Positions 1 through 64,000 of a stretch of 64,000 nucleotides of DNA are shown here, piece by piece (within the stretch, counting starts at the first letter, position 1; every line of letters starts with the position of its first letter). The stretch lies in IMG/VR virus record IMGVR_UViG_3300025770_001492, positions 124,001 through 188,000 of that record; one strand, given 5' to 3'. A program made the translations under genes and the position numbers. The notes beneath the pieces are model-generated. The model worked only from the letters and a program-made list of their open reading frames with translations, ran no database searches and was not told the DNA's origin.

Positions 1-116
1 TACTCTGCACATGCAGCGAGCATTTCTTTCGCTTCTTCAACATCAGAAGTAAACCACAATCCAACTTGAGGATGCTTTAAGGTTCTGCCTGTCTTTTTAT
101 TCAATAAAGTATACAT
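1..116 (-). CDS. hypothetical protein (partial, runs off window)
   Basis: ATG at 116 overlaps the stop of the upstream gene; open frame MYTLLNKKTGRTLKHPQVGLWF... to the window edge. Confidence 0.65.
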   Translation of the reverse strand, partial: MYTLLNKKTGRTLKHPQVGLWFTSDVEEAKEMLAACAE

Positions 117-508
117 CAACCTATATTAGTATCAGGCGATGGAACTTGAACCGTTGAGTTAGCATTATTTTGAGCTTGTCCAAATTGTTGAGGCTGACCT
201 ATGCCGCCGCCACGAACCGAACCAGATTTTGGCGTCGAGGGTGGGGACATATTAGAAGCAGGGGGAACAGGATTCGGCTGAGTGCCGGGACTCATGTTTG
301 AAGCTGGTCTTTTGTTGTTTGTTTGCAATTTGTCAGACACATTAAATGCCGATCTGGGCTTTTTAGAACTATTTAAATTATCTTGAGGATTGATGCCTGC
401 CATTTGTGGATTAGCAGGTGCTACAGGGCTTTCTCCTGCCCTTCCTGCTGCGTTCATTCCTGTGGCACTTGCTCCCGTGCCTTGCTCAAGCCATTTTCTG
501 AATTCCAT
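116..508 (-). CDS. low-complexity (P/Q/N/G/S) protein with capsid-targeting-like N-terminus
   Basis: Starts MEFRKWLE; PASNMSP repeated; TACATA 5 nt upstream of ATG. Confidence 0.7.
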   Translation of the reverse strand: MEFRKWLEQGTGASATGMNAAGRAGESPVAPANPQMAGINPQDNLNSSKKPRSAFNVSDKLQTNNKRPASNMSPGTQPNPVPPASNMSPPSTPKSGSVRGGGIGQPQQFGQAQNNANSTVQVPSPDTNIG

Positions 509-522
509 ACTATTATGTAGAT

Positions 523-801
523 ATGGGACGTAAAAAAACGCTAATCAACAAGAAAAACAAGAAAAGATTAGAAAGCTGTGCTTTTTGCGAATGTGCAGAC
601 TATGAAATTTTAGATGTCCACAGAATAAACGAAGGAGCAGACGGAGGAAGATATACCAGTCACAACTCCTTGACTGTCTGTGCAAACTGCCATCGGAAAA
701 TTCATTCTGGAAAAATAAAAACATTCAGAAAGCATCTAAGCACTGGCGGATATGTCCTTCATTGTGAAATCGAAGGACAAGAACAGTTTTTGAAACTATG
801 A
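523..801 (+). CDS. HNH endonuclease
   Basis: CAFC...LDVHRI..GADGG...N...VCANCHRKIH. Confidence 0.85.
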   Translation: MGRKKTLINKKNKKRLESCAFCECADYEILDVHRINEGADGGRYTSHNSLTVCANCHRKIHSGKIKTFRKHLSTGGYVLHCEIEGQEQFLKL

Positions 802-1062
802 TTACTTCTTTGCGTTATTGTCAGGCAAAAATTTTGCTGCATCGGCTGGCTTTAGCTGGCCGCTATCGATTGCTTTTATAACATTATTTTTTACAGCATC
901 TTTTACGGCTTTAGAATCTCCACCACTTTTGATTGTTTTTGTGGTGTCTGCTTTAATTTGCTGGCTCAACTGAGAATTCTCTGCGTCCTTTTCCGCATTG
1001 CCCTGTTGTCCCACTTCCATCTCTTTAAGAGATACCCATTTTTCAAAAGAATAATTATTCAT
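802..1062 (-). CDS. hypothetical protein, capsid-targeting-like N-terminus
   Basis: MNNYSFEKWVSLKE; TAGATA 7 nt upstream of ATG. Confidence 0.7.
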   Translation of the reverse strand: MNNYSFEKWVSLKEMEVGQQGNAEKDAENSQLSQQIKADTTKTIKSGGDSKAVKDAVKNNVIKAIDSGQLKPADAAKFLPDNNAKK

Positions 1063-1119
1063 AGTAATTTATCTATGTTTGAAGCGTAAATATTTAAAAC
1101 TTTATTTAAGGATGGATAA

Positions 1120-1305
1120 ATGAAAAAAATACTAACTTTACTAATTTTGGGAATGTGTTTTTCCCTAACTGGATGCTCTTCCGACGACTCTTCCTGCTGC
1201 TGTGAGGGGGATAAATGCCATTGTGTGGATATCGGTGCCTGCTGCTGTGAAGAAGGCAAATGCAAAATAGAATGTGATTGCGAAGGATGCGATTGCAGCA
1301 AATAA
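1120..1305 (+). CDS. small Cys-rich (metallothionein-like) lipoprotein
   Basis: MKK + hydrophobic stretch + lipobox LTGC; mature part rich in CCC/CxC; AAGGA upstream. Confidence 0.75.
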   Translation: MKKILTLLILGMCFSLTGCSSDDSSCCCEGDKCHCVDIGACCCEEGKCKIECDCEGCDCSK

Positions 1306-1327
1306 ACGTTGCGCAGACCACATAGCA

Positions 1328-1831
1328 TCAAATAGGTTTCAACCTCGCCATAAACTCTATCTCTTCTATCATGGCGACAACGCCTTCTTTAATCAAGTCA
1401 TCTACGGCTGTCTCTACTCCGAACCTTTTTCCGGGTCGCTGTAGATGATCCTTGTAGTCGTGACACAATATATCCTTAGCTCCACATCTAATTGATCCTA
1501 ATATATCCCTCTTCACAACCTCTGCATCGTGGTTGCCATCAATAAAAGCAAAATCTATTGATTCAGTAGTGGATTCAAAAAAATTATCACTAGACATGTG
1601 ATGAACAATACAATTGGTTAATTTCCTTGCTTTTATTCCAGCTACGAAAGCTGCCTTCCATTCTTCAATAGGCCATATATCGACACAATGAATTTTGCCG
1701 TTGCATATTTCAGCCATTGGAAAAATTGATGCACCTTGATATACGCCTATGTTGACTATATTCTGATAATTGTTTTCTTTGACAATCTCAGCCATTATTT
1801 GATATTGCTTATTTGAGCATTTTCCTCTCAT
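1328..1831 (-). CDS. class I SAM methyltransferase (Methyltransf_24-like)
   Basis: IGVYQGAS, CVDIW, FAFIDGNH, LCHDY; start chosen at ATG 1831 behind TATATA. Confidence 0.8.
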   Translation of the reverse strand: MRGKCSNKQYQIMAEIVKENNYQNIVNIGVYQGASIFPMAEICNGKIHCVDIWPIEEWKAAFVAGIKARKLTNCIVHHMSSDNFFESTTESIDFAFIDGNHDAEVVKRDILGSIRCGAKDILCHDYKDHLQRPGKRFGVETAVDDLIKEGVVAMIEEIEFMARLKPI

Positions 1832-1897
1832 GCCAGTATATAGTAATATCAAATAAATTGTATTTTTAAAAAGTTTGAGGTGTGGGTAAATAAATAT

Positions 1898-2659
1898 ATG
1901 ATTAATGTCTTAATGTGTACTTATAAATCTGGCGATGTATTGCCTTTATCTTTAAAGCCTCTTGTGGACTTTCCGGGAATCACCAAGATACTCATAGCAG
2001 ATGGTCCTCATGGTGGCCCAATTAAGCCGGGAATAAAATTTGATGAACCTTCTGTCTACAAGATAGCAGAAAAGTTTAACAAAAGTGGAAAAATACATTA
2101 TGAGTATACTGACACCTGCAAAAACAGAGCATTGAAGAACAACAGTGTTTTAAAGCACACTACAGACGATTGCAAATGGATTTTAAATGTAGACTCTGAT
2201 GAGGTTTATCACGAAGATGGGTTGAAAAGGCTATTTGAATTCATCCTCACTACTGGCAATGGGTACGATAAATATAGAATCAAAACTATTGACCCTATTG
2301 ATGATTTTTTCCACGAGATCAGAATACCAGATTGGAAGCCAAGACTTTACAAATACAAAAAAGGATACATCTGTCCTCCGGGCGATTGTAGAGCACATCA
2401 ATATGTTGTTGACCCAAACAAAATAAATTCTCACAGAGAAGCAATAGAAAAATTGCCAGAAGACATTTGTAAAATATATCATCTAAATGCTTTGAGAAAC
2501 GCAAGTCTCCCACGCAAGAGAATTAAAACACTTAAGGATGGTTCATATTGTTGGAGTGGCGGCAAAATGAAATTCTATTCTGAGAAATTCGAAATAGATC
2601 GAAAAGAAATACCTAACTGTATATTGAAATTAAACAAGGATACATTGTGGACTATATAA
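1898..2659 (+). CDS. glycosyltransferase family 2-like
   Basis: N-terminal VLMCTY, ILIADG, WILNVDSDE (DxD), PRLYK. Confidence 0.75.
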   Translation: MINVLMCTYKSGDVLPLSLKPLVDFPGITKILIADGPHGGPIKPGIKFDEPSVYKIAEKFNKSGKIHYEYTDTCKNRALKNNSVLKHTTDDCKWILNVDSDEVYHEDGLKRLFEFILTTGNGYDKYRIKTIDPIDDFFHEIRIPDWKPRLYKYKKGYICPPGDCRAHQYVVDPNKINSHREAIEKLPEDICKIYHLNALRNASLPRKRIKTLKDGSYCWSGGKMKFYSEKFEIDRKEIPNCILKLNKDTLWTI

Positions 2660-3321
2660 AATGGGCACAAACCGCAATAGAAAATGCTGGCAAAGAAGTT
2701 TCTAAGCTTAACAAGGGTGCTCTTATGGTTGACGGCATGTCTTCTACGAAGAGTCGCCATCTTCTTAATAATTTATGTGCATTTCCTGAAGCCGTTTATT
2801 TTGAGATAGGAAGTTGGAAAGGATCAACCATTATTGCTGCCTCGTTTGAAAATGAAGGTAAATTCTACGCTTTAGACCAATTCTCGTCTAAGTTTAAACA
2901 AAAAGAAAGTGCATCGGTAGACTTTTATGCTAACAAAGAAAGATTCTCTAAGCATTGCGATTATACTTTCTTCGAAGAAAACAGTTGGGAATTTGACGTG
3001 TCCAAGATAGAAGAAAAGGTTAATGTTTACTTCTATGATGGAGACCACACTCCTGAAGGCACCATTAAAGCTTTTACGCATTACAATGATGTTTTCGCAG
3101 ACACATTTATTATGGTGATGGATGATTGGAATAGAGGACACATTAGAACTTCCACTAAGGCTGCACTGAAGGGCTATAAGATACTCTTTGAGCAAGAGTT
3201 TTTTACTCCCGGTGGCAAGAATGACCCACATGGAACAAAAAGACTTGGATGCATGGAAGGAAGAGAAGTTGACACTTGGTGGAATGGTCTTTACTTGGCT
3301 GTGTTAGAAAAAACATCATAG
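2647..3321 (+). CDS. class I SAM methyltransferase (Methyltransf_24-like)
   Basis: YFEIGSWKGST, YFYDGDH, VMDDW, WWNG. Confidence 0.8.
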   Translation: MDYIKWAQTAIENAGKEVSKLNKGALMVDGMSSTKSRHLLNNLCAFPEAVYFEIGSWKGSTIIAASFENEGKFYALDQFSSKFKQKESASVDFYANKERFSKHCDYTFFEENSWEFDVSKIEEKVNVYFYDGDHTPEGTIKAFTHYNDVFADTFIMVMDDWNRGHIRTSTKAALKGYKILFEQEFFTPGGKNDPHGTKRLGCMEGREVDTWWNGLYLAVLEKTS

Positions 3322-3884
3322 TATTTGTCTGCAAACCAATTGACTTCTTTAAGAAAACTTTCCTTGCATTTTGTGTCGATGTCTTCAAAATTATCACAGT
3401 GATATTCTTTGTTTGTATTTATCTTTATATCTAAATCTTCTTGACATATTTCAACGTCATTGATTTCAAAATCATCAAGCAAGGATTGCAAATAAACAAT
3501 ATCAGTTGTCATTTTTTCAAATCTTATCATCTTTATACCTTCTTCTAAATAGGAGTCTAGTATAGTGTAATGTTCTTTCATAAAAGGAACAACTGTTTCG
3601 CATTTAAATTTAGGTCTTCTATTGTATGCGGATAGAAAAACATCATGAGGGTGACGAATTAGAATGGCTTTTTTTTCAACCTCTAAGTCTTTGAAAACAT
3701 TCATCAAATAAGAATTAACTTCTCCATAAAAATCTTTTTGAAATCTGGGTTGGACTTTTTCTATTGGTGCTTTTCTTTGTATGCCCGGTTCATGCAAAAC
3801 AGTCCAAACTTCAGACCTATTCATTAATTGGCTTAAAAAAGTAGTACCACTTCTCCCCATGCCTGTAATTGCAAAATTCTTCAT
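3291..3884 (-). CDS. sulfotransferase-family protein
   Basis: PAPS 5'PSB-like ITGMGRSGTTFL, HEP, LIRHPHDVFLS; ATG 3884 coupled to upstream stop. Confidence 0.75.
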   Translation of the reverse strand: MKNFAITGMGRSGTTFLSQLMNRSEVWTVLHEPGIQRKAPIEKVQPRFQKDFYGEVNSYLMNVFKDLEVEKKAILIRHPHDVFLSAYNRRPKFKCETVVPFMKEHYTILDSYLEEGIKMIRFEKMTTDIVYLQSLLDDFEINDVEICQEDLDIKINTNKEYHCDNFEDIDTKCKESFLKEVNWFADKYYDVFSNTAK

Positions 3885-4507
3885 AGTTCTAGCAAAGCCC
3901 TCAATACAGTATTTTTTCTTTTTACATCTAGCACTTTTGCCCATTTGCTGAGGTAATCTTCAAATTCTTTCTCTGAATACCACCAATGCACATGCGTAGG
4001 ATGATTGTAATGCTCCTTAAAGGGCACAGAGATTAACATCTTGGCCGCAGGCTTAGTAAGCTTCTTTAAGCCCTCAAATATCTCCGTAGGGTCTTCTACG
4101 TGCTCGAAACAATGAGATGACCATACAGAGTCATATTCAGCTTCTTCTACCGTCTCATCTAGGTGTAAACACTCAAACGACACATCGTCTTGTATTTCGT
4201 GAGGCTGCAAGCCTTTGAGATAATTAGCTATTGCAATTGCTGTGCGGCTATTATCGATACCATGCACCTTGCGGCCTTTAAAGGCTAGGCAGATGTCAGA
4301 ATGCCCTGAGCCGCATCCAAAATCAATGGTGTGCCCCGATATCTCAGGATATGATTCTAACATGTCCAAGTATTCAAAATGCTTAGCCCAAAATTTGAAA
4401 TACATTGTATGACGCTGCTTACTAAACATCCTGATATAGAAGATGTCATCTTCATCCCCTATGTCTTGTATGAGTTTAGCCAGTGTTGGGATGTCAGGCT
4501 CTACCAT
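3881..4507 (-). CDS. class I SAM methyltransferase
   Basis: IDFGCGSG, GIDNS, YDSVWSSHCFEHVEDP, ISVP. Confidence 0.85.
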   Translation of the reverse strand: MVEPDIPTLAKLIQDIGDEDDIFYIRMFSKQRHTMYFKFWAKHFEYLDMLESYPEISGHTIDFGCGSGHSDICLAFKGRKVHGIDNSRTAIAIANYLKGLQPHEIQDDVSFECLHLDETVEEAEYDSVWSSHCFEHVEDPTEIFEGLKKLTKPAAKMLISVPFKEHYNHPTHVHWWYSEKEFEDYLSKWAKVLDVKRKNTVLRALLEL

Positions 4508-5301
4508 GCGATATACTTACTCCAAAAGTCAATGTTGTCTAATATTGTTTGAGGATAGGTTTCGTCAACTGGGACCTTCGTAAGCGTTTGAACTTCGCCA
4601 GTCGAGAGCGTTCTGTCAAAAGGGTCTTGTTGTTTTGAAATTCTTTCTTTAATCTTTTCTTCATCCGTGAACTTGTTTTTCATAAATTCAGGATGTCCTG
4701 CATTATTGATCTTGTAAGCAATTCCTTCAGGATCGGTAAGATAACTAAAGTGCTTGCCATCTGTATTTATGACACCAATGCCCTTGCGTTCATTTCGGAG
4801 TTTATAAATATTTTCATTCCGCTTTCTCAGTTCTCTGCCTGTAATGGCGTAAGAACATCTCCATCCCTTATTTGCGTCTTTCTGGCCTCTTTGCAGATTA
4901 ATCTTGTAGTAATAGCAATGCATCGCCAGCTTTACGAAACCATGCTCAGACGCAGCATCGATGATCCTCGGAAGGTCTTTCTTGTTGTTAATTTCATCAA
5001 GGTCAGAACAAATCAGCACATCGTCATCATCGTAATCAAAGAATCTTAAAACACCATTCTTTTGAATGGTGTCATTCGGCCTATGAGCATTGGGTGAGAA
5101 TTCATCTTCAATAAAACAAAACTCTACTTTTGGATTGTTTTCATGCTTGTTGCCTTTTAAATTTAAAGGCTTTGGCAAACAATGCAGCGACTGATTCGAT
5201 TCAATAAGAAATATCTTATCTACCGTATCTATTTCTTCAGCAACCTTCAAATCAAGAAGGTCGTATTCATTAAAAAAAGGGGAACAACTATAAACTTTCA
5301 T
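4501..5301 (-). CDS. glycosyltransferase family 17-like (beta-1,4-GlcNAc transferase)
   Basis: FFNEYDLL, FLIESN, KPL, ICSDLDEI, YYY, GKHFSYL. Confidence 0.8.
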   Translation of the reverse strand: MKVYSCSPFFNEYDLLDLKVAEEIDTVDKIFLIESNQSLHCLPKPLNLKGNKHENNPKVEFCFIEDEFSPNAHRPNDTIQKNGVLRFFDYDDDDVLICSDLDEINNKKDLPRIIDAASEHGFVKLAMHCYYYKINLQRGQKDANKGWRCSYAITGRELRKRNENIYKLRNERKGIGVINTDGKHFSYLTDPEGIAYKINNAGHPEFMKNKFTDEEKIKERISKQQDPFDRTLSTGEVQTLTKVPVDETYPQTILDNIDFWSKYIAW

Positions 5302-6440
5302 TTTGACCACCACCAAAAATTTCTATCTTTTTTATAACCAGGAAGTAATTCCATTACGGCTCTTTCAACTCCTCCCTCAAGGTCGTGACGACCTTTGTGA
5401 GCAGAAGCAATATCGTCTCCGCAAAGAACACCGTTCTTAGTTAGTTTGGGAAGCAACGTTTTAATTGTTTTTTTCACACTCTCATAGTCATGAGACGCAT
5501 CAATGTGGCAAAATTTAACTGGTTTGTCTAATTTTTCCAGATAGTCAAAACAATCCATTTGATGTACTTTTACATTCCCTTTTGTGTGCTTCTCTATATT
5601 CTCATCAAAAATTGCCTTTACATCTACTGAAGCTGCGACCTTGGCCGTAGGATGAAGCTTTCCTGTAACGTTGCCTTCGTCGATATTGCCCTTCCATGTA
5701 TCGCAAGCATTAAAGGACATAGGCCATATTTTATTGGCAATTGCTGAACAACTCTTTCCTTTCCAGCAGCCGATTTCTATAAACAAGCCTTCGTCAGAAG
5801 TATCCAAAGCCATATTGACAACATTAATTAAAGACTTAACTTGATAGTCTGTATACTGATTCTCCATGTTGTCCGTGCTTCTTTTAAGGATCGTTAGGCC
5901 GCTGCAATTTGCATGATGCTCTAATTGATCCCAATCATCATTAGAACTCAAAAACTCCTCAATAGCTGGTTTAAGTCCTTTAGCACCAGTGTTGTGACCA
6001 CCAACAAGACCACAACTTTCTGTGTCGTGCATCACTATGTACTTAGTAACTTTGTTATGATGAAGTTCAAGCTCTTTCTTTAAATGATCGTATGTGTGAA
6101 AAGAATCAATGAAAAGCAAATCTGTTTTTTCTATTTCTGTTTCTACTGAACTCTCATGTTTAAATTCAAACTCAGTTCCTTCTGAAAGTTCTCCAATTTG
6201 CCCTACGCTTCCTTTTGGATGAATGTCGTATGTTACAAATTTACTCGGCCTTGCGGCAAGCCAGCAAACCGTTGAAACTCCATGCCTTGCACCAAATTCA
6301 GTAACATGACTGCACTCTTTGGCAAGGGAAAGCATTCTTGGAAAATGAGCATTAATGTCAGAAGAGGTTTTCTCACATATTTTGTAAAGACCAGACAAAG
6401 TAGGGCTGTCGGATTCAAGATAGTCAATTAGTTGTTTCAT
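5298..6440 (-). CDS. tandem two-domain SAM methyltransferase (2x Methyltransf_24-like)
   Basis: Domain 1 TEFGARHGVST..LFIDSFH..MHDT; domain 2 IEIGCWKGKS..HIDASHDY..CGDD. Confidence 0.8.
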   Translation of the reverse strand: MKQLIDYLESDSPTLSGLYKICEKTSSDINAHFPRMLSLAKECSHVTEFGARHGVSTVCWLAARPSKFVTYDIHPKGSVGQIGELSEGTEFEFKHESSVETEIEKTDLLFIDSFHTYDHLKKELELHHNKVTKYIVMHDTESCGLVGGHNTGAKGLKPAIEEFLSSNDDWDQLEHHANCSGLTILKRSTDNMENQYTDYQVKSLINVVNMALDTSDEGLFIEIGCWKGKSCSAIANKIWPMSFNACDTWKGNIDEGNVTGKLHPTAKVAASVDVKAIFDENIEKHTKGNVKVHQMDCFDYLEKLDKPVKFCHIDASHDYESVKKTIKTLLPKLTKNGVLCGDDIASAHKGRHDLEGGVERAVMELLPGYKKDRNFWWWSK

Positions 6441-6481
6441 TTTTTCTCCTCAATATTCTCTTGCTTGTTTTTCGACATATT

Positions 6482-7474
6482 TTAATTTCCTTTTGATACG
6501 TACTCTTTCATTCCGATTGAAGAAAAATAAGAATCTCCATAAATTCTAAAAGAGTCCTGAAGAGGTTGTTTTGCCTTGATTGCTTCTTTTAGATTCGTCT
6601 CAATCATGCCGTTACGACTCGAAATGTAATCGGCACGGCTCAAAATGCCCGCCTCAACAGATTGAACAGTTTTAACCGAACCCCATTCGGGAAGTCCGTG
6701 GTGACTGGCGATCAGATGAAGAACTTCATTAACCCAATCTTGCGTCACAAAGCTATCGCCTTGAAGTTTCTTCTTCTCTTGAGACACAAGTTCCATGCCA
6801 TAAAACAAATGACCAATAGTTCTCTCTGTTGTCAATGTTTCTGCGATACCCATATCGTTAAGATAATAAGTTTCAACTTTTCCAAGATCGTGAAGAATTG
6901 CTCCAGAAAACAACGCATCTCTATTTATAAAACTGTATCTCTTGCTTGCATCTGCAATTGCTCTACATAGATCTAAAACTTCAGAAGTGTGAACAATTAG
7001 TCCGCCACCATAATTGTGGTGAACTTTCCCGGCTGCGGGGCAAGCTCTCAATTTTTCTACGTCGAATGTCGAAAGACATTGCATGGTGAACTTGTGATGC
7101 TTATCATCGTCCCAAAAGCTAGAATCAGAAATAAGATTCAAAGCAGACCTCATCTCTTCTTCAGATGCTTTTTCAAATTCTAATATAGAGTGCTCTTCTT
7201 GCGGCAGCGTTTCTTTAGTGAGCCTGTGAAAGCCTCTGATGACGATGCTGCCCCGTTCGGCAAACTGGTCGTCATATCCTGTAATCTCAATAATGTCGCC
7301 CGTGTGAGGGAAAAGTGGCGACTCCTCAGCATTTGATGGTGCATTCCACATTAGAGACTTGATATTTCCGACACATGTTTTTAAAGCATTTTGCCAAAAG
7401 TAATCGCCATTCTTTGTGGTTCTTTTTTCCTGCTCAATTACGAGAGCATAAATCGGTACTGGTAATTGTGTCAT
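6482..7474 (-). CDS. YhaM/Cbf1-like OB-fold + HD-domain 3'-5' exoribonuclease
   Basis: N-terminal OB-like region (RTTKNGDYF); PAAGKVHHNYGGGLIVHT, ILHDLGK, GH, SHHG, ADYISS. Confidence 0.85.
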   Translation of the reverse strand: MTQLPVPIYALVIEQEKRTTKNGDYFWQNALKTCVGNIKSLMWNAPSNAEESPLFPHTGDIIEITGYDDQFAERGSIVIRGFHRLTKETLPQEEHSILEFEKASEEEMRSALNLISDSSFWDDDKHHKFTMQCLSTFDVEKLRACPAAGKVHHNYGGGLIVHTSEVLDLCRAIADASKRYSFINRDALFSGAILHDLGKVETYYLNDMGIAETLTTERTIGHLFYGMELVSQEKKKLQGDSFVTQDWVNEVLHLIASHHGLPEWGSVKTVQSVEAGILSRADYISSRNGMIETNLKEAIKAKQPLQDSFRIYGDSYFSSIGMKEYVSKGN

Positions 7475-7507
7475 AATAGGAATTTATACTATTTCGAGAA
7501 TGTTGAA

Positions 7508-8938
7508 TCAAGATCGACTTGCCTTGTTTATTATTTCTGTTGTTGACATGCCTTCAAGCAATTCAACAAATCTAACGTCTTCCACCAAATCGGAGCCAAT
7601 AACGACCTTGCCTTCCCAATCTCCACCTTTTACCAAAACATCAGGCATTATCTTTTTGATCAATGCATATGGAGTTTTCTGGTCAAAGGAAACGACAAAA
7701 TCAACACATTCTAACGCTGCCAGCATCTTTACTCTATCTTCTAGAGGAATTATTGGCCGCTTGTCACCTTTTATTCTTTTAATGCTATCATCAGAATTAA
7801 TGCCAACAACTAACTTGTCGCCAAACGATTTAGCTTCTTCCAAAACTTTTAAATGACCTGAATGTAATAGATCATAACACCCATTTGTAAAAACAAGTTT
7901 ATAATCTCTTTCTTGAGGAGGCATTGTCAATTTATCTGTACTCATAAGTATATCCGATGGTTTAATAGGCTTGTTGTGAGAGTTTTGCACATAAATTGCA
8001 CCAGCCTCATAAGCAATCTCACATGCATCAATTATATCCATCCCAACAGAAAGAGCCATGGCAAGGAAGGCGGCGAAGCAATCCCCTGCCCCAATTACAG
8101 ATTTAGCCTTGATGCTATCCCCCGATCTGTAATTAAAGTGCTTCCCGCCAACCTTACCGTATACTCCGTCGCCCCCATTTGTAACAACGACAGCCATGCA
8201 ACCGATTTTAGCTTGAAAATAATTGCACTGCTCTATCGGGTCTTCAAGCCCAGAAAGCTTTTTGGCTTCAAGAAAGTTAGGCTTAAACACAGTACATCCA
8301 CGCCACTTCTCAACCGGCCCATTTTTTGGGTCTACGATTGTTATAGTGTTTCCATCAGTGAGTGATGGCCAATCGACAAAAGTACCGTGAGAGTCTTCCT
8401 CGAAAATGCCTTTTCCATAATCTGAAAAGATTGCGACATCAAAACTTGATTTAAGCCACTCTGTTTGAAGTCGATCCCTAGCTTTTATAAAGTGTTCAGA
8501 TGAAAGTCCATAATTTTCCTTTTCAACATCAAGCCTGCATAGGGGGAAATCTCTTTGATAAAACCTGTTTTTTGTTGGTATTTTTTGACCGTATGATTCT
8601 TCAATATTCACAGATTCGTAAAAATTGACTTGGTTTTCATGCTGAAAACCAAGTCCCCAACTCTCAGAATTGAAAACTTTTAATGCCAAATCGTCAACAT
8701 ATCCCAAAAGTTCAACTCTTACAGGGAAGTGTTTAAATTGGGAGACAACATTGGCAGCACCACCAGGAACTGACTTTTCTGGCGATTCCCCTTCCATCAG
8801 CATCACAGGAATAGGGAATTCAGGACTGACTCGGTTTGCGCCAACTCTAAAATAGTTGTCAATCATGCAATCGCCAATAACTCCTATTCTTGGCGATTGC
8901 GTTTTGATGTTTTCTAAAAAAGTATTAAACTTATTCAT
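7508..8938 (-). CDS. hldE: bifunctional heptose-7-phosphate kinase / heptose-1-phosphate adenylyltransferase
   Basis: PfkB domain (GDCMID, RVSPE, GGAANV, SDYGKG, VDPK, GAGD) + FTNGCYDLLHSGH nucleotidyltransferase, KGGDW, STT. Confidence 0.92.
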   Translation of the reverse strand: MNKFNTFLENIKTQSPRIGVIGDCMIDNYFRVGANRVSPEFPIPVMLMEGESPEKSVPGGAANVVSQFKHFPVRVELLGYVDDLALKVFNSESWGLGFQHENQVNFYESVNIEESYGQKIPTKNRFYQRDFPLCRLDVEKENYGLSSEHFIKARDRLQTEWLKSSFDVAIFSDYGKGIFEEDSHGTFVDWPSLTDGNTITIVDPKNGPVEKWRGCTVFKPNFLEAKKLSGLEDPIEQCNYFQAKIGCMAVVVTNGGDGVYGKVGGKHFNYRSGDSIKAKSVIGAGDCFAAFLAMALSVGMDIIDACEIAYEAGAIYVQNSHNKPIKPSDILMSTDKLTMPPQERDYKLVFTNGCYDLLHSGHLKVLEEAKSFGDKLVVGINSDDSIKRIKGDKRPIIPLEDRVKMLAALECVDFVVSFDQKTPYALIKKIMPDVLVKGGDWEGKVVIGSDLVEDVRFVELLEGMSTTEIINKASRS

Positions 8939-8972
8939 GACGCAATAATAGAGTTACCTTTTTACAAATTAT

Positions 8973-9013
8973 AAAAAAAACGGGTGATCTATCGTAACTT
9001 AGATCACCCGTTT
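8973..9013 (-). terminator. intrinsic terminator
   Basis: AAACGGGTGATCT / AGATCACCCGTTT stem; A-run on + strand gives U-tract on -. Confidence 0.75.
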
Positions 9014-9082
9014 ATTAAGGAGAAATTGACCCAGTAAACATCAGGTCAACCAACACAATGGCGTTTGTGCAATCTAAAGTAG

Positions 9083-9388
9083 TTACTTCAAAGTTTTTTT
9101 AAAATGATTTTCACAAGATTTTATTGCAGGGTTCTTCTTACGATGTCTTGAGATAATGCGTTCAGAAAAAGTTTTAGAATTTCTTCCCTGAAATTCTTCA
9201 ATCACAATCGCATAGTAAGCATCGGGCATTGCGCCGTTCCCTAAAAAAATATGAGAATGGATGACTTTGTAGCAATTACACTTGCTTTCCCATATCCTTC
9301 GGTCGGATACGTCAGTGCGATCCTTTTTACATCGTTTTTTCCAGACAAGACTATTATTCCCCATACACTGTATTATGCGTCCTTGCAC
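9083..9388 (-). CDS. hypothetical protein
   Basis: ORF continuing the minus-strand operon; start uncertain. Confidence 0.55.
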   Translation of the reverse strand: MQGRIIQCMGNNSLVWKKRCKKDRTDVSDRRIWESKCNCYKVIHSHIFLGNGAMPDAYYAIVIEEFQGRNSKTFSERIISRHRKKNPAIKSCENHFKKTLK

Positions 9389-10418
9389 ACCTTACAAAAG
9401 TTGTACACTTGCTAAGATCTTTTAATCTGGTTGCCCCAACATAAGAACAAGCACTTCTTATGCCGCCTTCGATATTTTGGATAACATTCTGAACAGGGCC
9501 TTTATATGGTATTTTCACGACTTTTCCCTCTGCTGCACGATGGCTTGCCATGCCCCCTGAATATTTGTCCATAGCGGTTTCACTGCTCATCCCATAAAAA
9601 ATTAATGCTTCTTTTATATCTGGTCCAGCATCTGAATATTCCCATTCGCCTTCACATTCCTCTGTGCCAGACAACATCCCACCAAGCATTGCGAAATCTG
9701 CACCTGCTCCAAAAGCTTTTGCAATGTCGCCAGAGGTAGTGCATCCTCCATCGGCGCAAACCAGTCCTCCAAGTCCATGTGCAGCATCGGCACACTCAAT
9801 GATTGCAGACAACTGCGGGTAGCCAACGCCAGCAACAATGCGAGTTTCACAAACACTGCCCGGTCCAATTCCCACTTTAACAATGTCTGCACCCGCAAAT
9901 AAAAGTTCTTGTACCATTTCAGGAGTGCAAACATTTCCAACCATCAAATCGATGGCTGGGTATTGCTCTCTAAACCTTTTAACTTTGTCAACGAAAGCTG
10001 CACTGTACCCGTTCGCCACATCTATACAAACATGCTGTAGCCTTTCTCCACAGCCCGTGCCTTGAAAAAAGACACGTTCGAATTTGGCCATGTCTGAGTC
10101 AACAATTCCAAGTGTGTACCATGCGTGATTGATAACTTCATCTGATTCATTTTTGAAAAAATCAATTAATTCAGATGTTTTATAATGCTTATGAAGACAA
10201 ACGTCCATTCCATGTTTTGCGAATTCTCTGGCCATATCCATAGTGCCAACGGTGTCCATGTTGGCTGCGAATATTGGAAATCCGTCATACCAATTTTTTG
10301 AATTCTTATATTGATAAGTTCTCTTTATGACAACATTTGAACGACTTGCTGTCTCGGATCTCTTTGGCCGAATTAGAACGTCACAAAAATCAAGCTTAAT
10401 GCCGTCTTCAATTTTCAT
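9354..10418 (-). CDS. guaC: GMP reductase
   Basis: KLDFCDVLIRPKRS, AANMD, IDVANGYS, KVGIGPGSVC, GYPQLSA, FYGMSS-like, RSACSYVGA. Confidence 0.95.
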   Translation of the reverse strand: MKIEDGIKLDFCDVLIRPKRSETASRSNVVIKRTYQYKNSKNWYDGFPIFAANMDTVGTMDMAREFAKHGMDVCLHKHYKTSELIDFFKNESDEVINHAWYTLGIVDSDMAKFERVFFQGTGCGERLQHVCIDVANGYSAAFVDKVKRFREQYPAIDLMVGNVCTPEMVQELLFAGADIVKVGIGPGSVCETRIVAGVGYPQLSAIIECADAAHGLGGLVCADGGCTTSGDIAKAFGAGADFAMLGGMLSGTEECEGEWEYSDAGPDIKEALIFYGMSSETAMDKYSGGMASHRAAEGKVVKIPYKGPVQNVIQNIEGGIRSACSYVGATRLKDLSKCTTFVRCARTHNTVYGE

Positions 10419-10436
10419 TTTATAAATCCGTCTTTA

Positions 10437-10751
10437 CTACCAATCTTTTTTATACTCAAAACCCTGAATGTAGCTGTCTTCCTCTTTCTCCGAAGGGATC
10501 AATGACCATTTTCCTTCATCGTCTCCATCTGCTTTGTTCTCTTCAAAACTTGTTGTATATTTTTGCTCTATATCTTTAATGGGCAAATCAGGTTGAGGAT
10601 CATATGACCTTATCAAAAACCCACCTGCAAATCCTGCAAGTAAACCAATAAGTAAAACATTTAAAATTTCTGAGTGAATTAGGCTCTTGCCGTTCTCACT
10701 CTTTTCCGTTTTTTCCGACTCTTTTGTCATTTTCTGCCAATTCCTTTTCAT
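10437..10751 (-). CDS. single-pass membrane protein
   Basis: Hydrophobic ILNVLLIGLLAGFAGGFLI. Confidence 0.6.
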   Translation of the reverse strand: MKRNWQKMTKESEKTEKSENGKSLIHSEILNVLLIGLLAGFAGGFLIRSYDPQPDLPIKDIEQKYTTSFEENKADGDDEGKWSLIPSEKEEDSYIQGFEYKKDW

Positions 10752-11241
10752 AGTTTAAAATTAAGAAGTAGTTATGATCCTCTACATTTGAAATTTTCCA
10801 TTTTTTATCTAATTCAGGAAAAAAAGTATCACCTTTATGGCACTTAGCTTTGATTAAACTCACGATTACCGAGTCAACCAAATCGTTCTCAAGTACATAC
10901 CGATACAATTGCCCGCCACCAATTATGTAAATATCTTTATCTGGCCAAAGATCTTTTGAATAACCTAAAGCAGATTCAACAGATTCTGTTGAAATAAATG
11001 AATCATCTTGATGCATTGACTTTGGAAACTCTAAGCCTGTCGCATTAGAGGTGACAACAATGTTCTGCCTGTTTGGAAGAGGCTTTTTAGGAAGGCTATC
11101 CCAAGTTTTTCTTCCCATTACAACAACGTGATCCGTGGTTAATCTCTTAAAGTTTTTAAGATCTTCAGGAACGCTCCAAGGAATCTTTCCTTCATTTCCG
11201 ATGACTCTGTTTTCATCGTGTGCAACAATTAATTTAATCAT
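10696..11241 (-). CDS. folA: dihydrofolate reductase
   Basis: LIVAHDENRVIG..IPW..DLKNFK..VVMGRKTW..LPNRQN..IIGGGQLY..GDTFFP. Confidence 0.95.
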   Translation of the reverse strand: MIKLIVAHDENRVIGNEGKIPWSVPEDLKNFKRLTTDHVVVMGRKTWDSLPKKPLPNRQNIVVTSNATGLEFPKSMHQDDSFISTESVESALGYSKDLWPDKDIYIIGGGQLYRYVLENDLVDSVIVSLIKAKCHKGDTFFPELDKKWKISNVEDHNYFLILNYEKELAENDKRVGKNGKE

Positions 11242-12110
11242 ACTGCAACTTCGAACTTTATTTCTGGCTCAGGGTTATAATCTTCTAAGACGAAATCAGA
11301 AGGCTTGTAGTCTTCAATTGAATTGGCTGTGGCGAAGATTTTCAAAACGGGAGAATCAGGCTTGCCTCTAGAAAGATATTCCTCAACAGCTTCTATCTGA
11401 TTGACATAGATGTGACTGTCTGCTGTCGTATGAATAAACTCGTAAGGCTCTAAATCCGCTTGTTGGGCAAGCATATAAATCAAAGCACTATAGAATGCTA
11501 TGTTAAAAGGAACACCAACAGGGAAATCACAAGAGCGTTGCGTAAGCATACCGCTAAGTTTGCCATCATGCGTATAACACTGGAAAGTGTAATGACAAGG
11601 AGGCAATCTCATTTGATGCATCATCTTAGGATTCCATAGGGAGAAGAGAATCCTTCTATCATTTGGATTATTTTTTAAAAGATCAACCATGTAAGCAAGT
11701 TGATCAAAACCACCTTCTCCATAAAGTGGATTAGCATTAACTTCGCTTGAGCCGTTTCCATAGTGTCCACCAAAATGCCTAAGCTGGAAGCCATACAAGG
11801 GACCAAACGCACCGTCTACAAATCCATTTTCTTCTTCGAACTCTTTGTCCAGCCAAGGAGTCCAAAACCCACAACCTAGATCTTTCAAATCTTGGTTTAA
11901 AGTGCTACCGGACAAAAACCAAAGAAGCTCGCCAACCATTGATTTATGGCGAATTTTTCGTCTGGTCAAAAGAGGAAATCTCTCATCAATCCTATAGCGA
12001 GATTGCATTCCAAAAAGAGAAATAGTATCAACGCCTGTGCGATTTGTCTTTCTTATTCCGTGTTTTAGAATCTTTTCCAAAGCATCGTCATAATCTTGCA
12101 TCAAATACAT
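11238..12110 (-). CDS. thyA: thymidylate synthase
   Basis: NRTG, ELLWF, GPLYGFQ, DRR, LPPCH, QRSCD, VPFNIAFY, HIY. Confidence 0.95.
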   Translation of the reverse strand: MYLMQDYDDALEKILKHGIRKTNRTGVDTISLFGMQSRYRIDERFPLLTRRKIRHKSMVGELLWFLSGSTLNQDLKDLGCGFWTPWLDKEFEEENGFVDGAFGPLYGFQLRHFGGHYGNGSSEVNANPLYGEGGFDQLAYMVDLLKNNPNDRRILFSLWNPKMMHQMRLPPCHYTFQCYTHDGKLSGMLTQRSCDFPVGVPFNIAFYSALIYMLAQQADLEPYEFIHTTADSHIYVNQIEAVEEYLSRGKPDSPVLKIFATANSIEDYKPSDFVLEDYNPEPEIKFEVAV

Positions 12111-12119
12111 TTAAGTTCT

Positions 12120-12278
12120 CTAAGGCTTTACTTTTGATAATCTGTCTTTTATTTTTTCCAAAAGAGGCTCTTCACTCTCGTCGTAATCACGCACGAGTGC
12201 CAAACCACCAAGAGCCTTCTTTAAAAAATCAATTTCTTCAGATCGAAGCATGACAGGGTAAACCATTACATTTTTCAT
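12120..12278 (-). CDS. small hypothetical protein
   Basis: ATG 12278 right after ppiC stop. Confidence 0.55.
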   Translation of the reverse strand: MKNVMVYPVMLRSEEIDFLKKALGGLALVRDYDESEEPLLEKIKDRLSKVKP

Positions 12279-12279
12279 T

Positions 12280-12555
12280 TCAATCTCTGGCTGTGACTTG
12301 TAGCAGATGATAACCAAACTGCGTCTTCACTGGTCCTTGCACTTCGTTCAGGGGGCAGCTAAATACAACTTGATCAAACTCAGGAACCATTCTTCCTCTT
12401 CCAAAAGATCCTAGCCCACCACCAGTTTGACCTGATGGGCATTTTGAATAATCTTTGGCGGCTTGTCCAAAATCCGACCCAGATTCAATCTCTTTTTTCA
12501 GTTCTAAACATCGTGCCTCTGAGTCTACCAAAATATGTCTTGCAGTCGCTTGCAT
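12280..12555 (-). CDS. ppiC: parvulin-type peptidyl-prolyl isomerase
   Basis: ARHILV, SKCPSG..GG.LG.F..G.MVPEFD, GPVKTQFGYHL. Confidence 0.95.
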   Translation of the reverse strand: MQATARHILVDSEARCLELKKEIESGSDFGQAAKDYSKCPSGQTGGGLGSFGRGRMVPEFDQVVFSCPLNEVQGPVKTQFGYHLLQVTARD

Positions 12556-12576
12556 CTTAATTCTCTCTAAAGTTTA

Positions 12577-12720
12577 AAAAAAAAGACGCCCCAGAGGATT
12601 CGAACCCCAAAGCCCAGCATCTTGTGCTTGCTAGAGCGTTATGGGAATAATCGTTTTTCAAATGAATTGCTTCAAATGAAAGTTCGGCTTCCCAAACCGC
12701 TGACATTGTAGTGTCAGGTT
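12577..12720 (-). ncRNA. candidate structured RNA ending in T-arm-like hairpin and U-tract
   Basis: Minus strand ...CTAGCA/TGCTGG stem-GCTTT-GGGGTTCGAATCCTC-TGGGGCGTC-U-tract; further stems CTGACA/TGTCAG and TGGGAA/TTCCCA; no D-arm or anticodon arm. Confidence 0.5.
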
Positions 12721-12780
12721 TTCTAATATAATTATTTTTAACTTAAGTAATATTTAAAATCTTCTTTATAATTAATAAGC

Positions 12781-12813
12781 AAAAACAGTCTCCTGCCCTT
12801 TGGCAAGGATACT
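12781..12813 (-). terminator. probable intrinsic terminator
   Basis: Bulged TCCTGCC/GGCAAGGA hairpin next to an A-run (+), downstream of 12881..13279. Confidence 0.45.
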
Positions 12814-12880
12814 AGATCAGTGTTCCTGCGACGGTAATAATATAGTAATCAATCAGAATAATCAATGCCGAATTGAAAAA

Positions 12881-13279
12881 TTACATGGGTGACTGAGAAT
12901 CCAAGCCTTGCAGAAGTGCGGTGTTCAACTGATCAACAGGAATCGTATAAACTTTGTTATCTGGATCTTCATAAGCACTGACTCTGATTTGCTTTCCATC
13001 ATCGTCTTTTTTAAACTTTTTCTTTGTTGTATCACTTGTATCGTTCATCATCTGGATTTTAGCATGGGTTATATTTCCATCAGAATCACGATCATACCCT
13101 AAAATTTTATATCCAGATAGGTTATATGAATTTCCACCTATAGAAAACTGAGAAATAGTCTGCGGACTGTCTGCAACTAGTTCAGGGGGTATTCCTAGCT
13201 CGTCTTCAATTTGGTTTAAATAATCTATTTTTTGTTTTTGATATTCCAAAAAATCTCTAAATGATAAATTGTTGTTCAT
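12881..13279 (-). CDS. hypothetical protein, capsid-targeting-like N-terminus
   Basis: MNNNLSFRDFLE; TATATA 4 nt upstream of ATG. Confidence 0.75.
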   Translation of the reverse strand: MNNNLSFRDFLEYQKQKIDYLNQIEDELGIPPELVADSPQTISQFSIGGNSYNLSGYKILGYDRDSDGNITHAKIQMMNDTSDTTKKKFKKDDDGKQIRVSAYEDPDNKVYTIPVDQLNTALLQGLDSQSPM

Positions 13280-13324
13280 GCCTTATATACTCTATGAGTA
13301 GATCTTTTTTTGAGAAACATTAAT

Positions 13325-13678
13325 ATGAATAAATCTCCTGCATTTTCTGAATTTAGAAATCTAATGGACACATGGGACAAACAAGTCCTCCATGAGAACA
13401 CAATAGACAATTTTATAGATAAAAACGGCCTTTTATTATTTTTCACAAAAGGAAAAAATTGCTTTGGAGCACCAGAGCAAAGCAGGTTAATTTTTGCAAA
13501 ATTAAAATCCGATGATGAAGATTGCGAAGAAGACGGCTGGAGAGATGAAGCATCCTTCGCCGCATTAAATTTACAAGATGCACTAAACGGTGAAGAAAAA
13601 CAGCATATTTTTTCTAATAGAGACTTGAATTCTATAAAGATAATAGACAAACGTGCTCTTTACGAGAAGTTAAAATGA
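13325..13678 (+). CDS. hypothetical protein
   Basis: ORF coupled (ATGA) to the downstream nuclease. Confidence 0.7.
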   Translation: MNKSPAFSEFRNLMDTWDKQVLHENTIDNFIDKNGLLLFFTKGKNCFGAPEQSRLIFAKLKSDDEDCEEDGWRDEASFAALNLQDALNGEEKQHIFSNRDLNSIKIIDKRALYEKLK

Positions 13679-14358
13679 CCCTTCCTTTTGACAACACTAA
13701 TAAAAATCAAAGAAAGTATCAGTGTTTTGTATGCGGCAGACAATATATGTCTTTTTCTGAATTTAAGGAACATATATTAGAAACCCATGATGAAGGTCGT
13801 GAGTTTCTAATATGCCCATGCGAACACTGCGGTGCTCCTGTCAGGGATATGAGGATGCACTTCAAGGTGAAGCACCCACACTCTCCCATCCCCAAGAAGG
13901 GAATGATGAAAGCACTTGTCTGGAAAGATATGTCTCCAAAGAAAGGGAATTCAAAAGGCAAAAAAACTAAAAAGCCTAAATTCAGAGAAGGATATTACGA
14001 ATCTGCAAAAATGAAAAAATCGCTCCACTACCGATCTGGATATGAAGCGACAATATACGAATGCCTAGATTCTTGGCACAAGGTCGTGGCATTCGAAGTA
14101 GAGCCTTTCGAGATACCGTACATCTATAAAGGATCGGGACATAAGTATATTCCTGATTTACTTGTTCACTACAAAGATGGAGAAAAAGAAGTTTGGGAAA
14201 TAAAACCAGCAAACCAAACTACTCTTGAAAAAAATACCCAAAAATGGAGAGCAGCAGAGTTAGCATTAGAACATAGAGGGTGGAAATTCGTAGTTGTTAC
14301 AGAAGTTGGAATAGATAAACTAAAGCAGTTGGTAAGAAACCAATTTTTAAACGATTAA
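13675..14358 (+). CDS. C2H2 zinc-finger / TnsA-like (T4 gp4 head-completion-like) endonuclease fusion
   Basis: YQCFVCG...HILETH and CEHCG...HFKVKH fingers; YRSGYE..VEPFEIPY..YIPD..EIKP..KW.AA....GWKF.VVTE. Confidence 0.8.
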   Translation: MTLPFDNTNKNQRKYQCFVCGRQYMSFSEFKEHILETHDEGREFLICPCEHCGAPVRDMRMHFKVKHPHSPIPKKGMMKALVWKDMSPKKGNSKGKKTKKPKFREGYYESAKMKKSLHYRSGYEATIYECLDSWHKVVAFEVEPFEIPYIYKGSGHKYIPDLLVHYKDGEKEVWEIKPANQTTLEKNTQKWRAAELALEHRGWKFVVVTEVGIDKLKQLVRNQFLND

Positions 14359-14828
14359 TCGCCTTTAATTACTCTAAATGAATCTTCATCAAAGTGTTGC
14401 GTGCTGAACTCAAAGAGCCAAGTGTCTTTGATGCCTTCCATCATATGCCTTAGACCAATAGGAATTTGAAACGTATCCCCTTCTTCTAAAACTATAATTC
14501 CATGTTGTGAAAATTGCTTTATCTCTAATTTTTCCCCGTCTGCTGTGATGGTTTGTCCTTTTTTATCAACAGGATACATTTGGTTTTTCATCAAATCAGA
14601 GTGAACATCATCATCGCTCCACCAAACTTTCAATTCGCCCTTATGCACATAAAAAGTTTCTGTTTTAATCTTGTGGTAATGAAAGCTACACTTTTTTCCA
14701 CGCTTAAAAAACAAAAGCTTTCCACAATACTTTTCAGAATTGACTATCCAGTCTTCATATCCCCACCCTTTTGAAACAAAGACTCTGCTAGGTTGAGGAG
14801 TTACTTCGTGCCCTTGAATGTGCCTCAT
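14355..14828 (-). CDS. cupin (sugar-phosphate isomerase-like)
   Basis: KGWGYE, YCGKLL, SFHYHKIKTETFYV, HMM, EFSTQH. Confidence 0.8.
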   Translation of the reverse strand: MRHIQGHEVTPQPSRVFVSKGWGYEDWIVNSEKYCGKLLFFKRGKKCSFHYHKIKTETFYVHKGELKVWWSDDDVHSDLMKNQMYPVDKKGQTITADGEKLEIKQFSQHGIIVLEEGDTFQIPIGLRHMMEGIKDTWLFEFSTQHFDEDSFRVIKGD

Positions 14829-15535
14829 GCTATCGCCTTGTATCTATTTTTGATATATGGAACTACAATTTCATCAATCTTTTTATAAAGATCTTGAACA
14901 GTTCCATCATTACGAATAAACAAATGAACCAAGTCGGCACCCTCTGGCAAGCTGGTTAGCTCATTGGGATCTAAATTTAAAAGGAAATCACCTGTGTCTC
15001 CCTCTACATTTGTTTTCTTCCAAAAGTCTACCGCAGGCTTGATTTGCTTTTCAGACCCATTGGGATCATCGTTTTCACGTTCTGGATGCCAAACTAAAAT
15101 ATTTGTGCCGTTAACCGAGAATATCTTGTCTAATTCATTTATGTATCTGGCATCTGAAATGATGACTGAATCTTCTCTATTTAAAAACGGCTTATTAAGC
15201 CACACATCGCCCTGAATTTCTCGAAAGCCATCGCCTATAAATTGTAAAGATTGCCTAACGGGCTTTAAAAATCCTGGCGGAGGTTCTGGAATCGTTTTCC
15301 ACTTTTCGATAAAGTCCATATCGACACCAAAAGTGTCACAAAAAACCTTTTTAACCCCTGCGGCGAATGCATCTCTCCGGTAAGAAAGGTTGAAAATGCT
15401 GGATGAGTTGAAAGGACTTTGTATTGGGCGGCGATCAAGTATAGCGGAATACAAGTAGTCGGCAATTGTGTCTTTACCATTTTGCATCTGTCCAGCTACT
15501 CCAACAGCGGCAAAATTTAGATTTTCGGCTATCAT
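14825..15535 (-). CDS. deoxynucleoside monophosphate kinase (T4 gp1-like)
   Basis: GQMQNGKDT, FA..VK, RQSLQFIG, ISDARYINE, SE, IRNDGT. Confidence 0.85.
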   Translation of the reverse strand: MIAENLNFAAVGVAGQMQNGKDTIADYLYSAILDRRPIQSPFNSSSIFNLSYRRDAFAAGVKKVFCDTFGVDMDFIEKWKTIPEPPPGFLKPVRQSLQFIGDGFREIQGDVWLNKPFLNREDSVIISDARYINELDKIFSVNGTNILVWHPERENDDPNGSEKQIKPAVDFWKKTNVEGDTGDFLLNLDPNELTSLPEGADLVHLFIRNDGTVQDLYKKIDEIVVPYIKNRYKAIA

Positions 15536-15599
15536 TTTAATTTCCTGTTAAATATAATAAAATATAACACTAATTTAACTACAACAAGGTTGAAAATCA

Positions 15600-15878
15600 A
15601 TGGCAAAAAAAGTAGAAAAAACATGCAAGAACTGCCAATTATACAACCAAAAGAGCGGAGAATGTAGTGTAATAGTCCTTCATGAAGGAGAAAAAATAAA
15701 CATTCCTGTTGATCCAGAGGATGCATGTTTTTTTGAAAATGAATTCATAGAAAAATATAAACCTATTCAGGACGTAAAACAAGTTAAGCTTTGGGTAGAA
15801 GATCCAAAAACTGGCGAAAAGACTACGGATGGAGTCGTAAAAATAGAATACCCAACTGATTTTTTTGGTGAAGAATAA
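15600..15878 (+). CDS. hypothetical protein with CxxC
   Basis: CKNC...C...C; abuts the downstream Cys-rich gene. Confidence 0.7.
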   Translation: MAKKVEKTCKNCQLYNQKSGECSVIVLHEGEKINIPVDPEDACFFENEFIEKYKPIQDVKQVKLWVEDPKTGEKTTDGVVKIEYPTDFFGEE

Positions 15879-15879
15879 T

Positions 15880-17001
15880 ATGGCGACATTGGAAAACTGC
15901 TGCGGAGGAGGAGGAGGAGGAGGGGTAGACTCAAACTGCTGCGGTCCTTTTAGCCTCGGAACGCCTGGCAGTGGTTGGTCCTCTTGTTGCGACAACGTTT
16001 GTCCGCCACCCGTTTGCTGCTGTGGGAGCGTTACGTTCAATTATCAATGCGGTGGAGGCGGAACTGGTGCGTCAGACTGCTACCCTGTAAACCCATGCGA
16101 CCTCTGTCCTCCACCTTGTGAAGGTAGCCCGCCATCTTGTACTCCGCCATCATATGACCCGCCCGATTGCATTCCATCTTGCTGCCCGCCGTCGTATGAC
16201 CCACCGTCGTATGATCCACCGTCATATGATCCACCGTCATATGAAGATCCACCAATCACGTCCAGCGTAGCGTTGAGATTTCGGTCCATTCTGCCAGAGG
16301 GTCATCCTGATTACTCGAATAATAGGTCAAATCTATCCTATGCCTTGGAAGATTTTCCAGGAATAGAAGATTTTACGAATAGTTATATTGGCATGGAAAA
16401 CAACCCCAACTATACCAAATTCGCTCGTGAATCTGGTTCGCATTTGCCAAGCCGTGAATATATTTCCAGCGAGGATTCTTTTGAGTCTCTTGGAGCCATT
16501 CAGTCTCTTGAAGTCACTCCCAGTCCATCTGTTATTGACCCGTCCTGTTGTTGCGACCCATGTACTTGTGCAACGACTAGTGTCACCGTGACTTTCTCAG
16601 GTTGCTGCCTGTATATTGATGGGTGCAGCATCACCACTGTTGGATCTGGAGACCTAACATGGAACTCAGCATTCACTGCTGGCAGTTGCAGTGGGACAGT
16701 TTCTGTAAACGGGGACTCATCAGGAAGTTTATCTGTCGCAGACGGCGAGTCAGTCAGCGTATCAATCAGTGGCGTCTCAGGTGATTGCTGCAATTGTGAA
16801 TTAGTATCTCAAACAGGTTGTGGAATCGCATTTGACAATAGCAACCTCTACTCTCTTGTAAACGGGAAGTTAGCGTTAAACAAAAAAGAGTACATGAAGC
16901 AAAGAAACGCCCTAATCAAACACAGAGCGGAAACGAAACTCAGAAAATTATCCAAAGAAAGAAAGAATTCTTTGCTAAACAAAATCAGAAGAAGAAATTA
17001 A
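15880..17001 (+). CDS. Cys/Pro/Gly-rich repeat protein with basic C-terminal tail
   Basis: Many CC/CCC clusters, poly-G, PPSYD repeats, K/R-rich tail; ATG 15880. Confidence 0.75.
   Translation: MATLENCCGGGGGGGVDSNCCGPFSLGTPGSGWSSCCDNVCPPPVCCCGSVTFNYQCGGGGTGASDCYPVNPCDLCPPPCEGSPPSCTPPSYDPPDCIPSCCPPSYDPPSYDPPSYDPPSYEDPPITSSVALRFRSILPEGHPDYSNNRSNLSYALEDFPGIEDFTNSYIGMENNPNYTKFARESGSHLPSREYISSEDSFESLGAIQSLEVTPSPSVIDPSCCCDPCTCATTSVTVTFSGCCLYIDGCSITTVGSGDLTWNSAFTAGSCSGTVSVNGDSSGSLSVADGESVSVSISGVSGDCCNCELVSQTGCGIAFDNSNLYSLVNGKLALNKKEYMKQRNALIKHRAETKLRKLSKERKNSLLNKIRRRN
16144..16245 (+). repeat. 15-bp coding repeat (PPSYD): one copy plus four tandem copies
   Basis: CCRCCRTCRTATGAH units at 16144, 16186, 16201, 16216, 16231. 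Confidence 0.9.
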
Positions 17002-19028
17002 GTTATATCCTTTGCGCTTTGACAAATTTTATCTATAGATTCCTTTTTCATGTTCAAAATAGATTGAACTTTTCCTTGATTTGAAGAAACATCTTTTGCG
17101 TTCTTTATCCCAGCCTTCCAGAGTTTCTCTGCTCTGACCTTTCCTATATTTGCAATCCCACAGAGGGAGAGCAAGTGTGGTTTGACTCCATAATTAATTC
17201 TTAAACTTAGAGTCTTAAACCAATCTTTTTTGTTCCACTTGCAATTCATTTGATCTATTGCCTGCAAGACCTGAATCATCCTTGGAGCATCCCATTGCAG
17301 AGTTTTTGAAACTCCAGATATACTTCCACCGTGAATCCCATTCATGAGACAATAATACGCATATCCAAATTTTATCTCTGGGTCTTTGAACTGAAATCTG
17401 CCGTAAGATTTTTGAACCATGCTTTTAAAGCCAGCCATGTCTTTCTTTTCAGCATTACTTATGATTCCCGCTCTTGCATTTTCTACGTTAGCAAGAGCCA
17501 TGGCCACTCTTAAATCATTGTCTTCATATCCGCCATCAAACACATCTTTAAAGTTTCTTCTTAAATCAGCAACATCAAAAGGACTGAAGTAAAACAAAGA
17601 AGCAACTGTTCCAATGGCAGTGGCTTTATAGATGCCATTGTCTTCTTTTATTGCCCTGCATTTCAAAAGCATATCAATAGTAGAATCTGCTATTTGGTCA
17701 TCTAGATCCTTCGCTTGAAAGGATGCCAAGCTTTTTTCGTACCACTTATGCAGATCTTTTTTATTCTTAATCGATCCGTGGTGAATTTCACTGACTAAAT
17801 GAAAAGCAAGAGTCTTGTACTTAGCTTTTTTTCCATTTCCAACATGTTCTAATAATCTAGACTCAATTTTCTGATGTGCTTTTAATCTACTTCTATGCTT
17901 TTCTTCATTGTTGTGAGGCAGAAGTATATAAACATCTCCACGAGGGTCATATCCAGGTCTGCCAGCACGCCCTGCCATCTGCCATATATCATACGTTGCA
18001 ACCTCTTGCATACCCCTGTGTACTCCGAGAATTATGACTCTACGAGCAGGCATGTTGAGACCCCAAGCAAGAGTTGAAGTGGCAACAATTATTTGTAAAT
18101 TTCCTTCACGAAATTTCTTTTCTACAGAATGCCTTTTGTTCTTATCTAAATCTGCGTTATGAAACTCTGCTTCATATCCAGCTTTCTCCAAAGCCTTTTT
18201 AACCATATGCCCCGTTCTTTTGGTATGGACAAAAACGATAAACTTGTCTTCTTTATAGTCGTTTATGATATTCAGGGCAGAATTTAGTTTTTCCTCTTCT
18301 ATAGACTCATACTTTCCTTGAGAAATATAAGATTCATAATGCACGCCCAAAGGACACGGCCTATATTCCGATTCAATTAAATACGTTTCTTTGCCTGTAA
18401 GTTGGTAGCTGATCCACTCGGCTATTTCTCCAACATTAGGCATAGTAGCAGACAGAAAAACAACTCTAGCATTGGGGGCGACTTGAGTAAGCTTCATCAA
18501 GCCAACTTCTAAATGATCGCCCCTGCCTGGTACGGTCAAAAGATGAGACTCATCAACGACGAGCGTTCCTATGTCTTTGAGCCACTCATTGTTTTCAGAT
18601 TTATTGTTCCTGCATCTGGAGTTCAACATCTCAGATGTCATCAGAACTATGTCTGAATTTTCAAGCTCTTTTTTTCTGGCCGCTGTCAGTCTGTAGTCGC
18701 CTGTACAAATGGAAAGATTACAATCTGCAAAGTGGTGATTGGGATCGGTCCAGTCGTCAATTTTCTCTTTAGCCAATGCTTTTAGAGGTGCTAAGAACAT
18801 GGCCTTGCCGCCACGCTCTCTAATCTCATGAGCCATGATCATTTCAGAGCATATGGTCTTTCCCGCTGATGTCTTTGCTGCAACGATGACGTTGCAATCC
18901 TTATCGAATAATTCAAATATCCGACTTTGAACCGGATTGAAATTTTCAAAAGGAAAGTTTGCGTATGAAGGATATTGCTCAGTAGGAACCAAATCATTTT
19001 GATCAGTCAGATTTTTGACTGGTGGCAC
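16998..19028 (-). CDS. Ski2/Hel308-like DEAD/DEAH-box helicase
   Basis: FNPVQ, TSAGKT, PLKALA, TGD, DESH, SAT, RPCPL, STLAWGLNMPA, QMAGRAGRPGYD, C-terminal HhH IGKVRA; GTG start with GGAG RBS. Confidence 0.9.
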   Translation of the reverse strand: MPPVKNLTDQNDLVPTEQYPSYANFPFENFNPVQSRIFELFDKDCNVIVAAKTSAGKTICSEMIMAHEIRERGGKAMFLAPLKALAKEKIDDWTDPNHHFADCNLSICTGDYRLTAARKKELENSDIVLMTSEMLNSRCRNNKSENNEWLKDIGTLVVDESHLLTVPGRGDHLEVGLMKLTQVAPNARVVFLSATMPNVGEIAEWISYQLTGKETYLIESEYRPCPLGVHYESYISQGKYESIEEEKLNSALNIINDYKEDKFIVFVHTKRTGHMVKKALEKAGYEAEFHNADLDKNKRHSVEKKFREGNLQIIVATSTLAWGLNMPARRVIILGVHRGMQEVATYDIWQMAGRAGRPGYDPRGDVYILLPHNNEEKHRSRLKAHQKIESRLLEHVGNGKKAKYKTLAFHLVSEIHHGSIKNKKDLHKWYEKSLASFQAKDLDDQIADSTIDMLLKCRAIKEDNGIYKATAIGTVASLFYFSPFDVADLRRNFKDVFDGGYEDNDLRVAMALANVENARAGIISNAEKKDMAGFKSMVQKSYGRFQFKDPEIKFGYAYYCLMNGIHGGSISGVSKTLQWDAPRMIQVLQAIDQMNCKWNKKDWFKTLSLRINYGVKPHLLSLCGIANIGKVRAEKLWKAGIKNAKDVSSNQGKVQSILNMKKESIDKICQSAKDIT

Positions 19029-19052
19029 TTCGACACTCCTTCAAATAATAAA

Positions 19053-19168
19053 AACTCACAGAGTCGGGAATCGAACCCGAATTAGGGAATGACCCTTTAC
19101 AGATCCACTATCGACGCTCGTGCCACACGATATAGGGTATTGAACCTTACACGCCGCATCTGTGAGCC
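19053..19168 (-). ncRNA. candidate tRNA-like RNA with closing stem and two T-loops
   Basis: CTCACAGA/TCTGTGAG closing stem, T-arm TCGGG-TTCGATT-CCCGA, second GG-TTCAATA-CC hairpin, U-run after the 3' end. Confidence 0.55.
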
Positions 19169-19187
19169 GAAAGCTCCACCACTTCTG

Positions 19188-19487
19188 TTACGCATTCTGT
19201 CTTTTCTTCTTATCAGAAGATTTTTTGAAAGATTTTGAATCTTCTCCATATCTCCTAATATTTTCTTTTTTAACATAATCTCCAACCATGTCAAGCATGT
19301 CGAACCATTCTGTACATGAAGAAGCGGCAGAAAGCCAGTTATCAACACTTCTTTCTCTTGATAAAAACTCTGCCGACTCTGCTTTGTCTCCACTCAGAGA
19401 ATGAGTGAAACGAATCGATAGATAACGTAGATCTTCGTCAGAAAGCTTTCTGACATACTCTTTTAAAACATTCTCAATCTTTTTCAT
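19188..19487 (-). CDS. hypothetical protein
   Basis: ATG ORF with GAGGGA upstream. Confidence 0.7.
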   Translation of the reverse strand: MKKIENVLKEYVRKLSDEDLRYLSIRFTHSLSGDKAESAEFLSRERSVDNWLSAASSCTEWFDMLDMVGDYVKKENIRRYGEDSKSFKKSSDKKKRQNA

Positions 19488-19502
19488 GAGTCCGTCCCTC
19501 TA

Positions 19503-19796
19503 ATGTTAGACCCTAGTGAATTTGAAAAAATAATACTTTCAAAATGGACAGAGTTCTTTGACAATAGAAAATTACTTTCTATTGCAAAAAAATTAGCAAT
19601 AGAAAATCTAGACATAGATTCCTCCTGTCAGATTACAAAGCTAACTCTATCTCGTTTTGAAAAACAAAAATCAAGTTTTTTATTATGGATAGATTATACA
19701 ATCCTAGAATATAAAAACAATATCACTTCGGCAACTAGCGAAATAATTTTGAACAAAGATGGAAAAACCATCCATATAAAAACAATTAAAAACTAA
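19503..19796 (+). CDS. hypothetical protein
   Basis: ORF fills the gap between divergent and convergent neighbours. Confidence 0.6.
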   Translation: MLDPSEFEKIILSKWTEFFDNRKLLSIAKKLAIENLDIDSSCQITKLTLSRFEKQKSSFLLWIDYTILEYKNNITSATSEIILNKDGKTIHIKTIKN

Positions 19797-20095
19797 ACTA
19801 CAGATAAAATGTGTTGTTCTTCTCCATTTTGCCCGATGGCTTGGTCCTCAAATATAAACTTATTTGTATCGGCGTTAAAACTCAATCCTAAATTGTAAGC
19901 ATCCATAGAAGCAGTTCTGCCGTCTTGGGTCGCTATCATCCAACAGTAATTGTCTTTCTTTACTAAATCGCCAACCTTGTCCTCTTGAACTGTCCCAATC
20001 TCTAGAACAATACCATCGGGTAAAATAAGTTCGACGTATCCCTCTTCTAAAAGATGACTAATTAGAAGTTGTTGAATTTTTTTAGATTTATTCAT
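19793..20095 (-). CDS. hypothetical protein
   Basis: AGGAG RBS, TAAATA upstream. Confidence 0.7.
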   Translation of the reverse strand: MNKSKKIQQLLISHLLEEGYVELILPDGIVLEIGTVQEDKVGDLVKKDNYCWMIATQDGRTASMDAYNLGLSFNADTNKFIFEDQAIGQNGEEQHILSVV

Positions 20096-20181
20096 GTTTC
20101 CACTCCTGTATTTAAGTTATGAGCTTCCTTCTTATATACAAATAATAAGAAAGGAAAACTTAAAAAGAAAACAAAAGATAG

Positions 20182-20649
20182 TTAATAAAAATTAACTGTG
20201 GTAGGGTCAATATATCCGTATTCAAAGCCTTCATAAACACATCTTTCAACACTCTCTGACTCTTCAAGATTACTTTTCATTGGCTTCCCTCCATCATCTA
20301 CTAACAAAGTCCAACAATAAATTTTCCTATTACCTCTGAGCATCTCCACAAGAGAGAGACGATGGCCGCCTAGAATCTTTTGGGCTAATTTTGCAACCAA
20401 GTTAAATGGTAAAAAGGGAGCATCTTTAGACATTACTTGTAATGTCTCTAAATAATGATTTTCATACTTTGCTTTGCTAAAATGTAGGATTATTCTATAT
20501 CCATCTATGGTGCAATCTGTAATTTTTAAAAAATTTAAATCATCTTCCCAAACTGGATCGCCTAAAGGAAAATTATAAGGAATTAATAAATTCCCCATAT
20601 TCTTCATACGATCAATTATTTCATCTAATTTAAGTTTTTCATAAGACAT
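20182..20649 (-). CDS. hypothetical protein
   Basis: GAGG RBS, TATATA upstream. Confidence 0.7.
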   Translation of the reverse strand: MSYEKLKLDEIIDRMKNMGNLLIPYNFPLGDPVWEDDLNFLKITDCTIDGYRIILHFSKAKYENHYLETLQVMSKDAPFLPFNLVAKLAQKILGGHRLSLVEMLRGNRKIYCWTLLVDDGGKPMKSNLEESESVERCVYEGFEYGYIDPTTVNFY

Positions 20650-20690
20650 AATGTACCTCAGAAGTATATATTGATAAGCATCTGATAAAA

Positions 20691-21767
20691 TTAAAATCTG
20701 TACTCAGTAGAGTACAGATTTTTTTCATCGTTCAAAGAATTTAAAAGGTCATTGTCGCTTAATCCCATAGATTTTATAGCCTCATCTAATTTCTCTTTAG
20801 ATTGTGATCTTGATAAATTAGACCACACTCCTGGCGAATCTGAATCAAAGATATTGTTTTTTAAACGAGCTAAAAACCAATTCCTAACTTGTTCCATCCC
20901 TTTCGAAAGAATATATTCCTCGTGAAAAAACCCTAAAAAGTACAAAACTTCATCAGGATCTAACCAAAGAAAAGATGACCAAGGATCATCACACTTGTAA
21001 CTTCTTGGAGCCATTGCCCAACTTGAAACGTCTACAAAATGCAACAAAAGTTTAATCCAGTTTTTGACCAAGAAAGGATTAACGCAACCATCTGATTCTA
21101 TTATTCTAAATTCTATAGTATTTCTATTCCTTCTGCATTTATGGTATGTGTTTAAAGAATAATATTTCATAGTTCCTAAAGAGTTTATTATCTCTCCATC
21201 TGAATAGTCACAATCGTGCTCAAACAAGTCTGTTAAACCGATAGCCTGACAATACCTATTTATTTTTCTATTGGCTGGCACTGAGTCCAAAAATACGCTT
21301 TCGCATTTGATCCAATATTTCAATATATTAGCAATTTGTGCGTCCGATAGGTCAGAAACATCAATATGACAATGAAAGGAACATCTCGAATCTACTCCCA
21401 CCGAAGTGTTGTCTTTAATAAATTCTACAACTTTGCAAACCTCTTCCAATCCATCCCAACCGGAAAGAACAGGAGAACAAAGTTCCATTCCACAACTTGA
21501 ATCCGGCTTCAGCCTCCAATTTTCGTTATCGTGAGTATGATGCCAGCCTGTAACCTGCACAGTTGAATCTAAATTAGACTTATCAGACTTTAAATAGTAA
21601 CTTCTCAAAAAATCGCTACATTCTTTAGAGAAATCCATCATTCCCAAGGGCTGTTCGCCTCGTTCTAAAGGGTTGCTCTTGAAATCCCTGCGATCTTGGG
21701 AGTTTAATTCAATTTCGACTCCAAAATTTCTTTTAGAGTCCGATTTTAATAAAAAGCTTTCTACCAT
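20691..21767 (-). CDS. putative amidoligase (COOH-NH2 ligase, Amidoligase_2-like)
   Basis: FGVEIE, W..KPDSS..ELCSPVL, CSFHCH, KYYSLN, TIEFR. Confidence 0.85.
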   Translation of the reverse strand: MVESFLLKSDSKRNFGVEIELNSQDRRDFKSNPLERGEQPLGMMDFSKECSDFLRSYYLKSDKSNLDSTVQVTGWHHTHDNENWRLKPDSSCGMELCSPVLSGWDGLEEVCKVVEFIKDNTSVGVDSRCSFHCHIDVSDLSDAQIANILKYWIKCESVFLDSVPANRKINRYCQAIGLTDLFEHDCDYSDGEIINSLGTMKYYSLNTYHKCRRNRNTIEFRIIESDGCVNPFLVKNWIKLLLHFVDVSSWAMAPRSYKCDDPWSSFLWLDPDEVLYFLGFFHEEYILSKGMEQVRNWFLARLKNNIFDSDSPGVWSNLSRSQSKEKLDEAIKSMGLSDNDLLNSLNDEKNLYSTEYRF

Positions 21768-21857
21768 GTTTTTTATTTTACATAATAAAATATTTGATTG
21801 CAACCTTGCTTTTCTTTGAGAAAAATGCAATAATCTAAAAATATATTGGAGAAAAAA

Positions 21858-22343
21858 ATGTTAACCAAAAAAGACCACAACTGCATATTGCTAAAAACCA
21901 AAGATAAAAGAAATTTCTTTACGTCTGAGAAAAATTTAAATTATCTAATAGAGTTTTCAAATTTTTTCAATGCTGAAATAAAGCATGTCAAAATTAAAAA
22001 AGGCGAAGTGCTTAATCTAGAAGAATTGGCTTCTGCAATTTCAAACCCAGATTATTCAGCAAACTTTGAATATGAAACAGTCGAATCAGTCCCTAAAGTG
22101 CTAGACCAAAAGGGTGTGCCTCGAAAAGAAAAAATGAGAAGAGCAGCAATCATTAGGAACCATATAAAGAAAGAATTCGAAAAGGGAAAGACTGTAGACC
22201 TTTCGAAAGTCAAGAAAAGATATGAAAGGTATGAGTTAAGCTCTGCATGTTTTTCTTCTCACATTTCTCATGTTAAAAAAGAAATGGAAAAACAAGGATG
22301 CAAAATCAAAAAAGTTGGCGGAGGGAAGTACGTTAAAATCTAA
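21858..22343 (+). CDS. hypothetical basic protein
   Basis: GGAG RBS; followed by a terminator. Confidence 0.65.
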   Translation: MLTKKDHNCILLKTKDKRNFFTSEKNLNYLIEFSNFFNAEIKHVKIKKGEVLNLEELASAISNPDYSANFEYETVESVPKVLDQKGVPRKEKMRRAAIIRNHIKKEFEKGKTVDLSKVKKRYERYELSSACFSSHISHVKKEMEKQGCKIKKVGGGKYVKI

Positions 22344-22366
22344 AAATAAGATTCTAACGCACCTAC

Positions 22367-22398
22367 AAAAAAACCTCGCCTTACGGCGAGGTTTTTTT
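22367..22398. terminator. bidirectional intrinsic terminator
   Basis: A7-CCTCGCC-TTAC-GGCGAGG-T7 between convergent genes. Confidence 0.9.
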
Positions 22399-22440
22399 GA
22401 TCACAACTAACCCAGTGATACGCCAACTCTCTTCAAGAGC

Positions 22441-23715
22441 TTATTCAGATTCTTCTGGCGTGAACTCATCACTATTAAATTGATCTTCTAATCCGAGATT
22501 CTTCAACACGTCTGCATCCTTGACCATGTCAACATTTTCATCTGCGATGCCCTCTGTTTTGAGATCGGCTGCTGCTAATTTGGAAGCTCCCTCCCAAATG
22601 GAAAGATAATCTCTTACCTGTTCTTCGTTTTCAGCATCGATAAGTGATGGGCACTTGAGGAGAATCTCTTCTGGGACCACACCCTCAGCAGCAGATGCTT
22701 TGAATGTGACCTCTTCCCCGCCTGCCCACGGTTCATTGACGATCCAATTTCCCTTGGGACTTGGTCGCTCAATCCTTTCTGCTTGCTTCAGGCTCATCAG
22801 AAGTCCTCCTAGAGGTGAGATTCCTTGATCGAAGAAAAGCTGAACACCTTCGACGACGCCAAAAGGTTTGAAAGCTCTATTCTTCTTGTTGCGGAAATTC
22901 AGATTAACACCACATGGGACTTCGTGCTTGTCAAGCATGTGCTTTGTCGCACTAGTTCTGAGACGACACGAGGCGTAGAAAGGGAGTGCTTTTCCACCAC
23001 CAGCAGTGGTTTCGTCGCTGCCAAACATAACTCCAATCTTTTGCCTAGTTTGATTTACGATGTACAGAGATGCATTGTGATCATTCAAAAAAGGATTCAA
23101 CCTTCTAAGAGCATCGCCTGCGGCTCTTGCTCTTTCTCCCGGTCGCTCTTTGGAACCTACAACTCTCTTAAATTCAGCCGCAGTATAGTTTTCAGGTAGC
23201 TCATTAGTTTTCCACTCTCGTTCCGTTGGAACAACAGAAATTGAGTCCCACACGAAAAGCTTTGGAATATCGACGCCGTAATGCTTTGTGATCAATTTGA
23301 TAGAAGTTCTAATCTTGGCTTCAACTTGCTCAATAGAGATCGGCTCATACGTTATAAGTTTATCAACATCTACTTTGGCTGCATTTTTTGCAAATTCAGG
23401 ATTTCCTGCACGTTCGCAGTCTAGATAGACAGCAATCCCTCCCATGCGTTGACAAGCACCAAGAACACAATTTCCCAAAAGGGACTTGGCCGATGCAGAA
23501 GGTCCATAAACTTCTGTGATTTGTCCACCTGGAATGCCTCCGCCTACGTACTTGCCAGAACAGATTCTATTTAGAGCTAAATTCCCGGTATCAATGAAAT
23601 ACTTTGAAGCTCCCACTTCGCTCATTATTTGACCTCCAGTCTCAGAAGCAAGCTCCTTCAGAAAGTCATCATCAGATTTAGTTTTAGTTGTTTTTTTAGT
23701 TCCTTTTTTAGCCAT
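22441..23715 (-). CDS. uvsX: RecA/UvsX-like recombinase
   Basis: IDTG..ALN, GGIPGGQITEVYGPSASAKS, YLDCE, WDS, NQTRQKIG.MFG..ETTAGGKAL.FYAS.R, KN. Confidence 0.9.
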   Translation of the reverse strand: MAKKGTKKTTKTKSDDDFLKELASETGGQIMSEVGASKYFIDTGNLALNRICSGKYVGGGIPGGQITEVYGPSASAKSLLGNCVLGACQRMGGIAVYLDCERAGNPEFAKNAAKVDVDKLITYEPISIEQVEAKIRTSIKLITKHYGVDIPKLFVWDSISVVPTEREWKTNELPENYTAAEFKRVVGSKERPGERARAAGDALRRLNPFLNDHNASLYIVNQTRQKIGVMFGSDETTAGGGKALPFYASCRLRTSATKHMLDKHEVPCGVNLNFRNKKNRAFKPFGVVEGVQLFFDQGISPLGGLLMSLKQAERIERPSPKGNWIVNEPWAGGEEVTFKASAAEGVVPEEILLKCPSLIDAENEEQVRDYLSIWEGASKLAAADLKTEGIADENVDMVKDADVLKNLGLEDQFNSDEFTPEESE

Positions 23716-23762
23716 AATTCACTCCGTAATTTTTGTTTGTTGTTGATTGTTGATTGTTGATT

Positions 23763-23795
23763 AAAAAAGAGCCTTGCCCAAACGGGCAAGGCTCT
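23763..23795 (-). terminator. intrinsic terminator
   Basis: AGAGCCTTGCCC/GGGCAAGGCTCT stem with U-tract on -. Confidence 0.85.
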
Positions 23796-23807
23796 AGCAA
23801 AGCTACT

Positions 23808-23904
23808 AGCGTATAGGATTCAAACCCATTAAGCCCAGTTATTATTTTAAGTTATTACTGGTGTTCCCTCTGTCAGGGCATGTGTCGCTCACCACATCGC
23901 CGCT
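23808..23904 (-). ncRNA. candidate multibranch RNA with T-arm-like hairpin
   Basis: AGCG/CGCT closure; hairpins ATGTG/CACAT, CCCT/AGGG, CCAGT/ACTGG, then GCTTA and ATGGG-TTTGAAT-CCTAT. Confidence 0.4.
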
Positions 23905-23916
23905 TTCGCTTCTGAA

Positions 23917-24903
23917 TTAACTGCTTAGATTTCTTAGTTCATTCAAGAAGTCATCATCAGCCATTGATTCTGTTTCTCCAGAAGTTGGCAACTCCGTTTC
24001 AGCGACAGCAACTGCGGCAGCAGCGGGAGCGGGAGCGGAGTCCAAAGGAGCATCTGTTACCGTTGCTGATGCAACTGTTGCACTCGGAGATGTTTGAAAT
24101 TCAGTAGGATCAAACCCACTAGAACCAGAGCTATCTTGAACCAACCCAAGATGAACTTTAAGCTCATGCTTAAGCTCATCTTCTGGCCTCAAGGCTCTCA
24201 GAGATGCAATATCGTGCAAATCTGTCATCCATTTTTCAATTTGATCTGGCTCACCTAATGGGCTTGGATCTAAGAATTTAGAATCGCTGTAATTAGGATA
24301 AGAATCACGACCTGATTGTCGCATCGTTTTGATTAACTTAAAGTCTCTGCCGTTTGTCGGATGAGTTACATCCCCCAAAGCAGCCTCATTGATCGATTTG
24401 TCGCCAACAATCGCTCGAATGATCATCTTGTGTAAAGTTTTACCAACAGACAAGATTTTGGGACCAACATTTTCTTCCATCTTTTGAGTCTGCTCATTGA
24501 ACACAGATCGAACAACAACATTGTAATAGTAACGCTCGATTGGCTTTATCTTTCGAGCATTTGCCTGCATTTGATTAGCTTCTTCAGGCGACTTCTTTTC
24601 CGACTCTTGCCACAGCCAATTATAATATTTGCAAATAGGACAATTATCGCCCTTCCATCGTGAACCGTCTAGTTCTTTAGGGCAGTGGCAGCTTTTGTTG
24701 TTTACTCTATGAATCCTTGTAGAGCAGTAGAAAGGATTTTTATCCCTGCCAAAAGCACTTGCTGGTGCTGGTGGTAGAAGCCTTAAAACTAAGGCCCCAT
24801 TGCCTTCTGGCATTTTTACAAAGTTTGCAAGATAATCACCTGCTTGTGATTCTGTTGATAATCGATCATTTTCTGCTTGTAGAGCACCGATGTCTAAAGT
24901 CAT
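23917..24903 (-). CDS. single-stranded DNA-binding protein (T4 gp32-like)
   Basis: LRLLPP, CHCP..CPIC Zn site, RYYYNV, GRDF.L, YPNYS.S.F, acidic tail DDDFLNEL. Confidence 0.85.
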   Translation of the reverse strand: MTLDIGALQAENDRLSTESQAGDYLANFVKMPEGNGALVLRLLPPAPASAFGRDKNPFYCSTRIHRVNNKSCHCPKELDGSRWKGDNCPICKYYNWLWQESEKKSPEEANQMQANARKIKPIERYYYNVVVRSVFNEQTQKMEENVGPKILSVGKTLHKMIIRAIVGDKSINEAALGDVTHPTNGRDFKLIKTMRQSGRDSYPNYSDSKFLDPSPLGEPDQIEKWMTDLHDIASLRALRPEDELKHELKVHLGLVQDSSGSSGFDPTEFQTSPSATVASATVTDAPLDSAPAPAAAAVAVAETELPTSGETESMADDDFLNELRNLSS

Positions 24904-24968
24904 TTTTGTTCTCCGTAGTTTTTAAAGGTAATGCAACGTTTGTTATAGTTTTCGTTGCGTGGTTGATT

Positions 24969-24997
24969 GTTATAAATAGTATCGTCAATAAGGTCAA
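24969..24997 (-). promoter_or_regulatory. sigma70-type promoter upstream of gp32-like gene
   Basis: TTGACC-N17-TATAAC on the minus strand. Confidence 0.6.
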
Positions 24998-25042
24998 TGG
25001 ACTTTAGTTATATTTTTATTTTATTTTTAGGTAGGCATCGGT

Positions 25043-25513
25043 TCAGTTTTTAAGGTCTGGCTCTGATGTTGCGAAACTGCATTCCGCCCCTCCTGCAAAG
25101 CCTCCAATAGTTTTCTTTTTGATTTGATTTTTGGCCTTTTCAACGGCTCCAGATTTTATAGCTTCTAGCTTTTCTTCAGGGGTTGTTGCACCTGTCGCCA
25201 CTAGTTCCTCGTTTAACTTTTTTCTATTTTCTGCTTGTTGGCCACTTTCTTCTTCTAAAGCTTTCAGGATCTCTAAATTCTTCTCTAGTTTTTCCATCAC
25301 TTCTGCATCCTTTTCTGGATTAGGTTCTTTTTTTCGGTATGTAGTAGACAAACCGGCTTTAGCGGCAGCTTTGCGAGCACGCTCTTGAGAATCTCTTTCG
25401 GCCCTTTTCTCCTTTGCCTCTTCACGAATTGCTGACCTGCGTGCCAGAACTCTCCCCTTGGCTAATTTTTCTCTTTTTTTCTTTTTCTTTTCTTGTTTTT
25501 TTAAATTGCTCAT
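25043..25513 (-). CDS. charged coiled-coil hypothetical protein
   Basis: GAGG RBS before MSNLKK; K/E-rich. Confidence 0.7.
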   Translation of the reverse strand: MSNLKKQEKKKKKREKLAKGRVLARRSAIREEAKEKRAERDSQERARKAAAKAGLSTTYRKKEPNPEKDAEVMEKLEKNLEILKALEEESGQQAENRKKLNEELVATGATTPEEKLEAIKSGAVEKAKNQIKKKTIGGFAGGAECSFATSEPDLKN

Positions 25514-25515
25514 AT

Positions 25516-26331
25516 TTACCTCACGCTTGGCATGTTGTCGCCAATTACGCCGCTCCATTGTAATTTTGAATCTGACTGGTCTTGGATCTGGACACCTCTT
25601 TCCCGATCCCCGATTAACTGTGATGTTTCCGTTTTGAAGAACTTATCTGACATTGCTTGTTTGTTGCCATTATCATCTAAAGTAAAATACTGCATGCCTG
25701 CGTATTGATTTCCAGCAGCTTTTTCTTCGTATATTGGATATTTTTTACCCAAAGTAAACCTAAGACCTCGACGTTTGGCATCTTGTGCTAACCCGTCTAT
25801 AACAGGATCGAACACCTCGTACCTCAAAGGAGCGTTTTTAAATTGCGACTTGCCTTTGGGACTAGGTGCTGTAGCCTGTGGGTGTGTTTTTCTAGATGGT
25901 GTGTTTTGCGACGATTCGTGTGGGAAAGGCACGCTGGCAGTCTCGGCCCCAGCAACCCCAAGCGAATTGATTAAATCAGGATTGGCATCAAGCAAGGCTT
26001 TGAGTTGGTCTATGGGATCACTTTGCTCAAGGCTCTCGCCTTTCAACGTTGACCCATCATCAAACTTAAACTTCCTATTTTTTATAACAATGCCGTCTTT
26101 CGCCTCTCTGAATGTTACGCTTTTTTTCTTAAATTCGCTTATCTCTAAACTTGTAACTAGAATACTTCTCCGAGCCAAGAGTGCCATTACTTTGCCAGCT
26201 AAATAATCTAATTCCACATCTTCCCACGCCTCACCTACAATTACCATGCCTTCTTTTGTTTCTTCTTTGTTATATTCTCCACGCTCTATTTCTTCGTGGT
26301 AATAGTATACAACTTCGTAACCCATTGACAT
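25516..26331 (-). CDS. hypothetical protein
   Basis: 271-aa ORF, GAGG RBS. Confidence 0.75.
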   Translation of the reverse strand: MSMGYEVVYYYHEEIERGEYNKEETKEGMVIVGEAWEDVELDYLAGKVMALLARRSILVTSLEISEFKKKSVTFREAKDGIVIKNRKFKFDDGSTLKGESLEQSDPIDQLKALLDANPDLINSLGVAGAETASVPFPHESSQNTPSRKTHPQATAPSPKGKSQFKNAPLRYEVFDPVIDGLAQDAKRRGLRFTLGKKYPIYEEKAAGNQYAGMQYFTLDDNGNKQAMSDKFFKTETSQLIGDRERGVQIQDQSDSKLQWSGVIGDNMPSVR

Positions 26332-26375
26332 TTACCTCTTTTACTATTATTTCTCTTTAAGATAGTTTGAAAAAC

Positions 26376-26999
26376 TTATTTTTGAACTATTCCAACACCG
26401 TATCTTGTTTTTATTACAAAAGGATCTCTATTTTTAATGTTACAAAAATTACTAAAAGAATCTTTGGCAGACTTGTCAGATACAACACGATCCACCACTA
26501 AAAATCCACCCGAACTTAGAAAAGGCCACAAAATCTCCAAGCATTCTAGATGAGTGTCATACAATATTCTCTCATTTACCATAATAAGATCCCATTTCTT
26601 ACTATGAACACTTTTTTCAAAAGCTTCATCATGAAAGCCTCCGTGATAAAAACTAAAATTATTTTTGTAATGATTTTTTACATTTTTAATAGAAAGACGA
26701 GACGAGTAAAAAACTTCATTTTTTCTTTGAAAAGCTAAAAAATCTTCCACCGAATTACAGCTTTTCATAAAGCAAGCAGAAGAAAGCCCCAAATTAAAAC
26801 CTATTTGAATATAGCTCTTAGGAGAAATATGTTTCCCAAGATGATAATAAAATGGCATATACAAGGGATCTGCATAAGCACCTGATTTCCTAGATGATTC
26901 ATCAATAAACCGAAGTGAACTTAAAATTATTCTAGGAGATATCAACCCATCCTGTAGATTTGACTCTAGATTAGAAACTATTTCTTTCAATTCTTTCAT
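26376..26999 (-). CDS. degenerate class I methyltransferase-like protein
   Basis: IQIGFNLGLSS, WDLIMVN, LSSGGFLVVD, RYGVGI. Confidence 0.55.
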   Translation of the reverse strand: MKELKEIVSNLESNLQDGLISPRIILSSLRFIDESSRKSGAYADPLYMPFYYHLGKHISPKSYIQIGFNLGLSSACFMKSCNSVEDFLAFQRKNEVFYSSRLSIKNVKNHYKNNFSFYHGGFHDEAFEKSVHSKKWDLIMVNERILYDTHLECLEILWPFLSSGGFLVVDRVVSDKSAKDSFSNFCNIKNRDPFVIKTRYGVGIVQK

Positions 27000-27083
27000 T
27001 TTAACACCAAATACACAAACAGCCTTTTCCCTATCGCCCCAATTGTTTAAAAGACTTGAGAAAAGGCTGCTTGCTTAAAAATT

Positions 27084-27111
27084 AAAAAACTGACTGTTCC
27101 TCCAGTCAGTT
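27084..27111 (-). terminator. intrinsic terminator
   Basis: AACTGACTG/CAGTCAGTT stem with U-tract on -. Confidence 0.7.
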
Positions 27112-27286
27112 CTTTGCACTCTTAGCTAAGACGTTTGTCTTAATTTTTGAAAACCACACAAGATGTGCCTTTAAAGCATCCATCTTCTGTGCAAGTGATT
27201 TTCTTCTTTTTCATGTGTGTCATCCGCACAGGCAGACCCATCATATTTCGAAGGCAAATTCTAAGAATACAAATTATTTACTCTTG

Positions 27287-28165
27287 TTAATCTATTAAAT
27301 TTTTAAAATTTAACAACCTATTTCCCACTTTCCTGCACGCATGAGAACACCCTTTATCCCTTCGGAAAAGGTGATTAAACCTATGTTTAACCTGTGGGAT
27401 TTCATGCAGTACACACACTCTTTCCATTCGTCTCTCTATATTAGAAATTTCAGTACAAATAGCAAGAGGAATCTTGTATCGCCTAAGAATTTTTTTCTTT
27501 TCTATAGTGGGGCAAATATCGTCTTTTTTATATTTTTCATATAATTCCCCAGACTCACATTCTTTTGTGTGCTTAATTTGGATTAAATCTATTACTCCGC
27601 AATTTTCATAATTTAAGATTTTAGGCCAAACCCAATCAAGTCCCCATCCACTTTTGGTCTCTATAAAAGTTTTTCTAAGCGTTTTGAAAGATTCTCTACT
27701 GAAAACCGGAGCCATTCGTTCTACGACGTTGGTAAATCGGAATTCTGTTCCAGTGTGATTGGACACAATGGGCCACTCTTTTTTATCCGAACCTATAAAA
27801 CTATCACTAGTCATCGAAGGCTGTGCCAAATTTAAACCTTTATCTTTGCAATACCGAAACATGTGAGACAAAGATTCGCTGTTTACAGACACGTCGTCAT
27901 CTGGGCACCAGATGAATTCATAATTTGAAAAAGACTTTTCAAATTTATCATACATTTCAGATATTAAATGCCACTTATATCCTTTTGATTTTAAATAATA
28001 TTTGGCATCATCTTTGTACATCTCTTCTTTGTGGACAAGATCGCCATAGTAAATCAAAGCCAAATCAAAAGATTTGTTTTTGGCATCAGAAATCCACTCT
28101 TTGTGAATAGATTGATCACCAACAGCAGCGATAACCAAATTTGACTTTCTTCTCTTCCAAATCAA
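27287..28165 (-). CDS. DUF707-like putative glycosyltransferase
   Basis: FDLALIYY, GYKW, WCPDDD, LAQPS, VERMAPVFSR, GWGLD. Confidence 0.75.
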   Translation of the reverse strand: MIWKRRKSNLVIAAVGDQSIHKEWISDAKNKSFDLALIYYGDLVHKEEMYKDDAKYYLKSKGYKWHLISEMYDKFEKSFSNYEFIWCPDDDVSVNSESLSHMFRYCKDKGLNLAQPSMTSDSFIGSDKKEWPIVSNHTGTEFRFTNVVERMAPVFSRESFKTLRKTFIETKSGWGLDWVWPKILNYENCGVIDLIQIKHTKECESGELYEKYKKDDICPTIEKKKILRRYKIPLAICTEISNIERRMERVCVLHEIPQVKHRFNHLFRRDKGCSHACRKVGNRLLNFKNLID

Positions 28166-28725
28166 TTCGCACCACCTATGATATTGTCAACCTTCGCACC
28201 ACCTATGATATTGTCAACCTTGACATCAAGGTCACTTGAGGTCGTTGTTAAGCGACCGTCACTATTGGCCGGATCGAACCATTGTTTTTCCATTTCTTTT
28301 CTAAATGTATTTGCTCTATTTTGAGCCGAATCGTGTGCCTTGTCCCAAGCTCTAAGATGCTGTTGCAGGCATTTGACGGTGTGCTTCGCTCGTGCGATTC
28401 CTTTCTTTGCTTCTTCGAGTTCTTCATCTGATTTAGCACTTGCATCTGCTAATTTGTCAGAACATCCATTTTCTTTATAGGAAACAAACAAGCTTGCATA
28501 TTTACTTTCATAGTCAGCATCTCTTGCATCTTTAAGATATTCTGCATCTGCTAGTTGTCGAGCAAAGTATGCGTACCACGCACCTGCATCTTGTAACCAT
28601 TCGCCTACAGACTGTTCGTTGAAGATCAGCCTATTGGGGTCAAGATATACTTTTTGCTCACCAACTTTTACGCTAGGCGTCTGTTCTAATATTTCTTCTA
28701 AAGTTTCTACTGTTACGTCTGGCAT
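28162..28725 (-). CDS. UvsY-like recombination mediator
   Basis: Helical protein with WYAYF..L, next to gp41-like helicase; size and charge pattern fit UvsY. Confidence 0.6.
   Translation of the reverse strand: MPDVTVETLEEILEQTPSVKVGEQKVYLDPNRLIFNEQSVGEWLQDAGAWYAYFARQLADAEYLKDARDADYESKYASLFVSYKENGCSDKLADASAKSDEELEEAKKGIARAKHTVKCLQQHLRAWDKAHDSAQNRANTFRKEMEKQWFDPANSDGRLTTTSSDLDVKVDNIIGGAKVDNIIGGAN
28166..28221. repeat. perfect 27-bp tandem duplication
   Basis: TTCGCACCACCTATGATATTGTCAACC x2, encoding KVDNIIGGA x2. Confidence 0.9.
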
Positions 28726-28744
28726 TTTATTTCCCTTTGTTAAA

Positions 28745-30409
28745 CTAGTCTAGTCCTGGTATTTCGTCTTTTACATCTACATCATCGTCATTGTTTCCAA
28801 TTTCTTTAGAAAAATTTGCCGATGCTCCTTCAATCGCATTCAGGTGATCAGATGCATTTCCAATTATACTGGCAGTTGGGTCGTTCTTTAACTCATTTTC
28901 CACGCCTTGAGTACCGTGTTCCTCTTTTGTGGACTGGTATTCTTTAAGAACTTTCATATATGTATCTTTCGATATCTGTCGCATGCACAACGTGTGTCTA
29001 TTAATTTCTATATGAAAGTGATACTTCGCTTGACCGTTTCTATTTTTGGCAATAAAGACCCTAGCCAATCTAATTGGCTCGCAATCGTTTTCATCTTGAA
29101 ACTGATTCAGAGTCCACAAGGCATCGAGCGGCTTAACTTGGTCAAAGGAGTCTGAGAGATGTTCGTCATCAATTACATCTCCCATTTTTGCAATTTCTTT
29201 AGAACTTCTATTTGCCTGCATAGCTGTAATAATGCAAATCTTCTCAGAAACAGCCCAGCCTCTCAGGTCTCTAACAATCTTGTATCTAGATTCATAGGTC
29301 TTCACGCCAGGATAATCTGCCATTTCTCCGATATAATCAACAATGACCAAATCAGGAGTAAATCCTTGAAGTTTAAGCTGATTGTGGTATGCCATTAGAT
29401 CGCTCGGACCCATTTGGCCACCAGGAAACTGCTTAATAATTAAAAGCCTTTTGTCCTCTTTGTCTTCTACATATTCGTTAATTGCATTGATGACAATTTC
29501 AGGGTTGTCTTTCTCCATGAGAGTGTTGATTCCAGGCATGCTCTCTACACCTACCGGATTTGCTATTTGTGAATCAAACCTGTCAGCAGTAAGATCTTCT
29601 GAATTTTCGAGAGTGATGTAAAGGACTTTTTTTCCAATATTAACATTAGCAATAGCACCTCTCACAAGAGCTAAAGATTTCCCCGTCCCACTCAATCCCA
29701 TCCAAGATGCTATCTCGCCTCGACTGAGACCGCCACCAATAATATGGTCATCAATTGCCTTAAATCCACTTGTGAAGATCTCTCCTTCTTCTGCCGCTTT
29801 CTTCTTTCTTTCGTATCTCTCTTCCGGCCCTTCGAAGTAGTTTTCGCCAATATCAACATCACGATCAACCAACAAGGCTTCACGTAACATTTCTTTAATT
29901 TTGTCCCAAGACCTCTTTCCTTTGAATTCTTGGATGCACCTGTGAAACGTTATCTTCAGTTCGGCTTCTTTAGCAAACTCAGTAATCTTATCGCTGTAAT
30001 ACGATCTTGATTCAATTCCAGGATTGTAGAACTTCAGGACAGTACTGAGTTCCTTCAGAAAATGAACACGAACTTCTGCATCTTTTCCCTCTGTTAAATC
30101 CCTTAGTTCCTGTGCTAATTGAATTCTAGTTGGTAGAGATGTGTATTCTTGAAAGTGTGAAAATAAAATTTTGCACAACTTTTGATGAACTTCATTGGCG
30201 AAGTAAGTGTGCTTAACTAGCTGAATATTTTGTCGGCAAAAGCTTTCATCTTGAAGAAGCAGAGAGACAATTTCCCGTTGAAAATCTTCGCTCCAATTGT
30301 ACGCATCGCCAGACGCAGGGTCAGGATCATTGGCCATTAATTCAGCCAATGCTTCCTGCTCTTCATCTGACAAGTCGCCTTCGTCTAGGAAATCAATTCC
30401 TTCTGCCAT
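28745..30409 (-). CDS. DnaB-like replicative helicase (T4 gp41-like)
   Basis: SGFKAID..GGGLSRGE..GLSGTGKS, YITLE, VDYIG, TAMQANR, SDS, KNRNG. Confidence 0.9.
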   Translation of the reverse strand: MAEGIDFLDEGDLSDEEQEALAELMANDPDPASGDAYNWSEDFQREIVSLLLQDESFCRQNIQLVKHTYFANEVHQKLCKILFSHFQEYTSLPTRIQLAQELRDLTEGKDAEVRVHFLKELSTVLKFYNPGIESRSYYSDKITEFAKEAELKITFHRCIQEFKGKRSWDKIKEMLREALLVDRDVDIGENYFEGPEERYERKKKAAEEGEIFTSGFKAIDDHIIGGGLSRGEIASWMGLSGTGKSLALVRGAIANVNIGKKVLYITLENSEDLTADRFDSQIANPVGVESMPGINTLMEKDNPEIVINAINEYVEDKEDKRLLIIKQFPGGQMGPSDLMAYHNQLKLQGFTPDLVIVDYIGEMADYPGVKTYESRYKIVRDLRGWAVSEKICIITAMQANRSSKEIAKMGDVIDDEHLSDSFDQVKPLDALWTLNQFQDENDCEPIRLARVFIAKNRNGQAKYHFHIEINRHTLCMRQISKDTYMKVLKEYQSTKEEHGTQGVENELKNDPTASIIGNASDHLNAIEGASANFSKEIGNNDDDVDVKDEIPGLD

Positions 30410-30463
30410 TCTCACTCCGAATAAAGCAACACGTTTCTGCTTATCTGACTCTGTGTTGAGTTG

Positions 30464-31027
30464 TTAAAAATCAGAAGAAACCAAGTAGTCATATTCCGAA
30501 AGACTCACCTGCCCTGATCTGATTCCTTTTTCTCTAGTAATTCTTTTGCCCATAGATTTTTGAGCATTCCAGGTTATAGATTTACAATATGTTACAAATT
30601 TACTGTCTATTCGTAAAGGTGCTTTTCTAGAGAGTCTTTCTTTTTTTGGAACTATCTTCTTAACAAGTTTTTCTAGAATCTTTTCTTGATGAGGTCCAAA
30701 CTTTTGCTTATTCGCTCCGTGTCGAGTTTTATTTCTCCAAAGCTCACACAACTCTTCAACCACACATTTTACAAATTTATCTTGTGCGTGTTTGGCACAA
30801 AGCTCCAAGCATCCAACAATGTAAACCTGCCTCTTGTAGTAAGAGCCTGCCCTAATTAAGGCTATTCTGAGTTCTTGTGAAATATCTGTTTGTTCATCCG
30901 TGTGATTATTTCTAGAATTTTTTTTAATCAACTGCCATGCGGCATATTCGCACAAATCGCCAAACTTTTCATCAAGCTTTTCATATTCCTCTGATGTTAC
31001 AGGAAATTGAGTAAATATAGATTTCAA
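30464..31027 (-). CDS. sigma70 region-2-only protein (gp55-like late sigma candidate)
   Basis: L..KFGDLCEYAA..DISQELRIALIRA (2.1-2.2) and FVTYCKSITWN (2.3-2.4); no region 4. Confidence 0.55.
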   Translation of the reverse strand: MKSIFTQFPVTSEEYEKLDEKFGDLCEYAAWQLIKKNSRNNHTDEQTDISQELRIALIRAGSYYKRQVYIVGCLELCAKHAQDKFVKCVVEELCELWRNKTRHGANKQKFGPHQEKILEKLVKKIVPKKERLSRKAPLRIDSKFVTYCKSITWNAQKSMGKRITREKGIRSGQVSLSEYDYLVSSDF

Positions 31028-31038
31028 GGTATCTCCAA

Positions 31039-32310
31039 TTAGTTTATAGGCTTCATGTCATTGAGATTTTTCCCAATCTCACATGAAATTTTTAATTTTA
31101 AATTTGGATACAGATTATCGTCATCTGACTCCAGAATATCTTTTGATAAGTTATAAACCTTACGACAGTCGCTCGGCCTAACATAAAAAATATAACCATC
31201 ATGAACGTGCATCGCTATTCTTGCATCTTTAATTTCCCGGTGCAGCATGACAAGTTTATGCAAACAGACCGTAGATGCAGGAGATTGAATTACAAAATTT
31301 CTAATCCTATAATCTTGCTCTCCAAAAAATCGCTTTTTTCCGTAATGGTCTAAAGCATATCCGTCATCTTTAACAATTTGCTTGGCAACATATTCCAATG
31401 CGACCGAGTATTTATTTTGTATCTTTGTAATCAACTTATTGGCGACATCAAACGGTATCCCAAGCCGTTTCGAAAGGGACTTTGCGCCCTGTCCAAATAT
31501 GACAGGTAAAAATATACCCTTACAAATCCTTCTCGAATCTGGTGTTGGCTCCAATGTCGTGATATCTCTCCAAATCGTATTATACAAATCTTGCCCTGTT
31601 GCAAGATTTTTCCCCAACTCAGGATCATCAGAAAGCCATTGCAGCATAGAAACTTCCTGATGATTGAAGTCTATGTACATGAAAATTTCATCAAATCCAG
31701 CAGGTCTGAACAATTCTCTATCGGACTCGTTAATTGAATGGGGATTAAAGCTTTTGTCTGAGAATTTTGAGCATTTGCTTCGACCGTTAACTTGTCCAAG
31801 AATCTCGTAATAGGAATTTAGCTTTAATCTGTTTTTGGTGTGTATGATGCCTGCGTTTTCTATATCAGGTATCACACTAGTTATAAGCGGGAGATAAATA
31901 TTTTTGTAAATATATTTTAATTTATCCCAATTTGCGTCCTGCATGATGCTGACTAGTCTGGACTGGGCAGTTTTAAAACTCTCTGGGGCTTTCTCAAACA
32001 CTCCAAAAAAACACTCTAAAACCTTTAAGTCCAACAAGTTAGAGTCCAAATCATATTTCAATCCAAGCACATTGCCAACATGGGAAAATAAGTTTTTCAA
32101 ATCCCATCCAATCAACACTTTATTTGGATCATTTATATAAAAATCAATTTCGCCCAATTGTTCAGCAAGCTGACTTCTGTCGCTCGACAGATCTATTTGC
32201 ACTCGTTTGTTTCCGCCAATAATAATCAATCTTTTAGAAACAGTGCCTTCTACAGCAATAAAAATATTGCTATCTACCAACTGCTCTAAGGCTTGTGCTA
32301 ATTCGCTCAT
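31039..32310 (-). CDS. compact family A DNA polymerase lacking the thumb subdomain
   Basis: Motif A DFNHQE, motif B R..CK..F...IFG, NFVIQS, motif C VHDG; degenerate exo remnant; E..GI helix joined almost directly to the NGR strand. Confidence 0.8.
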   Translation of the reverse strand: MSELAQALEQLVDSNIFIAVEGTVSKRLIIIGGNKRVQIDLSSDRSQLAEQLGEIDFYINDPNKVLIGWDLKNLFSHVGNVLGLKYDLDSNLLDLKVLECFFGVFEKAPESFKTAQSRLVSIMQDANWDKLKYIYKNIYLPLITSVIPDIENAGIIHTKNRLKLNSYYEILGQVNGRSKCSKFSDKSFNPHSINESDRELFRPAGFDEIFMYIDFNHQEVSMLQWLSDDPELGKNLATGQDLYNTIWRDITTLEPTPDSRRICKGIFLPVIFGQGAKSLSKRLGIPFDVANKLITKIQNKYSVALEYVAKQIVKDDGYALDHYGKKRFFGEQDYRIRNFVIQSPASTVCLHKLVMLHREIKDARIAMHVHDGYIFYVRPSDCRKVYNLSKDILESDDDNLYPNLKLKISCEIGKNLNDMKPIN

Positions 32311-32332
32311 AGTAAGAGTGTAATGAAAAATC

Positions 32333-32393
32333 AAACAACTAACAAGATCGAAAAAACAACTAACGAGTTAAAACAAGTTTAAAAAACAAGTTT
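32333..32393. repeat. iteron-like direct repeats
   Basis: AAACAACTAAC at 32333 and 32354 (21-bp spacing); AAAACAAGTTT at 32370 and 32383. Confidence 0.6.
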
Positions 32394-32399
32394 TGTATG

Positions 32400-32890
32400 C
32401 GCATAATCTCCTCCAAGTTTTATCTGGCCTTAATGCTTTCACCCTATTAATTAATTACTAATAATAACAAGGGGGATATAAGAGCACAGATAAACTGAGT
32501 TAATGTTCTTACTGACTTGTCTAATAAGAATCATTGTGTACAAGCAATAACAAAATCCAATTTGAAATTTACATAAAGCAATTGTCTTGAATTACTTTTT
32601 CTTTATAAATTTCTTGTAAACGTCCTAACCAAAGTAAAGGAGAAAGATCTTTTTCAACTTTCTCACCCCAAGAGTTGGGTACGAATGGTTACGTAACAAT
32701 CCAACTGTTTTGCCGTTTTTAGGGGATGGTTTCAATACTCTGGCTCACCTAGTTTACTGCTCTCATGTAGATCTGGAGTTAGATCCGATTAGCAAGCAGG
32801 GCCACCTCGCAGAGTCAGGTTTTGTTTATCAGGCTGTAATTTGGGATTTTTTCAAATAATTCCTGATAAGGCAGGATGATGCCTAGCATG
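32400..32890. ncRNA. large structured non-coding element (ncRNA, long leader and/or replication origin)
   Basis: No ORF >=60 aa; consecutive stems AGTTT.TATCTG/CAGATA.AACT, TTCTTA/TAAGAA, GAAATTTA/TAAATTTC, TAACCA/TGGTTA, GAGAAAG/CTTTCTC, ACTCTG/CAGAGT, TTATCAGG/CCTGATAA, AGGCA/TGCCT. Confidence 0.6.
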
Positions 32891-32907
32891 TTTTTAAAGT
32901 TGAAACT

Positions 32908-32966
32908 AAGTTAGTAACTCTAAATAATAAAGTCAACTTGACTTGAGAAAAAAAATTTTATATAAA
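32908..32966. promoter_or_regulatory. back-to-back sigma70-type promoters
   Basis: Palindrome AAGTCAACTTGACTT supplies TTGACT on both strands; + TTGACT-N17-TATAAA, - TTGACT-N17-TAACTT. Confidence 0.6.
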
Positions 32967-32995
32967 TCTCAATTCGAACAAAGGAAAATTTCTCA

Positions 32996-33685
32996 ATGCC
33001 AGACCCTCTCGAAGCAATTTTGCATCATCAAATGAATAAACTTGAGGCGAAGGCTTATAAAATCTCCCTAATGTGGGTCGAGATGTCTAGAGAGCAATTT
33101 CCTAATTATCAACATGTTCGAATTCGAAAAACAGGTGATCCTCGAAAATCCCTTCTTTTTAAACACTGCTACAAATTAGCAAAAGAAACCAACGGCATAT
33201 TGCCAGACAAAGAATATAAACTATACATTCTAGCTCAACTTCATATTTTAAAGTCAATTAACGATGGAAAAATACACGCCTTAATTGATCCTCAGTGCTT
33301 GCATGGAGAAAAAGCTTGGAGAAGATGGCAAGTTTGGAAAAGAAGATATGATGCTCACCGCATTAAAACTCAATCAATAGAAAACTTGAGTTCAGATAGC
33401 ACCTCTAGAGTGCTGAGGGAATTAGAAAAAACAAAAATGTTTTTAGCTGATCGCAACTGCCTAATTTATAGGCAGTACGAAGAAAAAGTTTTAGATAGAA
33501 CCATGATTAAATGGATAACATTTGGATGGGTGTCACCAATTTATTCGCTGTTAAGCCCTTGGATGGCTAAGGTTCTGAATGAACCAATTGAGAAAGCATT
33601 CTCTTTTGACTTTTCTATCTATAAATCTTCGATCAACGATGAAGTCGTAAATAGGTTTAAGGAAATTTTTGACTATGAACAATAG
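32996..33685 (+). CDS. T4 gp59-like helicase loader (putative)
   Basis: Size and pattern resemble gp59: AYKISLM, FKHCYKLAKE, YILAQL, AWRRWQVW, IKW...VSPIYSLL. Confidence 0.5.
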   Translation: MPDPLEAILHHQMNKLEAKAYKISLMWVEMSREQFPNYQHVRIRKTGDPRKSLLFKHCYKLAKETNGILPDKEYKLYILAQLHILKSINDGKIHALIDPQCLHGEKAWRRWQVWKRRYDAHRIKTQSIENLSSDSTSRVLRELEKTKMFLADRNCLIYRQYEEKVLDRTMIKWITFGWVSPIYSLLSPWMAKVLNEPIEKAFSFDFSIYKSSINDEVVNRFKEIFDYEQ

Positions 33686-33923
33686 ATTTTTTTTAGACGA
33701 AGAAAATAGTGTTTGGAAATACTACGACTTAAAAAACACCGAATCAAATATGAGATGTTGCCGATTTGAAGGCTATACAAATACCAAAGAACGACAAGAA
33801 ATCTGGGTATGTAGAAGAAGCTGCCCTGAAGAAACTTGGATGGAAATTTTTGAACATCAAGCACAAATTATTATTGACTCGGAGAAACATAATGGAATTC
33901 CAAACAGACCATCTCAAGTCTGA
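33675..33923 (+). CDS. hypothetical protein
   Basis: Overlaps the upstream stop in operon fashion. Confidence 0.5.
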   Translation: MNNRFFLDEENSVWKYYDLKNTESNMRCCRFEGYTNTKERQEIWVCRRSCPEETWMEIFEHQAQIIIDSEKHNGIPNRPSQV

Positions 33924-34167
33924 TGACTTAAGGCAAATATGTAGATTCGCATATGAAAATTGTAAAATTTGGTATGGCGAAATATTTATTGAAGATATAG
34001 ATGATGAAAATTGTTCATTAGAAAATATAATGTCTTATATTGACGAAGACTTTAATTTTAGAATAAGCATAAATGATGATATAGAAATGGGCTTCTATGA
34101 AGATAGTTGTTATTGCTGGTTCGTGTTAGAAAAAGATCATATTAGCAATATTGCATCCTTAGTTTAA
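33892..34167 (+). CDS. hypothetical protein
   Basis: ATG 33892 with GGAG RBS. Confidence 0.6.
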   Translation: MEFQTDHLKSDDLRQICRFAYENCKIWYGEIFIEDIDDENCSLENIMSYIDEDFNFRISINDDIEMGFYEDSCYCWFVLEKDHISNIASLV

Positions 34168-34395
34168 TCAAACAGTCTTGCTTAACCACTCTTTAAAGCT
34201 AAAGTTTTTTATAAGCAAGGAATCTATTTGTCTATTTGGATTAACAATTATTTTGTTAATTTCTTTCTTTCCTTTTTCAGATGTTATTGCTTTCCATGCT
34301 TTTTTTCTTGTCGGATAGCTCATATCTTTAAAAGATGATCTTAAATTTTTTACAATATCTTCTATTGCATCTCTTTTATTTGATTTTTTACTCAA
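34168..34395 (-). CDS. hypothetical protein with C-terminal FKEWL motif
   Basis: Ends NFSFKEWLSKTV. Confidence 0.6.
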   Translation of the reverse strand: MSKKSNKRDAIEDIVKNLRSSFKDMSYPTRKKAWKAITSEKGKKEINKIIVNPNRQIDSLLIKNFSFKEWLSKTV

Positions 34396-34396
34396 C

Positions 34397-35176
34397 TTAG
34401 TACCATTTCAGAGTATTAGTGATTGTTTCTATTATTTCAGAATTTTCCTGTGTAGGAAAGAAATTCAAATCAGTATCAGAAGGACTCATGGCCCACTCAT
34501 GTTGTCCCATTCCAGACTCTATGTTGTAGTTCAATATTCGAATCATCCCTTTTTCTTTTTCGAATATTATAGAAGTTTGATTTTCCTCGACTCTTTGATG
34601 ATCTGGTGCTTGGTTGCCATGTCCTTTAACTCCCAGTCTGATGATATAATTAGAATTACTTATTTTCTTAATGCCCTCATAGATGAAGATATTCTTTGCG
34701 TTTCTTCTTATAGAATCAGCCATTTGTACAACTAGGCTTTCGAGTTTATTATATTCTCTCTTTGGAGAATCTATATCCTCTTTATTTATCACTTGCACTT
34801 CGTCTAAAACTTCATTGGCGACTATATCTTCATATCCCCCATATCCGCCTCTGTTTATTTGAAAAATTCTTTTTGTATACCAAGTTGGGTTCCCAGTTAA
34901 ATCGCTTCCTAGTCTGTCGATCATGAGATTCAGACCAGTACCACACCAGCACTTTATAGAACCGGAATTATCTCCCCATTGTACCTCATTCATGAAATTG
35001 CTACGCCCTTCATTGGTTCCAATTTTTTTAGATGCGAGTATAGAAAACAGCTTTTCTAAATCAAAAGATTTTATAGGCATATCGTTTTGATGTGACTTCT
35101 CAGCATCTTTGTTGTTTTGATCAAATCCAAAAATATCTTTAAATTCTAACCATGTTTTAAAGCCTTTAACTGTCAT
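34397..35176 (-). CDS. hypothetical protein, capsid-targeting-like N-terminus
   Basis: MTVKGFKTWLE. Confidence 0.75.
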   Translation of the reverse strand: MTVKGFKTWLEFKDIFGFDQNNKDAEKSHQNDMPIKSFDLEKLFSILASKKIGTNEGRSNFMNEVQWGDNSGSIKCWCGTGLNLMIDRLGSDLTGNPTWYTKRIFQINRGGYGGYEDIVANEVLDEVQVINKEDIDSPKREYNKLESLVVQMADSIRRNAKNIFIYEGIKKISNSNYIIRLGVKGHGNQAPDHQRVEENQTSIIFEKEKGMIRILNYNIESGMGQHEWAMSPSDTDLNFFPTQENSEIIETITNTLKWY

Positions 35177-35177
35177 T

Positions 35178-35534
35178 TTATTCCTTTGTAGGTTTCTCTA
35201 TAGATTCTTCTGCGGTTTTTTCAGGCAACATATTTTTTAAGGTCTCTTCTATACTTTTCAGCATTTTAGTTTGTTCTTTTTCTTGTTTGAATATTCTCAT
35301 ATCCATAGCTTCCACCTTCTTCACCAGTTTTCCCAAATTCAACTTGTCTTCGCCATATTCTTTTTGCATTTCAGCCCAAACTTCTTTCAACGCTTTAAGA
35401 GAAGTCGTGAAATCATCTTCAGTTAAAGTTGAAAGATTTAACTTTGTCTCTTCTGTTTCAATTATATTACCTTCGTCGTCTACGACTTCGAAGGTAGTTG
35501 TTAAAGTTGTATTTCTATGTAAAACAGTTGTCAT
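35178..35534 (-). CDS. hypothetical protein
   Basis: AAGGAG RBS, TAAATA upstream. Confidence 0.7.
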   Translation of the reverse strand: MTTVLHRNTTLTTTFEVVDDEGNIIETEETKLNLSTLTEDDFTTSLKALKEVWAEMQKEYGEDKLNLGKLVKKVEAMDMRIFKQEKEQTKMLKSIEETLKNMLPEKTAEESIEKPTKE

Positions 35535-35565
35535 TTTATCTCCTTTGTACTATATTTATGAACTT

Positions 35566-37098
35566 TTAAACATTTTCTATTTCTACTAGAGTTGTTTTAG
35601 CACACCATCTAATTGTTTCACTTGCTACTCCTGTCACTTTGATTGCTAATGCATCATTTGTGTTGTCTGCTTCTGCGTCTGTATCCCAAGAAGCGGTATC
35701 TTCAGCTATTGTTGTTTTTGTTGGAGTTCCTACTAAAGCTGTTGTTCCACTGGTGTTTTCAATAACTCCTTCTATTCTATATCCTCCTCCATCACCAGAT
35801 GTTACACTTCTTCCTACGATTAATATATCAAAAAGATAAGTTTGGCCGCTTGGTATTGATATTCTAGCATTTGTAACATCTCCTATAAACATTTCTGTTT
35901 GAGTAGCGTTAGTTGTCTCACATGCAGACACAACATAGCTTGTTTGTGCTTTTTTAATTGTTTCTGTGACTGTTATGTTTGACCAATAACTTAAATCAGA
36001 TTGCAGTAACACTCCTGAAGTTGTAACTACAGCATCGTAATTCCCTGATTCTCCCGCAATGACTCCATCAAAAGATCCATTGTATTTCCCGTCTAGTGAT
36101 GTTGACCATGTTTCGCTTCCTCCTAAAGGAGCATCATTATCTGTTTGATCTTCTCCATATAGAATATTATCCACCCATACTCGAACGCTTCCTATTGGCC
36201 CAACTTGAAATTCCCACATTAAATCAAAATCTACGTTTTGAGGCAGTGAAGCATTGGGTATTTCAACTCTAGCGAAGTCGTCAACATCAGGAGTTGCGCT
36301 GCCATCTCCCAATCTAACAACTAAGTCGTAAGATCCATTAAATCCGCAATATCCACCTCTGAATGAATTGCCCATTTCGAAAATACAACCTTCTGGATTT
36401 GTTCCTGTTGGTATGTTTACAGTTGTTTTAAATACAGCGTTTTGACTTCTTCCTATATTTTGAGGAGATCCTCCACCTGTATATGAAAAAGCTGAATTTA
36501 CATTGCTTCCGCTTGTAATAACTTCATCAGCAGACGCAACAGGGGTAGCACCCTCTTCGAAAGCTCCAGAACTCCTAGCATGCTGACATCTTAATGTGGC
36601 TAAAGCATTTTTCCCTGTTGCCAGAGAATAATCGCCACTGGCAGTGCAATCTTCTCCTATTTCTACTCCATTTGTGCTTATAGGGTTTAATGCAATGTTT
36701 CCGCTTGTTGATGAAACTATGTTTCCGTCAAATTTTAAATTATCAACTGTTAAGGACCCGTTTATCCCAATTGTTGTAGACGATCCATCATTTGTTCTTA
36801 CAAAGTCCGTGGTTCCTCCAAAACTTCCCGCATTATTATATTGCACATAAGTATCAGAGCCTCCTGGCGATCCTCCACCATTCGAATCAACATACGACTT
36901 AGTAGCTGCATCTTGGTTTGCAGTAGGATCGGTTATATTTACGATTTTGTTGGTTTGCATGTCAAGATTACCAGTAAATCTTAATTGGTTTGCTCCATCG
37001 ATAGTGGTTAGGCCAAGAGCTTCAATAGATTCATCGTCAGATGTAATTTCGTTCTCTTGTATTTTTAAATATTTTCCACTTATGAATTTAACTACCAT
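35566..37098 (-). CDS. tail-fibre/virion appendage protein with inserted lectin (ConA/LamG)-like domain
   Basis: Shared module QLRFTGNLD.QTNKIVN.TDPTANQDAATK.YVD, GGSPGGS..VQYNNAGSFGG, beta-rich insert (GCIFEMG..VRVWVDN). Confidence 0.7.
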   Translation of the reverse strand: MVVKFISGKYLKIQENEITSDDESIEALGLTTIDGANQLRFTGNLDMQTNKIVNITDPTANQDAATKSYVDSNGGGSPGGSDTYVQYNNAGSFGGTTDFVRTNDGSSTTIGINGSLTVDNLKFDGNIVSSTSGNIALNPISTNGVEIGEDCTASGDYSLATGKNALATLRCQHARSSGAFEEGATPVASADEVITSGSNVNSAFSYTGGGSPQNIGRSQNAVFKTTVNIPTGTNPEGCIFEMGNSFRGGYCGFNGSYDLVVRLGDGSATPDVDDFARVEIPNASLPQNVDFDLMWEFQVGPIGSVRVWVDNILYGEDQTDNDAPLGGSETWSTSLDGKYNGSFDGVIAGESGNYDAVVTTSGVLLQSDLSYWSNITVTETIKKAQTSYVVSACETTNATQTEMFIGDVTNARISIPSGQTYLFDILIVGRSVTSGDGGGYRIEGVIENTSGTTALVGTPTKTTIAEDTASWDTDAEADNTNDALAIKVTGVASETIRWCAKTTLVEIENV

Positions 37099-38163
37099 TT
37101 ATCCTCCAAGTATTCCATTTCCTACGGTTGACCAAGTTTCATCTTTAATTCCTCCGTGGAAAGGAATTGGTGCTCCACTTGCCTCTCCTCTAACCTCGAC
37201 TGCTGTCATCTTCGCACACCAGTGTGTAGTCGAATTTGACCCATGTATCCCTTTTAAAATTACACTTACATCTCCTGCGGATGGAGTGTTGCTTGCAAGA
37301 CTTAAGGTCACATCTAGATCAGGACTTCCTGATGCTATTGCTGTTTTTGTTGGAGTTCCTACAAATGATCCGGTTCCATCGTTGTTTTTAATTAATCCGT
37401 TATATCTATATGCGTTTCTTTTTTGATTGGTCCCATCGTCTGTTGTTCCCACTATTAAATATTCAAAAAGCGAATTCCCGTCAGTTGGTAATTCAAATGA
37501 ATTGTAATTTCCGCCTGGATATATTTCAGCCGTAGCATCGTCTGAACGTTGACGATTGTGATATGTTAGATAGAGAGTTTGGTAGACATTTACTGATTTC
37601 CCAAGATTCCCAGAGCTAGTTAAATGTTGTCCAACTCTACCTTCTCCTAAAGGTTCGGCATCGGTTCCATGAACAAGTAAGAAGTCTTCTGTAACTGTTG
37701 GGTTAAAATGCTCTGAACTGTTTATTACAAATCCATTGTTATTGATTGGGTCTACAACTAGATTTTGAAGAGATATGTTATTATTTGTTCTAATTTCATT
37801 TGGATTTTGGCCACTTATCCCAATTCTATCAATTTCAACATTATCCGTAGCCGTTACATTTCCCGATCCATCAAATATGAAACCTGCTCCTCCACCAAAG
37901 CTGCCTGCATTGTTGTATTGCACATGAGTATTTGACCCGCCTGGTGATCCTCCACCATTTGCATCAGCGTATGCCTTAGTAGCAGCTTCTTGGTTTGCCG
38001 TTGGGTCTGTAAGATTGACTACTTTATTTGTCTGAAGATCCATATCGCCAGAAAATTTTAGCTGCCTTGCTCCATCCATCTGAGTTCTTGCCAATGAAGA
38101 TACCAGATCTCTCCCATCAGTAGAAATAACTATTATTCTTCCGCTTATTTGTTTAACAGACAT
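37099..38163 (-). CDS. tail-fibre/virion appendage protein
   Basis: Same N-terminal module and VQYNNAGSFGG; C-terminal domain paralogous to 35566..37098. Confidence 0.7.
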   Translation of the reverse strand: MSVKQISGRIIVISTDGRDLVSSLARTQMDGARQLKFSGDMDLQTNKVVNLTDPTANQEAATKAYADANGGGSPGGSNTHVQYNNAGSFGGGAGFIFDGSGNVTATDNVEIDRIGISGQNPNEIRTNNNISLQNLVVDPINNNGFVINSSEHFNPTVTEDFLLVHGTDAEPLGEGRVGQHLTSSGNLGKSVNVYQTLYLTYHNRQRSDDATAEIYPGGNYNSFELPTDGNSLFEYLIVGTTDDGTNQKRNAYRYNGLIKNNDGTGSFVGTPTKTAIASGSPDLDVTLSLASNTPSAGDVSVILKGIHGSNSTTHWCAKMTAVEVRGEASGAPIPFHGGIKDETWSTVGNGILGG

Positions 38164-38176
38164 GAACTTATATATT

Positions 38177-38204
38177 AAAAAAGGATGGCAAATTGCCATC
38201 CTTT
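38177..38204 (-). terminator. intrinsic terminator
   Basis: AAAGGATGGCAA/TTGCCATCCTTT with U-tract on -. Confidence 0.7.
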
Positions 38205-38229
38205 AGAGTTTTAATAATTTAAATCAAAT

Positions 38230-39384
38230 TTATTGGTTGTAATTAACTAGAATCACATCTCCAGACTCAGGGGCAGTATTAAATGTTATAATGGCTCCTG
38301 ATAAAGTGTAATCATTTGCACCACCAGTATTCTGGATGATGCCATTTAGATAAATACAATCAGTATTTGACAAAGGTGTTGCCGCCATTGTGAAGTCTGT
38401 ATTTGATCCATTAACTGTTCCTGTAGGAGTTTCTCTTGTTACCCAAGTATCTGTAACATATGAATCCGCAATGGTAAAGGCTGCACTTGAACTCATTGTC
38501 AGGTCGCCCCCAACTGCGTTGTAGGTAGTGTCAGATGCACCTTGTCCAACAAGCAATGCAGCAGAAGCTCCATCGGCAAGAGAAAGCCCACTAGAACCTA
38601 GAGCGAGAGTTGATCCATCAAGATTAACTTCAATATCATCAGCATTTACGGTAATTCCACCCGAAGTTGCAGCACCAATATTAACATCACCGCCAGATGC
38701 TGCTAGACCGCTTCCTGCACCGACTGAAATACCGCCAGCACCAAGGTTTAGTCCCGAATTAGTATCCAGATTTATTGTGATGTCGTTTGCATTTGCTGTT
38801 AATCCACCGCTTGTTGCGGCAACAACATCTACTGTTTCATCAGTCTTCGTAAGACCAGCACCAGCTACAAGATCGCCTAAAAGTTGTCCGGTTTGAGAGA
38901 ATTTTTCAAAAGTCAGAGCGGTTGTATCTAGAGTGATAGATCCGGTTGTAGTTAGCAACCAGCCAGTGTCTGCGTTTGAAGTTCCTTCTTCAATGAATGC
39001 AAACATGCCAGTTGTAACTTCGGCACTTGTGTTTGCGTCTGAAGATCTGACAGGAGCACCAGATGCGGTTACATCATAAATACCGTTTTGGTTACCAGTT
39101 GATTGATTCTTAAGAAGAATTCTATCGTCTGCTACAAGAGTCACTCCGTCTACGGTTTGACCTGCTGTGAATGCTGAAGCAAAAGTTCCATTAGACGTAG
39201 TTGCTACCCTAATGCTTTCTTTAAAATCAATTACACCACCTGCAACTTGAGCATCAACATATGCTTTCGTTGCAGCTTCCTGATTTGCTGTCGGATCTGT
39301 AAGATTGACAATTTTATTGGTTTGCAAGTCAAGATTGCCAGTAAATCTTAACTGACGAGCACCATCTGTTTGTGTTACGGCCAT
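38230..39384 (-). CDS. tail-fibre-like structural protein, paralog 1 (384 aa)
   Basis: AATK.YVD, DFKES.RVATT, DR.L.KNQ....NGIY, AGAGL/SGGL repeats, C-terminal beta-sandwich. Confidence 0.8.
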   Translation of the reverse strand: MAVTQTDGARQLRFTGNLDLQTNKIVNLTDPTANQEAATKAYVDAQVAGGVIDFKESIRVATTSNGTFASAFTAGQTVDGVTLVADDRILLKNQSTGNQNGIYDVTASGAPVRSSDANTSAEVTTGMFAFIEEGTSNADTGWLLTTTGSITLDTTALTFEKFSQTGQLLGDLVAGAGLTKTDETVDVVAATSGGLTANANDITINLDTNSGLNLGAGGISVGAGSGLAASGGDVNIGAATSGGITVNADDIEVNLDGSTLALGSSGLSLADGASAALLVGQGASDTTYNAVGGDLTMSSSAAFTIADSYVTDTWVTRETPTGTVNGSNTDFTMAATPLSNTDCIYLNGIIQNTGGANDYTLSGAIITFNTAPESGDVILVNYNQ

Positions 39385-39436
39385 TTTTTTCCTTCCTTGG
39401 ATTTTAATTTTATGGTAATTTTATGGTAATTTTATT

Positions 39437-40591
39437 TTATTTGGCATAATTAACTAATAAAACATCTCCGGTTTCAGGAGCACTATTGAAAGTGATTGAG
39501 TTTGTTGAAATGGTGTAATCATTTGAACCGCCAACATTTTGAAGTATACCATTTAAATGGACACATTCTGTTCCACTTAAAGGCGTTGCTGCCAACGTGT
39601 AAGAAGCATTGCTTCCATTTACAAGTCCTGATGGAACTTCTCTGTAAACCCAAGTATCTGTAACATATGAATCCGCAATGGTAAAGGCTGCACTTGAACT
39701 CATTGTCAGGTCGCCCCCAACTGCGTTGTAAGTCGAATCAGATGCACCTTGTCCAACAAGCAATGCAGCAGAGGCTCCATCGGCAAGAGAAAGACCACTA
39801 GCACCTAGAGCGAGAGTTGATCCGTCAAGATTTACTTGGATATCATCAGCATTTACGGTAATTCCACCCGAAGTTGCAGCACCAACATTAACGTCACCGC
39901 CAGATGCTGCCAAACCACTTCCTGCACCGACTGAGATACCGTTAGCACCAAGGTTTAGTCCCGAATTAGTATCTAGATTTATTGTGATGTCGTTTGCATT
40001 TGCTGTTAATCCACCGCTTGTTGCGGCAACAACATCTACTGTTTCAGCAGTCTTCGTAAGACCAGCACCAGCTACAAGATCTTCTAAAAGTTGTCCAACT
40101 TCACTGAATTTTTCAAAAGTCAGAGCCGTTGTATCTAAGGTGATAGTTCCAGTTGTAGTTAGTAACCATCCGGTTTTTGCGTTTGAAGTTCCTTCTTCTA
40201 CAAAACAAAACAGTCCACTTGTAACTTCTGCACTTGTGTCTGCATCTGATGACCTACTTGGAGCACCAGTAGCTTGTACTATGTAGATTCCGTTCTCGTC
40301 TCCTGATGACTGGTTTTTGATTAAAATTCTATCATTAGTTGCAAGAGTCACTCCGTCTATAACGTCGTTATTTTCAAAATCACTAGCTAGAGTTCCTGTT
40401 GCCGTAGTTGCAACTCTGACACTTTCTTTAAAATCAATTACACCACCTGCAACTTGAGCATCAACATATGATTTCGTAGCAGCGTCTTGATTTGCTGTCG
40501 GATCTGTAAGATTGACAATTTTATTGGTTTGCAAGTCAAGATTACCAGTAAATCTTAATTGACGAGCACCATCTATTTGTGTTACGGCCAT
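39437..40591 (-). CDS. tail-fibre-like structural protein, paralog 2 (384 aa)
   Basis: Colinear and highly similar to 38230..39384. Confidence 0.8.
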   Translation of the reverse strand: MAVTQIDGARQLRFTGNLDLQTNKIVNLTDPTANQDAATKSYVDAQVAGGVIDFKESVRVATTATGTLASDFENNDVIDGVTLATNDRILIKNQSSGDENGIYIVQATGAPSRSSDADTSAEVTSGLFCFVEEGTSNAKTGWLLTTTGTITLDTTALTFEKFSEVGQLLEDLVAGAGLTKTAETVDVVAATSGGLTANANDITINLDTNSGLNLGANGISVGAGSGLAASGGDVNVGAATSGGITVNADDIQVNLDGSTLALGASGLSLADGASAALLVGQGASDSTYNAVGGDLTMSSSAAFTIADSYVTDTWVYREVPSGLVNGSNASYTLAATPLSGTECVHLNGILQNVGGSNDYTISTNSITFNSAPETGDVLLVNYAK

Positions 40592-40676
40592 GTTTTCCCT
40601 CCTTGAATATTTAAACTGACATTGTAGTTATTCATTATTATGTATTTTTTACAATCTTTCATGCGTTTATATTGGT

Positions 40677-41444
40677 ATGGCTATAGAAAGATTCACAAAC
40701 GATGCTGCAACTACGCTTGCTGCTAATATCACCAGTATAGTACAGACTACTGTCGCCGTTGATTCAGATGCAGATTTTCCTACTAGTCCTCAATTTAGGA
40801 TTAAAATAGGAGAAGAAATAATGTTGGTGACTGCATTGCCAGCAGCGAATCAATTTACAGTAATAAGGGGAGTAGAAGATACAAACCCTTTAACGTACTC
40901 TTCAGGAGTAGATGTTACACATTTACTTACTGCGGGTTCTTTTGCGAACGCAATTCGGGGAGATATAGCTTTTTCCAGTGATTCTGGTGTTTCCAATGCA
41001 TATGTTGTTTCTTTGGAAATAGCTCCTGAAGAATATAAAACTGGAATGATAGTTCGATTTGATCCATCAAATGGAAATACGGGATCTTCAACTATAAACG
41101 TTAATTCTTTAGGCGTCAAAAATATAAAGAAAAATGTTTCAGACGACTTGGATGAAGGCGATATTTTAAGCGGAAAAATTTGCTCTTTAATTTATGACTC
41201 ATCAGGTAATTTTCAACTTCTCACTTTTCCTGAAATGGTGCTCGGTATAACTCCAACTGGATCGGTTGATGGCACAAACGATACTTTCACGATGCCAGAC
41301 ACCTATATATCTAACACAACAGTTGTTTATCGCAATGGACTGCGACAAAAAGAAGGAGACGATTACTCAGAATCGGGCAGTACAGTAGTTTTCATATCTC
41401 CCCCACCTGTTGGAGACTCATTGCTGGCTGACTATAAGAAATAG
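40677..41444 (+). CDS. virion structural protein
   Basis: N-terminal TTLAANI..EEIM..RG, NTGSSTINVNSLG, C-terminal PTGSVDGTN..RNGL...DY domain shared with the 384-aa paralogs. Confidence 0.7.
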   Translation: MAIERFTNDAATTLAANITSIVQTTVAVDSDADFPTSPQFRIKIGEEIMLVTALPAANQFTVIRGVEDTNPLTYSSGVDVTHLLTAGSFANAIRGDIAFSSDSGVSNAYVVSLEIAPEEYKTGMIVRFDPSNGNTGSSTINVNSLGVKNIKKNVSDDLDEGDILSGKICSLIYDSSGNFQLLTFPEMVLGITPTGSVDGTNDTFTMPDTYISNTTVVYRNGLRQKEGDDYSESGSTVVFISPPPVGDSLLADYKK

Positions 41445-41452
41445 GGAAAAAT

Positions 41453-42775
41453 ATGGCAAGGACGTTCACAGGTCGCTTAGGAAATGAAAAGAGTCGCTTG
41501 GCTAATATTGTATTAGCTTACAGCGAGACAGAAAAATCTTTTATTGCTTCTGGCGGCGTAAATGCATCTGGGCAGTCCAATGCTCAGGTCAATCTTTCTT
41601 ACACTGCTTCAGGTGGAATTTTAATCTCTGGTGATTCTACTGATAGTGAAGGAAATCGACAAATAGCAAGTGGCGGAGTTGTTGTAAGTGGCGAATCCGA
41701 CATTAACTTAATTCTCAGTTTTTCAGGGTCGGGAATTATAACAGCAAGTGGTCGAGCAGCATGGATTGTGAACCCTGTTGTAAGAGTTGCAACCGGCGGA
41801 GTCGAATTATCTGGCAGTGCTCTTTGCGTATTTGAAGAAAGATCGTGTACTTTAACAATTTCAGGAGTTAATGGCCCTGGCGAGGCTGAACCTGCGGGCG
41901 TTCCTGTTGAAGAAGAGTTTAGAGTATTCGTTGACTGTTACAGTCAGTCGTCTGTAGGTGGATCGTCGGACAAACAATTTGTTGAATGTATTGAAATGCG
42001 ATACATTAATTCAGCATTTCTTTCGGCTAGAACTTTCTGCAATCAAGGATTGTTTGTACTAAATGATCCGGTTGGAAGGCAAATAAGACTTTTAGAAGCA
42101 AAATCTGAGGATGCCACCCCTTTATCTTTCTTCGGTTCTAGGAGGCATTACAAACCTGTAGCTCCTATTGAAGAAAAAATTATTGAGCAAGAGGTTTTGG
42201 ATTCAATTGTTATTGAAGATCCTATTCTTAAAAATATTAAAAATACAAAAAAAAGAGCATCCAAAAACAATAATATTTTGAATCAAAACAAGGTTGAAAA
42301 AGAAGAAATTTGCTTTGACTCAATAATCGAGAAATCTTTAGAAATTCTTGGAGTAAACTACAGCTACGTTGGATTTTCAAAGAAAAAAGACAACTCAGAA
42401 AATTTAGTTATAGAAGCAGTAATTTTAAATGAACCTATTTCCAAAACCATATCAAACAGTAAAAAGAGAGCAAGGAGAATGAATACTTTGCTTGAAACAA
42501 ATAAAATCAATAAACCAATTGAGATTGAGAATGAATTAGATTTTTATGAATCTAATGACAACCTTTCTTCGCTTGCTTTAGTGGCTAAGGAAAAGCAAAA
42601 AGTTAAGTCTCCAAAAATCAAAGTCGAAAGCCCACAACCGATTTTGAATCATGGGAAGTCTATAAAGAAAAACGTTCACAGAAGAAGTTCTGCACCTAGA
42701 AGACACCCTAAACTTCATGCAAATAAAAAAGAAATAGAAAAATTGCAAGAAATGAGAGAGAACGCACTAAGATAA
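41453..42775 (+). CDS. hypothetical protein with ASGG repeats and K/E-rich C-terminus (probably structural)
   Basis: Repeated ASGG..xSG units in the N-terminal half. Confidence 0.65.
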   Translation: MARTFTGRLGNEKSRLANIVLAYSETEKSFIASGGVNASGQSNAQVNLSYTASGGILISGDSTDSEGNRQIASGGVVVSGESDINLILSFSGSGIITASGRAAWIVNPVVRVATGGVELSGSALCVFEERSCTLTISGVNGPGEAEPAGVPVEEEFRVFVDCYSQSSVGGSSDKQFVECIEMRYINSAFLSARTFCNQGLFVLNDPVGRQIRLLEAKSEDATPLSFFGSRRHYKPVAPIEEKIIEQEVLDSIVIEDPILKNIKNTKKRASKNNNILNQNKVEKEEICFDSIIEKSLEILGVNYSYVGFSKKKDNSENLVIEAVILNEPISKTISNSKKRARRMNTLLETNKINKPIEIENELDFYESNDNLSSLALVAKEKQKVKSPKIKVESPQPILNHGKSIKKNVHRRSSAPRRHPKLHANKKEIEKLQEMRENALR

Positions 42776-42800
42776 AGCAGTTTACTTTGATGGTGCAATT

Positions 42801-43682
42801 ATGTTTTGGAAAGACAGCTTAGTTTCTGTAGATCAATTAGATAAGTATTCTATATCTGAAATATTTTCTCAGACTGATTTGTTTAAAATAAGTCCTTTTC
42901 CGTGCGGTTCGGGAGATAAAGTTTTTGCCACTATGTTCTTTGAACCATCCACTAGAACTAGACTTTCTTTCGAGTCTGCAATTGTTAGACATGATTACCG
43001 TTTAATAACTGTTGAAAATGGGAAAGTAAGCTCGTCTGACAAAAAAGGCGAATCTTTAGAAGATTGTGTCAAAACAGTCTCGCAGTATGTTGACTGCATC
43101 ATACTAAGACACCCAGAAAAGGGTGCTGCTAAAAGAGCAGCAAAAGTTTCAGATGTTCCAATTATAAACGCTGGTGATGGCGACGGAGAACATCCCACTC
43201 AATCTTTGTTGGACATGTATACTATTTACGAGAATAAAAAGACAGATAAACAAAACTGTTGGTCTTTGGAATCTGTGTTTGAACCATTAAATGTCCTTTT
43301 TTACGCAGATTTAGAAAATGCCAGAACAGTCAATTCTCTTGAAAAACTTCTTTCTTTATATGGGGCATCTGTCGAAAAAAGAAGTCTTTTTGACGACCCC
43401 AATAAAGATAAAGATTTATGGAAAAAGGCTGATGTCGTTTATATCACTAGGCTTCAAAAAGAAAGAAAAGATCCTGATCGGCCTTTATGCAAAATACCAG
43501 AAAATGTGGTAAATGAAGAAATATTAAAATCAACCAATGAAAATTGTATTTTTCTTCATCCCTTACCAAGGTGTGGCGAAGTAGATCCAGCAATAGACAA
43601 AGATGAAAGAGTACTATTTTGGCCACAGGTTAAAAATGGCATGTACACCAGAATGGCTTTAATTTCTATGATGAATATCTGA
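42801..43682 (+). CDS. pyrB: aspartate carbamoyltransferase catalytic subunit
   Basis: FFEPSTRTRLSFE, KGESL.D, RH, INAGDG..EHPTQ.LLD, TRLQKER, HPLPR. Confidence 0.93.
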   Translation: MFWKDSLVSVDQLDKYSISEIFSQTDLFKISPFPCGSGDKVFATMFFEPSTRTRLSFESAIVRHDYRLITVENGKVSSSDKKGESLEDCVKTVSQYVDCIILRHPEKGAAKRAAKVSDVPIINAGDGDGEHPTQSLLDMYTIYENKKTDKQNCWSLESVFEPLNVLFYADLENARTVNSLEKLLSLYGASVEKRSLFDDPNKDKDLWKKADVVYITRLQKERKDPDRPLCKIPENVVNEEILKSTNENCIFLHPLPRCGEVDPAIDKDERVLFWPQVKNGMYTRMALISMMNI

Positions 43683-43705
43683 ACCTAAAAACTATATATT
43701 TTGTT

Positions 43706-43960
43706 ATGGAATTTAGATATTGGATAGAATCTGAAGCGAAAGCACTGGCGTCTAGAGACATGGTGCTTAATTTTCTTCAAGATAAATTAAACATTAATGA
43801 TCCCGAAGCAATCCTAAATATGTCTACAGATCAGATAGACTCAGGCGTTATTGCAGATCTTTCCCAAAGAGGAATTATATCTTCTGATGATGAGCTTCAA
43901 TCTATAATCAAGAACGGAATTAAGATATCTGAATTAATAAACATTCTTTCAAAGCAATGA
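43706..43960 (+). CDS. hypothetical protein, capsid-targeting-like N-terminus
   Basis: MEFRYWIESE; TATATA 7 nt upstream of ATG. Confidence 0.75.
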   Translation: MEFRYWIESEAKALASRDMVLNFLQDKLNINDPEAILNMSTDQIDSGVIADLSQRGIISSDDELQSIIKNGIKISELINILSKQ

Positions 43961-43970
43961 GGCAAAATGA

Positions 43971-44762
43971 ATGGGAAATTATAAAATTTTAATGTGTAAG
44001 CCAACGCATTACGGCATTAAATATTCTATAAACCCTTGGATGAATCTAGAAAATCAATCAGACTACTCAAAATCTCAAAAACAATGGCAAAAACTTCATG
44101 ACACAATCCTCTCCACAGGAGCAGAAATTGAACACGTTGAACCTCATTCAGATGTGCCAGATATAGTATTCACAGCAAACGCTGCTCTTATATATGAAAA
44201 TAAATGCATCATATCGAACTTCAAATTTGATGAAAGAAAAAAAGAAGAAAAATTTTACGAGGAAAAACTTGGTGAATATTACGACATTGTCAGATTACCA
44301 AGAGAGTTAAATTTTGAAGGAGCAGGAGATGCTTTGTTTTCAGAAAATAAATTAATTATGGCGCATGGATTTAGGACTAGTATTGATTCTTTACATGCAA
44401 TTGACGAGGTGTTGGAACTTGATTCAATTAAGGTCAAATTGATAGACCCTTATTTTTATCATTTAGATACATGTTTTTGTCCTCTTGAAAAAAATAAAGC
44501 AATTTACTTTCCGAAAGCATTCCACAGGGATTCTGTTAAAGCTTTAAATGAAAATATGGACATGATACCTGTTCCTGAAAACGATGCAAAAAAGTTCGCA
44601 TGTAATGCTGTGGTAATTGGAAATTATGTTATAATTCCAGAAGGATGTGATGAAACTAAAAGACTTTTAGAGAGAATGAACTTTAATGTACTGTGCTGCG
44701 ATATGAGTGAATTCATAAAAGCAGGCGGTGCTTGCAAATGTCTGACTCTCATGATGGTGTAA
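43971..44762 (+). CDS. amidinotransferase-superfamily hydrolase (DDAH / arginine dihydrolase-like)
   Basis: INPWM, PDIVFTAN, FEGAGD, YHLDTCF, FACN, EF.KAGG..KCL. Confidence 0.88.
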   Translation: MGNYKILMCKPTHYGIKYSINPWMNLENQSDYSKSQKQWQKLHDTILSTGAEIEHVEPHSDVPDIVFTANAALIYENKCIISNFKFDERKKEEKFYEEKLGEYYDIVRLPRELNFEGAGDALFSENKLIMAHGFRTSIDSLHAIDEVLELDSIKVKLIDPYFYHLDTCFCPLEKNKAIYFPKAFHRDSVKALNENMDMIPVPENDAKKFACNAVVIGNYVIIPEGCDETKRLLERMNFNVLCCDMSEFIKAGGACKCLTLMMV

Positions 44763-44764
44763 TA

Positions 44765-45415
44765 ATGGAAATACTAATAATTCGACACGGACAGAGTGAA
44801 CACAATGTCTCCTATGAAGGCACTTTGGATTCTTCTTTGACCAAAAAAGGAAATGAGCAAGTTTACAATACAGCTTGCTGGCTTAAAGATAACTTTGATT
44901 TATCTGGTTACAAGGGAGTATCGAGTCCATATTTAAGAACTCTTCAAACTTCTTATATTTTACGAAGTCAAACTAATATTGATTTCGAAGTAAATGAACT
45001 TGTTCGAGAATATCATGTAAAAAAAGATGAACCTGAACTTGTAGAAAATCAAGGAATGCCTATTAAATTTAGGGAAAATCTGTTTGGAGATTTTGACTGG
45101 AGCAGATGGAATGGGAAAGATGGAAAGTATGGAGTTTCTGAAGACCTCAAAATATACCCGAATGAAACTATGGACGATTTCTTGGGAAGAATAGAATTTT
45201 ATTTAAAAGGTTTAAATGAAGATTCTAAATATCTCATCGTAGGACACGGAGCATCATGTCGTGCTCTCCATGATGTATCAATAAACAAAGATTTAAAAAG
45301 TATCAAAGAAAGATATGCAAAACCGATTAAAGAGTATAAAGATAGCATTGAGAATTCTAGTTTAATATGGATTAAAGATGAAAAATGCAAATGGTTTTCT
45401 AAAGTAGTTTGGTAA
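44765..45415 (+). CDS. histidine phosphatase family protein
   Basis: IIRHGQSEHN, SSPYLRTLQT, E, LIVGHG. Confidence 0.88.
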   Translation: MEILIIRHGQSEHNVSYEGTLDSSLTKKGNEQVYNTACWLKDNFDLSGYKGVSSPYLRTLQTSYILRSQTNIDFEVNELVREYHVKKDEPELVENQGMPIKFRENLFGDFDWSRWNGKDGKYGVSEDLKIYPNETMDDFLGRIEFYLKGLNEDSKYLIVGHGASCRALHDVSINKDLKSIKERYAKPIKEYKDSIENSSLIWIKDEKCKWFSKVVW

Positions 45416-45420
45416 AAAAC

Positions 45421-46044
45421 ATGAAACCTTGTTGGATTTTAACAACCCCAAGATCTGGATCGACCTTTTTAAGCAGGAGATTAAACCAGACAGGACTTTT
45501 TAACCCACCGTTTGCAGAGTGGTATAATAGCGAGACACTCTTTGATGAATTTCTTGTAAAGAACCCAGTTCCGTTTTGCAAGATACATAAATTTCAATAT
45601 AATGAACATCTGCCGTCGTTTCCAAAAAATGTATTTTTTATACATTTAACTAGAAAAGACTTGGCAGAAGCAACAGTTTCACAGTATTTCGCAGGACATA
45701 CTAAAATGTGGAACACTACGTGTGAGAAAGACCTCTCAGAACACGCAAACGTGGATGTCCCTTACAATAGAGATACAATGCTTCGCTTGTACTTTGATAT
45801 GATACATGAGTCAAAAGGATGGGTCGAATTCTTAAAAGATAAAAAACACCTAGAGTTCGATTATGAGGACCTAATGACTGATTGTAGTTCTATTGTGGAC
45901 AAAATAGTTGAATTAACTGAGACTCAAAACAATGAACCAAACAAATATAAAGACATGCACACTCCATTAAAGATGTATCATCCACTTAAGGAAGAATATG
46001 TAAAAAAATTCAAGGAAACAATTAAACAAATAGAGAATAATTAA
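45421..46044 (+). CDS. Stf0-like sulfotransferase
   Basis: TTPRSGSTFL, HLTRKDL....VS..FA...W, YEDL. Confidence 0.8.
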   Translation: MKPCWILTTPRSGSTFLSRRLNQTGLFNPPFAEWYNSETLFDEFLVKNPVPFCKIHKFQYNEHLPSFPKNVFFIHLTRKDLAEATVSQYFAGHTKMWNTTCEKDLSEHANVDVPYNRDTMLRLYFDMIHESKGWVEFLKDKKHLEFDYEDLMTDCSSIVDKIVELTETQNNEPNKYKDMHTPLKMYHPLKEEYVKKFKETIKQIENN

Positions 46045-46419
46045 ATGATTATAAAAAAATCCGAGACGTTTGAGGTAAGGCTGTACATTGGTTCAATGTT
46101 CGGGTATCACGGAGATAATTTCACAAAAGAAGAACTCAAAAAAGAAGTCGGATTTATACAGAAACAATTTAAAGAAAAATATACATTTGAGTCGGGGGTT
46201 ATACCTGTAAGGATGACACAAACGGAATTCATATCAGAAGACTACTCAGAAAAAGGCTGGGAGTTAGCTGCGATAAATTATCCACGATTCGAAAAAGCCG
46301 AGTCCACAATTACTGTATTCATGTACGAATTAGCAAGGCATTTGCTAGTGAGATTCAACCAACACCGAATCAGTTTAATCACGCCTGAAGAAACTGTGTT
46401 GTTTGAAGAAGAAAAATAG
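46045..46419 (+). CDS. hypothetical protein
   Basis: INYPRF-containing ORF in operon. Confidence 0.7.
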   Translation: MIIKKSETFEVRLYIGSMFGYHGDNFTKEELKKEVGFIQKQFKEKYTFESGVIPVRMTQTEFISEDYSEKGWELAAINYPRFEKAESTITVFMYELARHLLVRFNQHRISLITPEETVLFEEEK

Positions 46420-46433
46420 GTTATCATTTCAAA

Positions 46434-47888
46434 ATGAAGAAAGCTGTAATAAAGGTTCAAAACTGCTATTCTTGGTTAAACACCAATTGTGATGATACCC
46501 GAATAAATCTTTGGAAAGCCCTTAGACATAGAGAAAAAGGGTATTTTCACAGTCGTCTTTATAAACAAAGGCTGTGGGATGGATATACAGAGTTTTTCAA
46601 AAAAGAAAGTGGAAGATTTTTATCTGGCCTACTGCCAGAGGTTACTGCTGCTTTAGATCATTGGAAAATACCTCATACCATTATCGATGAGAGAGGTGAG
46701 CCTGAATTTTTGTATGACGAAATTGGCTCGGACTTCTTGGATCAATGGATTCATCACCTTCCTCAGAAAGATCAAGATCGATGGCAAGGAATGCGTGACT
46801 ATCAAATTGATCTCACCAATCAAGTCATCAAACACAAGAGAGGTGTTGTTTTTGCCCCAACCTCAGCAGGTAAAACTGCAATCATGGTTGCAATTTTAAA
46901 AACAATTCCTGAAAACGTGCCAACTCTTATTCTTGCAAATAAGAAAAGCCTTTGTGATCAAAACTATGATGCCTTGACAAGCTGGGGATTTGAAAATGTC
47001 GGACGACTTTATGACAAGTACAAAGATCCAAACATCTTCACATGTGCGACTGTACAATCTTTGCATAAAATAGAAAAGTTAATTCCTAAAGTTAAAGTCA
47101 TGGTAGTGGATGAAATTCATGACATGATGAGTAAGACGCCAAAGAAGTTTTACACAAAAATGAAAAACTGCTCGGTTAGAGTAGCCGTCAGTGCTACGCC
47201 TTTTAAATTTGGCGGAAAAGATAAAACACAAAAGTTCTCTGTAAAAGGCCACTTTGGACCTGTGCTTAAAACAAAGTCAGCAGATAACGACAAGGGAATC
47301 CTTACAACAAAGACTCTTCAAGATAGAGGAATCTTATCTTCTTGTAACTGTACGTTCTATCCAGTGAAAGAACCTCAGATTCCGTATGATATTTATCTTG
47401 ATGCAGTAACCAATGGTATAGCTGAGAGTTGGCATTTTCACGACATTGTGAGCCGATTGGCTAGATCTTTGAAGGGCAGAACCCTTATCTTGGTCGAAAG
47501 ACTTGCACACGGAGAAGCCTTGCAAAGTCTGATTCCTGATGCTTTATGGGTTCGTGGAGAAGATAACCTAGATGCAAGAAAAGATGTCATCGACCAGCTA
47601 CAGTACTCTAAAGGCAATAAAATAGCAATCGCCACCCAAGGTATTTTCAATGCTGGGATCAACGTGTTTGTCCACAATCTTATCAATGCGGCTGGAGGAC
47701 AAGCAGATCACCAGATTATACAGCGATTTGGGCGAGGATTGAGACTTGCATCTGATAAAGACGGACTTGAATACTATGATTTTGTTTTCGATATAAATGA
47801 ATATTTGCTAGATCATTCAAAGAAAAGAATTAAAATTATAAAGAATGAAGGACATAAAGTAGATATTCGTGAAGAATTAGACTTTTAA
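46434..47888 (+). CDS. uvsW: UvsW-like SF2 helicase
   Basis: WDGY, RDYQ, PTSAGKT, DEIH, SATP, GINV, QRFGRGLR. Confidence 0.88.
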   Translation: MKKAVIKVQNCYSWLNTNCDDTRINLWKALRHREKGYFHSRLYKQRLWDGYTEFFKKESGRFLSGLLPEVTAALDHWKIPHTIIDERGEPEFLYDEIGSDFLDQWIHHLPQKDQDRWQGMRDYQIDLTNQVIKHKRGVVFAPTSAGKTAIMVAILKTIPENVPTLILANKKSLCDQNYDALTSWGFENVGRLYDKYKDPNIFTCATVQSLHKIEKLIPKVKVMVVDEIHDMMSKTPKKFYTKMKNCSVRVAVSATPFKFGGKDKTQKFSVKGHFGPVLKTKSADNDKGILTTKTLQDRGILSSCNCTFYPVKEPQIPYDIYLDAVTNGIAESWHFHDIVSRLARSLKGRTLILVERLAHGEALQSLIPDALWVRGEDNLDARKDVIDQLQYSKGNKIAIATQGIFNAGINVFVHNLINAAGGQADHQIIQRFGRGLRLASDKDGLEYYDFVFDINEYLLDHSKKRIKIIKNEGHKVDIREELDF

Positions 47889-47904
47889 ACATAAATAATT
47901 TATT

Positions 47905-49884
47905 ATGTTTAGAAATTGGATAGAAAATAAAGAACAGTTAAATAAATCGGTCAACAAGTCAATTGACGAAATTGTTTATGGCGATATGGATGAAAAGACA
48001 GATGCTCTGTCTAAAAAAGAGCATCCTCTCTTTAAAGGAAGATTTAAGGTAGACCCACCACCTTCCAACACCTCGAAAGAAACTATCGAGGAACTTAAAG
48101 AGCTAGAAAAGATGAGTCATTTTAAGTCCAAAGATATCATGAAAGATATGAAGGATTTTGATGTGGCTCAAGTCAAGCCATTTGAAGATTATCTTAAACA
48201 AAATTCTCTAGATTTCGATTTCAAAATGCTTAACAAAATACTTAAGCAAGGCGAAATACTTGGACTAAAGCTTAAAAAGAAGTTCAACAGACCAAGACCG
48301 CATCAGATCGCACCCAAGATGGGTCTAAACATAATGTATCATGATTTGAAAACAGACGATACGCCAGCTTATCCTTCAAATCACTCTTTGATTTCTTCTT
48401 TAATTGCTCTATATCTTTCTTCGCTATATCCGAAACATGAAAAAGGATTCATGGACATTGCAGACAGGATCGGAATTAGCCGATTATATGGAGGGACTCA
48501 TTATCGAAGCGATCATGATTCTGCAAGGAAACTAGCTAAGGACATCATGAAGTCTTGGAAACCTGCTGTTAAGCCTGCAAAATATTCGTTCACTGAGTGG
48601 ATGCTGAAGCTCGAAGACCAAGGTATCCACGCATTCATGCGAGTGGCAAGTGAAAAATATAAAGACGACAGAAGTAAAGACATTCTTGTTATTTATGGAA
48701 ATACGACGCCAATTAAAGACAAACTAAAAGAAATAACAAAATTTACTTGGAACCAAGGTGGCTATTGGAGCACGGGCAGGTGGAGTCTGAATAATGATGT
48801 GATTCAAAAACTCATAGAGCTAACTGGAATAACTGATTTGAAAGAAATCATAGATGCTGGACCGCAATTTAACGCTGATTCGACTGAGGCAGAAGAAGAG
48901 AAAGATGCACCCAAGAGTCAAGTTGATGCGATTCTTGGTAACATGGAACAGGAAATTGAAAACGCTAAAGGCAAAGCGGGCGGTAAAGCAAAACAAATTC
49001 TCACCATGATTGAAAACTATCTTGAAAAATTGGCCAACTTGGTTGATGAAGAAATCAAATCAGGATTCGTTAAAGACTTTATGCGGTTTGCTGCTAAATT
49101 CCACAACTACTCTTTCAATAATCAAATGTTGATTTACGCACAAAAGAAAGATGCAACTTACGTAAACTCTGAAAGTCGTTGGCTTAAACTCGGAAGAGCA
49201 GTTACCAATAAGGATCAAGGAATTATAATTCTTGCGCCTATGACAGGAAAGAAAAAAGAAAAAGATGCAGATTTAGAGGGGCAAAAGGAAGAAAGAAAAT
49301 TTGTATTCTTCAGACCCGTTAAAGTTTATGATATTTCTTCAACACAAGTCATATCAGGACAAGAAGACAAGGCAAAAGTGTTTGAGCCAAATGATTGGCG
49401 ACAAGATACTGATGAAAACACTGAAGAACTTACCCTGCTCATCAATGCAGGAATAGAAATAGCCAAGCAAAAAGATATATCTATCGACTATGAGGAACTA
49501 GCTCAAGGTACGGGCGGCTACTCTGCGGGTGGAAAGATTGTAATCAACAACACCTATGGTGGAATCAACAAGTTTAGCACTCTCGTACATGAACTCGCCC
49601 ATGAAATACTCCATCAAGTAATGAAGCCAGAAGAAAGAGCAAAAGAAAACAAAAGAGATTTTGAATATGATGCTGAATCTGTGGCCTATATCGTTCTTCA
49701 ATACTTTGGATTTGAAACCAAAGACTCTCCAAGATATATCGCTCTATGGAAAGGCGACAGCAAAGCAGTTAAAGGAAGAAGAGAAAATATCAGCAAAGCA
49801 TCAAAGGAAATCATTCAAGGCATAAAAAAGAATGTCGAGGATATGGTAATTCAAGATGATCTCCCTGAAGAAGATGCTGCCTAA
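47905..49884 (+). CDS. polyvalent fusion: PAP2-type phosphatase + ArdC-N ssDNA-binding + zincin metallopeptidase
   Basis: K..FNRPRP / YPSNH / SR..G.HY.SD; FHNYSFNNQMLI..Q..AT..W..LGR.V; HELAH...EYDAES. Confidence 0.85.
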   Translation: MFRNWIENKEQLNKSVNKSIDEIVYGDMDEKTDALSKKEHPLFKGRFKVDPPPSNTSKETIEELKELEKMSHFKSKDIMKDMKDFDVAQVKPFEDYLKQNSLDFDFKMLNKILKQGEILGLKLKKKFNRPRPHQIAPKMGLNIMYHDLKTDDTPAYPSNHSLISSLIALYLSSLYPKHEKGFMDIADRIGISRLYGGTHYRSDHDSARKLAKDIMKSWKPAVKPAKYSFTEWMLKLEDQGIHAFMRVASEKYKDDRSKDILVIYGNTTPIKDKLKEITKFTWNQGGYWSTGRWSLNNDVIQKLIELTGITDLKEIIDAGPQFNADSTEAEEEKDAPKSQVDAILGNMEQEIENAKGKAGGKAKQILTMIENYLEKLANLVDEEIKSGFVKDFMRFAAKFHNYSFNNQMLIYAQKKDATYVNSESRWLKLGRAVTNKDQGIIILAPMTGKKKEKDADLEGQKEERKFVFFRPVKVYDISSTQVISGQEDKAKVFEPNDWRQDTDENTEELTLLINAGIEIAKQKDISIDYEELAQGTGGYSAGGKIVINNTYGGINKFSTLVHELAHEILHQVMKPEERAKENKRDFEYDAESVAYIVLQYFGFETKDSPRYIALWKGDSKAVKGRRENISKASKEIIQGIKKNVEDMVIQDDLPEEDAA

Positions 49885-49919
49885 ATTGAAGAACTTGTTC
49901 AAGAAGTTTCAGTATTGAT

Positions 49920-50129
49920 TCATTCGTAGTGACCTCCGAAGACCATATTGAGGCCGTATGGTTGGGTAGGAGGTTGAGTAACGACAACAGTATCTCCAAT
50001 TAGTTCCGGGTTGGATTTTGGTACGTTGATTAGAAGAGTTGTGCCATCTGGATAGATGACTTCTATACAGAAGTCTTTGTCCGTGTCTAGGTCCGAACGG
50101 TGTTTGGTTTGAATCATAGTTGTAGTCAT
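49920..50129 (-). CDS. small hypothetical protein
   Basis: Coupled (ATGA) to the upstream gene. Confidence 0.55.
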   Translation of the reverse strand: MTTTMIQTKHRSDLDTDKDFCIEVIYPDGTTLLINVPKSNPELIGDTVVVTQPPTQPYGLNMVFGGHYE

Positions 50130-50635
50130 CGTTGGTTAAGAGCATTTCCGGGGCATTGTTCGATTGCAGGAGCAACTTTTATCCAAAGCTTTTCGGGCGG
50201 GATCTTGTAATGAAGTCTCAAATCTTGACATATCCAAGACTGCTGGCCAGACAAAAGCTTGAAAGCACAGTTCTCTTCATCTGGAAAAGGAATGACATTG
50301 TAAATATCGCCACCATATTTTTCTTCAATCCACTCCAAACACACATCTGCATCTGGAAAGACTTCTTCAGAAAAATAAAGAAGAAACCCATCTTCTGGAC
50401 TCTTAATCGACTTCTGACTGGCCGCTTCGGTGACAAGCCGGTCAGCACCAACTACGATTGGAGATAATCCTTGCCCCACTGAGCCAGCAGGAGCGAAGTT
50501 ATGCCGGTTTCCAGATGCATCGTCCCACACCCAAGCATTTTTGTGCTTGTATGGCTTGACTACATTGATGCCTTGAATTTTTTCAAATTCAAAATCCTCA
50601 GAAGATTCATTCTGACTATTGAATATCTTGCTCAT
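50126..50635 (-). CDS. DUF6717-like protein
   Basis: I.V.KPY...WV.DD, V.GAD, F.L.FS...FP, W.C..L..Y...PE.L. Confidence 0.6.
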   Translation of the reverse strand: MSKIFNSQNESSEDFEFEKIQGINVVKPYKHKNAWVWDDASGNRHNFAPAGSVGQGLSPIVVGADRLVTEAASQKSIKSPEDGFLLYFSEEVFPDADVCLEWIEEKYGGDIYNVIPFPDEENCAFKLLSGQQSWICQDLRLHYKIPPEKLWIKVAPAIEQCPGNALNQR

Positions 50636-51194
50636 TTGGACAACCTGTGATTTCTCTTAATGCTTTTTCGAACTTGTTCAAAGAAACTCTAACAAATGCG
50701 TTTAAAATCCATCTGCGAGTATTGTTGCTCTTCAACATTACCCAGGCTTTCATATCTACATTTGTACTTTTTTTATCCTTATAAATCAATACGATTGTCT
50801 CATATCTTCTGTATTTTTTGTTGCTTCCTGCGAGTTTTGTTTCTATTTTCATAGACTTAAAATCAACAGAAATCTTCTCCTCTAATTTTAAAACTACTTT
50901 TTCTCTGAGAACTGTTGTCTCAATCTCTTTTATAGAAAAAATCTCCAAAACACTGTTGATGCCTTCGCTATCTATCCTTAAAGAATATCTGGAAGAACGT
51001 ATTTTCGAACTTAATAGTTTTTGACCATTTTTAGCGTAAAGATCATTCTTGTTAGAAAGGATGTCCACAATAACATCCTTGAACTCTTTATTGAGAGTAA
51101 AGTCTAATTTAGAATTTGGAGCTTCATCCGCTGCTCTGCAAGCCCCCGTTAACATTAATAAAAATATTAATGACCTAGTTATTGCCTTCTTCAT
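50616..51194 (-). CDS. exported protein with signal peptide
   Basis: GGAGG RBS; MKKAITRSLIFLLMLTGACRA. Confidence 0.65.
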   Translation of the reverse strand: MKKAITRSLIFLLMLTGACRAADEAPNSKLDFTLNKEFKDVIVDILSNKNDLYAKNGQKLLSSKIRSSRYSLRIDSEGINSVLEIFSIKEIETTVLREKVVLKLEEKISVDFKSMKIETKLAGSNKKYRRYETIVLIYKDKKSTNVDMKAWVMLKSNNTRRWILNAFVRVSLNKFEKALREITGCPNEQDIQ

Positions 51195-51243
51195 ATTATC
51201 ACCTCCGTGGCGATAATATCTATGCAATTTAGTTAAAATATCC

Positions 51244-51462
51244 TTAAGATGCAACAAATATCCGAATCCCGTGAAGAACTAATTCTTGTCGGGATTCTGA
51301 AATGTAGTATGTAGAACCTTTTGGACCCTGAACTCTTGCATAATCTTGTCTCATCGGAGAAAGTCTTTGGAGTTCATCGGCCTTATCAAAGGCATCTTCT
51401 ATATTTTCGAAAAAACTAATAGTTCGCCACTCTGATGGCGTTTGTATCTGAACTTGAAACAT
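51244..51462 (-). CDS. hypothetical protein
   Basis: ORF in minus-strand run. Confidence 0.55.
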   Translation of the reverse strand: MFQVQIQTPSEWRTISFFENIEDAFDKADELQRLSPMRQDYARVQGPKGSTYYISESRQELVLHGIRIFVAS

Positions 51463-51510
51463 TTTGAAGTTTATTTAATGCTGAATGTAGTTTATCCAAT
51501 GATGTCACCA

Positions 51511-52083
51511 TTAGTTCTTGTCTCGATTTCCATTCACCTCTAGATCCTCTAGTTTTAAAAGCGGTTGCCAAGGGACGCCACGTTGAGCTAGTAGCTTTTC
51601 CGCACCCTCTTGTCTGTCAATGATGGTGATCGCTTTAATCACCTCGGCACCAAAGTCGCTAATCTTATCAAAGGCATCTGCCAGTGTCTCTCCACTAGCT
51701 GCTACGTCGTCTACTAAGATTACTTTGTCCTTTGGTTGCACTGTTCCAAGGGGCTTGTCTTCGCCTTTTCTAATAAGAAAAGCTCGCAAGTCTTTTCCTA
51801 CTCGTCCTTGATTATAGCAAAATGCTCCAACGATTGGCGCAGAACCTAAACTAGGACCACCAATTGCATCAAATTCAGTTCTAAATGTTCTTCCGACATC
51901 TGTCATATACAGGACGCCCCACATGGCTTTAACTATTTCAAACACTCCCTCAGCCGATAAGGTTAACTTTTTGCAGTCAAAATAAAAATTTGTTTCATCT
52001 CCGTTTGGAAGAGTGAAATCTCCGTATTCTAAAGCATGTTTTTTAACAGCCTGTATTAAACTGTCTTTTTCTTTATTCTTCAT
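51511..52083 (-). CDS. pyrE: orotate phosphoribosyltransferase
   Basis: GDFTL..G....YFDCK, IGGPSLG, RK, VILVDDV..SG, IIDRQEG. Confidence 0.85.
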   Translation of the reverse strand: MKNKEKDSLIQAVKKHALEYGDFTLPNGDETNFYFDCKKLTLSAEGVFEIVKAMWGVLYMTDVGRTFRTEFDAIGGPSLGSAPIVGAFCYNQGRVGKDLRAFLIRKGEDKPLGTVQPKDKVILVDDVAASGETLADAFDKISDFGAEVIKAITIIDRQEGAEKLLAQRGVPWQPLLKLEDLEVNGNRDKN

Positions 52084-52510
52084 TGTTTTTCCTCATTTTA
52101 GCTACAACTGATTTGACTATGTCTCCCTCAACCGGAGCACCCTGTTGCTTCAGTTTTTGCATCGCCATCCCCATTGCTTGACCTTCAGATTTAACGCTCG
52201 AAAAATTTAACCCTTCTTTGAGTATGAACTCTTCAACCTGATCCGCTGACCAATATTGAGGCAACAAGGAGTTTAAAGCCTCGTTTTCCTTGTTTAAACG
52301 AGTAAACCTTTCGTCATCTTGAGATAAATGAGCCAAACATTCATCGTTCGATTTGATGAGCTTCTTCACTATGTTGTGGCCACGATCATCCGTCAAAGCT
52401 TTCATCTCTTGCTGACATTCGCCTAAAACACAGCGAAAAATGTCTTTTTCAACTGATCTGAAGGGTGCTTTGTTTAATGCTTCTTTTAACTTTGTTTCAA
52501 AATTCATCAT
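52073..52510 (-). CDS. GatB/YqeY domain protein
   Basis: LKEAL..R..LGE..KKLIK...E...L..LLPQ...G.AMG..M. Confidence 0.75.
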   Translation of the reverse strand: MMNFETKLKEALNKAPFRSVEKDIFRCVLGECQQEMKALTDDRGHNIVKKLIKSNDECLAHLSQDDERFTRLNKENEALNSLLPQYWSADQVEEFILKEGLNFSSVKSEGQAMGMAMQKLKQQGAPVEGDIVKSVVAKMRKNNEE

Positions 52511-52842
52511 TTTTTACTTTCTTCCTTAATTCCTTCAAATACATTTCCCACGACAAATTTTGAGATTTGTTTATAAAGTGGAATATTGCCGAACCAAAAA
52601 CAACCACTTCTATACTCAATCTCGTATTTAAGATGACTATATGATTCGTCCAATGACGGAACACACAAATCACCCTCATAAACATCTACACCATTTTGAT
52701 CTTTGAGTCCTGTGTATCGCTGGAGATGTATATCATTGTCGTAGTTGTGATGACATTGATTTTCCTCAAACCAATACAGGTCGTCAATCATTTCCATTTC
52801 TTTTCGACGTGTATTCCACGCCCTGAATTTAATCTCTCTCAT
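52507..52842 (-). CDS. YopX family protein
   Basis: MREIKFRAW, YTGLKD.NG..YEGD, VVGNVFE. Confidence 0.88.
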   Translation of the reverse strand: MREIKFRAWNTRRKEMEMIDDLYWFEENQCHHNYDNDIHLQRYTGLKDQNGVDVYEGDLCVPSLDESYSHLKYEIEYRSGCFWFGNIPLYKQISKFVVGNVFEGIKEESKK

Positions 52843-53108
52843 ACCGATTCAGCCCTTATGTAATTTATATTTTCAATCAAATGACTCGTGACTCGTTTGG
52901 AATATTCCAAATATTGTCGTTCAAATTCTTTAAGATCTTTACAAGATAGGTAAACAGGAAGTCGATTTGGTTCGTCAACTCCACCAAATGGAATTCGCCA
53001 TTTAGCCGTGCCTTCATAATCGATGTTCATATTTCCATTGAGGTAATCACGTAAAGTGATTTCCTCGTTTTCATGAATGTAAACGAACTCTTCAAGCGGC
53101 ATTTTCAT
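52839..53108 (-). CDS. hypothetical protein
   Basis: GAGG RBS. Confidence 0.65.
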   Translation of the reverse strand: MKMPLEEFVYIHENEEITLRDYLNGNMNIDYEGTAKWRIPFGGVDEPNRLPVYLSCKDLKEFERQYLEYSKRVTSHLIENINYIRAESV

Positions 53109-53127
53109 ATAGAATTCCTCTGTGTAT

Positions 53128-53183
53128 AAAAAAAGCCAGAAGCATTATCCTACTAAGTAGGACTTGATCTTTGCTTCTGACTT
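53128..53183 (-). terminator. terminator after tRNA pair
   Basis: CAGAAGCA/TGCTTCTG stem with inner CCTACT/AGTAGG and U-tract on -. Confidence 0.55.
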
Positions 53184-53186
53184 CAG

Positions 53187-53260
53187 TAGGGCCGACTGGA
53201 CTCGAACCAGTAACCGCCGGTTTATGAGACCGGTGAACTAACCAATTGTTCTACAGCCCC
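53187..53260 (-). tRNA. tRNA with CAT anticodon (elongator Met or Ile2); CCA not encoded
   Basis: GGGGCTG/CGGCCCT acceptor, CCGGT-CTCATAA-ACCGG anticodon arm, ACTGG-TTCGAGT-CCAGT T-arm. Confidence 0.92.
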
Positions 53261-53366
53261 GTGTGGGTGTCATCATACCGATTCTTGTTCTGCTTGTAAA
53301 GTGTTTTCTGATAAGATCAGGTCCCACTTTGTTTTATAAAGATCTTCAATCAAAAAATTAAGATAG

Positions 53367-53637
53367 TAGGAACGGCGGGACTCGAACCCGCACTGGATGG
53401 ATTTTCTTACTACTACAACTTTCGTTGCCATTTCTGTTTGTAGTCTGGACTTTATCTTCACCATGTCTTTCGATTTAGGTGGAACCCGTCAAGTCTCTAC
53501 ACCACTCCCAAAAAGGGTTCGGCTCGGTATTGCCATTTTACAGGTTTCACCGAATTTGGGTTCTCCACTTTATACGTTTCCGCATAAAGGCTCAAATTAC
53601 TCAAGTCCATTGACTCTGCCAATTGGTCTACGTTCCC
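53367..53637 (-). tRNA. trnL: tRNA-Leu(UAA), intron-split (exons 53603..53637 and 53367..53405)
   Basis: GGGAACG/CGTTCCT acceptor; spliced anticodon arm ATGGA-CTT^AAAA-TCCAT; GCGGG-TTCGAGT-CCCGC. Confidence 0.9.
53406..53602 (-). mobile_element. group I (IC3-like) intron, 197 nt, no homing ORF
   Basis: P1 with U.G, P AATTCGGTGAAA, Q AATACCGAGC, R GTGTAGAGACTTGACGG, S AAGATAAAGTCC, terminal G. Confidence 0.92.
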
Positions 53638-53641
53638 TCTT

Positions 53642-53797
53642 TTACTTTTTGCCTACTTCGTCTCTTTCGTGAGACCAAGTAGGATAACCAACCTTCTCAA
53701 AGACTACGCTTTGAGAAGTTTTCAACCATTTTTTGTATATCAAAATTCCATTGTGATATACAAAGAGTTGATCGTCTTTTATTTCTTTATAGATCAT
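53642..53797 (-). CDS. 51-aa protein not in the ORF track
   Basis: MIYKEIKDDQLFVYHNGILIYKKWLKTSQSVVFEK...; ATG directly after the rmlC stop. Confidence 0.6.
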   Translation of the reverse strand: MIYKEIKDDQLFVYHNGILIYKKWLKTSQSVVFEKVGYPTWSHERDEVGKK

Positions 53798-54256
53798 CTA
53801 ATCAATCTTAAATTTTGATTCATTTTCGTGTTCATGCCGAATTTCATCTACTGGGTATTTTTTACCTGGACCGGCATATAATTGGTTTGGCGCATTGAAT
53901 ACCAAGCCATCATTTTCAGAAACACATTTATAGCCATGCACTACGCCTGGCGGAACGATAACACTAATAGGATTTGACTCTCCCACCAAGTGAACTTCAT
54001 AAAACCCACTAGATCTATTATCCCAAAGATGCAATTCAAAATCGCCAGGACCTACGAAACAAAATAGATCTGTTTGATAATGATGTTCGTGGGGTCCACG
54101 AGTTACATTTGGTTTTGTCCAGCTAATGTACGCCATTACTGGTTGGTGTAAAGTTTTGAGTTCATCATCCCGAAACAATTCAAACAGAAAACCTCTGTTA
54201 TCTTCATTTTTAGGAATTGAATTGATGACTACTCCGTAAATTTTTGTTTCATTCAT
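53798..54256 (-). CDS. rmlC: dTDP-4-dehydrorhamnose 3,5-epimerase-like cupin
   Basis: DNRGFLFELFR, RGPHEH..QTD, VPPGVVHGY. Confidence 0.82.
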   Translation of the reverse strand: MNETKIYGVVINSIPKNEDNRGFLFELFRDDELKTLHQPVMAYISWTKPNVTRGPHEHHYQTDLFCFVGPGDFELHLWDNRSSGFYEVHLVGESNPISVIVPPGVVHGYKCVSENDGLVFNAPNQLYAGPGKKYPVDEIRHEHENESKFKID

Positions 54257-54672
54257 ATTTTGAAATATCTCTTTGTTCTTTCGATAAATTCTTCCATTGG
54301 ATTTTCAAGAGTTTTTGGGACTGGACGACCGGCCACTGACATATCCAGCATCATGTCCTCTGGGATTGCTCGCTCAAGGGCGTATCGTTGGCCGACTTTT
54401 GAGTAGAACTTTTCACTTTTTCGGCAAAGTGCCCACCCAATTCGCACTTTACCGTCTTTTCCACGGTAAGCGGCCAATACTCCAACGGGAGCAGATTTTC
54501 CAATCTTTACAGAAAACCCATTTTTCGTTTCAGTTAAACAAACTGGTGTGGGTCCTTTTCGAACATATTTAATGATGACATCCGTTTCGTTTCGAAAGGA
54601 TTTACACCAATCATTACATTCTTGAACGAAGTCTTGCTTGCTTCGAATTTTCTTTTCGATAGTCAAAGTCAT
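54253..54672 (-). CDS. hypothetical phage protein
   Basis: AGGAG RBS; IGWALC..E.F...G...ALER. Confidence 0.7.
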   Translation of the reverse strand: MTLTIEKKIRSKQDFVQECNDWCKSFRNETDVIIKYVRKGPTPVCLTETKNGFSVKIGKSAPVGVLAAYRGKDGKVRIGWALCRKSEKFYSKVGQRYALERAIPEDMMLDMSVAGRPVPKTLENPMEEFIERTKRYFKI

Positions 54673-54707
54673 TTCAATATCTCCTAAAAGGTTTTAGTGC
54701 CTTTGAA

Positions 54708-54908
54708 TCAGACACGAACGTACCTGAAATTGTTATCCTCTAGAACTATACCGTTGATTTCTGCGATGTAAAGTATTCCTTCGAGAGAAACTTCTAGTTG
54801 TGCAGCATCAATAATAGATTCTGCTTCTTCTTCGTCCAAATCACCACCACAGACGAGATTTGCAACGATTCGATTGAGTTTATTCCACGCTTCATCTCTA
54901 GTCATCAT
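54708..54908 (-). CDS. hypothetical protein
   Basis: GGAG RBS. Confidence 0.6.
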   Translation of the reverse strand: MMTRDEAWNKLNRIVANLVCGGDLDEEEAESIIDAAQLEVSLEGILYIAEINGIVLEDNNFRYVRV

Positions 54909-54924
54909 ACAACTCCATCCAGTT

Positions 54925-55146
54925 TCATGTCATTCTAAAGTAATCTTCTAATTCAACCAACGCTGCTCGGATTTCTGAAGCCCGGTCAAGCTTGAAATAC
55001 TGGTCACCGATTGAAGTCCTTCTTAATACTTTGATGCAGATTGCCTCTAGTTGTTCATTTTTATCGGTCAGTCGCTTGATCTCCTCATCTTTGATTTCAA
55101 GCTGTTTGTCGAGCCATTGCTTCATTATCCATATTGAGTCATTCAC
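54925..55146 (-). CDS. hypothetical coiled-coil protein
   Basis: Overlapping operon arrangement. Confidence 0.55.
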   Translation of the reverse strand: MNDSIWIMKQWLDKQLEIKDEEIKRLTDKNEQLEAICIKVLRRTSIGDQYFKLDRASEIRAALVELEDYFRMT

Positions 55147-55324
55147 AGTTGCACATCCTTATTTTGTTTCTCATCCTCAAAATCACATCTGCCAGAAAAC
55201 AGCTTTCACAAATATGACCAACACTAGAATCACAAAATTCACATTCTTCAGTTCCATCAGAGCATTCTTTTTCCTCTGTTTTTAGGAGTTCCAATGCTGT
55301 TTGGATATCTTCATCAAGTGTCAC
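55139..55324 (-). CDS. small CxxC...CxxC protein
   Basis: CEFC...CESC; coupled to the upstream gene. Confidence 0.55.
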   Translation of the reverse strand: MTLDEDIQTALELLKTEEKECSDGTEECEFCDSSVGHICESCFLADVILRMRNKIRMCNCE

Positions 55325-55881
55325 TTGTATTTCCTGTATATCGCACTATTGTCGTTCCAGAGTGGGTCGCTTTCGTCGATATACGATTCGACTAAAGAGA
55401 TTTTATGCTCGTTTTTGTTTGCCCATTTTTCAAGCCCGCTCCAAGAGTCTTTTAAAAACCTCCAACAATCGGTCGGATATCCATGATACGGACCAGTGGA
55501 AGGAGCTTGGATATAAATTAATCCATCTTTTTTCAAAACTCTGCATATTTCTAAGAATGTAACCCAAAACATATCATCATGTTCAAAGCAGGAAGATGAT
55601 ATTATTATATCAAAAGATTCATCGCTGAATGGCATTTCATGCGCCGACCCAACCACATCGACGTTTCTGCCTGAATCTTGGTCTAACCCTATATATTCCT
55701 TAACCGGAACGCCACCGTCAGCAGGATTCCAGCGGCTAGGATCAATGAATATAGGTCGCATGTTAAACCCCTGAATATCCAGAGAACCCACGTCCAGAAC
55801 TGATTTGCCCTCTAACAGCGGATCATTCTTGCAATATTTTTCATAGAACATCAAAACGTTTTTCAGTGCAGATTTGTGCAT
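55321..55881 (-). CDS. class I SAM methyltransferase
   Basis: VLDVGS, YIGLD, FDIIISSSCFEHD, RVLK..G, YHGYP.DCWRF. Confidence 0.88.
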   Translation of the reverse strand: MHKSALKNVLMFYEKYCKNDPLLEGKSVLDVGSLDIQGFNMRPIFIDPSRWNPADGGVPVKEYIGLDQDSGRNVDVVGSAHEMPFSDESFDIIISSSCFEHDDMFWVTFLEICRVLKKDGLIYIQAPSTGPYHGYPTDCWRFLKDSWSGLEKWANKNEHKISLVESYIDESDPLWNDNSAIYRKYK

Positions 55882-56071
55882 TTTCTATAACCACTTTTAT
55901 TTTTTTTCCGACTTGAATAATGTCTCCGACATGGAATTCGTGTTCCATATTCAGATTTTGAACCGGAAATCCATTTAGCTTTATAGCTTGATCAGAAACA
56001 AGCCTTCGGCCCTCAGCCATACTAACTAAAGCCTTATTTTTAAGCAATATCTCATTTATCGTAGTTTTCAT
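55841..56071 (-). CDS. stand-alone S4 RNA-binding domain (TyrRS C-terminal-like)
   Basis: LVSMAEGRRLV...AIKLNG...GDIIQVGKK. Confidence 0.75.
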   Translation of the reverse strand: MKTTINEILLKNKALVSMAEGRRLVSDQAIKLNGFPVQNLNMEHEFHVGDIIQVGKKIKVVIENAQICTEKRFDVL

Positions 56072-56304
56072 CTCTGTTCTTTCCGAAATTAGAGGAAACC
56101 CATTTATTTTGAAGCATGTTAGCATAAATATTAACATGCTTCAACGTTATCACACAACTGCTCCGATGGCATAATGAATTCAATTTGGGAAAATTAATGA
56201 GTCTCACCGAACCCACTTGACAGATCTGAAAAAATCTATACAACTTTGGAACGATGTTGACTATTATGTCATTACGTGCTGTAACTTAATGTAAGGAGTT
56301 AGTT

Positions 56305-56649
56305 ATGAAAAACGCAGCTAAGTTTTCGTTAATGGCGGCAGTTGTTCTGTCTACCATGACAATTATGAGTGCCGACGCAGATGCAGGATTGTTCTGTCGT
56401 CAGCCAGTTCGAACAATGTTGAAAAACACTGTTTGCCGAGTTAAAACTTGTCGTCCCGTTCGATCAATGGCTTGCAATACAGCCTGTCGAGTTCGCACGG
56501 TCAAGCCGGTTCGAAGAGTTCTTCGTGGCTCAGTGAATGTTGTTCGTTCTGTTTTGCCACCGTATGGTTGTTGTAATAGTTGTTCAACTGCAACTGTAAC
56601 AGAAACAGAAACACAAAAAGCACCTGCACCTGCACCTCCTGCTAATTAG
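56305..56649 (+). CDS. secreted Cys/Arg-rich protein with PVR repeats
   Basis: AAGGAG RBS; signal peptide ending ADA; QPVR/RPVR/KPVR; own terminator. Confidence 0.8.
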   Translation: MKNAAKFSLMAAVVLSTMTIMSADADAGLFCRQPVRTMLKNTVCRVKTCRPVRSMACNTACRVRTVKPVRRVLRGSVNVVRSVLPPYGCCNSCSTATVTETETQKAPAPAPPAN

Positions 56650-56676
56650 CAGGAAGCTAGGTTAAAGTAAAAGAGC

Positions 56677-56704
56677 AAAAAGCCCGCCATTCGGCGGGCT
56701 TTTT
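56677..56704. terminator. bidirectional intrinsic terminator
   Basis: A5-GCCCGCC-ATTC-GGCGGGC-T5. Confidence 0.9.
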
Positions 56705-56707
56705 CTA

Positions 56708-56935
56708 TTATCTATTACACTCATCGCATGGATATCGAGTATCGTCCGAATAGCAGTCATGTGGATCATTTGCTGGCCCATCATAGTGGTTCAACTCATG
56801 CGACCAAACCCATCCAGAGTCATTGCACTTTTCGCACAATGGGTATGGGCAATTTTTGCATCCATTATGACAGCATTTCTTTTGCTTGAGCAGGAACTCT
56901 CTGCTGAATGGTTGTTTTTCATATGAGTTTTTCAT
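56708..56935 (-). CDS. small Cys-rich protein (DUF5522-like)
   Basis: FLL....CCHNGCKNCPY plus two further CxxC. Confidence 0.6.
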   Translation of the reverse strand: MKNSYEKQPFSREFLLKQKKCCHNGCKNCPYPLCEKCNDSGWVWSHELNHYDGPANDPHDCYSDDTRYPCDECNR

Positions 56936-57785
56936 ATTTGTCCCATATATCATCTAAGTTTTCAGTAGGCTGAAATCTTTGATAATAAGAAGAGAAGTGT
57001 GCCATGATGGGTCCTGCGTGTACGCAGTTTATTTTTCCTAGTCTTTTAGGGATTGCCTTCGTAAGATCTAATTCTTCATTCATTGCGACACTTTTGAATT
57101 GTCCTCCAAACCAACTGATGCAATTAATGAGAACTCTTTCCTGCTGTCTAAGCAGGACATTTCCTATTTTGTATTTTTCTAAATTGTTATTTTTTACATC
57201 TTCAATGAATTGATTATGTATATCGCATATAGCTCTGCCTTTATAAAAGCAGTTTGTACAGTTCCATTCATATTTGCAATCTTTCAGGGATTCCAAATCT
57301 AGGACTTTTCTTTGATATAAAATGTAATTTAAAAAAGGACTATTCACGATCAGCGGATAGACCAGCAGATATTCTTCGTTTTCGACTCTGAACTTCAGTA
57401 GTTCTTCGATTGCGTTATCTTGCATGTAGCAGATATCATCATCGAATCTAATATAGACTGCATTTTCATCTCTGCAATATTTGAAAAAGTTGTGTATTCT
57501 ATAGCATCTGTACCCATGATCTCTGTGGGAGCAGAATTTGTGCTGTTCTTCAGGAAACTCCCAAGCCTTATCATTTGCTTCTTTTATTTCTATTTTTGGA
57601 TTTTCACTTTTCATTTGATGAATATAATCGACATCTTCTGGGTTATCGGTATTAAGCCAGATTTGCCACTCATCAATGATGTCGCACTTTTCTACATATT
57701 TTCTTAATAGTTTTAAGTTTTTCTTTCGTCCTGCCGGTGTTACGGCAACAACTTTGTATATTTTACTTTTTCCTGAAATAGGCAT
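56919..57785 (-). CDS. GT-A fold glycosyltransferase-like protein
   Basis: VTPAGR, WLNT, YIRFDDDI, IVN, INCI.W.G, HFS...Q. Confidence 0.7.
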   Translation of the reverse strand: MPISGKSKIYKVVAVTPAGRKKNLKLLRKYVEKCDIIDEWQIWLNTDNPEDVDYIHQMKSENPKIEIKEANDKAWEFPEEQHKFCSHRDHGYRCYRIHNFFKYCRDENAVYIRFDDDICYMQDNAIEELLKFRVENEEYLLVYPLIVNSPFLNYILYQRKVLDLESLKDCKYEWNCTNCFYKGRAICDIHNQFIEDVKNNNLEKYKIGNVLLRQQERVLINCISWFGGQFKSVAMNEELDLTKAIPKRLGKINCVHAGPIMAHFSSYYQRFQPTENLDDIWDKYEKLI

Positions 57786-58425
57786 GTACTGATCCTTGAA
57801 GTGTTTTTACATTTAAATCATTTATTGTTTCTGGTTTGTCGTTTAAAAATTCATCCACGGCTTCTTTTGCTCCAGGAAAATCTATTAAACCATAGTCATC
57901 TATCACGCAAACAGAACCCTTTGTCAGTCTAGGATAGACGCCTTCAATGCTTGTCTTAATAGATTCATACAAGTCTCCGTCTAAATGTGCAAAACATATT
58001 TGATCGGGAAGATGTTTTGGAACTGTATTTTCAAACCAGCCTGGAATTACTTTTTTGCATCCTAATAGATCGAATACCGAAAGATTTTTAAGAAGAACGT
58101 CTGGTGATGTTGCAAACATGCCGGGTTTTGCCCAAGGATGATTTTCGTATTTCCATGGACCACCTCGGCTAGGCTTGTCTTTTTCGGAAAAATCAGGCAA
58201 TCCTTGAAATGAATCAAGTAGATATAGATCTTTGTCAGATTTTTGCCACTCCATTACTGCCGCTATTACTCTTGTGGATAATCCGTCGCATGTCCCCAAT
58301 TCAGCAACATCGCCTTCCACGCCATATTCCAGCACTTGAGTAACAAGGTGGTAATGGTTCATTAGACGAGAAGAATTCATCCTTGGGTCGTTGATATTTA
58401 ATAGGGCTTTTATTTTATTGTTCAT
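57763..58425 (-). CDS. TylF/MycF/NovP-family O-methyltransferase
   Basis: GDVAELG, DSFQGLP, PGWFENT, AHLDGDLYES, IDDYG. Confidence 0.9.
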   Translation of the reverse strand: MNNKIKALLNINDPRMNSSRLMNHYHLVTQVLEYGVEGDVAELGTCDGLSTRVIAAVMEWQKSDKDLYLLDSFQGLPDFSEKDKPSRGGPWKYENHPWAKPGMFATSPDVLLKNLSVFDLLGCKKVIPGWFENTVPKHLPDQICFAHLDGDLYESIKTSIEGVYPRLTKGSVCVIDDYGLIDFPGAKEAVDEFLNDKPETINDLNVKTLQGSVHAYFRKK

Positions 58426-58484
58426 TTTTAGATCCTTCGATTTTAAATTAGTAGAATTTCGATTTTAATCATAAATAATGTATC

Positions 58485-58913
58485 ATGAATTTTAAAGACT
58501 TTATTGTATCAGAAGAAGATATGGCACCGATGGGAGACCCTATGGGCGGTGGAATGCCGATGGGAGACCCTATGGGCGGTGGAATGCCGATGGACCCTAT
58601 GGGTGGAGCACCCCCAATGGACCCTATGGGAGGGATGGGTGGAGGAGCACCCCCAATGGACCCTATGGGAGGGATGGGTGGAGGAGCACCAGGCGGCGTT
58701 CAACCACCAATACAATTTAAACCTAATTCTGTTTGGGATGTTTTAGATAAAATATTAAATGGAGAGCCTGTTAACGATAAAGAAGATGAAGAAAAAGAAA
58801 AAGAAAAAGAAGTAGATCAATCTGGACAAGAAAATTTAGATATGTTAAGTTCCCCTCAACAGCAAGAACCGGGAATGGCCCCCACTGGTCAAGTTGAGAA
58901 TCCTCAGCTTTAA
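58485..58913 (+). CDS. Met/Gly/Pro repeat protein, capsid-targeting-like N-terminus
   Basis: MNFKDFIVSEE; (PMGDPMGGGM) and (APPMDPMGGMGGG) repeats; TAAATA 7 nt upstream of ATG. Confidence 0.8.
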   Translation: MNFKDFIVSEEDMAPMGDPMGGGMPMGDPMGGGMPMDPMGGAPPMDPMGGMGGGAPPMDPMGGMGGGAPGGVQPPIQFKPNSVWDVLDKILNGEPVNDKEDEEKEKEKEVDQSGQENLDMLSSPQQQEPGMAPTGQVENPQL

Positions 58914-58945
58914 ATAAACATATTATTTTTTACTAGTGGTGATAT

Positions 58946-60070
58946 ATGGTGGACAAAACCCCCAATGCAGTTGGAAGAGTTTTGCTGTTTTCTGATTTGC
59001 ATATCCATCCTCACAAGCGAAAAACAGAACGTCTTGAGGATTGTCTAAAAGTTTTGGAATGGGTTTTCGATACTGCCATCGAACGAGGAATTGAAAACAT
59101 TCTCTTTGGCGGCGATCTTTTCCATGACAGGCAAAAAATAGATGTCTTAACTTATCAGCGAACATTCGAGATATTTGACAAAAAGATATCAGAATGGAGA
59201 AAGGGCAACGGCGAAGCCAAAATTTGGCTTTTGTTGGGCAATCATGATTTGTGGCACCTTAAAAAACATGATGTGTCTAGCGTGTACCCCCTTGCTGCTA
59301 TAGATGGCGTTGAAATTATTTCAGAACCCTGTACTCGAACTATTTGCTCGAACTCTGAGGGAGAAGAATTTCAGGTTAGCTTTCTTCCGTACACGCACAA
59401 TCCGCCTGAAGATCTTGGAAAAATAGAAAATAAGTCTGAGAACAAAGTTTTAGTCGGGCATATAGCAATTGATAATGCTGTCTGGAACAGACTCCACGGA
59501 ACTCGTTCAGAAGTTTCAATTGAACACGATGGAGACATGATCAAAGTTGACACTAAAATATTTGACGGATGGAATCAGGTATTTCTAGGACACTACCACG
59601 CAGAGCAACAGTTGGATTTCAATACTGAGTACATAGGAAGCCCTTTGCAGTTGAGTTTTGGAGAGGCTTTTCAACACAAACACATAGTCCAATTCGATTT
59701 AAAAAACAACGACAAAGAATATATCAGAAACACATTCAGTCCTCAGCATTTTATAATTCCAGAAGCCGATTTGGAAAAATATGTTTTAGATAATAATTTT
59801 ATCAGAGTTCTTGTGGAAGATATATCTGATTCTAAAACTATAGAGATGAGGCAAAAGCTGACTGAAGACAACGATGTCGGCAGTTTGGAAATTCAGCAAT
59901 CATCAAAGAAAAAAGAAGAACACATAGTCGAGGATGCTAAGGCTATTTTGTTCAAAGAAGAAGAAATGTTAGATCAATACGTTGATGAAGTAGAGAAGGG
60001 TTCTGGTTTGGACACACTGGAAAAAGAACATCTGCTAGAAATTGGTAAGAATATATTACAGTCAGAGTAA
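58946..60070 (+). CDS. Mre11/SbcD-like nuclease (T4 gp47-like)
   Basis: SDLH, GGDLF, GNHD, GH, GHYH, YIGSP. Confidence 0.92.
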   Translation: MVDKTPNAVGRVLLFSDLHIHPHKRKTERLEDCLKVLEWVFDTAIERGIENILFGGDLFHDRQKIDVLTYQRTFEIFDKKISEWRKGNGEAKIWLLLGNHDLWHLKKHDVSSVYPLAAIDGVEIISEPCTRTICSNSEGEEFQVSFLPYTHNPPEDLGKIENKSENKVLVGHIAIDNAVWNRLHGTRSEVSIEHDGDMIKVDTKIFDGWNQVFLGHYHAEQQLDFNTEYIGSPLQLSFGEAFQHKHIVQFDLKNNDKEYIRNTFSPQHFIIPEADLEKYVLDNNFIRVLVEDISDSKTIEMRQKLTEDNDVGSLEIQQSSKKKEEHIVEDAKAILFKEEEMLDQYVDEVEKGSGLDTLEKEHLLEIGKNILQSE

Positions 60071-60079
60071 GATTTTAAA

Positions 60080-60952
60080 ATGAAAGACGCAATAATTTCT
60101 TGGGCTAGTGGTTACGATTTCTGCCGCTTACCGGAATTCAATATATTTCTAAACTCTATTAGAAGATCTGGCTTCAAGGGCGACGTTGTTCTGTTTAGTC
60201 ACGATCTCGATGATGAAATCCATGACAAATTTTTGTCAATGGACTACAAGATAGTGATGACGGAGAAAGATAGAGTTCATTTGGTTGTAAGAGACAGGTT
60301 TTTACTGCTTTATGAATGGCTAATAAAGAACGGGGACAATTATGACAACATCATAATGACAGACTCAAAAGACGTACTCTTCCAAAAAAATCCTTCTGAC
60401 TACTTTTACATGAGGCAACTTTGTGCAGAAGGTGACAGGCCATTCACGAATCTGGGTGAAGAACAATCAATGAGCCACCAAGAACTTGAGAAATACGTTC
60501 TTTTGTGTTGCGAGGGAAGTGTCCACTACAAAAGCGAATGGAATTCTCAGAATCAAATTCGACTGCAAATGAATGTAGATGAATTCAAAATGCCTTTTAT
60601 TAAAAGGCCAATAATTAATTCTGGATTCATCGCAGGAAGTCCAGAAGAATTGAAAAATCTATGTTTATTAATGTGGTCAAATTCTATCAGAACTGTTACA
60701 AAATTAAGTGAACAGGCAACTCTTAATTATCTTTATTTCTTTTTAGAGAAAGACCCCATTTACAAGCTTTATTATCCTCAAGACGATCCGTTTTGCTTGA
60801 CAGGAGAAGGCGTTAAGCAAGGGTGGGTTGAATGTACAAAAATGAAAAAAGACGGATTAGTTTACAATTCTGAAACGGATATGCCTTACTTTGCTTTCCA
60901 CCAATGGGAAAGAACCCAATATAGAGATGAAATAATGGAGATGTATTCATGA
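60080..60952 (+). CDS. glycosyltransferase-like protein
   Basis: DRF, MTDSKDVLFQ.NP, INSGFI.G, EQA.LN, HQW. Confidence 0.65.
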   Translation: MKDAIISWASGYDFCRLPEFNIFLNSIRRSGFKGDVVLFSHDLDDEIHDKFLSMDYKIVMTEKDRVHLVVRDRFLLLYEWLIKNGDNYDNIIMTDSKDVLFQKNPSDYFYMRQLCAEGDRPFTNLGEEQSMSHQELEKYVLLCCEGSVHYKSEWNSQNQIRLQMNVDEFKMPFIKRPIINSGFIAGSPEELKNLCLLMWSNSIRTVTKLSEQATLNYLYFFLEKDPIYKLYYPQDDPFCLTGEGVKQGWVECTKMKKDGLVYNSETDMPYFAFHQWERTQYRDEIMEMYS

Positions 60953-62982
60953 TAGATCTGAAATTTAACTTTGTTGCAGCACAAAACTTTCTTTGTTTTG
61001 GGCCTGAAGGTATTGAGGTAGACCTTACAGAATACGGAAATATCATTTTGATTCGTGGAGAAAACATGGATGTTTTCGAAGAAGAAGAGAAAGTGTCTTC
61101 AAATGGCGTTGGGAAGTCCTCAATACCAGAAACGATTGTGTATACCCTTTATGGCAAAACAATAAAGCAACCCAACAAATTAAGTCACAATAATGTGATT
61201 AATAATAAGACTGGGAAGAAATTAAGAACAGAGGCCAGATGGGATAACTTTAGAGTTATTAGAACTAGAAAGCCTGATTCATTGAGAATTTGGGAGTCTC
61301 CAGACGGAGATTGGAGTCAAATTGATAATGAAGGATGGGCAGACCAACATGAGATTTCTTTAGGAGGCATGCCCGCTACTCAGAAGTTAATAGAAGAAAA
61401 GATTGGTTTAAACTATCAAACATTTGTCAATGTGGCTGTCTTTACAGACAATAACTCTGGATCTTTTTTAGAATGCGATACTCCAACTAAACGTCAAATC
61501 GTAGAAAACTTATTAAGCTTAGACAAATATAGGCATTATTCTGAGACCGCTAAAAAGTCTAGAAATGAATTTAAAGAAAATATAAAATTAATTTCATCTG
61601 AGTATGATCGAGTTCTTGGTGATAAAACATCGTGCGACAATAGGTTAAAGCAAGCGAAAGAAGAAGAAGTATCTTGGAAAAAAGATAAAGAACAAGAGAT
61701 AGTCACATTAAAGGCTTTTATAGAAAAAACAAAGTTAAAATTAGCCGAAACGGATTTGGGCGATGCGATTAATGAATACAGAAGTGCCCAAGAGGAAATA
61801 GAGACCATTGATTTGTCAATTAAAGAAAAAGATTCAGTTCTAGCAAAGGTTAAGACTTTGTTGGACAAGGCTACCGAAAAGTTAAATTCTGAATCTGTTT
61901 TAAAAAATGATTCGTTTAATAAAATAAACTCACTATCAAGCTCTATAGCATCTTTGCAACGAGAAGTTTCTAAAAATGAAAAAACTATAGAAAATTATGA
62001 ATCTAAGAAGGACACCAAATGCCCCACATGCTTGGGATTTGTCAAAGAAGAAAATTACATTTCTTTAGTAGATTCATGTAAAGAGATTATATCATCGAAG
62101 AATTCAGAGATAAACAATCTCACAACGCAAAAGAACACAGAAGATGCGGCTTTTCAAAAACAAGAATCTTCGATATCTAAAATAAACGAAAGCATAAATA
62201 CTGGACAAAACCATTATCGTTTACATTCAAAGCAGATAGACGACTTTAGAAATAGAAGATCTATCTTAGAGAAGATAGAAAAGCCAGAAGGCGATGTTCA
62301 AACAGCGGTTTTAACTTCTAAAATAGATGAATCAAAAAAACAAATAGTAAATATAGAAGAGCAAATAAAAGGAACGTCTCCCTATGAAGCAATCATCAAG
62401 AGATGTAAAGAAGAGTTTTTAAGCAAAGAAAAGGAATGTTTATCTAAAAGAACAGAATTGAAAAAAGCTGAGAAAGAATTGCCTTACTATGAATTCTGGG
62501 TTAAAGCTTTTGGAGATTCTGGAATTAGGAAGATTGTAGTAGACGGCATAGTGCCAGCACTTAACTCTAGAGTGTCCCATTGGTTACAATTTTTAATTGA
62601 TGGAAAAATTTCTTTATCTTTCAACAATCAGTTTGAAGAAACCATTGATAGAAATCCAAAAGATGGCGATCCTTTTGTTTACTACGCAATGAGCGGCGGC
62701 GAAAGGAGAAGGCTTAATTTAGCTGTTTCTCAAGCGTTTGCACACGTCATGATGCTTAACTCTGGGGCTTCACCATCTTTAGTATTTTTGGATGAAGTTA
62801 CCACAAACATCGACCCAATTGGTGTCCAAGGCGTCTACAATATGATTGTCGAACTATCGAATCATAAACAAGTCTTTGTTACAACTCATGACCATGATTT
62901 ATTGGACATGTTATCTGGTTGTAAAAGTATTAATTTAAAGAAAATTAACGGATTCACAACGCTCTGTGATGACCGTAATTAA
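60949..62982 (+). CDS. Rad50/SbcC-like ATPase (T4 gp46-like)
   Basis: NGVGKSS, coiled coil with CPTC hook, MSGGE, FLDE, TTH. Confidence 0.93.
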   Translation: MIDLKFNFVAAQNFLCFGPEGIEVDLTEYGNIILIRGENMDVFEEEEKVSSNGVGKSSIPETIVYTLYGKTIKQPNKLSHNNVINNKTGKKLRTEARWDNFRVIRTRKPDSLRIWESPDGDWSQIDNEGWADQHEISLGGMPATQKLIEEKIGLNYQTFVNVAVFTDNNSGSFLECDTPTKRQIVENLLSLDKYRHYSETAKKSRNEFKENIKLISSEYDRVLGDKTSCDNRLKQAKEEEVSWKKDKEQEIVTLKAFIEKTKLKLAETDLGDAINEYRSAQEEIETIDLSIKEKDSVLAKVKTLLDKATEKLNSESVLKNDSFNKINSLSSSIASLQREVSKNEKTIENYESKKDTKCPTCLGFVKEENYISLVDSCKEIISSKNSEINNLTTQKNTEDAAFQKQESSISKINESINTGQNHYRLHSKQIDDFRNRRSILEKIEKPEGDVQTAVLTSKIDESKKQIVNIEEQIKGTSPYEAIIKRCKEEFLSKEKECLSKRTELKKAEKELPYYEFWVKAFGDSGIRKIVVDGIVPALNSRVSHWLQFLIDGKISLSFNNQFEETIDRNPKDGDPFVYYAMSGGERRRLNLAVSQAFAHVMMLNSGASPSLVFLDEVTTNIDPIGVQGVYNMIVELSNHKQVFVTTHDHDLLDMLSGCKSINLKKINGFTTLCDDRN

Positions 62983-63091
62983 TAATGATTTTTTTTTATA
63001 AAAAAACAAATCATAAGCTTTAGATAATGTTCCCCATACACTCAAATATAAAACTTAAATAATTTTTAAAAGAAAAAAAAGAGGACAAAAT

Positions 63092-64000
63092 ATGTCAATT
63101 CGTGCATTGCAAGATTATACGTATTATTCAAAATACGCACGTTACAACAAAAAAGAAATAAGAAGAGAAACATGGAATGAAGCGAGCGGTAGAGTCGAAG
63201 ACATGCACATTAGGAAGTACCCAGAAGTTGAAGAAGACATTAGGTGGGCGTTTAAGATTTCTAAAGATAAAAGAGTATTAGGATCACAAAGAGCATTGCA
63301 GTTCGGAGGCACTCCCATAGAAAAGAAAAATGCAAGAATGTATAATTGCACTGTTTCTTTTTGTGATCGGATGAGATTTTTTCAAGAGTGCTTTTGGCTT
63401 TTGCTTTGTGGATGTGGAACAGGATTTTCTGTTCAAAAACACCACATTGGAAAACTACCCGACTTTGTGGAAAATTTAAATGGTGAACGTGGACTCAGTT
63501 CCCGTAAAGAAAGAATATTCACAGTCCCAGATACAATTGAAGGCTGGGCAGATTCACTAGGAATTTTGCTGGCCACTTATATGCCTCATCCTGACTACCT
63601 CGACTGGAAAGGATGCAATGTTAAATTTGACTTTTCTCAAATCAGACCCAAAGGAGCACATTTGGCATCAGGAGTTGGAAAAGCTCCTGGTCCAGAACCT
63701 CTGATACAAGCTTTGAAAACGATTAGGGAAATGCTTGATGAGCGTGTAAAGCAAGGCCACACACGTCTGAGGACAATCGATGCATATGATGTAATTATGC
63801 ACGCTAGTGATGCGGTTTTGTCTGGTGGCGTTCGTAGATCTGCAACCATTTGCATTTTCGCACCAGACGATGAAGACATGATTAATGCAAAAACGGGGAA
63901 TTGGTTTGTCGATAACCCTCAACGAGCACGATCTAACAACTCTGCACTGTTGCTAAGAAACGAAACTTCAAAAGATGAATTTGAAAAAATTATGACTGCT
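63092..64000 (+). CDS. nrdJ: class II (B12-dependent) ribonucleotide reductase, partial
   Basis: SKYAR..RRETW, GSQRALQFGG, YNC, LCGCGTGFSV, GKAPGPEPL, GGVRRSA, R..SNNS; open to the window end. Confidence 0.88.
   Translation, partial: MSIRALQDYTYYSKYARYNKKEIRRETWNEASGRVEDMHIRKYPEVEEDIRWAFKISKDKRVLGSQRALQFGGTPIEKKNARMYNCTVSFCDRMRFFQECFWLLLCGCGTGFSVQKHHIGKLPDFVENLNGERGLSSRKERIFTVPDTIEGWADSLGILLATYMPHPDYLDWKGCNVKFDFSQIRPKGAHLASGVGKAPGPEPLIQALKTIREMLDERVKQGHTRLRTIDAYDVIMHASDAVLSGGVRRSATICIFAPDDEDMINAKTGNWFVDNPQRARSNNSALLLRNETSKDEFEKIMTA

What the first reader, a model, noticed from the sequence alone, without database searches (positions are those of the whole stretch)
53367..53637. Phage tRNA-Leu(UAA) carrying a 197-nt group I intron
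Seen: an intron inserted between U34 and A35 with P/Q/R/S elements and P1 resembling the cyanobacterial/plastid trnL(UAA) IC3 intron, very compact and with no endonuclease ORF. Known: this position is the classic trnL intron site. Inference: phages may spread tRNA introns, and the unspliced precursor lacks an intact anticodon loop, which could shield it from anticodon nucleases.
Basis: partly seen in the sequence, partly recalled or inferred. Interest (0 to 1): 0.6.

Follow-up and report, generated by a model that had tools for sequence, protein, structure and literature searches.

The report
Self-splicing intron inside a phage tRNA-Leu gene
A large marine phage carries a leucine tRNA gene split in its anticodon by a compact self-splicing (group I) intron, which the 2014 review I read said had not been seen in phage tRNA genes, and the tRNA lacks the long extra arm that cellular leucine tRNAs have.

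Summary
On the minus strand, window 53637-53367 encodes a tRNA with anticodon UAA, interrupted between U34 and A35 by a 197-nt ORF-less group I intron (53602-53406). ARAGORN in intron mode and Rfam RF00028 (57.7 bits, cut-off 50) both find it.

In 28 distinct phage homologues, cloverleaf plus P1-P9 are 98% paired, and 41 of 72 pairs show compensatory changes.

- The tRNA is class-I shaped, with a 5-nt variable loop. It keeps a leucine-type D arm, A73, U8:A14 and A15:U48.
- This short form with the intron occurs in 36 IMG/VR contigs and in none of 185,579 bacterial and archaeal species genomes. All 112 sampled bacterial intron-bearing tRNA-Leu(UAA) genes have long arms.

Nearly identical introns (up to 97%) sit in phage tRNA genes whose exons are only 63-69% identical. 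Longer siblings encode HNH endonucleases. So the intron moves among phage tRNA genes.

A cultured jumbo phage, Agrobacterium phage Atu_ph07, has an unannotated homologue.

Splicing itself was not shown: the metatranscriptome contigs did not cover the tRNA.

I found no published report of a group I intron in a phage tRNA gene. A 2014 review states that none was known.

The parts
53603..53637 (-). 5' exon of the tRNA (35 nt). It holds the acceptor 5' strand, U8 A9, a 3-bp D stem with the AAUUGGCAG-type D loop, the anticodon-stem 5' strand, and C32 U33 U34. U34 is at 53603.
   Evidence: ARAGORN -i. Compensatory changes in the acceptor and D stems.
53406..53602 (-). Group I intron, 197 nt, with no ORF. 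It begins GAGUAAUUUGAGCC and ends GUAGUAAG.
   Evidence: RF00028 57.7 bits. ARAGORN intron call. Fold z = -3.06. Covariation.
53367..53405 (-). 3' exon (39 nt). It holds A35 A36 A37 A38, the anticodon-stem 3' strand, the 5-nt variable loop CCAGU, the T arm, the acceptor 3' strand and discriminator A73 (53367). No CCA is encoded.
   Evidence: ARAGORN. A73 in 28/28 and A15:U48 in 23/28 homologues.
53591..53593 (-). Internal guide (intron G10 A11 G12). It pairs with exon C32 U33 U34 to form P1, with the U34.G10 wobble at the 5' splice site.
   Evidence: Read from the sequence. The three pairs are invariant in 28/28 homologues.
53568..53589 (-). P2 hairpin (9 bp, GAAA loop).
   Evidence: All 7 scored P2 pairs show compensatory changes. 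Present in the MFE fold.
53501..53553 (-). P4-P5-P6-P6a domain (intron 50-102).
   Evidence: RNAalifold. P5 pair GC:15/CG:11.
53482..53497 (-). P7 5' strand (intron 106, 108-111, with A107 bulged), J7/3, and the P3 3' strand (116-121). The P3 5' strand is at 53558-53563.
   Evidence: Rfam alignment. P3 has 4 pairs with compensatory changes. P7 is invariant, so it says nothing either way.
53459..53481 (-). P8 hairpin (GAAA loop).
   Evidence: 100% paired; 4 of 6 pairs show compensatory changes.
53447..53451 (-). P7 3' strand (AGUCC).
   Evidence: Rfam alignment. Invariant in the family, partly because the search pattern required it.
53406..53444 (-). P9 (intron 159-163 with 190-194), the P9a hairpin (175-188, GAAA loop), and the terminal G (omega G) at 53406.
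   Evidence: P9 pair CG:14/UA:14. All 5 P9a pairs are compensatory.
53186..53260 (-). Neighbouring tRNA-Met(CAU), 106 nt downstream on the same strand. Probably co-transcribed.
   Evidence: ARAGORN and Rfam tRNA, 67.1 bits.

Best explanation
This is a working phage tRNA gene interrupted by a selfish, self-splicing group I intron of the trnL(UAA) (IC3-like) family.

Proposed mechanism:
1. The minus strand is transcribed, probably together with the tRNA-Met that follows.
2. In the precursor the two exons are held together by the 5-bp anticodon stem.
3. C32-U33-U34 pair with the intron's guide GAG (U34.G wobble) to form a short P1.
4. The core (P3-P8, with the P3/P7 pseudoknot, plus P2 and P9/P9a with GAAA loops) folds.
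5. A free guanosine attacks after U34. The freed U34 3'-OH then attacks after the intron's last G, which joins U34 to A35.
6. The host trims the ends and adds CCA.

The product is a 73-nt tRNA (75-76 nt with CCA) with anticodon UAA. It is class-I shaped (5-nt variable loop) but keeps the bacterial leucine identity set, so host LeuRS most likely charges it. It would read UUA/UUG, which make up half of the phage's leucine codons.

The intron brings no known benefit. It persists because it splices, and it spreads among phage tRNA(UAA) genes through the shared anticodon stem-loop target, helped by HNH homing endonucleases that sibling introns encode. This copy has no endonuclease gene.

Shown: sequence anatomy, family membership, covariation, distribution, and the mismatch between intron and exon similarity. 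Inferred: splicing itself, leucylation, and the homing mechanism.
For: - Detection: ARAGORN intron mode and RF00028 above its cut-off.
- The junction is unambiguous. Removing exactly 197 nt gives GGACUU|AAAAUCC, the sequence of natural intron-less genes in at least 119 viral contigs. The same is seen in DNA contigs from the same seawater samples. U precedes the 5' splice site and pairs with G, and the intron ends in G.
- Structure: across 28 distinct homologues, 98.1% of cells are paired, against 31-40% when partners are slid. 41 of 72 pairs have compensatory changes. The covariation score is 0.410 against 0.140 in shuffles. RNAalifold finds the same helices unaided. Every proposed pair is canonical in the window copy.
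- Leucine identity: A73 28/28, U8:A14 28/28, A15:U48 23/28. The D stem is 3 bp with a 10-12-nt loop, as in Leu/Ser/Tyr tRNAs and unlike class I tRNAs from the same loci. The 5' half matches long-arm tRNA-Leu(UAA). E. coli LeuRS needs A73, A15-U48, G18G19 and A20a, but not the long arm (PMC9976931).
- Demand: TTA plus TTG make up 50.5% of Leu codons in 149 long ORFs.
- Mobility: short-arm and long-arm pairs with 87-97% identical introns but 57-75% identical exons. Short- and long-arm hosts are interleaved in the intron tree. Long sibling introns hold HNH ORFs.
- It is real phage DNA: the same 272 nt occur in three more IMG/VR contigs, and the locus is held by runs from at least 15 studies.
Against: - No RNA evidence of splicing. 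The two metatranscriptome runs that hold part of the stretch cover only upstream ORFs, and contigs cannot show a tRNA.
- P1 and P7 never vary in the family, so they are neither supported nor refuted by covariation. Part of that invariance was imposed by my search pattern.
- The RF00028 score is only modestly above its cut-off.
- A tRNA-Leu without a long arm is unknown in cells outside animal mitochondria (PMC9976931), so charging by a bacterial LeuRS is an inference from E. coli work.
- G1.U72 (27/28 homologues) is unexplained.
- The host is unknown.
- The window copy sits on a long branch of the intron tree.
Confidence: 0.8

Rival explanations
1. The intron has been kept because it helps the phage. 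One version is the reader's idea that an unspliced precursor pool escapes host anticodon nucleases. Another is that splicing, which depends on GTP, Mg2+ or folding, times the supply of tRNA-Leu. The loss of the long variable arm could likewise be an escape from nucleases that cut variable arms.
For: - The phage encodes a T4 Rnl1-type RNA ligase, the kind of enzyme T4 uses to mend anticodon-nuclease damage (my own knowledge).
- A host defence that cuts a class II variable loop is documented: Septu on tRNA-Tyr (abstract of PMC13096335).
- ORF-less introns persist in many phage lineages.
- The short-arm tRNA appears only in viral sequence in the collections I searched.
Against: - No data link the intron to defence.
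So the intron is dispensable.
- Only spliced tRNA decodes, and it has a normal anticodon loop.
- The patchy, exon-incongruent distribution and the HNH-bearing siblings are the signature of a selfish element.
Confidence: 0.1
2. The gene is a relic. The intron no longer splices, or splices poorly, and the tRNA is not used.
For: - No RNA evidence.
- No endonuclease gene.
- Long terminal branch for the window copy.
- Some phages carry both an intron-less and an intron-bearing tRNA-Leu(UAA), for example L086, so a dead copy could be tolerated.
Against: - All 74 proposed pairs of the first structure are canonical in the window copy.
- The conserved core columns are intact.
- Compensatory changes across the family show selection on both the tRNA and the ribozyme folds.
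- It is the only tRNA-Leu found in the 245 kb held.
Confidence: 0.07
3. The spliced RNA is not a leucine tRNA. Because it is class-I shaped, another synthetase charges it, or it acts as a decoy or regulator rather than an adaptor.
For: - Cellular tRNA-Leu always has a long arm outside animal mitochondria (PMC9976931).
- G1.U72 is conserved in 27/28 homologues and is not part of the known leucine set.
Against: - A73, A15:U48, U8:A14, G18G19 and a leucine-type D arm are conserved.
- E. coli LeuRS ignores the anticodon and the long arm.
- There is no G3.U70 or other obvious foreign identity mark (read from the sequence).
- Curators of cultured phages annotate the intron-less form as tRNA-Leu, though by anticodon only.
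Confidence: 0.07
4. It is bacterial DNA, or a chimeric assembly, wrongly placed in a phage contig.
For: The record is a metagenome assembly rated about 49% complete.
Against: - One DNA contig of 5,780 nt spans the whole 1.5 kb laid with no differences.
- Runs from at least 15 studies hold it.
- Flanking genes are phage-like: UvsX-like recombinase, DnaB-like and other helicases, SbcCD-like nuclease, YopX.
- The short-arm form was found in none of 185,579 bacterial and archaeal species genomes.
Confidence: 0.01

Closest known systems
[quoted passage not shown]
   Same: - Same insertion site (U34|A35).
- Same short P1 built on the anticodon loop, with the anticodon stem holding the exons.
- Same core sequences (AAAUUCGG..., ACCGAGCC, GUAGAGACU.GACGG, AGUCCAGAC).
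- No ORF.
- It aligns and trees with at least 86 distinct bacterial examples.
   Different: - It is in a phage.
- It is shorter: 197 nt, against a bacterial median of 223.5.
- It is only 63% identical to a cyanobacterial copy and at most 73% to any bacterial one.
- Its host tRNA lacks the long variable arm that all 112 sampled bacterial hosts have.
Azoarcus tRNA-Ile(CAU) and other small IC3 pre-tRNA introns (recalled from memory, not tested here)
   Same: About 200 nt. Has P2, P9 and P9.0-like pairing next to the terminal G, GAAA tetraloops, and no P5abc extension.
   Different: A different tRNA and anticodon position. I held no reference sequence, so I made no direct comparison.
Group I introns of phage protein genes (T4 td, nrdB and nrdD; SPO1 and Twort; Bastillevirinae, PMC11878797)
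   Same: - Phage-borne, self-splicing, and often partnered with HNH or GIY-YIG homing endonucleases.
- This same phage has one in its DnaE-like gene.
- The pelagiphage HTVC120P and Chosvirus capsid-gene introns share up to 83% identity with this intron's core.
   Different: Those interrupt ORFs. This one interrupts a tRNA. [quoted passage not shown]
Animal mitochondrial tRNA-Leu(UUR)
   Same: A leucine tRNA with anticodon UAA and no long variable arm, recognised through A73 and A14 (PMC9976931).
   Different: Unrelated lineage, no intron, and a reduced mitochondrial fold. The phage tRNA has a full canonical D and T arm.
Introns reported in Lak megaphage and jumbo-phage tRNAs (PMC8346664, PMC13037316)
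   Same: tRNA genes of very large phages that standard bacterial tRNA finders miss because they are interrupted.
   Different: Those were called by tRNAscan-SE in eukaryotic mode and are not described as group I ribozymes. No ribozyme core is claimed there.

Membership tests
Group I intron (Rfam RF00028) | Covariance-model score at or above the curated cut-off (50 bits) | tested here: met
   57.7 bits, model positions 1-253, E 6e-14. The whole-genome search gives the same score. The 64-kb gathering run missed it.
Group I intron (Rfam RF00028) | Conserved core helices P3-P8, including the P3/P7 pseudoknot | tested here: met
   P3, P4, P5, P6, P6a and P8 are 93-100% paired with compensatory changes. 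P7 is 100% paired but invariant.
Group I intron (Rfam RF00028) | U at the end of the 5' exon in a U.G wobble within P1, and G as the last intron base | tested here: met
   U34 (53603) pairs with intron G10. The last intron base is G197 (53406). Read. Invariant in 28/28 homologues.
Group I intron (Rfam RF00028) | Guanosine-dependent self-splicing | not testable with these tools
   Needs an in vitro or in vivo RNA assay. The metatranscriptome contigs did not cover the tRNA.
trnL(UAA) pre-tRNA intron family (IC3 type) | Inserted between U34 and A35 of a tRNA with anticodon UAA | tested here: met
   ARAGORN gives 'gactt-Intron-aaaat'. The junction cannot slide, and the result matches natural intron-less genes.
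trnL(UAA) pre-tRNA intron family (IC3 type) | Sequence homology to bona fide bacterial trnL(UAA) introns | tested here: met
   62.6-73.1% identity to bacterial copies, alignable over the full length, in one tree with them.
trnL(UAA) pre-tRNA intron family (IC3 type) | Formal IC3 subgroup assignment | not tested
   No subgroup-specific models were on hand. The architecture (P2, no P5abc, P9 with P9.0-like pairing) fits IC3 as I recall it.
Bacterial-type tRNA-Leu (class II) | Long variable arm (10 nt or more) | tested here: not met
   The variable loop is 5 nt (CCAGU). 36 phage homologues share this, and 0 of 112 bacterial ones do.
Bacterial-type tRNA-Leu (class II) | Leucine identity set defined for E. 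coli LeuRS: A73, A15:U48, G18G19 with A20a in a long D loop, U8:A14 | tested here: met
   Present in the window tRNA. A73 28/28, U8:A14 28/28, A15:U48 23/28. Leucine-type 3-bp D stem with a 10-12-nt loop. The identity set is taken from PMC9976931.
Bacterial-type tRNA-Leu (class II) | Charged with leucine | not testable with these tools
   Needs an aminoacylation assay.
Mobile (homing) group I intron | Homing endonuclease gene inside the intron | tested here: not met
   The intron is 197 nt with no sense ORF. Siblings of 596-809 nt in phage tRNA-Leu genes do encode HNH proteins. L044, L065 and L098 score above the Pfam cut-off.
Mobile (homing) group I intron | Intron phylogeny at odds with host-gene phylogeny, and presence/absence polymorphism | tested here: met
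   Introns 87-97% identical in exons 57-75% identical. The tree needs 12-13 switches between short- and long-arm hosts, of which at least 7 are forced by well-supported branches. Intron-less alleles are common.

The most novel reading that the evidence does not exclude
Phages maintain their own class-I-shaped tRNA-Leu lineage, absent from the cellular genomes searched. In this reading, both its missing variable arm and the ribozyme in its anticodon loop are adaptations against host tRNA-targeting defences (variable-arm or anticodon-loop nucleases). The intron-bearing precursor would serve as a nuclease-proof reserve that splices into fresh tRNA during infection.
Probability: 0.08. Interest if true: 0.85.

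Novelty: new variant of a known kind. Interest (0 to 1): 0.6.

Why it matters
Group I introns were known in bacterial and plastid tRNA genes, and in phage protein genes. The 2014 field review stressed that they had not been found in phage tRNA genes, despite the many tRNAs phages carry. This locus and its relatives fill that gap: more than 110 IMG/VR contigs, three GenBank records of huge phages (LR756501, LR756503, LR756511) and the cultured phage Atu_ph07.

They also show the intron moving between structurally different tRNA genes that share little beyond the anticodon stem-loop. That makes phages plausible carriers of the trnL intron between hosts.

Two further points follow.
- A class-I-shaped tRNA-Leu is common in phages (annotated in P-SSM7, P-RSM6, and phages of Streptomyces, Lactobacillus, Pseudomonas and Vibrio). 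It was not found in the cellular genomes searched. This contradicts the textbook rule that tRNA-Leu always has a long arm outside animal mitochondria.
- Standard phage annotation misses these genes or overlays them with spurious ORFs, so phage tRNA counts are too low.

Atu_ph07 on Agrobacterium tumefaciens C58 offers a laboratory system for direct tests.

Tried and rejected
- **RNA evidence.** One run search and one read-laying run. Two marine metatranscriptome runs held 10-15% of the sampled words, but their contigs lie on upstream ORFs (53682-54222) and on short conserved bits from other organisms. No joint was seen. This is inconclusive, not negative.
- **Exon-exon junction search.** Exons were handled separately and by reference. 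Natural intron-less genes (for example L244:3527-3601) stood in for the spliced form. In one search the two short exon strings were typed separately into a script to score halves.
- **Synteny test for intron presence or absence in close relatives.** The neighbouring 152-aa protein finds only the same three contigs. Helicase relatives (53-82% identity, contigs up to 532,729 b) lack the tRNA-Leu/tRNA-Met pair within 10 kb. No verdict.
- **ARAGORN artefacts rejected.**
  - 'tRNA-Thr(cgt)' with a 13-nt intron at window 19055-19165 has no Rfam support.
  - 'tRNA-Thr with a 586-nt intron' in L122 is two tRNAs flanking a free-standing HNH gene.
  - The 'tRNA-Stop(tta)', 'tRNA-Lys(ttt)' and 'tRNA-Arg(tct)' calls in L043, L065, L099, L079 and L076 are the same Leu(UAA) genes with the intron boundary misplaced.
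- **Promoter and terminator scan of 52800-54400.** Nothing above chance.
- **Antisense 91-aa ORF as a real gene.** Rejected.
- **Host identification.** UvsX has 33% identity or less to any cultured phage. The host stays unknown.
- **Literature.** Nine searches found no report of a group I intron in a phage tRNA gene. Subscription-only papers are not covered, so prior description cannot be excluded.
Full report
**1. What is there**

The feature is on the minus strand. ARAGORN in default mode finds only tRNA-Met(CAU) at 53260-53186. With introns allowed it calls a tRNA-Leu(taa) at genome positions c[177366,177637], which is window 53366-53637. The intron is 197 nt and is inserted 'gactt-Intron-aaaat', between U34 and A35.

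Rfam's group I intron model RF00028 matches 53612-53424(-) over its whole length at 57.7 bits (cut-off 50, E 6e-14). A search of the whole genome gives the same score. The 64-kb gathering run missed it, presumably because of the speed filters.

The intron alone folds better than all 200 dinucleotide shuffles (z = -3.06), and its minimum-energy fold already shows P2, P3, P4, P5, P6, P6a, P8, P9 and P9a.

The parts are:
- 5' exon: 53637-53603
- intron: 53602-53406
- 3' exon: 53405-53367

**2. Anatomy**

Numbering the intron 1-197:

| Element | Intron positions | Notes |
|---|---|---|
| P1 | G10 A11 G12 with exon C32 U33 U34 | U34.G10 wobble at the 5' splice site |
| P2 | 14-22 / 27-35 | GAAA loop |
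| P3 | 40-45 / 116-121 | |
| P4 | 50-55 / 74-79 | |
| P5 | 59-60 / 69-70 | |
| P6 | 80-82 / 100-102 | |
| P6a | 86-88 / 94-96 | |
| P7 | 106, 108-111 / 152-156 | A107 bulged |
| P8 | 122-125, 130-131 / 136-137, 141-144 | GAAA loop |
| P9 | 159-163 / 190-194 | |
| P9a | 175-179 / 184-188 | GAAA loop |
| Terminal G | 197 | |

Every pair of the first structure I proposed is canonical in the window sequence. P9 and P9a were then redrawn from the RNAalifold columns. The 5-bp anticodon stem (AUGGA/UCCAU) bridges the intron. For the Anabaena pre-tRNA intron, pairing of the exons in this stem is reported to be needed for splicing (Zaug, McEvoy and Cech 1993, title seen).

**3. Source of the window**

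The window is bases 124001-188000 of a 245,522-b IMG/VR virus record rated about 49% complete. Its genes are phage-like: UvsX-like recombinase, DnaB-like and other helicases, SbcCD-like nuclease, YopX.

UvsX has 33% identity or less to any cultured phage. Helicase relatives lie on contigs of up to 532,729 b. This is therefore an uncultured lineage of very large phages.

The DNA is marine. Runs from at least 15 seawater or marine metagenome studies hold the locus. One 5,780-nt DNA contig spans the whole 1.5 kb laid without a difference. Three further IMG/VR contigs hold the identical 272-nt precursor.

**4. Relatives and covariation**

A pattern made of the intron core plus the 3' junction finds 116 places in IMG/VR. 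ARAGORN resolves 112 of them as intron-bearing tRNA(UAA) genes.

I aligned the window with 27 distinct short-arm homologues (alignment A2). RNAalifold, unaided, recovers the acceptor, D and T stems and P2-P9a.

I then scored a full structure that adds the anticodon stem, P1 and the P3/P7 pseudoknot:
- 98.1% of cells are paired, against 31-40% when the partners are slid by 1-3 columns.
- 41 of 72 pairs show compensatory changes.
- The covariation score is 0.410, against 0.140 ± 0.007 in shuffles.

Both the tRNA and the ribozyme are therefore under selection for their folds. P1 and P7 never vary, partly because my pattern demanded the P7 strand, so they are simply uninformative.

**5. The junction**

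Removing exactly the 197 nt gives ...GGACUU|AAAAUCC.... That is the sequence of natural intron-less genes for the same tRNA in at least 119 viral contigs.

DNA contigs from the same seawater samples show the 5' exon of a related tRNA abutting the 3' exon directly (loose ends at 53405).

The boundaries cannot slide. The intron starts with G and the 3' exon with A. The intron ends with G and the 5' exon with U.

**6.

The variable loop is 5 nt (CCAGU), and the mature tRNA is 73 nt before CCA is added.

- Of the 112 viral intron-bearing genes, 36 are of this short kind (73-76 nt by ARAGORN's ends) and 76 have a normal long arm (82-89 nt).
- All 112 intron-bearing tRNA-Leu genes recovered from a sample of 120 bacterial loci are long-armed (84-91 nt).
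- A pattern specific to 'intron end plus short-arm 3' exon' has no match in one genome for each of 185,579 bacterial and archaeal species.
- The intron-less short form is absent from 401 genomes sampled from the phylum of a Rhizobium locus (Pseudomonadota by NCBI's name for it), from 301 sampled from the phylum of a Phormidesmis locus (Cyanobacteriota), and from the five genomes reached through the bacterial loci, two of them counted again in those samples.
- The intron-less short form is annotated 'tRNA-Leu' in cultured phages of very different hosts: Prochlorococcus phages P-SSM7 and P-RSM6, and phages of Streptomyces, Lactobacillus, Pseudomonas, Rhodococcus, Vibrio and Acinetobacter.

**7. 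Is it still a leucine tRNA?**

Most likely yes.

- Its 5' half aligns with long-arm tRNA-Leu(UAA), including the D arm.
- The D stem is 3 bp in 102 of 104 short forms, and the D loop is 10-12 nt. This matches Leu, Ser and Tyr tRNAs in the same phage loci. Class I tRNAs there have 4-bp stems and 7-9-nt loops.
- A73 and U8:A14 are invariant (28/28), and A15:U48 holds in 23/28.
- For E. coli LeuRS the review lists A73, the A15-U48 pair, G18G19 and A20a as decisive. It says the anticodon and long arm are not needed, and that variants lacking the long arm remain active.

Unexplained: G1.U72 in 27/28 homologues and A9 in 28/28.

TTA and TTG are the most-used leucine codons of the phage (26.0% and 24.5%, together 4.0% of all codons in 149 long ORFs; genome G+C 37.7%). 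No other tRNA-Leu is present in the 245 kb held.

**8. The intron moves**

In a tree of 153 distinct introns (window, 66 viral, 86 bacterial), viral and bacterial copies are largely separate (8 changes). Introns from short-arm and long-arm hosts are interleaved, with 12-13 changes, of which at least 7 are forced by well-supported branches.

Concrete pairs:

| Short-arm host | Long-arm host | Intron identity | Exon identity |
|---|---|---|---|
| L104 | L050 | 97.0% | 63-69% |
| L027 | L009 | 96.4% | 65-74% |
| L097 | L013 | 94.2% | 57-60% |

Sibling introns of 596-809 nt in phage tRNA-Leu genes carry HNH endonuclease ORFs. L044, L065 and L098 score above the Pfam cut-off.

The window's phage has two free-standing HNH genes, one of them at window 589-708. 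The window's own intron has no ORF. Its 91-codon antisense frame is not conserved.

The window intron's nearest relatives are viral (83.4% for L119; median 74%). The best bacterial match is 73.1% (a Methylobacter MAG), and a cyanobacterial one (Phormidesmis) is 62.6%. Viral copies are shorter, with a median of 202 nt against 223.5.

The window copy sits on a long branch, so its exact placement is unsure.

**9. Named and cultured examples**

- GenBank's huge-phage assemblies LR756501 and LR756503 (735 kb) and LR756511 carry long-arm tRNA-Leu(UAA) genes with a related intron.
- The cultured jumbo phage Agrobacterium phage Atu_ph07 (490 kb) has a long-arm tRNA-Leu(UAA) with a 278-nt intron at the same site, at NC_042013 complement 112890-113251. 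It is unannotated and partly overlaid by 'hypothetical protein' gp154. RF00028 scores 48.9 bits, just under the cut-off.
- Related intron cores also split the capsid genes of Pelagibacter phage HTVC120P and Chosvirus KM23C739.

**10. Splicing was not observed**

The two metatranscriptome runs that share words with the stretch cover only upstream ORFs. Contigs cannot show a small structured RNA.

That step is named under next steps.

**11.

I found nothing for it beyond context. The phage encodes a T4 Rnl1-type RNA ligase (PF09511, 57.7 bits, genome 80795-81457). A host defence that cuts a class II variable loop has been reported (abstract of PMC13096335).

Against an adaptive role:
- The distribution is patchy and at odds with the exons.
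- Sibling introns carry homing endonucleases.

That is the pattern of a selfish element.

**12. Literature**

Nine full-text searches found no later report of a group I intron in a phage tRNA gene. The tRNA 'introns' noted in Lak megaphages and other jumbo phages were called with a eukaryotic tRNA model and are not described as ribozymes. Papers outside the open library could not be checked.

**13. Verdict**

This is a genuine and, on comparative evidence, functional group I intron of the trnL(UAA) family, inside a phage tRNA gene. It is a known kind of element in a setting that the literature I could search does not report. Three further points stand out:
- The host tRNA is a class-I-shaped tRNA-Leu found only in viral sequence in the collections searched.
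- The intron is demonstrably mobile among phage tRNA genes.
- A cultured phage is available for testing.

Confidence that it is a splicing-competent intron in a working tRNA is 0.8. Interest is 0.6.

Noticed in passing
G000:C1:115648-115873 (-), outside the window (locus L006:1501-1726): A second, stronger group I intron in the same phage (RF00028 90.7 bits). It splits a DnaE-like DNA polymerase III alpha gene at the PHP motif ...HTDFSL|LDGY.... The downstream exon scores Pfam PHP 100.7 bits and DNA_pol3_alpha 84.7 bits. The polymerase match stops at profile position 98 of 260 and the frame ends soon after, so there may be a further interruption.
   Followed up: partly
L244:3527-3601 and at least 118 other IMG/VR loci; GenBank NC_015290 117188-117261 (P-SSM7): An intron-less, class-I-shaped (about 74-75 nt) tRNA with anticodon UAA and a leucine-type D arm is widespread in phages of unrelated hosts and is annotated tRNA-Leu. 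It was not found in the bacterial genomes searched. Phage tRNA-Leu(UAG) in the same loci is also short, with a median of 78 nt.
   Followed up: partly
NC_042013.1 complement 112890-113251 (locus L363:491-852): The cultured Agrobacterium jumbo phage Atu_ph07 has an unannotated tRNA-Leu(UAA) with a 278-nt group I intron at U34/A35. The annotated 'hypothetical protein' gp154 overlaps it.
   Followed up: yes
L124-L243 (genome contigs): The trnL(UAA) group I intron is not confined to cyanobacteria. They include Caulobacter, Sphingomonas, Rhizobium, Bradyrhizobium, Rhodobacter, many Acidobacteriota, Gammaproteobacteria, Bacteroidota and Bacilli MAGs, and one cyanobacterium in the sample. Some copies are 674-847 nt long.
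   Followed up: partly
MH598807.1 about 19.4-20.6 kb (L002); KT997847.1 about 21.7-22.8 kb (L004): The capsid genes of Pelagibacter phage HTVC120P and Chosvirus KM23C739 are annotated as two separate 'capsid protein' CDS. A group I intron related to this one lies between them (RF00028 48.6 and 78 bits).
   Followed up: partly
G000:C1:80795-81457 (+), outside the window: A T4 Rnl1-type RNA ligase domain (PF09511, 57.7 bits) in a 438-aa frame. No AAA_33 kinase and no CCA-adding enzyme domain were found in the half of the genome that is held.
   Followed up: no
window 589-708 (+); G000:C1:40144-40278 (-): Two free-standing HNH endonuclease domains in the phage (22.7 and 58.3 bits). They are candidates for endonucleases acting in trans.
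   Followed up: no
window 53397-53672 (+): A 91-codon ATG frame antisense to the whole tRNA and intron. In relatives the longest antisense frame varies from 36 to 90 codons and changes frame, so it is spurious. A gene caller would probably annotate it.
   Followed up: yes
L122:4991-5605 (+): A ROOL RNA (RF03087, 296.5 bits) next to a large tRNA cluster in an IMG/VR contig. The cluster also holds an intron-bearing tRNA-Leu(UAA) and a free-standing HNH gene between two tRNAs.
   Followed up: no
window 19055-19165 (-): ARAGORN in intron mode calls a 'tRNA-Thr(cgt)' with a 13-nt intron here. Rfam finds nothing even at E up to 1, so it is a false positive.
   Followed up: yes
window 51511-55881 (-): The genes around the tRNA pair are a phosphoribosyltransferase-like protein, a YqeY-like protein, YopX, a cupin of the dTDP-sugar epimerase type and a methyltransferase. 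No endonuclease lies next to the tRNA.
   Followed up: no
alignment A2, columns 2 and 323: G1.U72 wobble at the top of the acceptor stem in 27 of 28 short-arm phage tRNA(UAA) genes, and A9 in 28 of 28. These are not part of the known leucine identity set and are unexplained.
   Followed up: no
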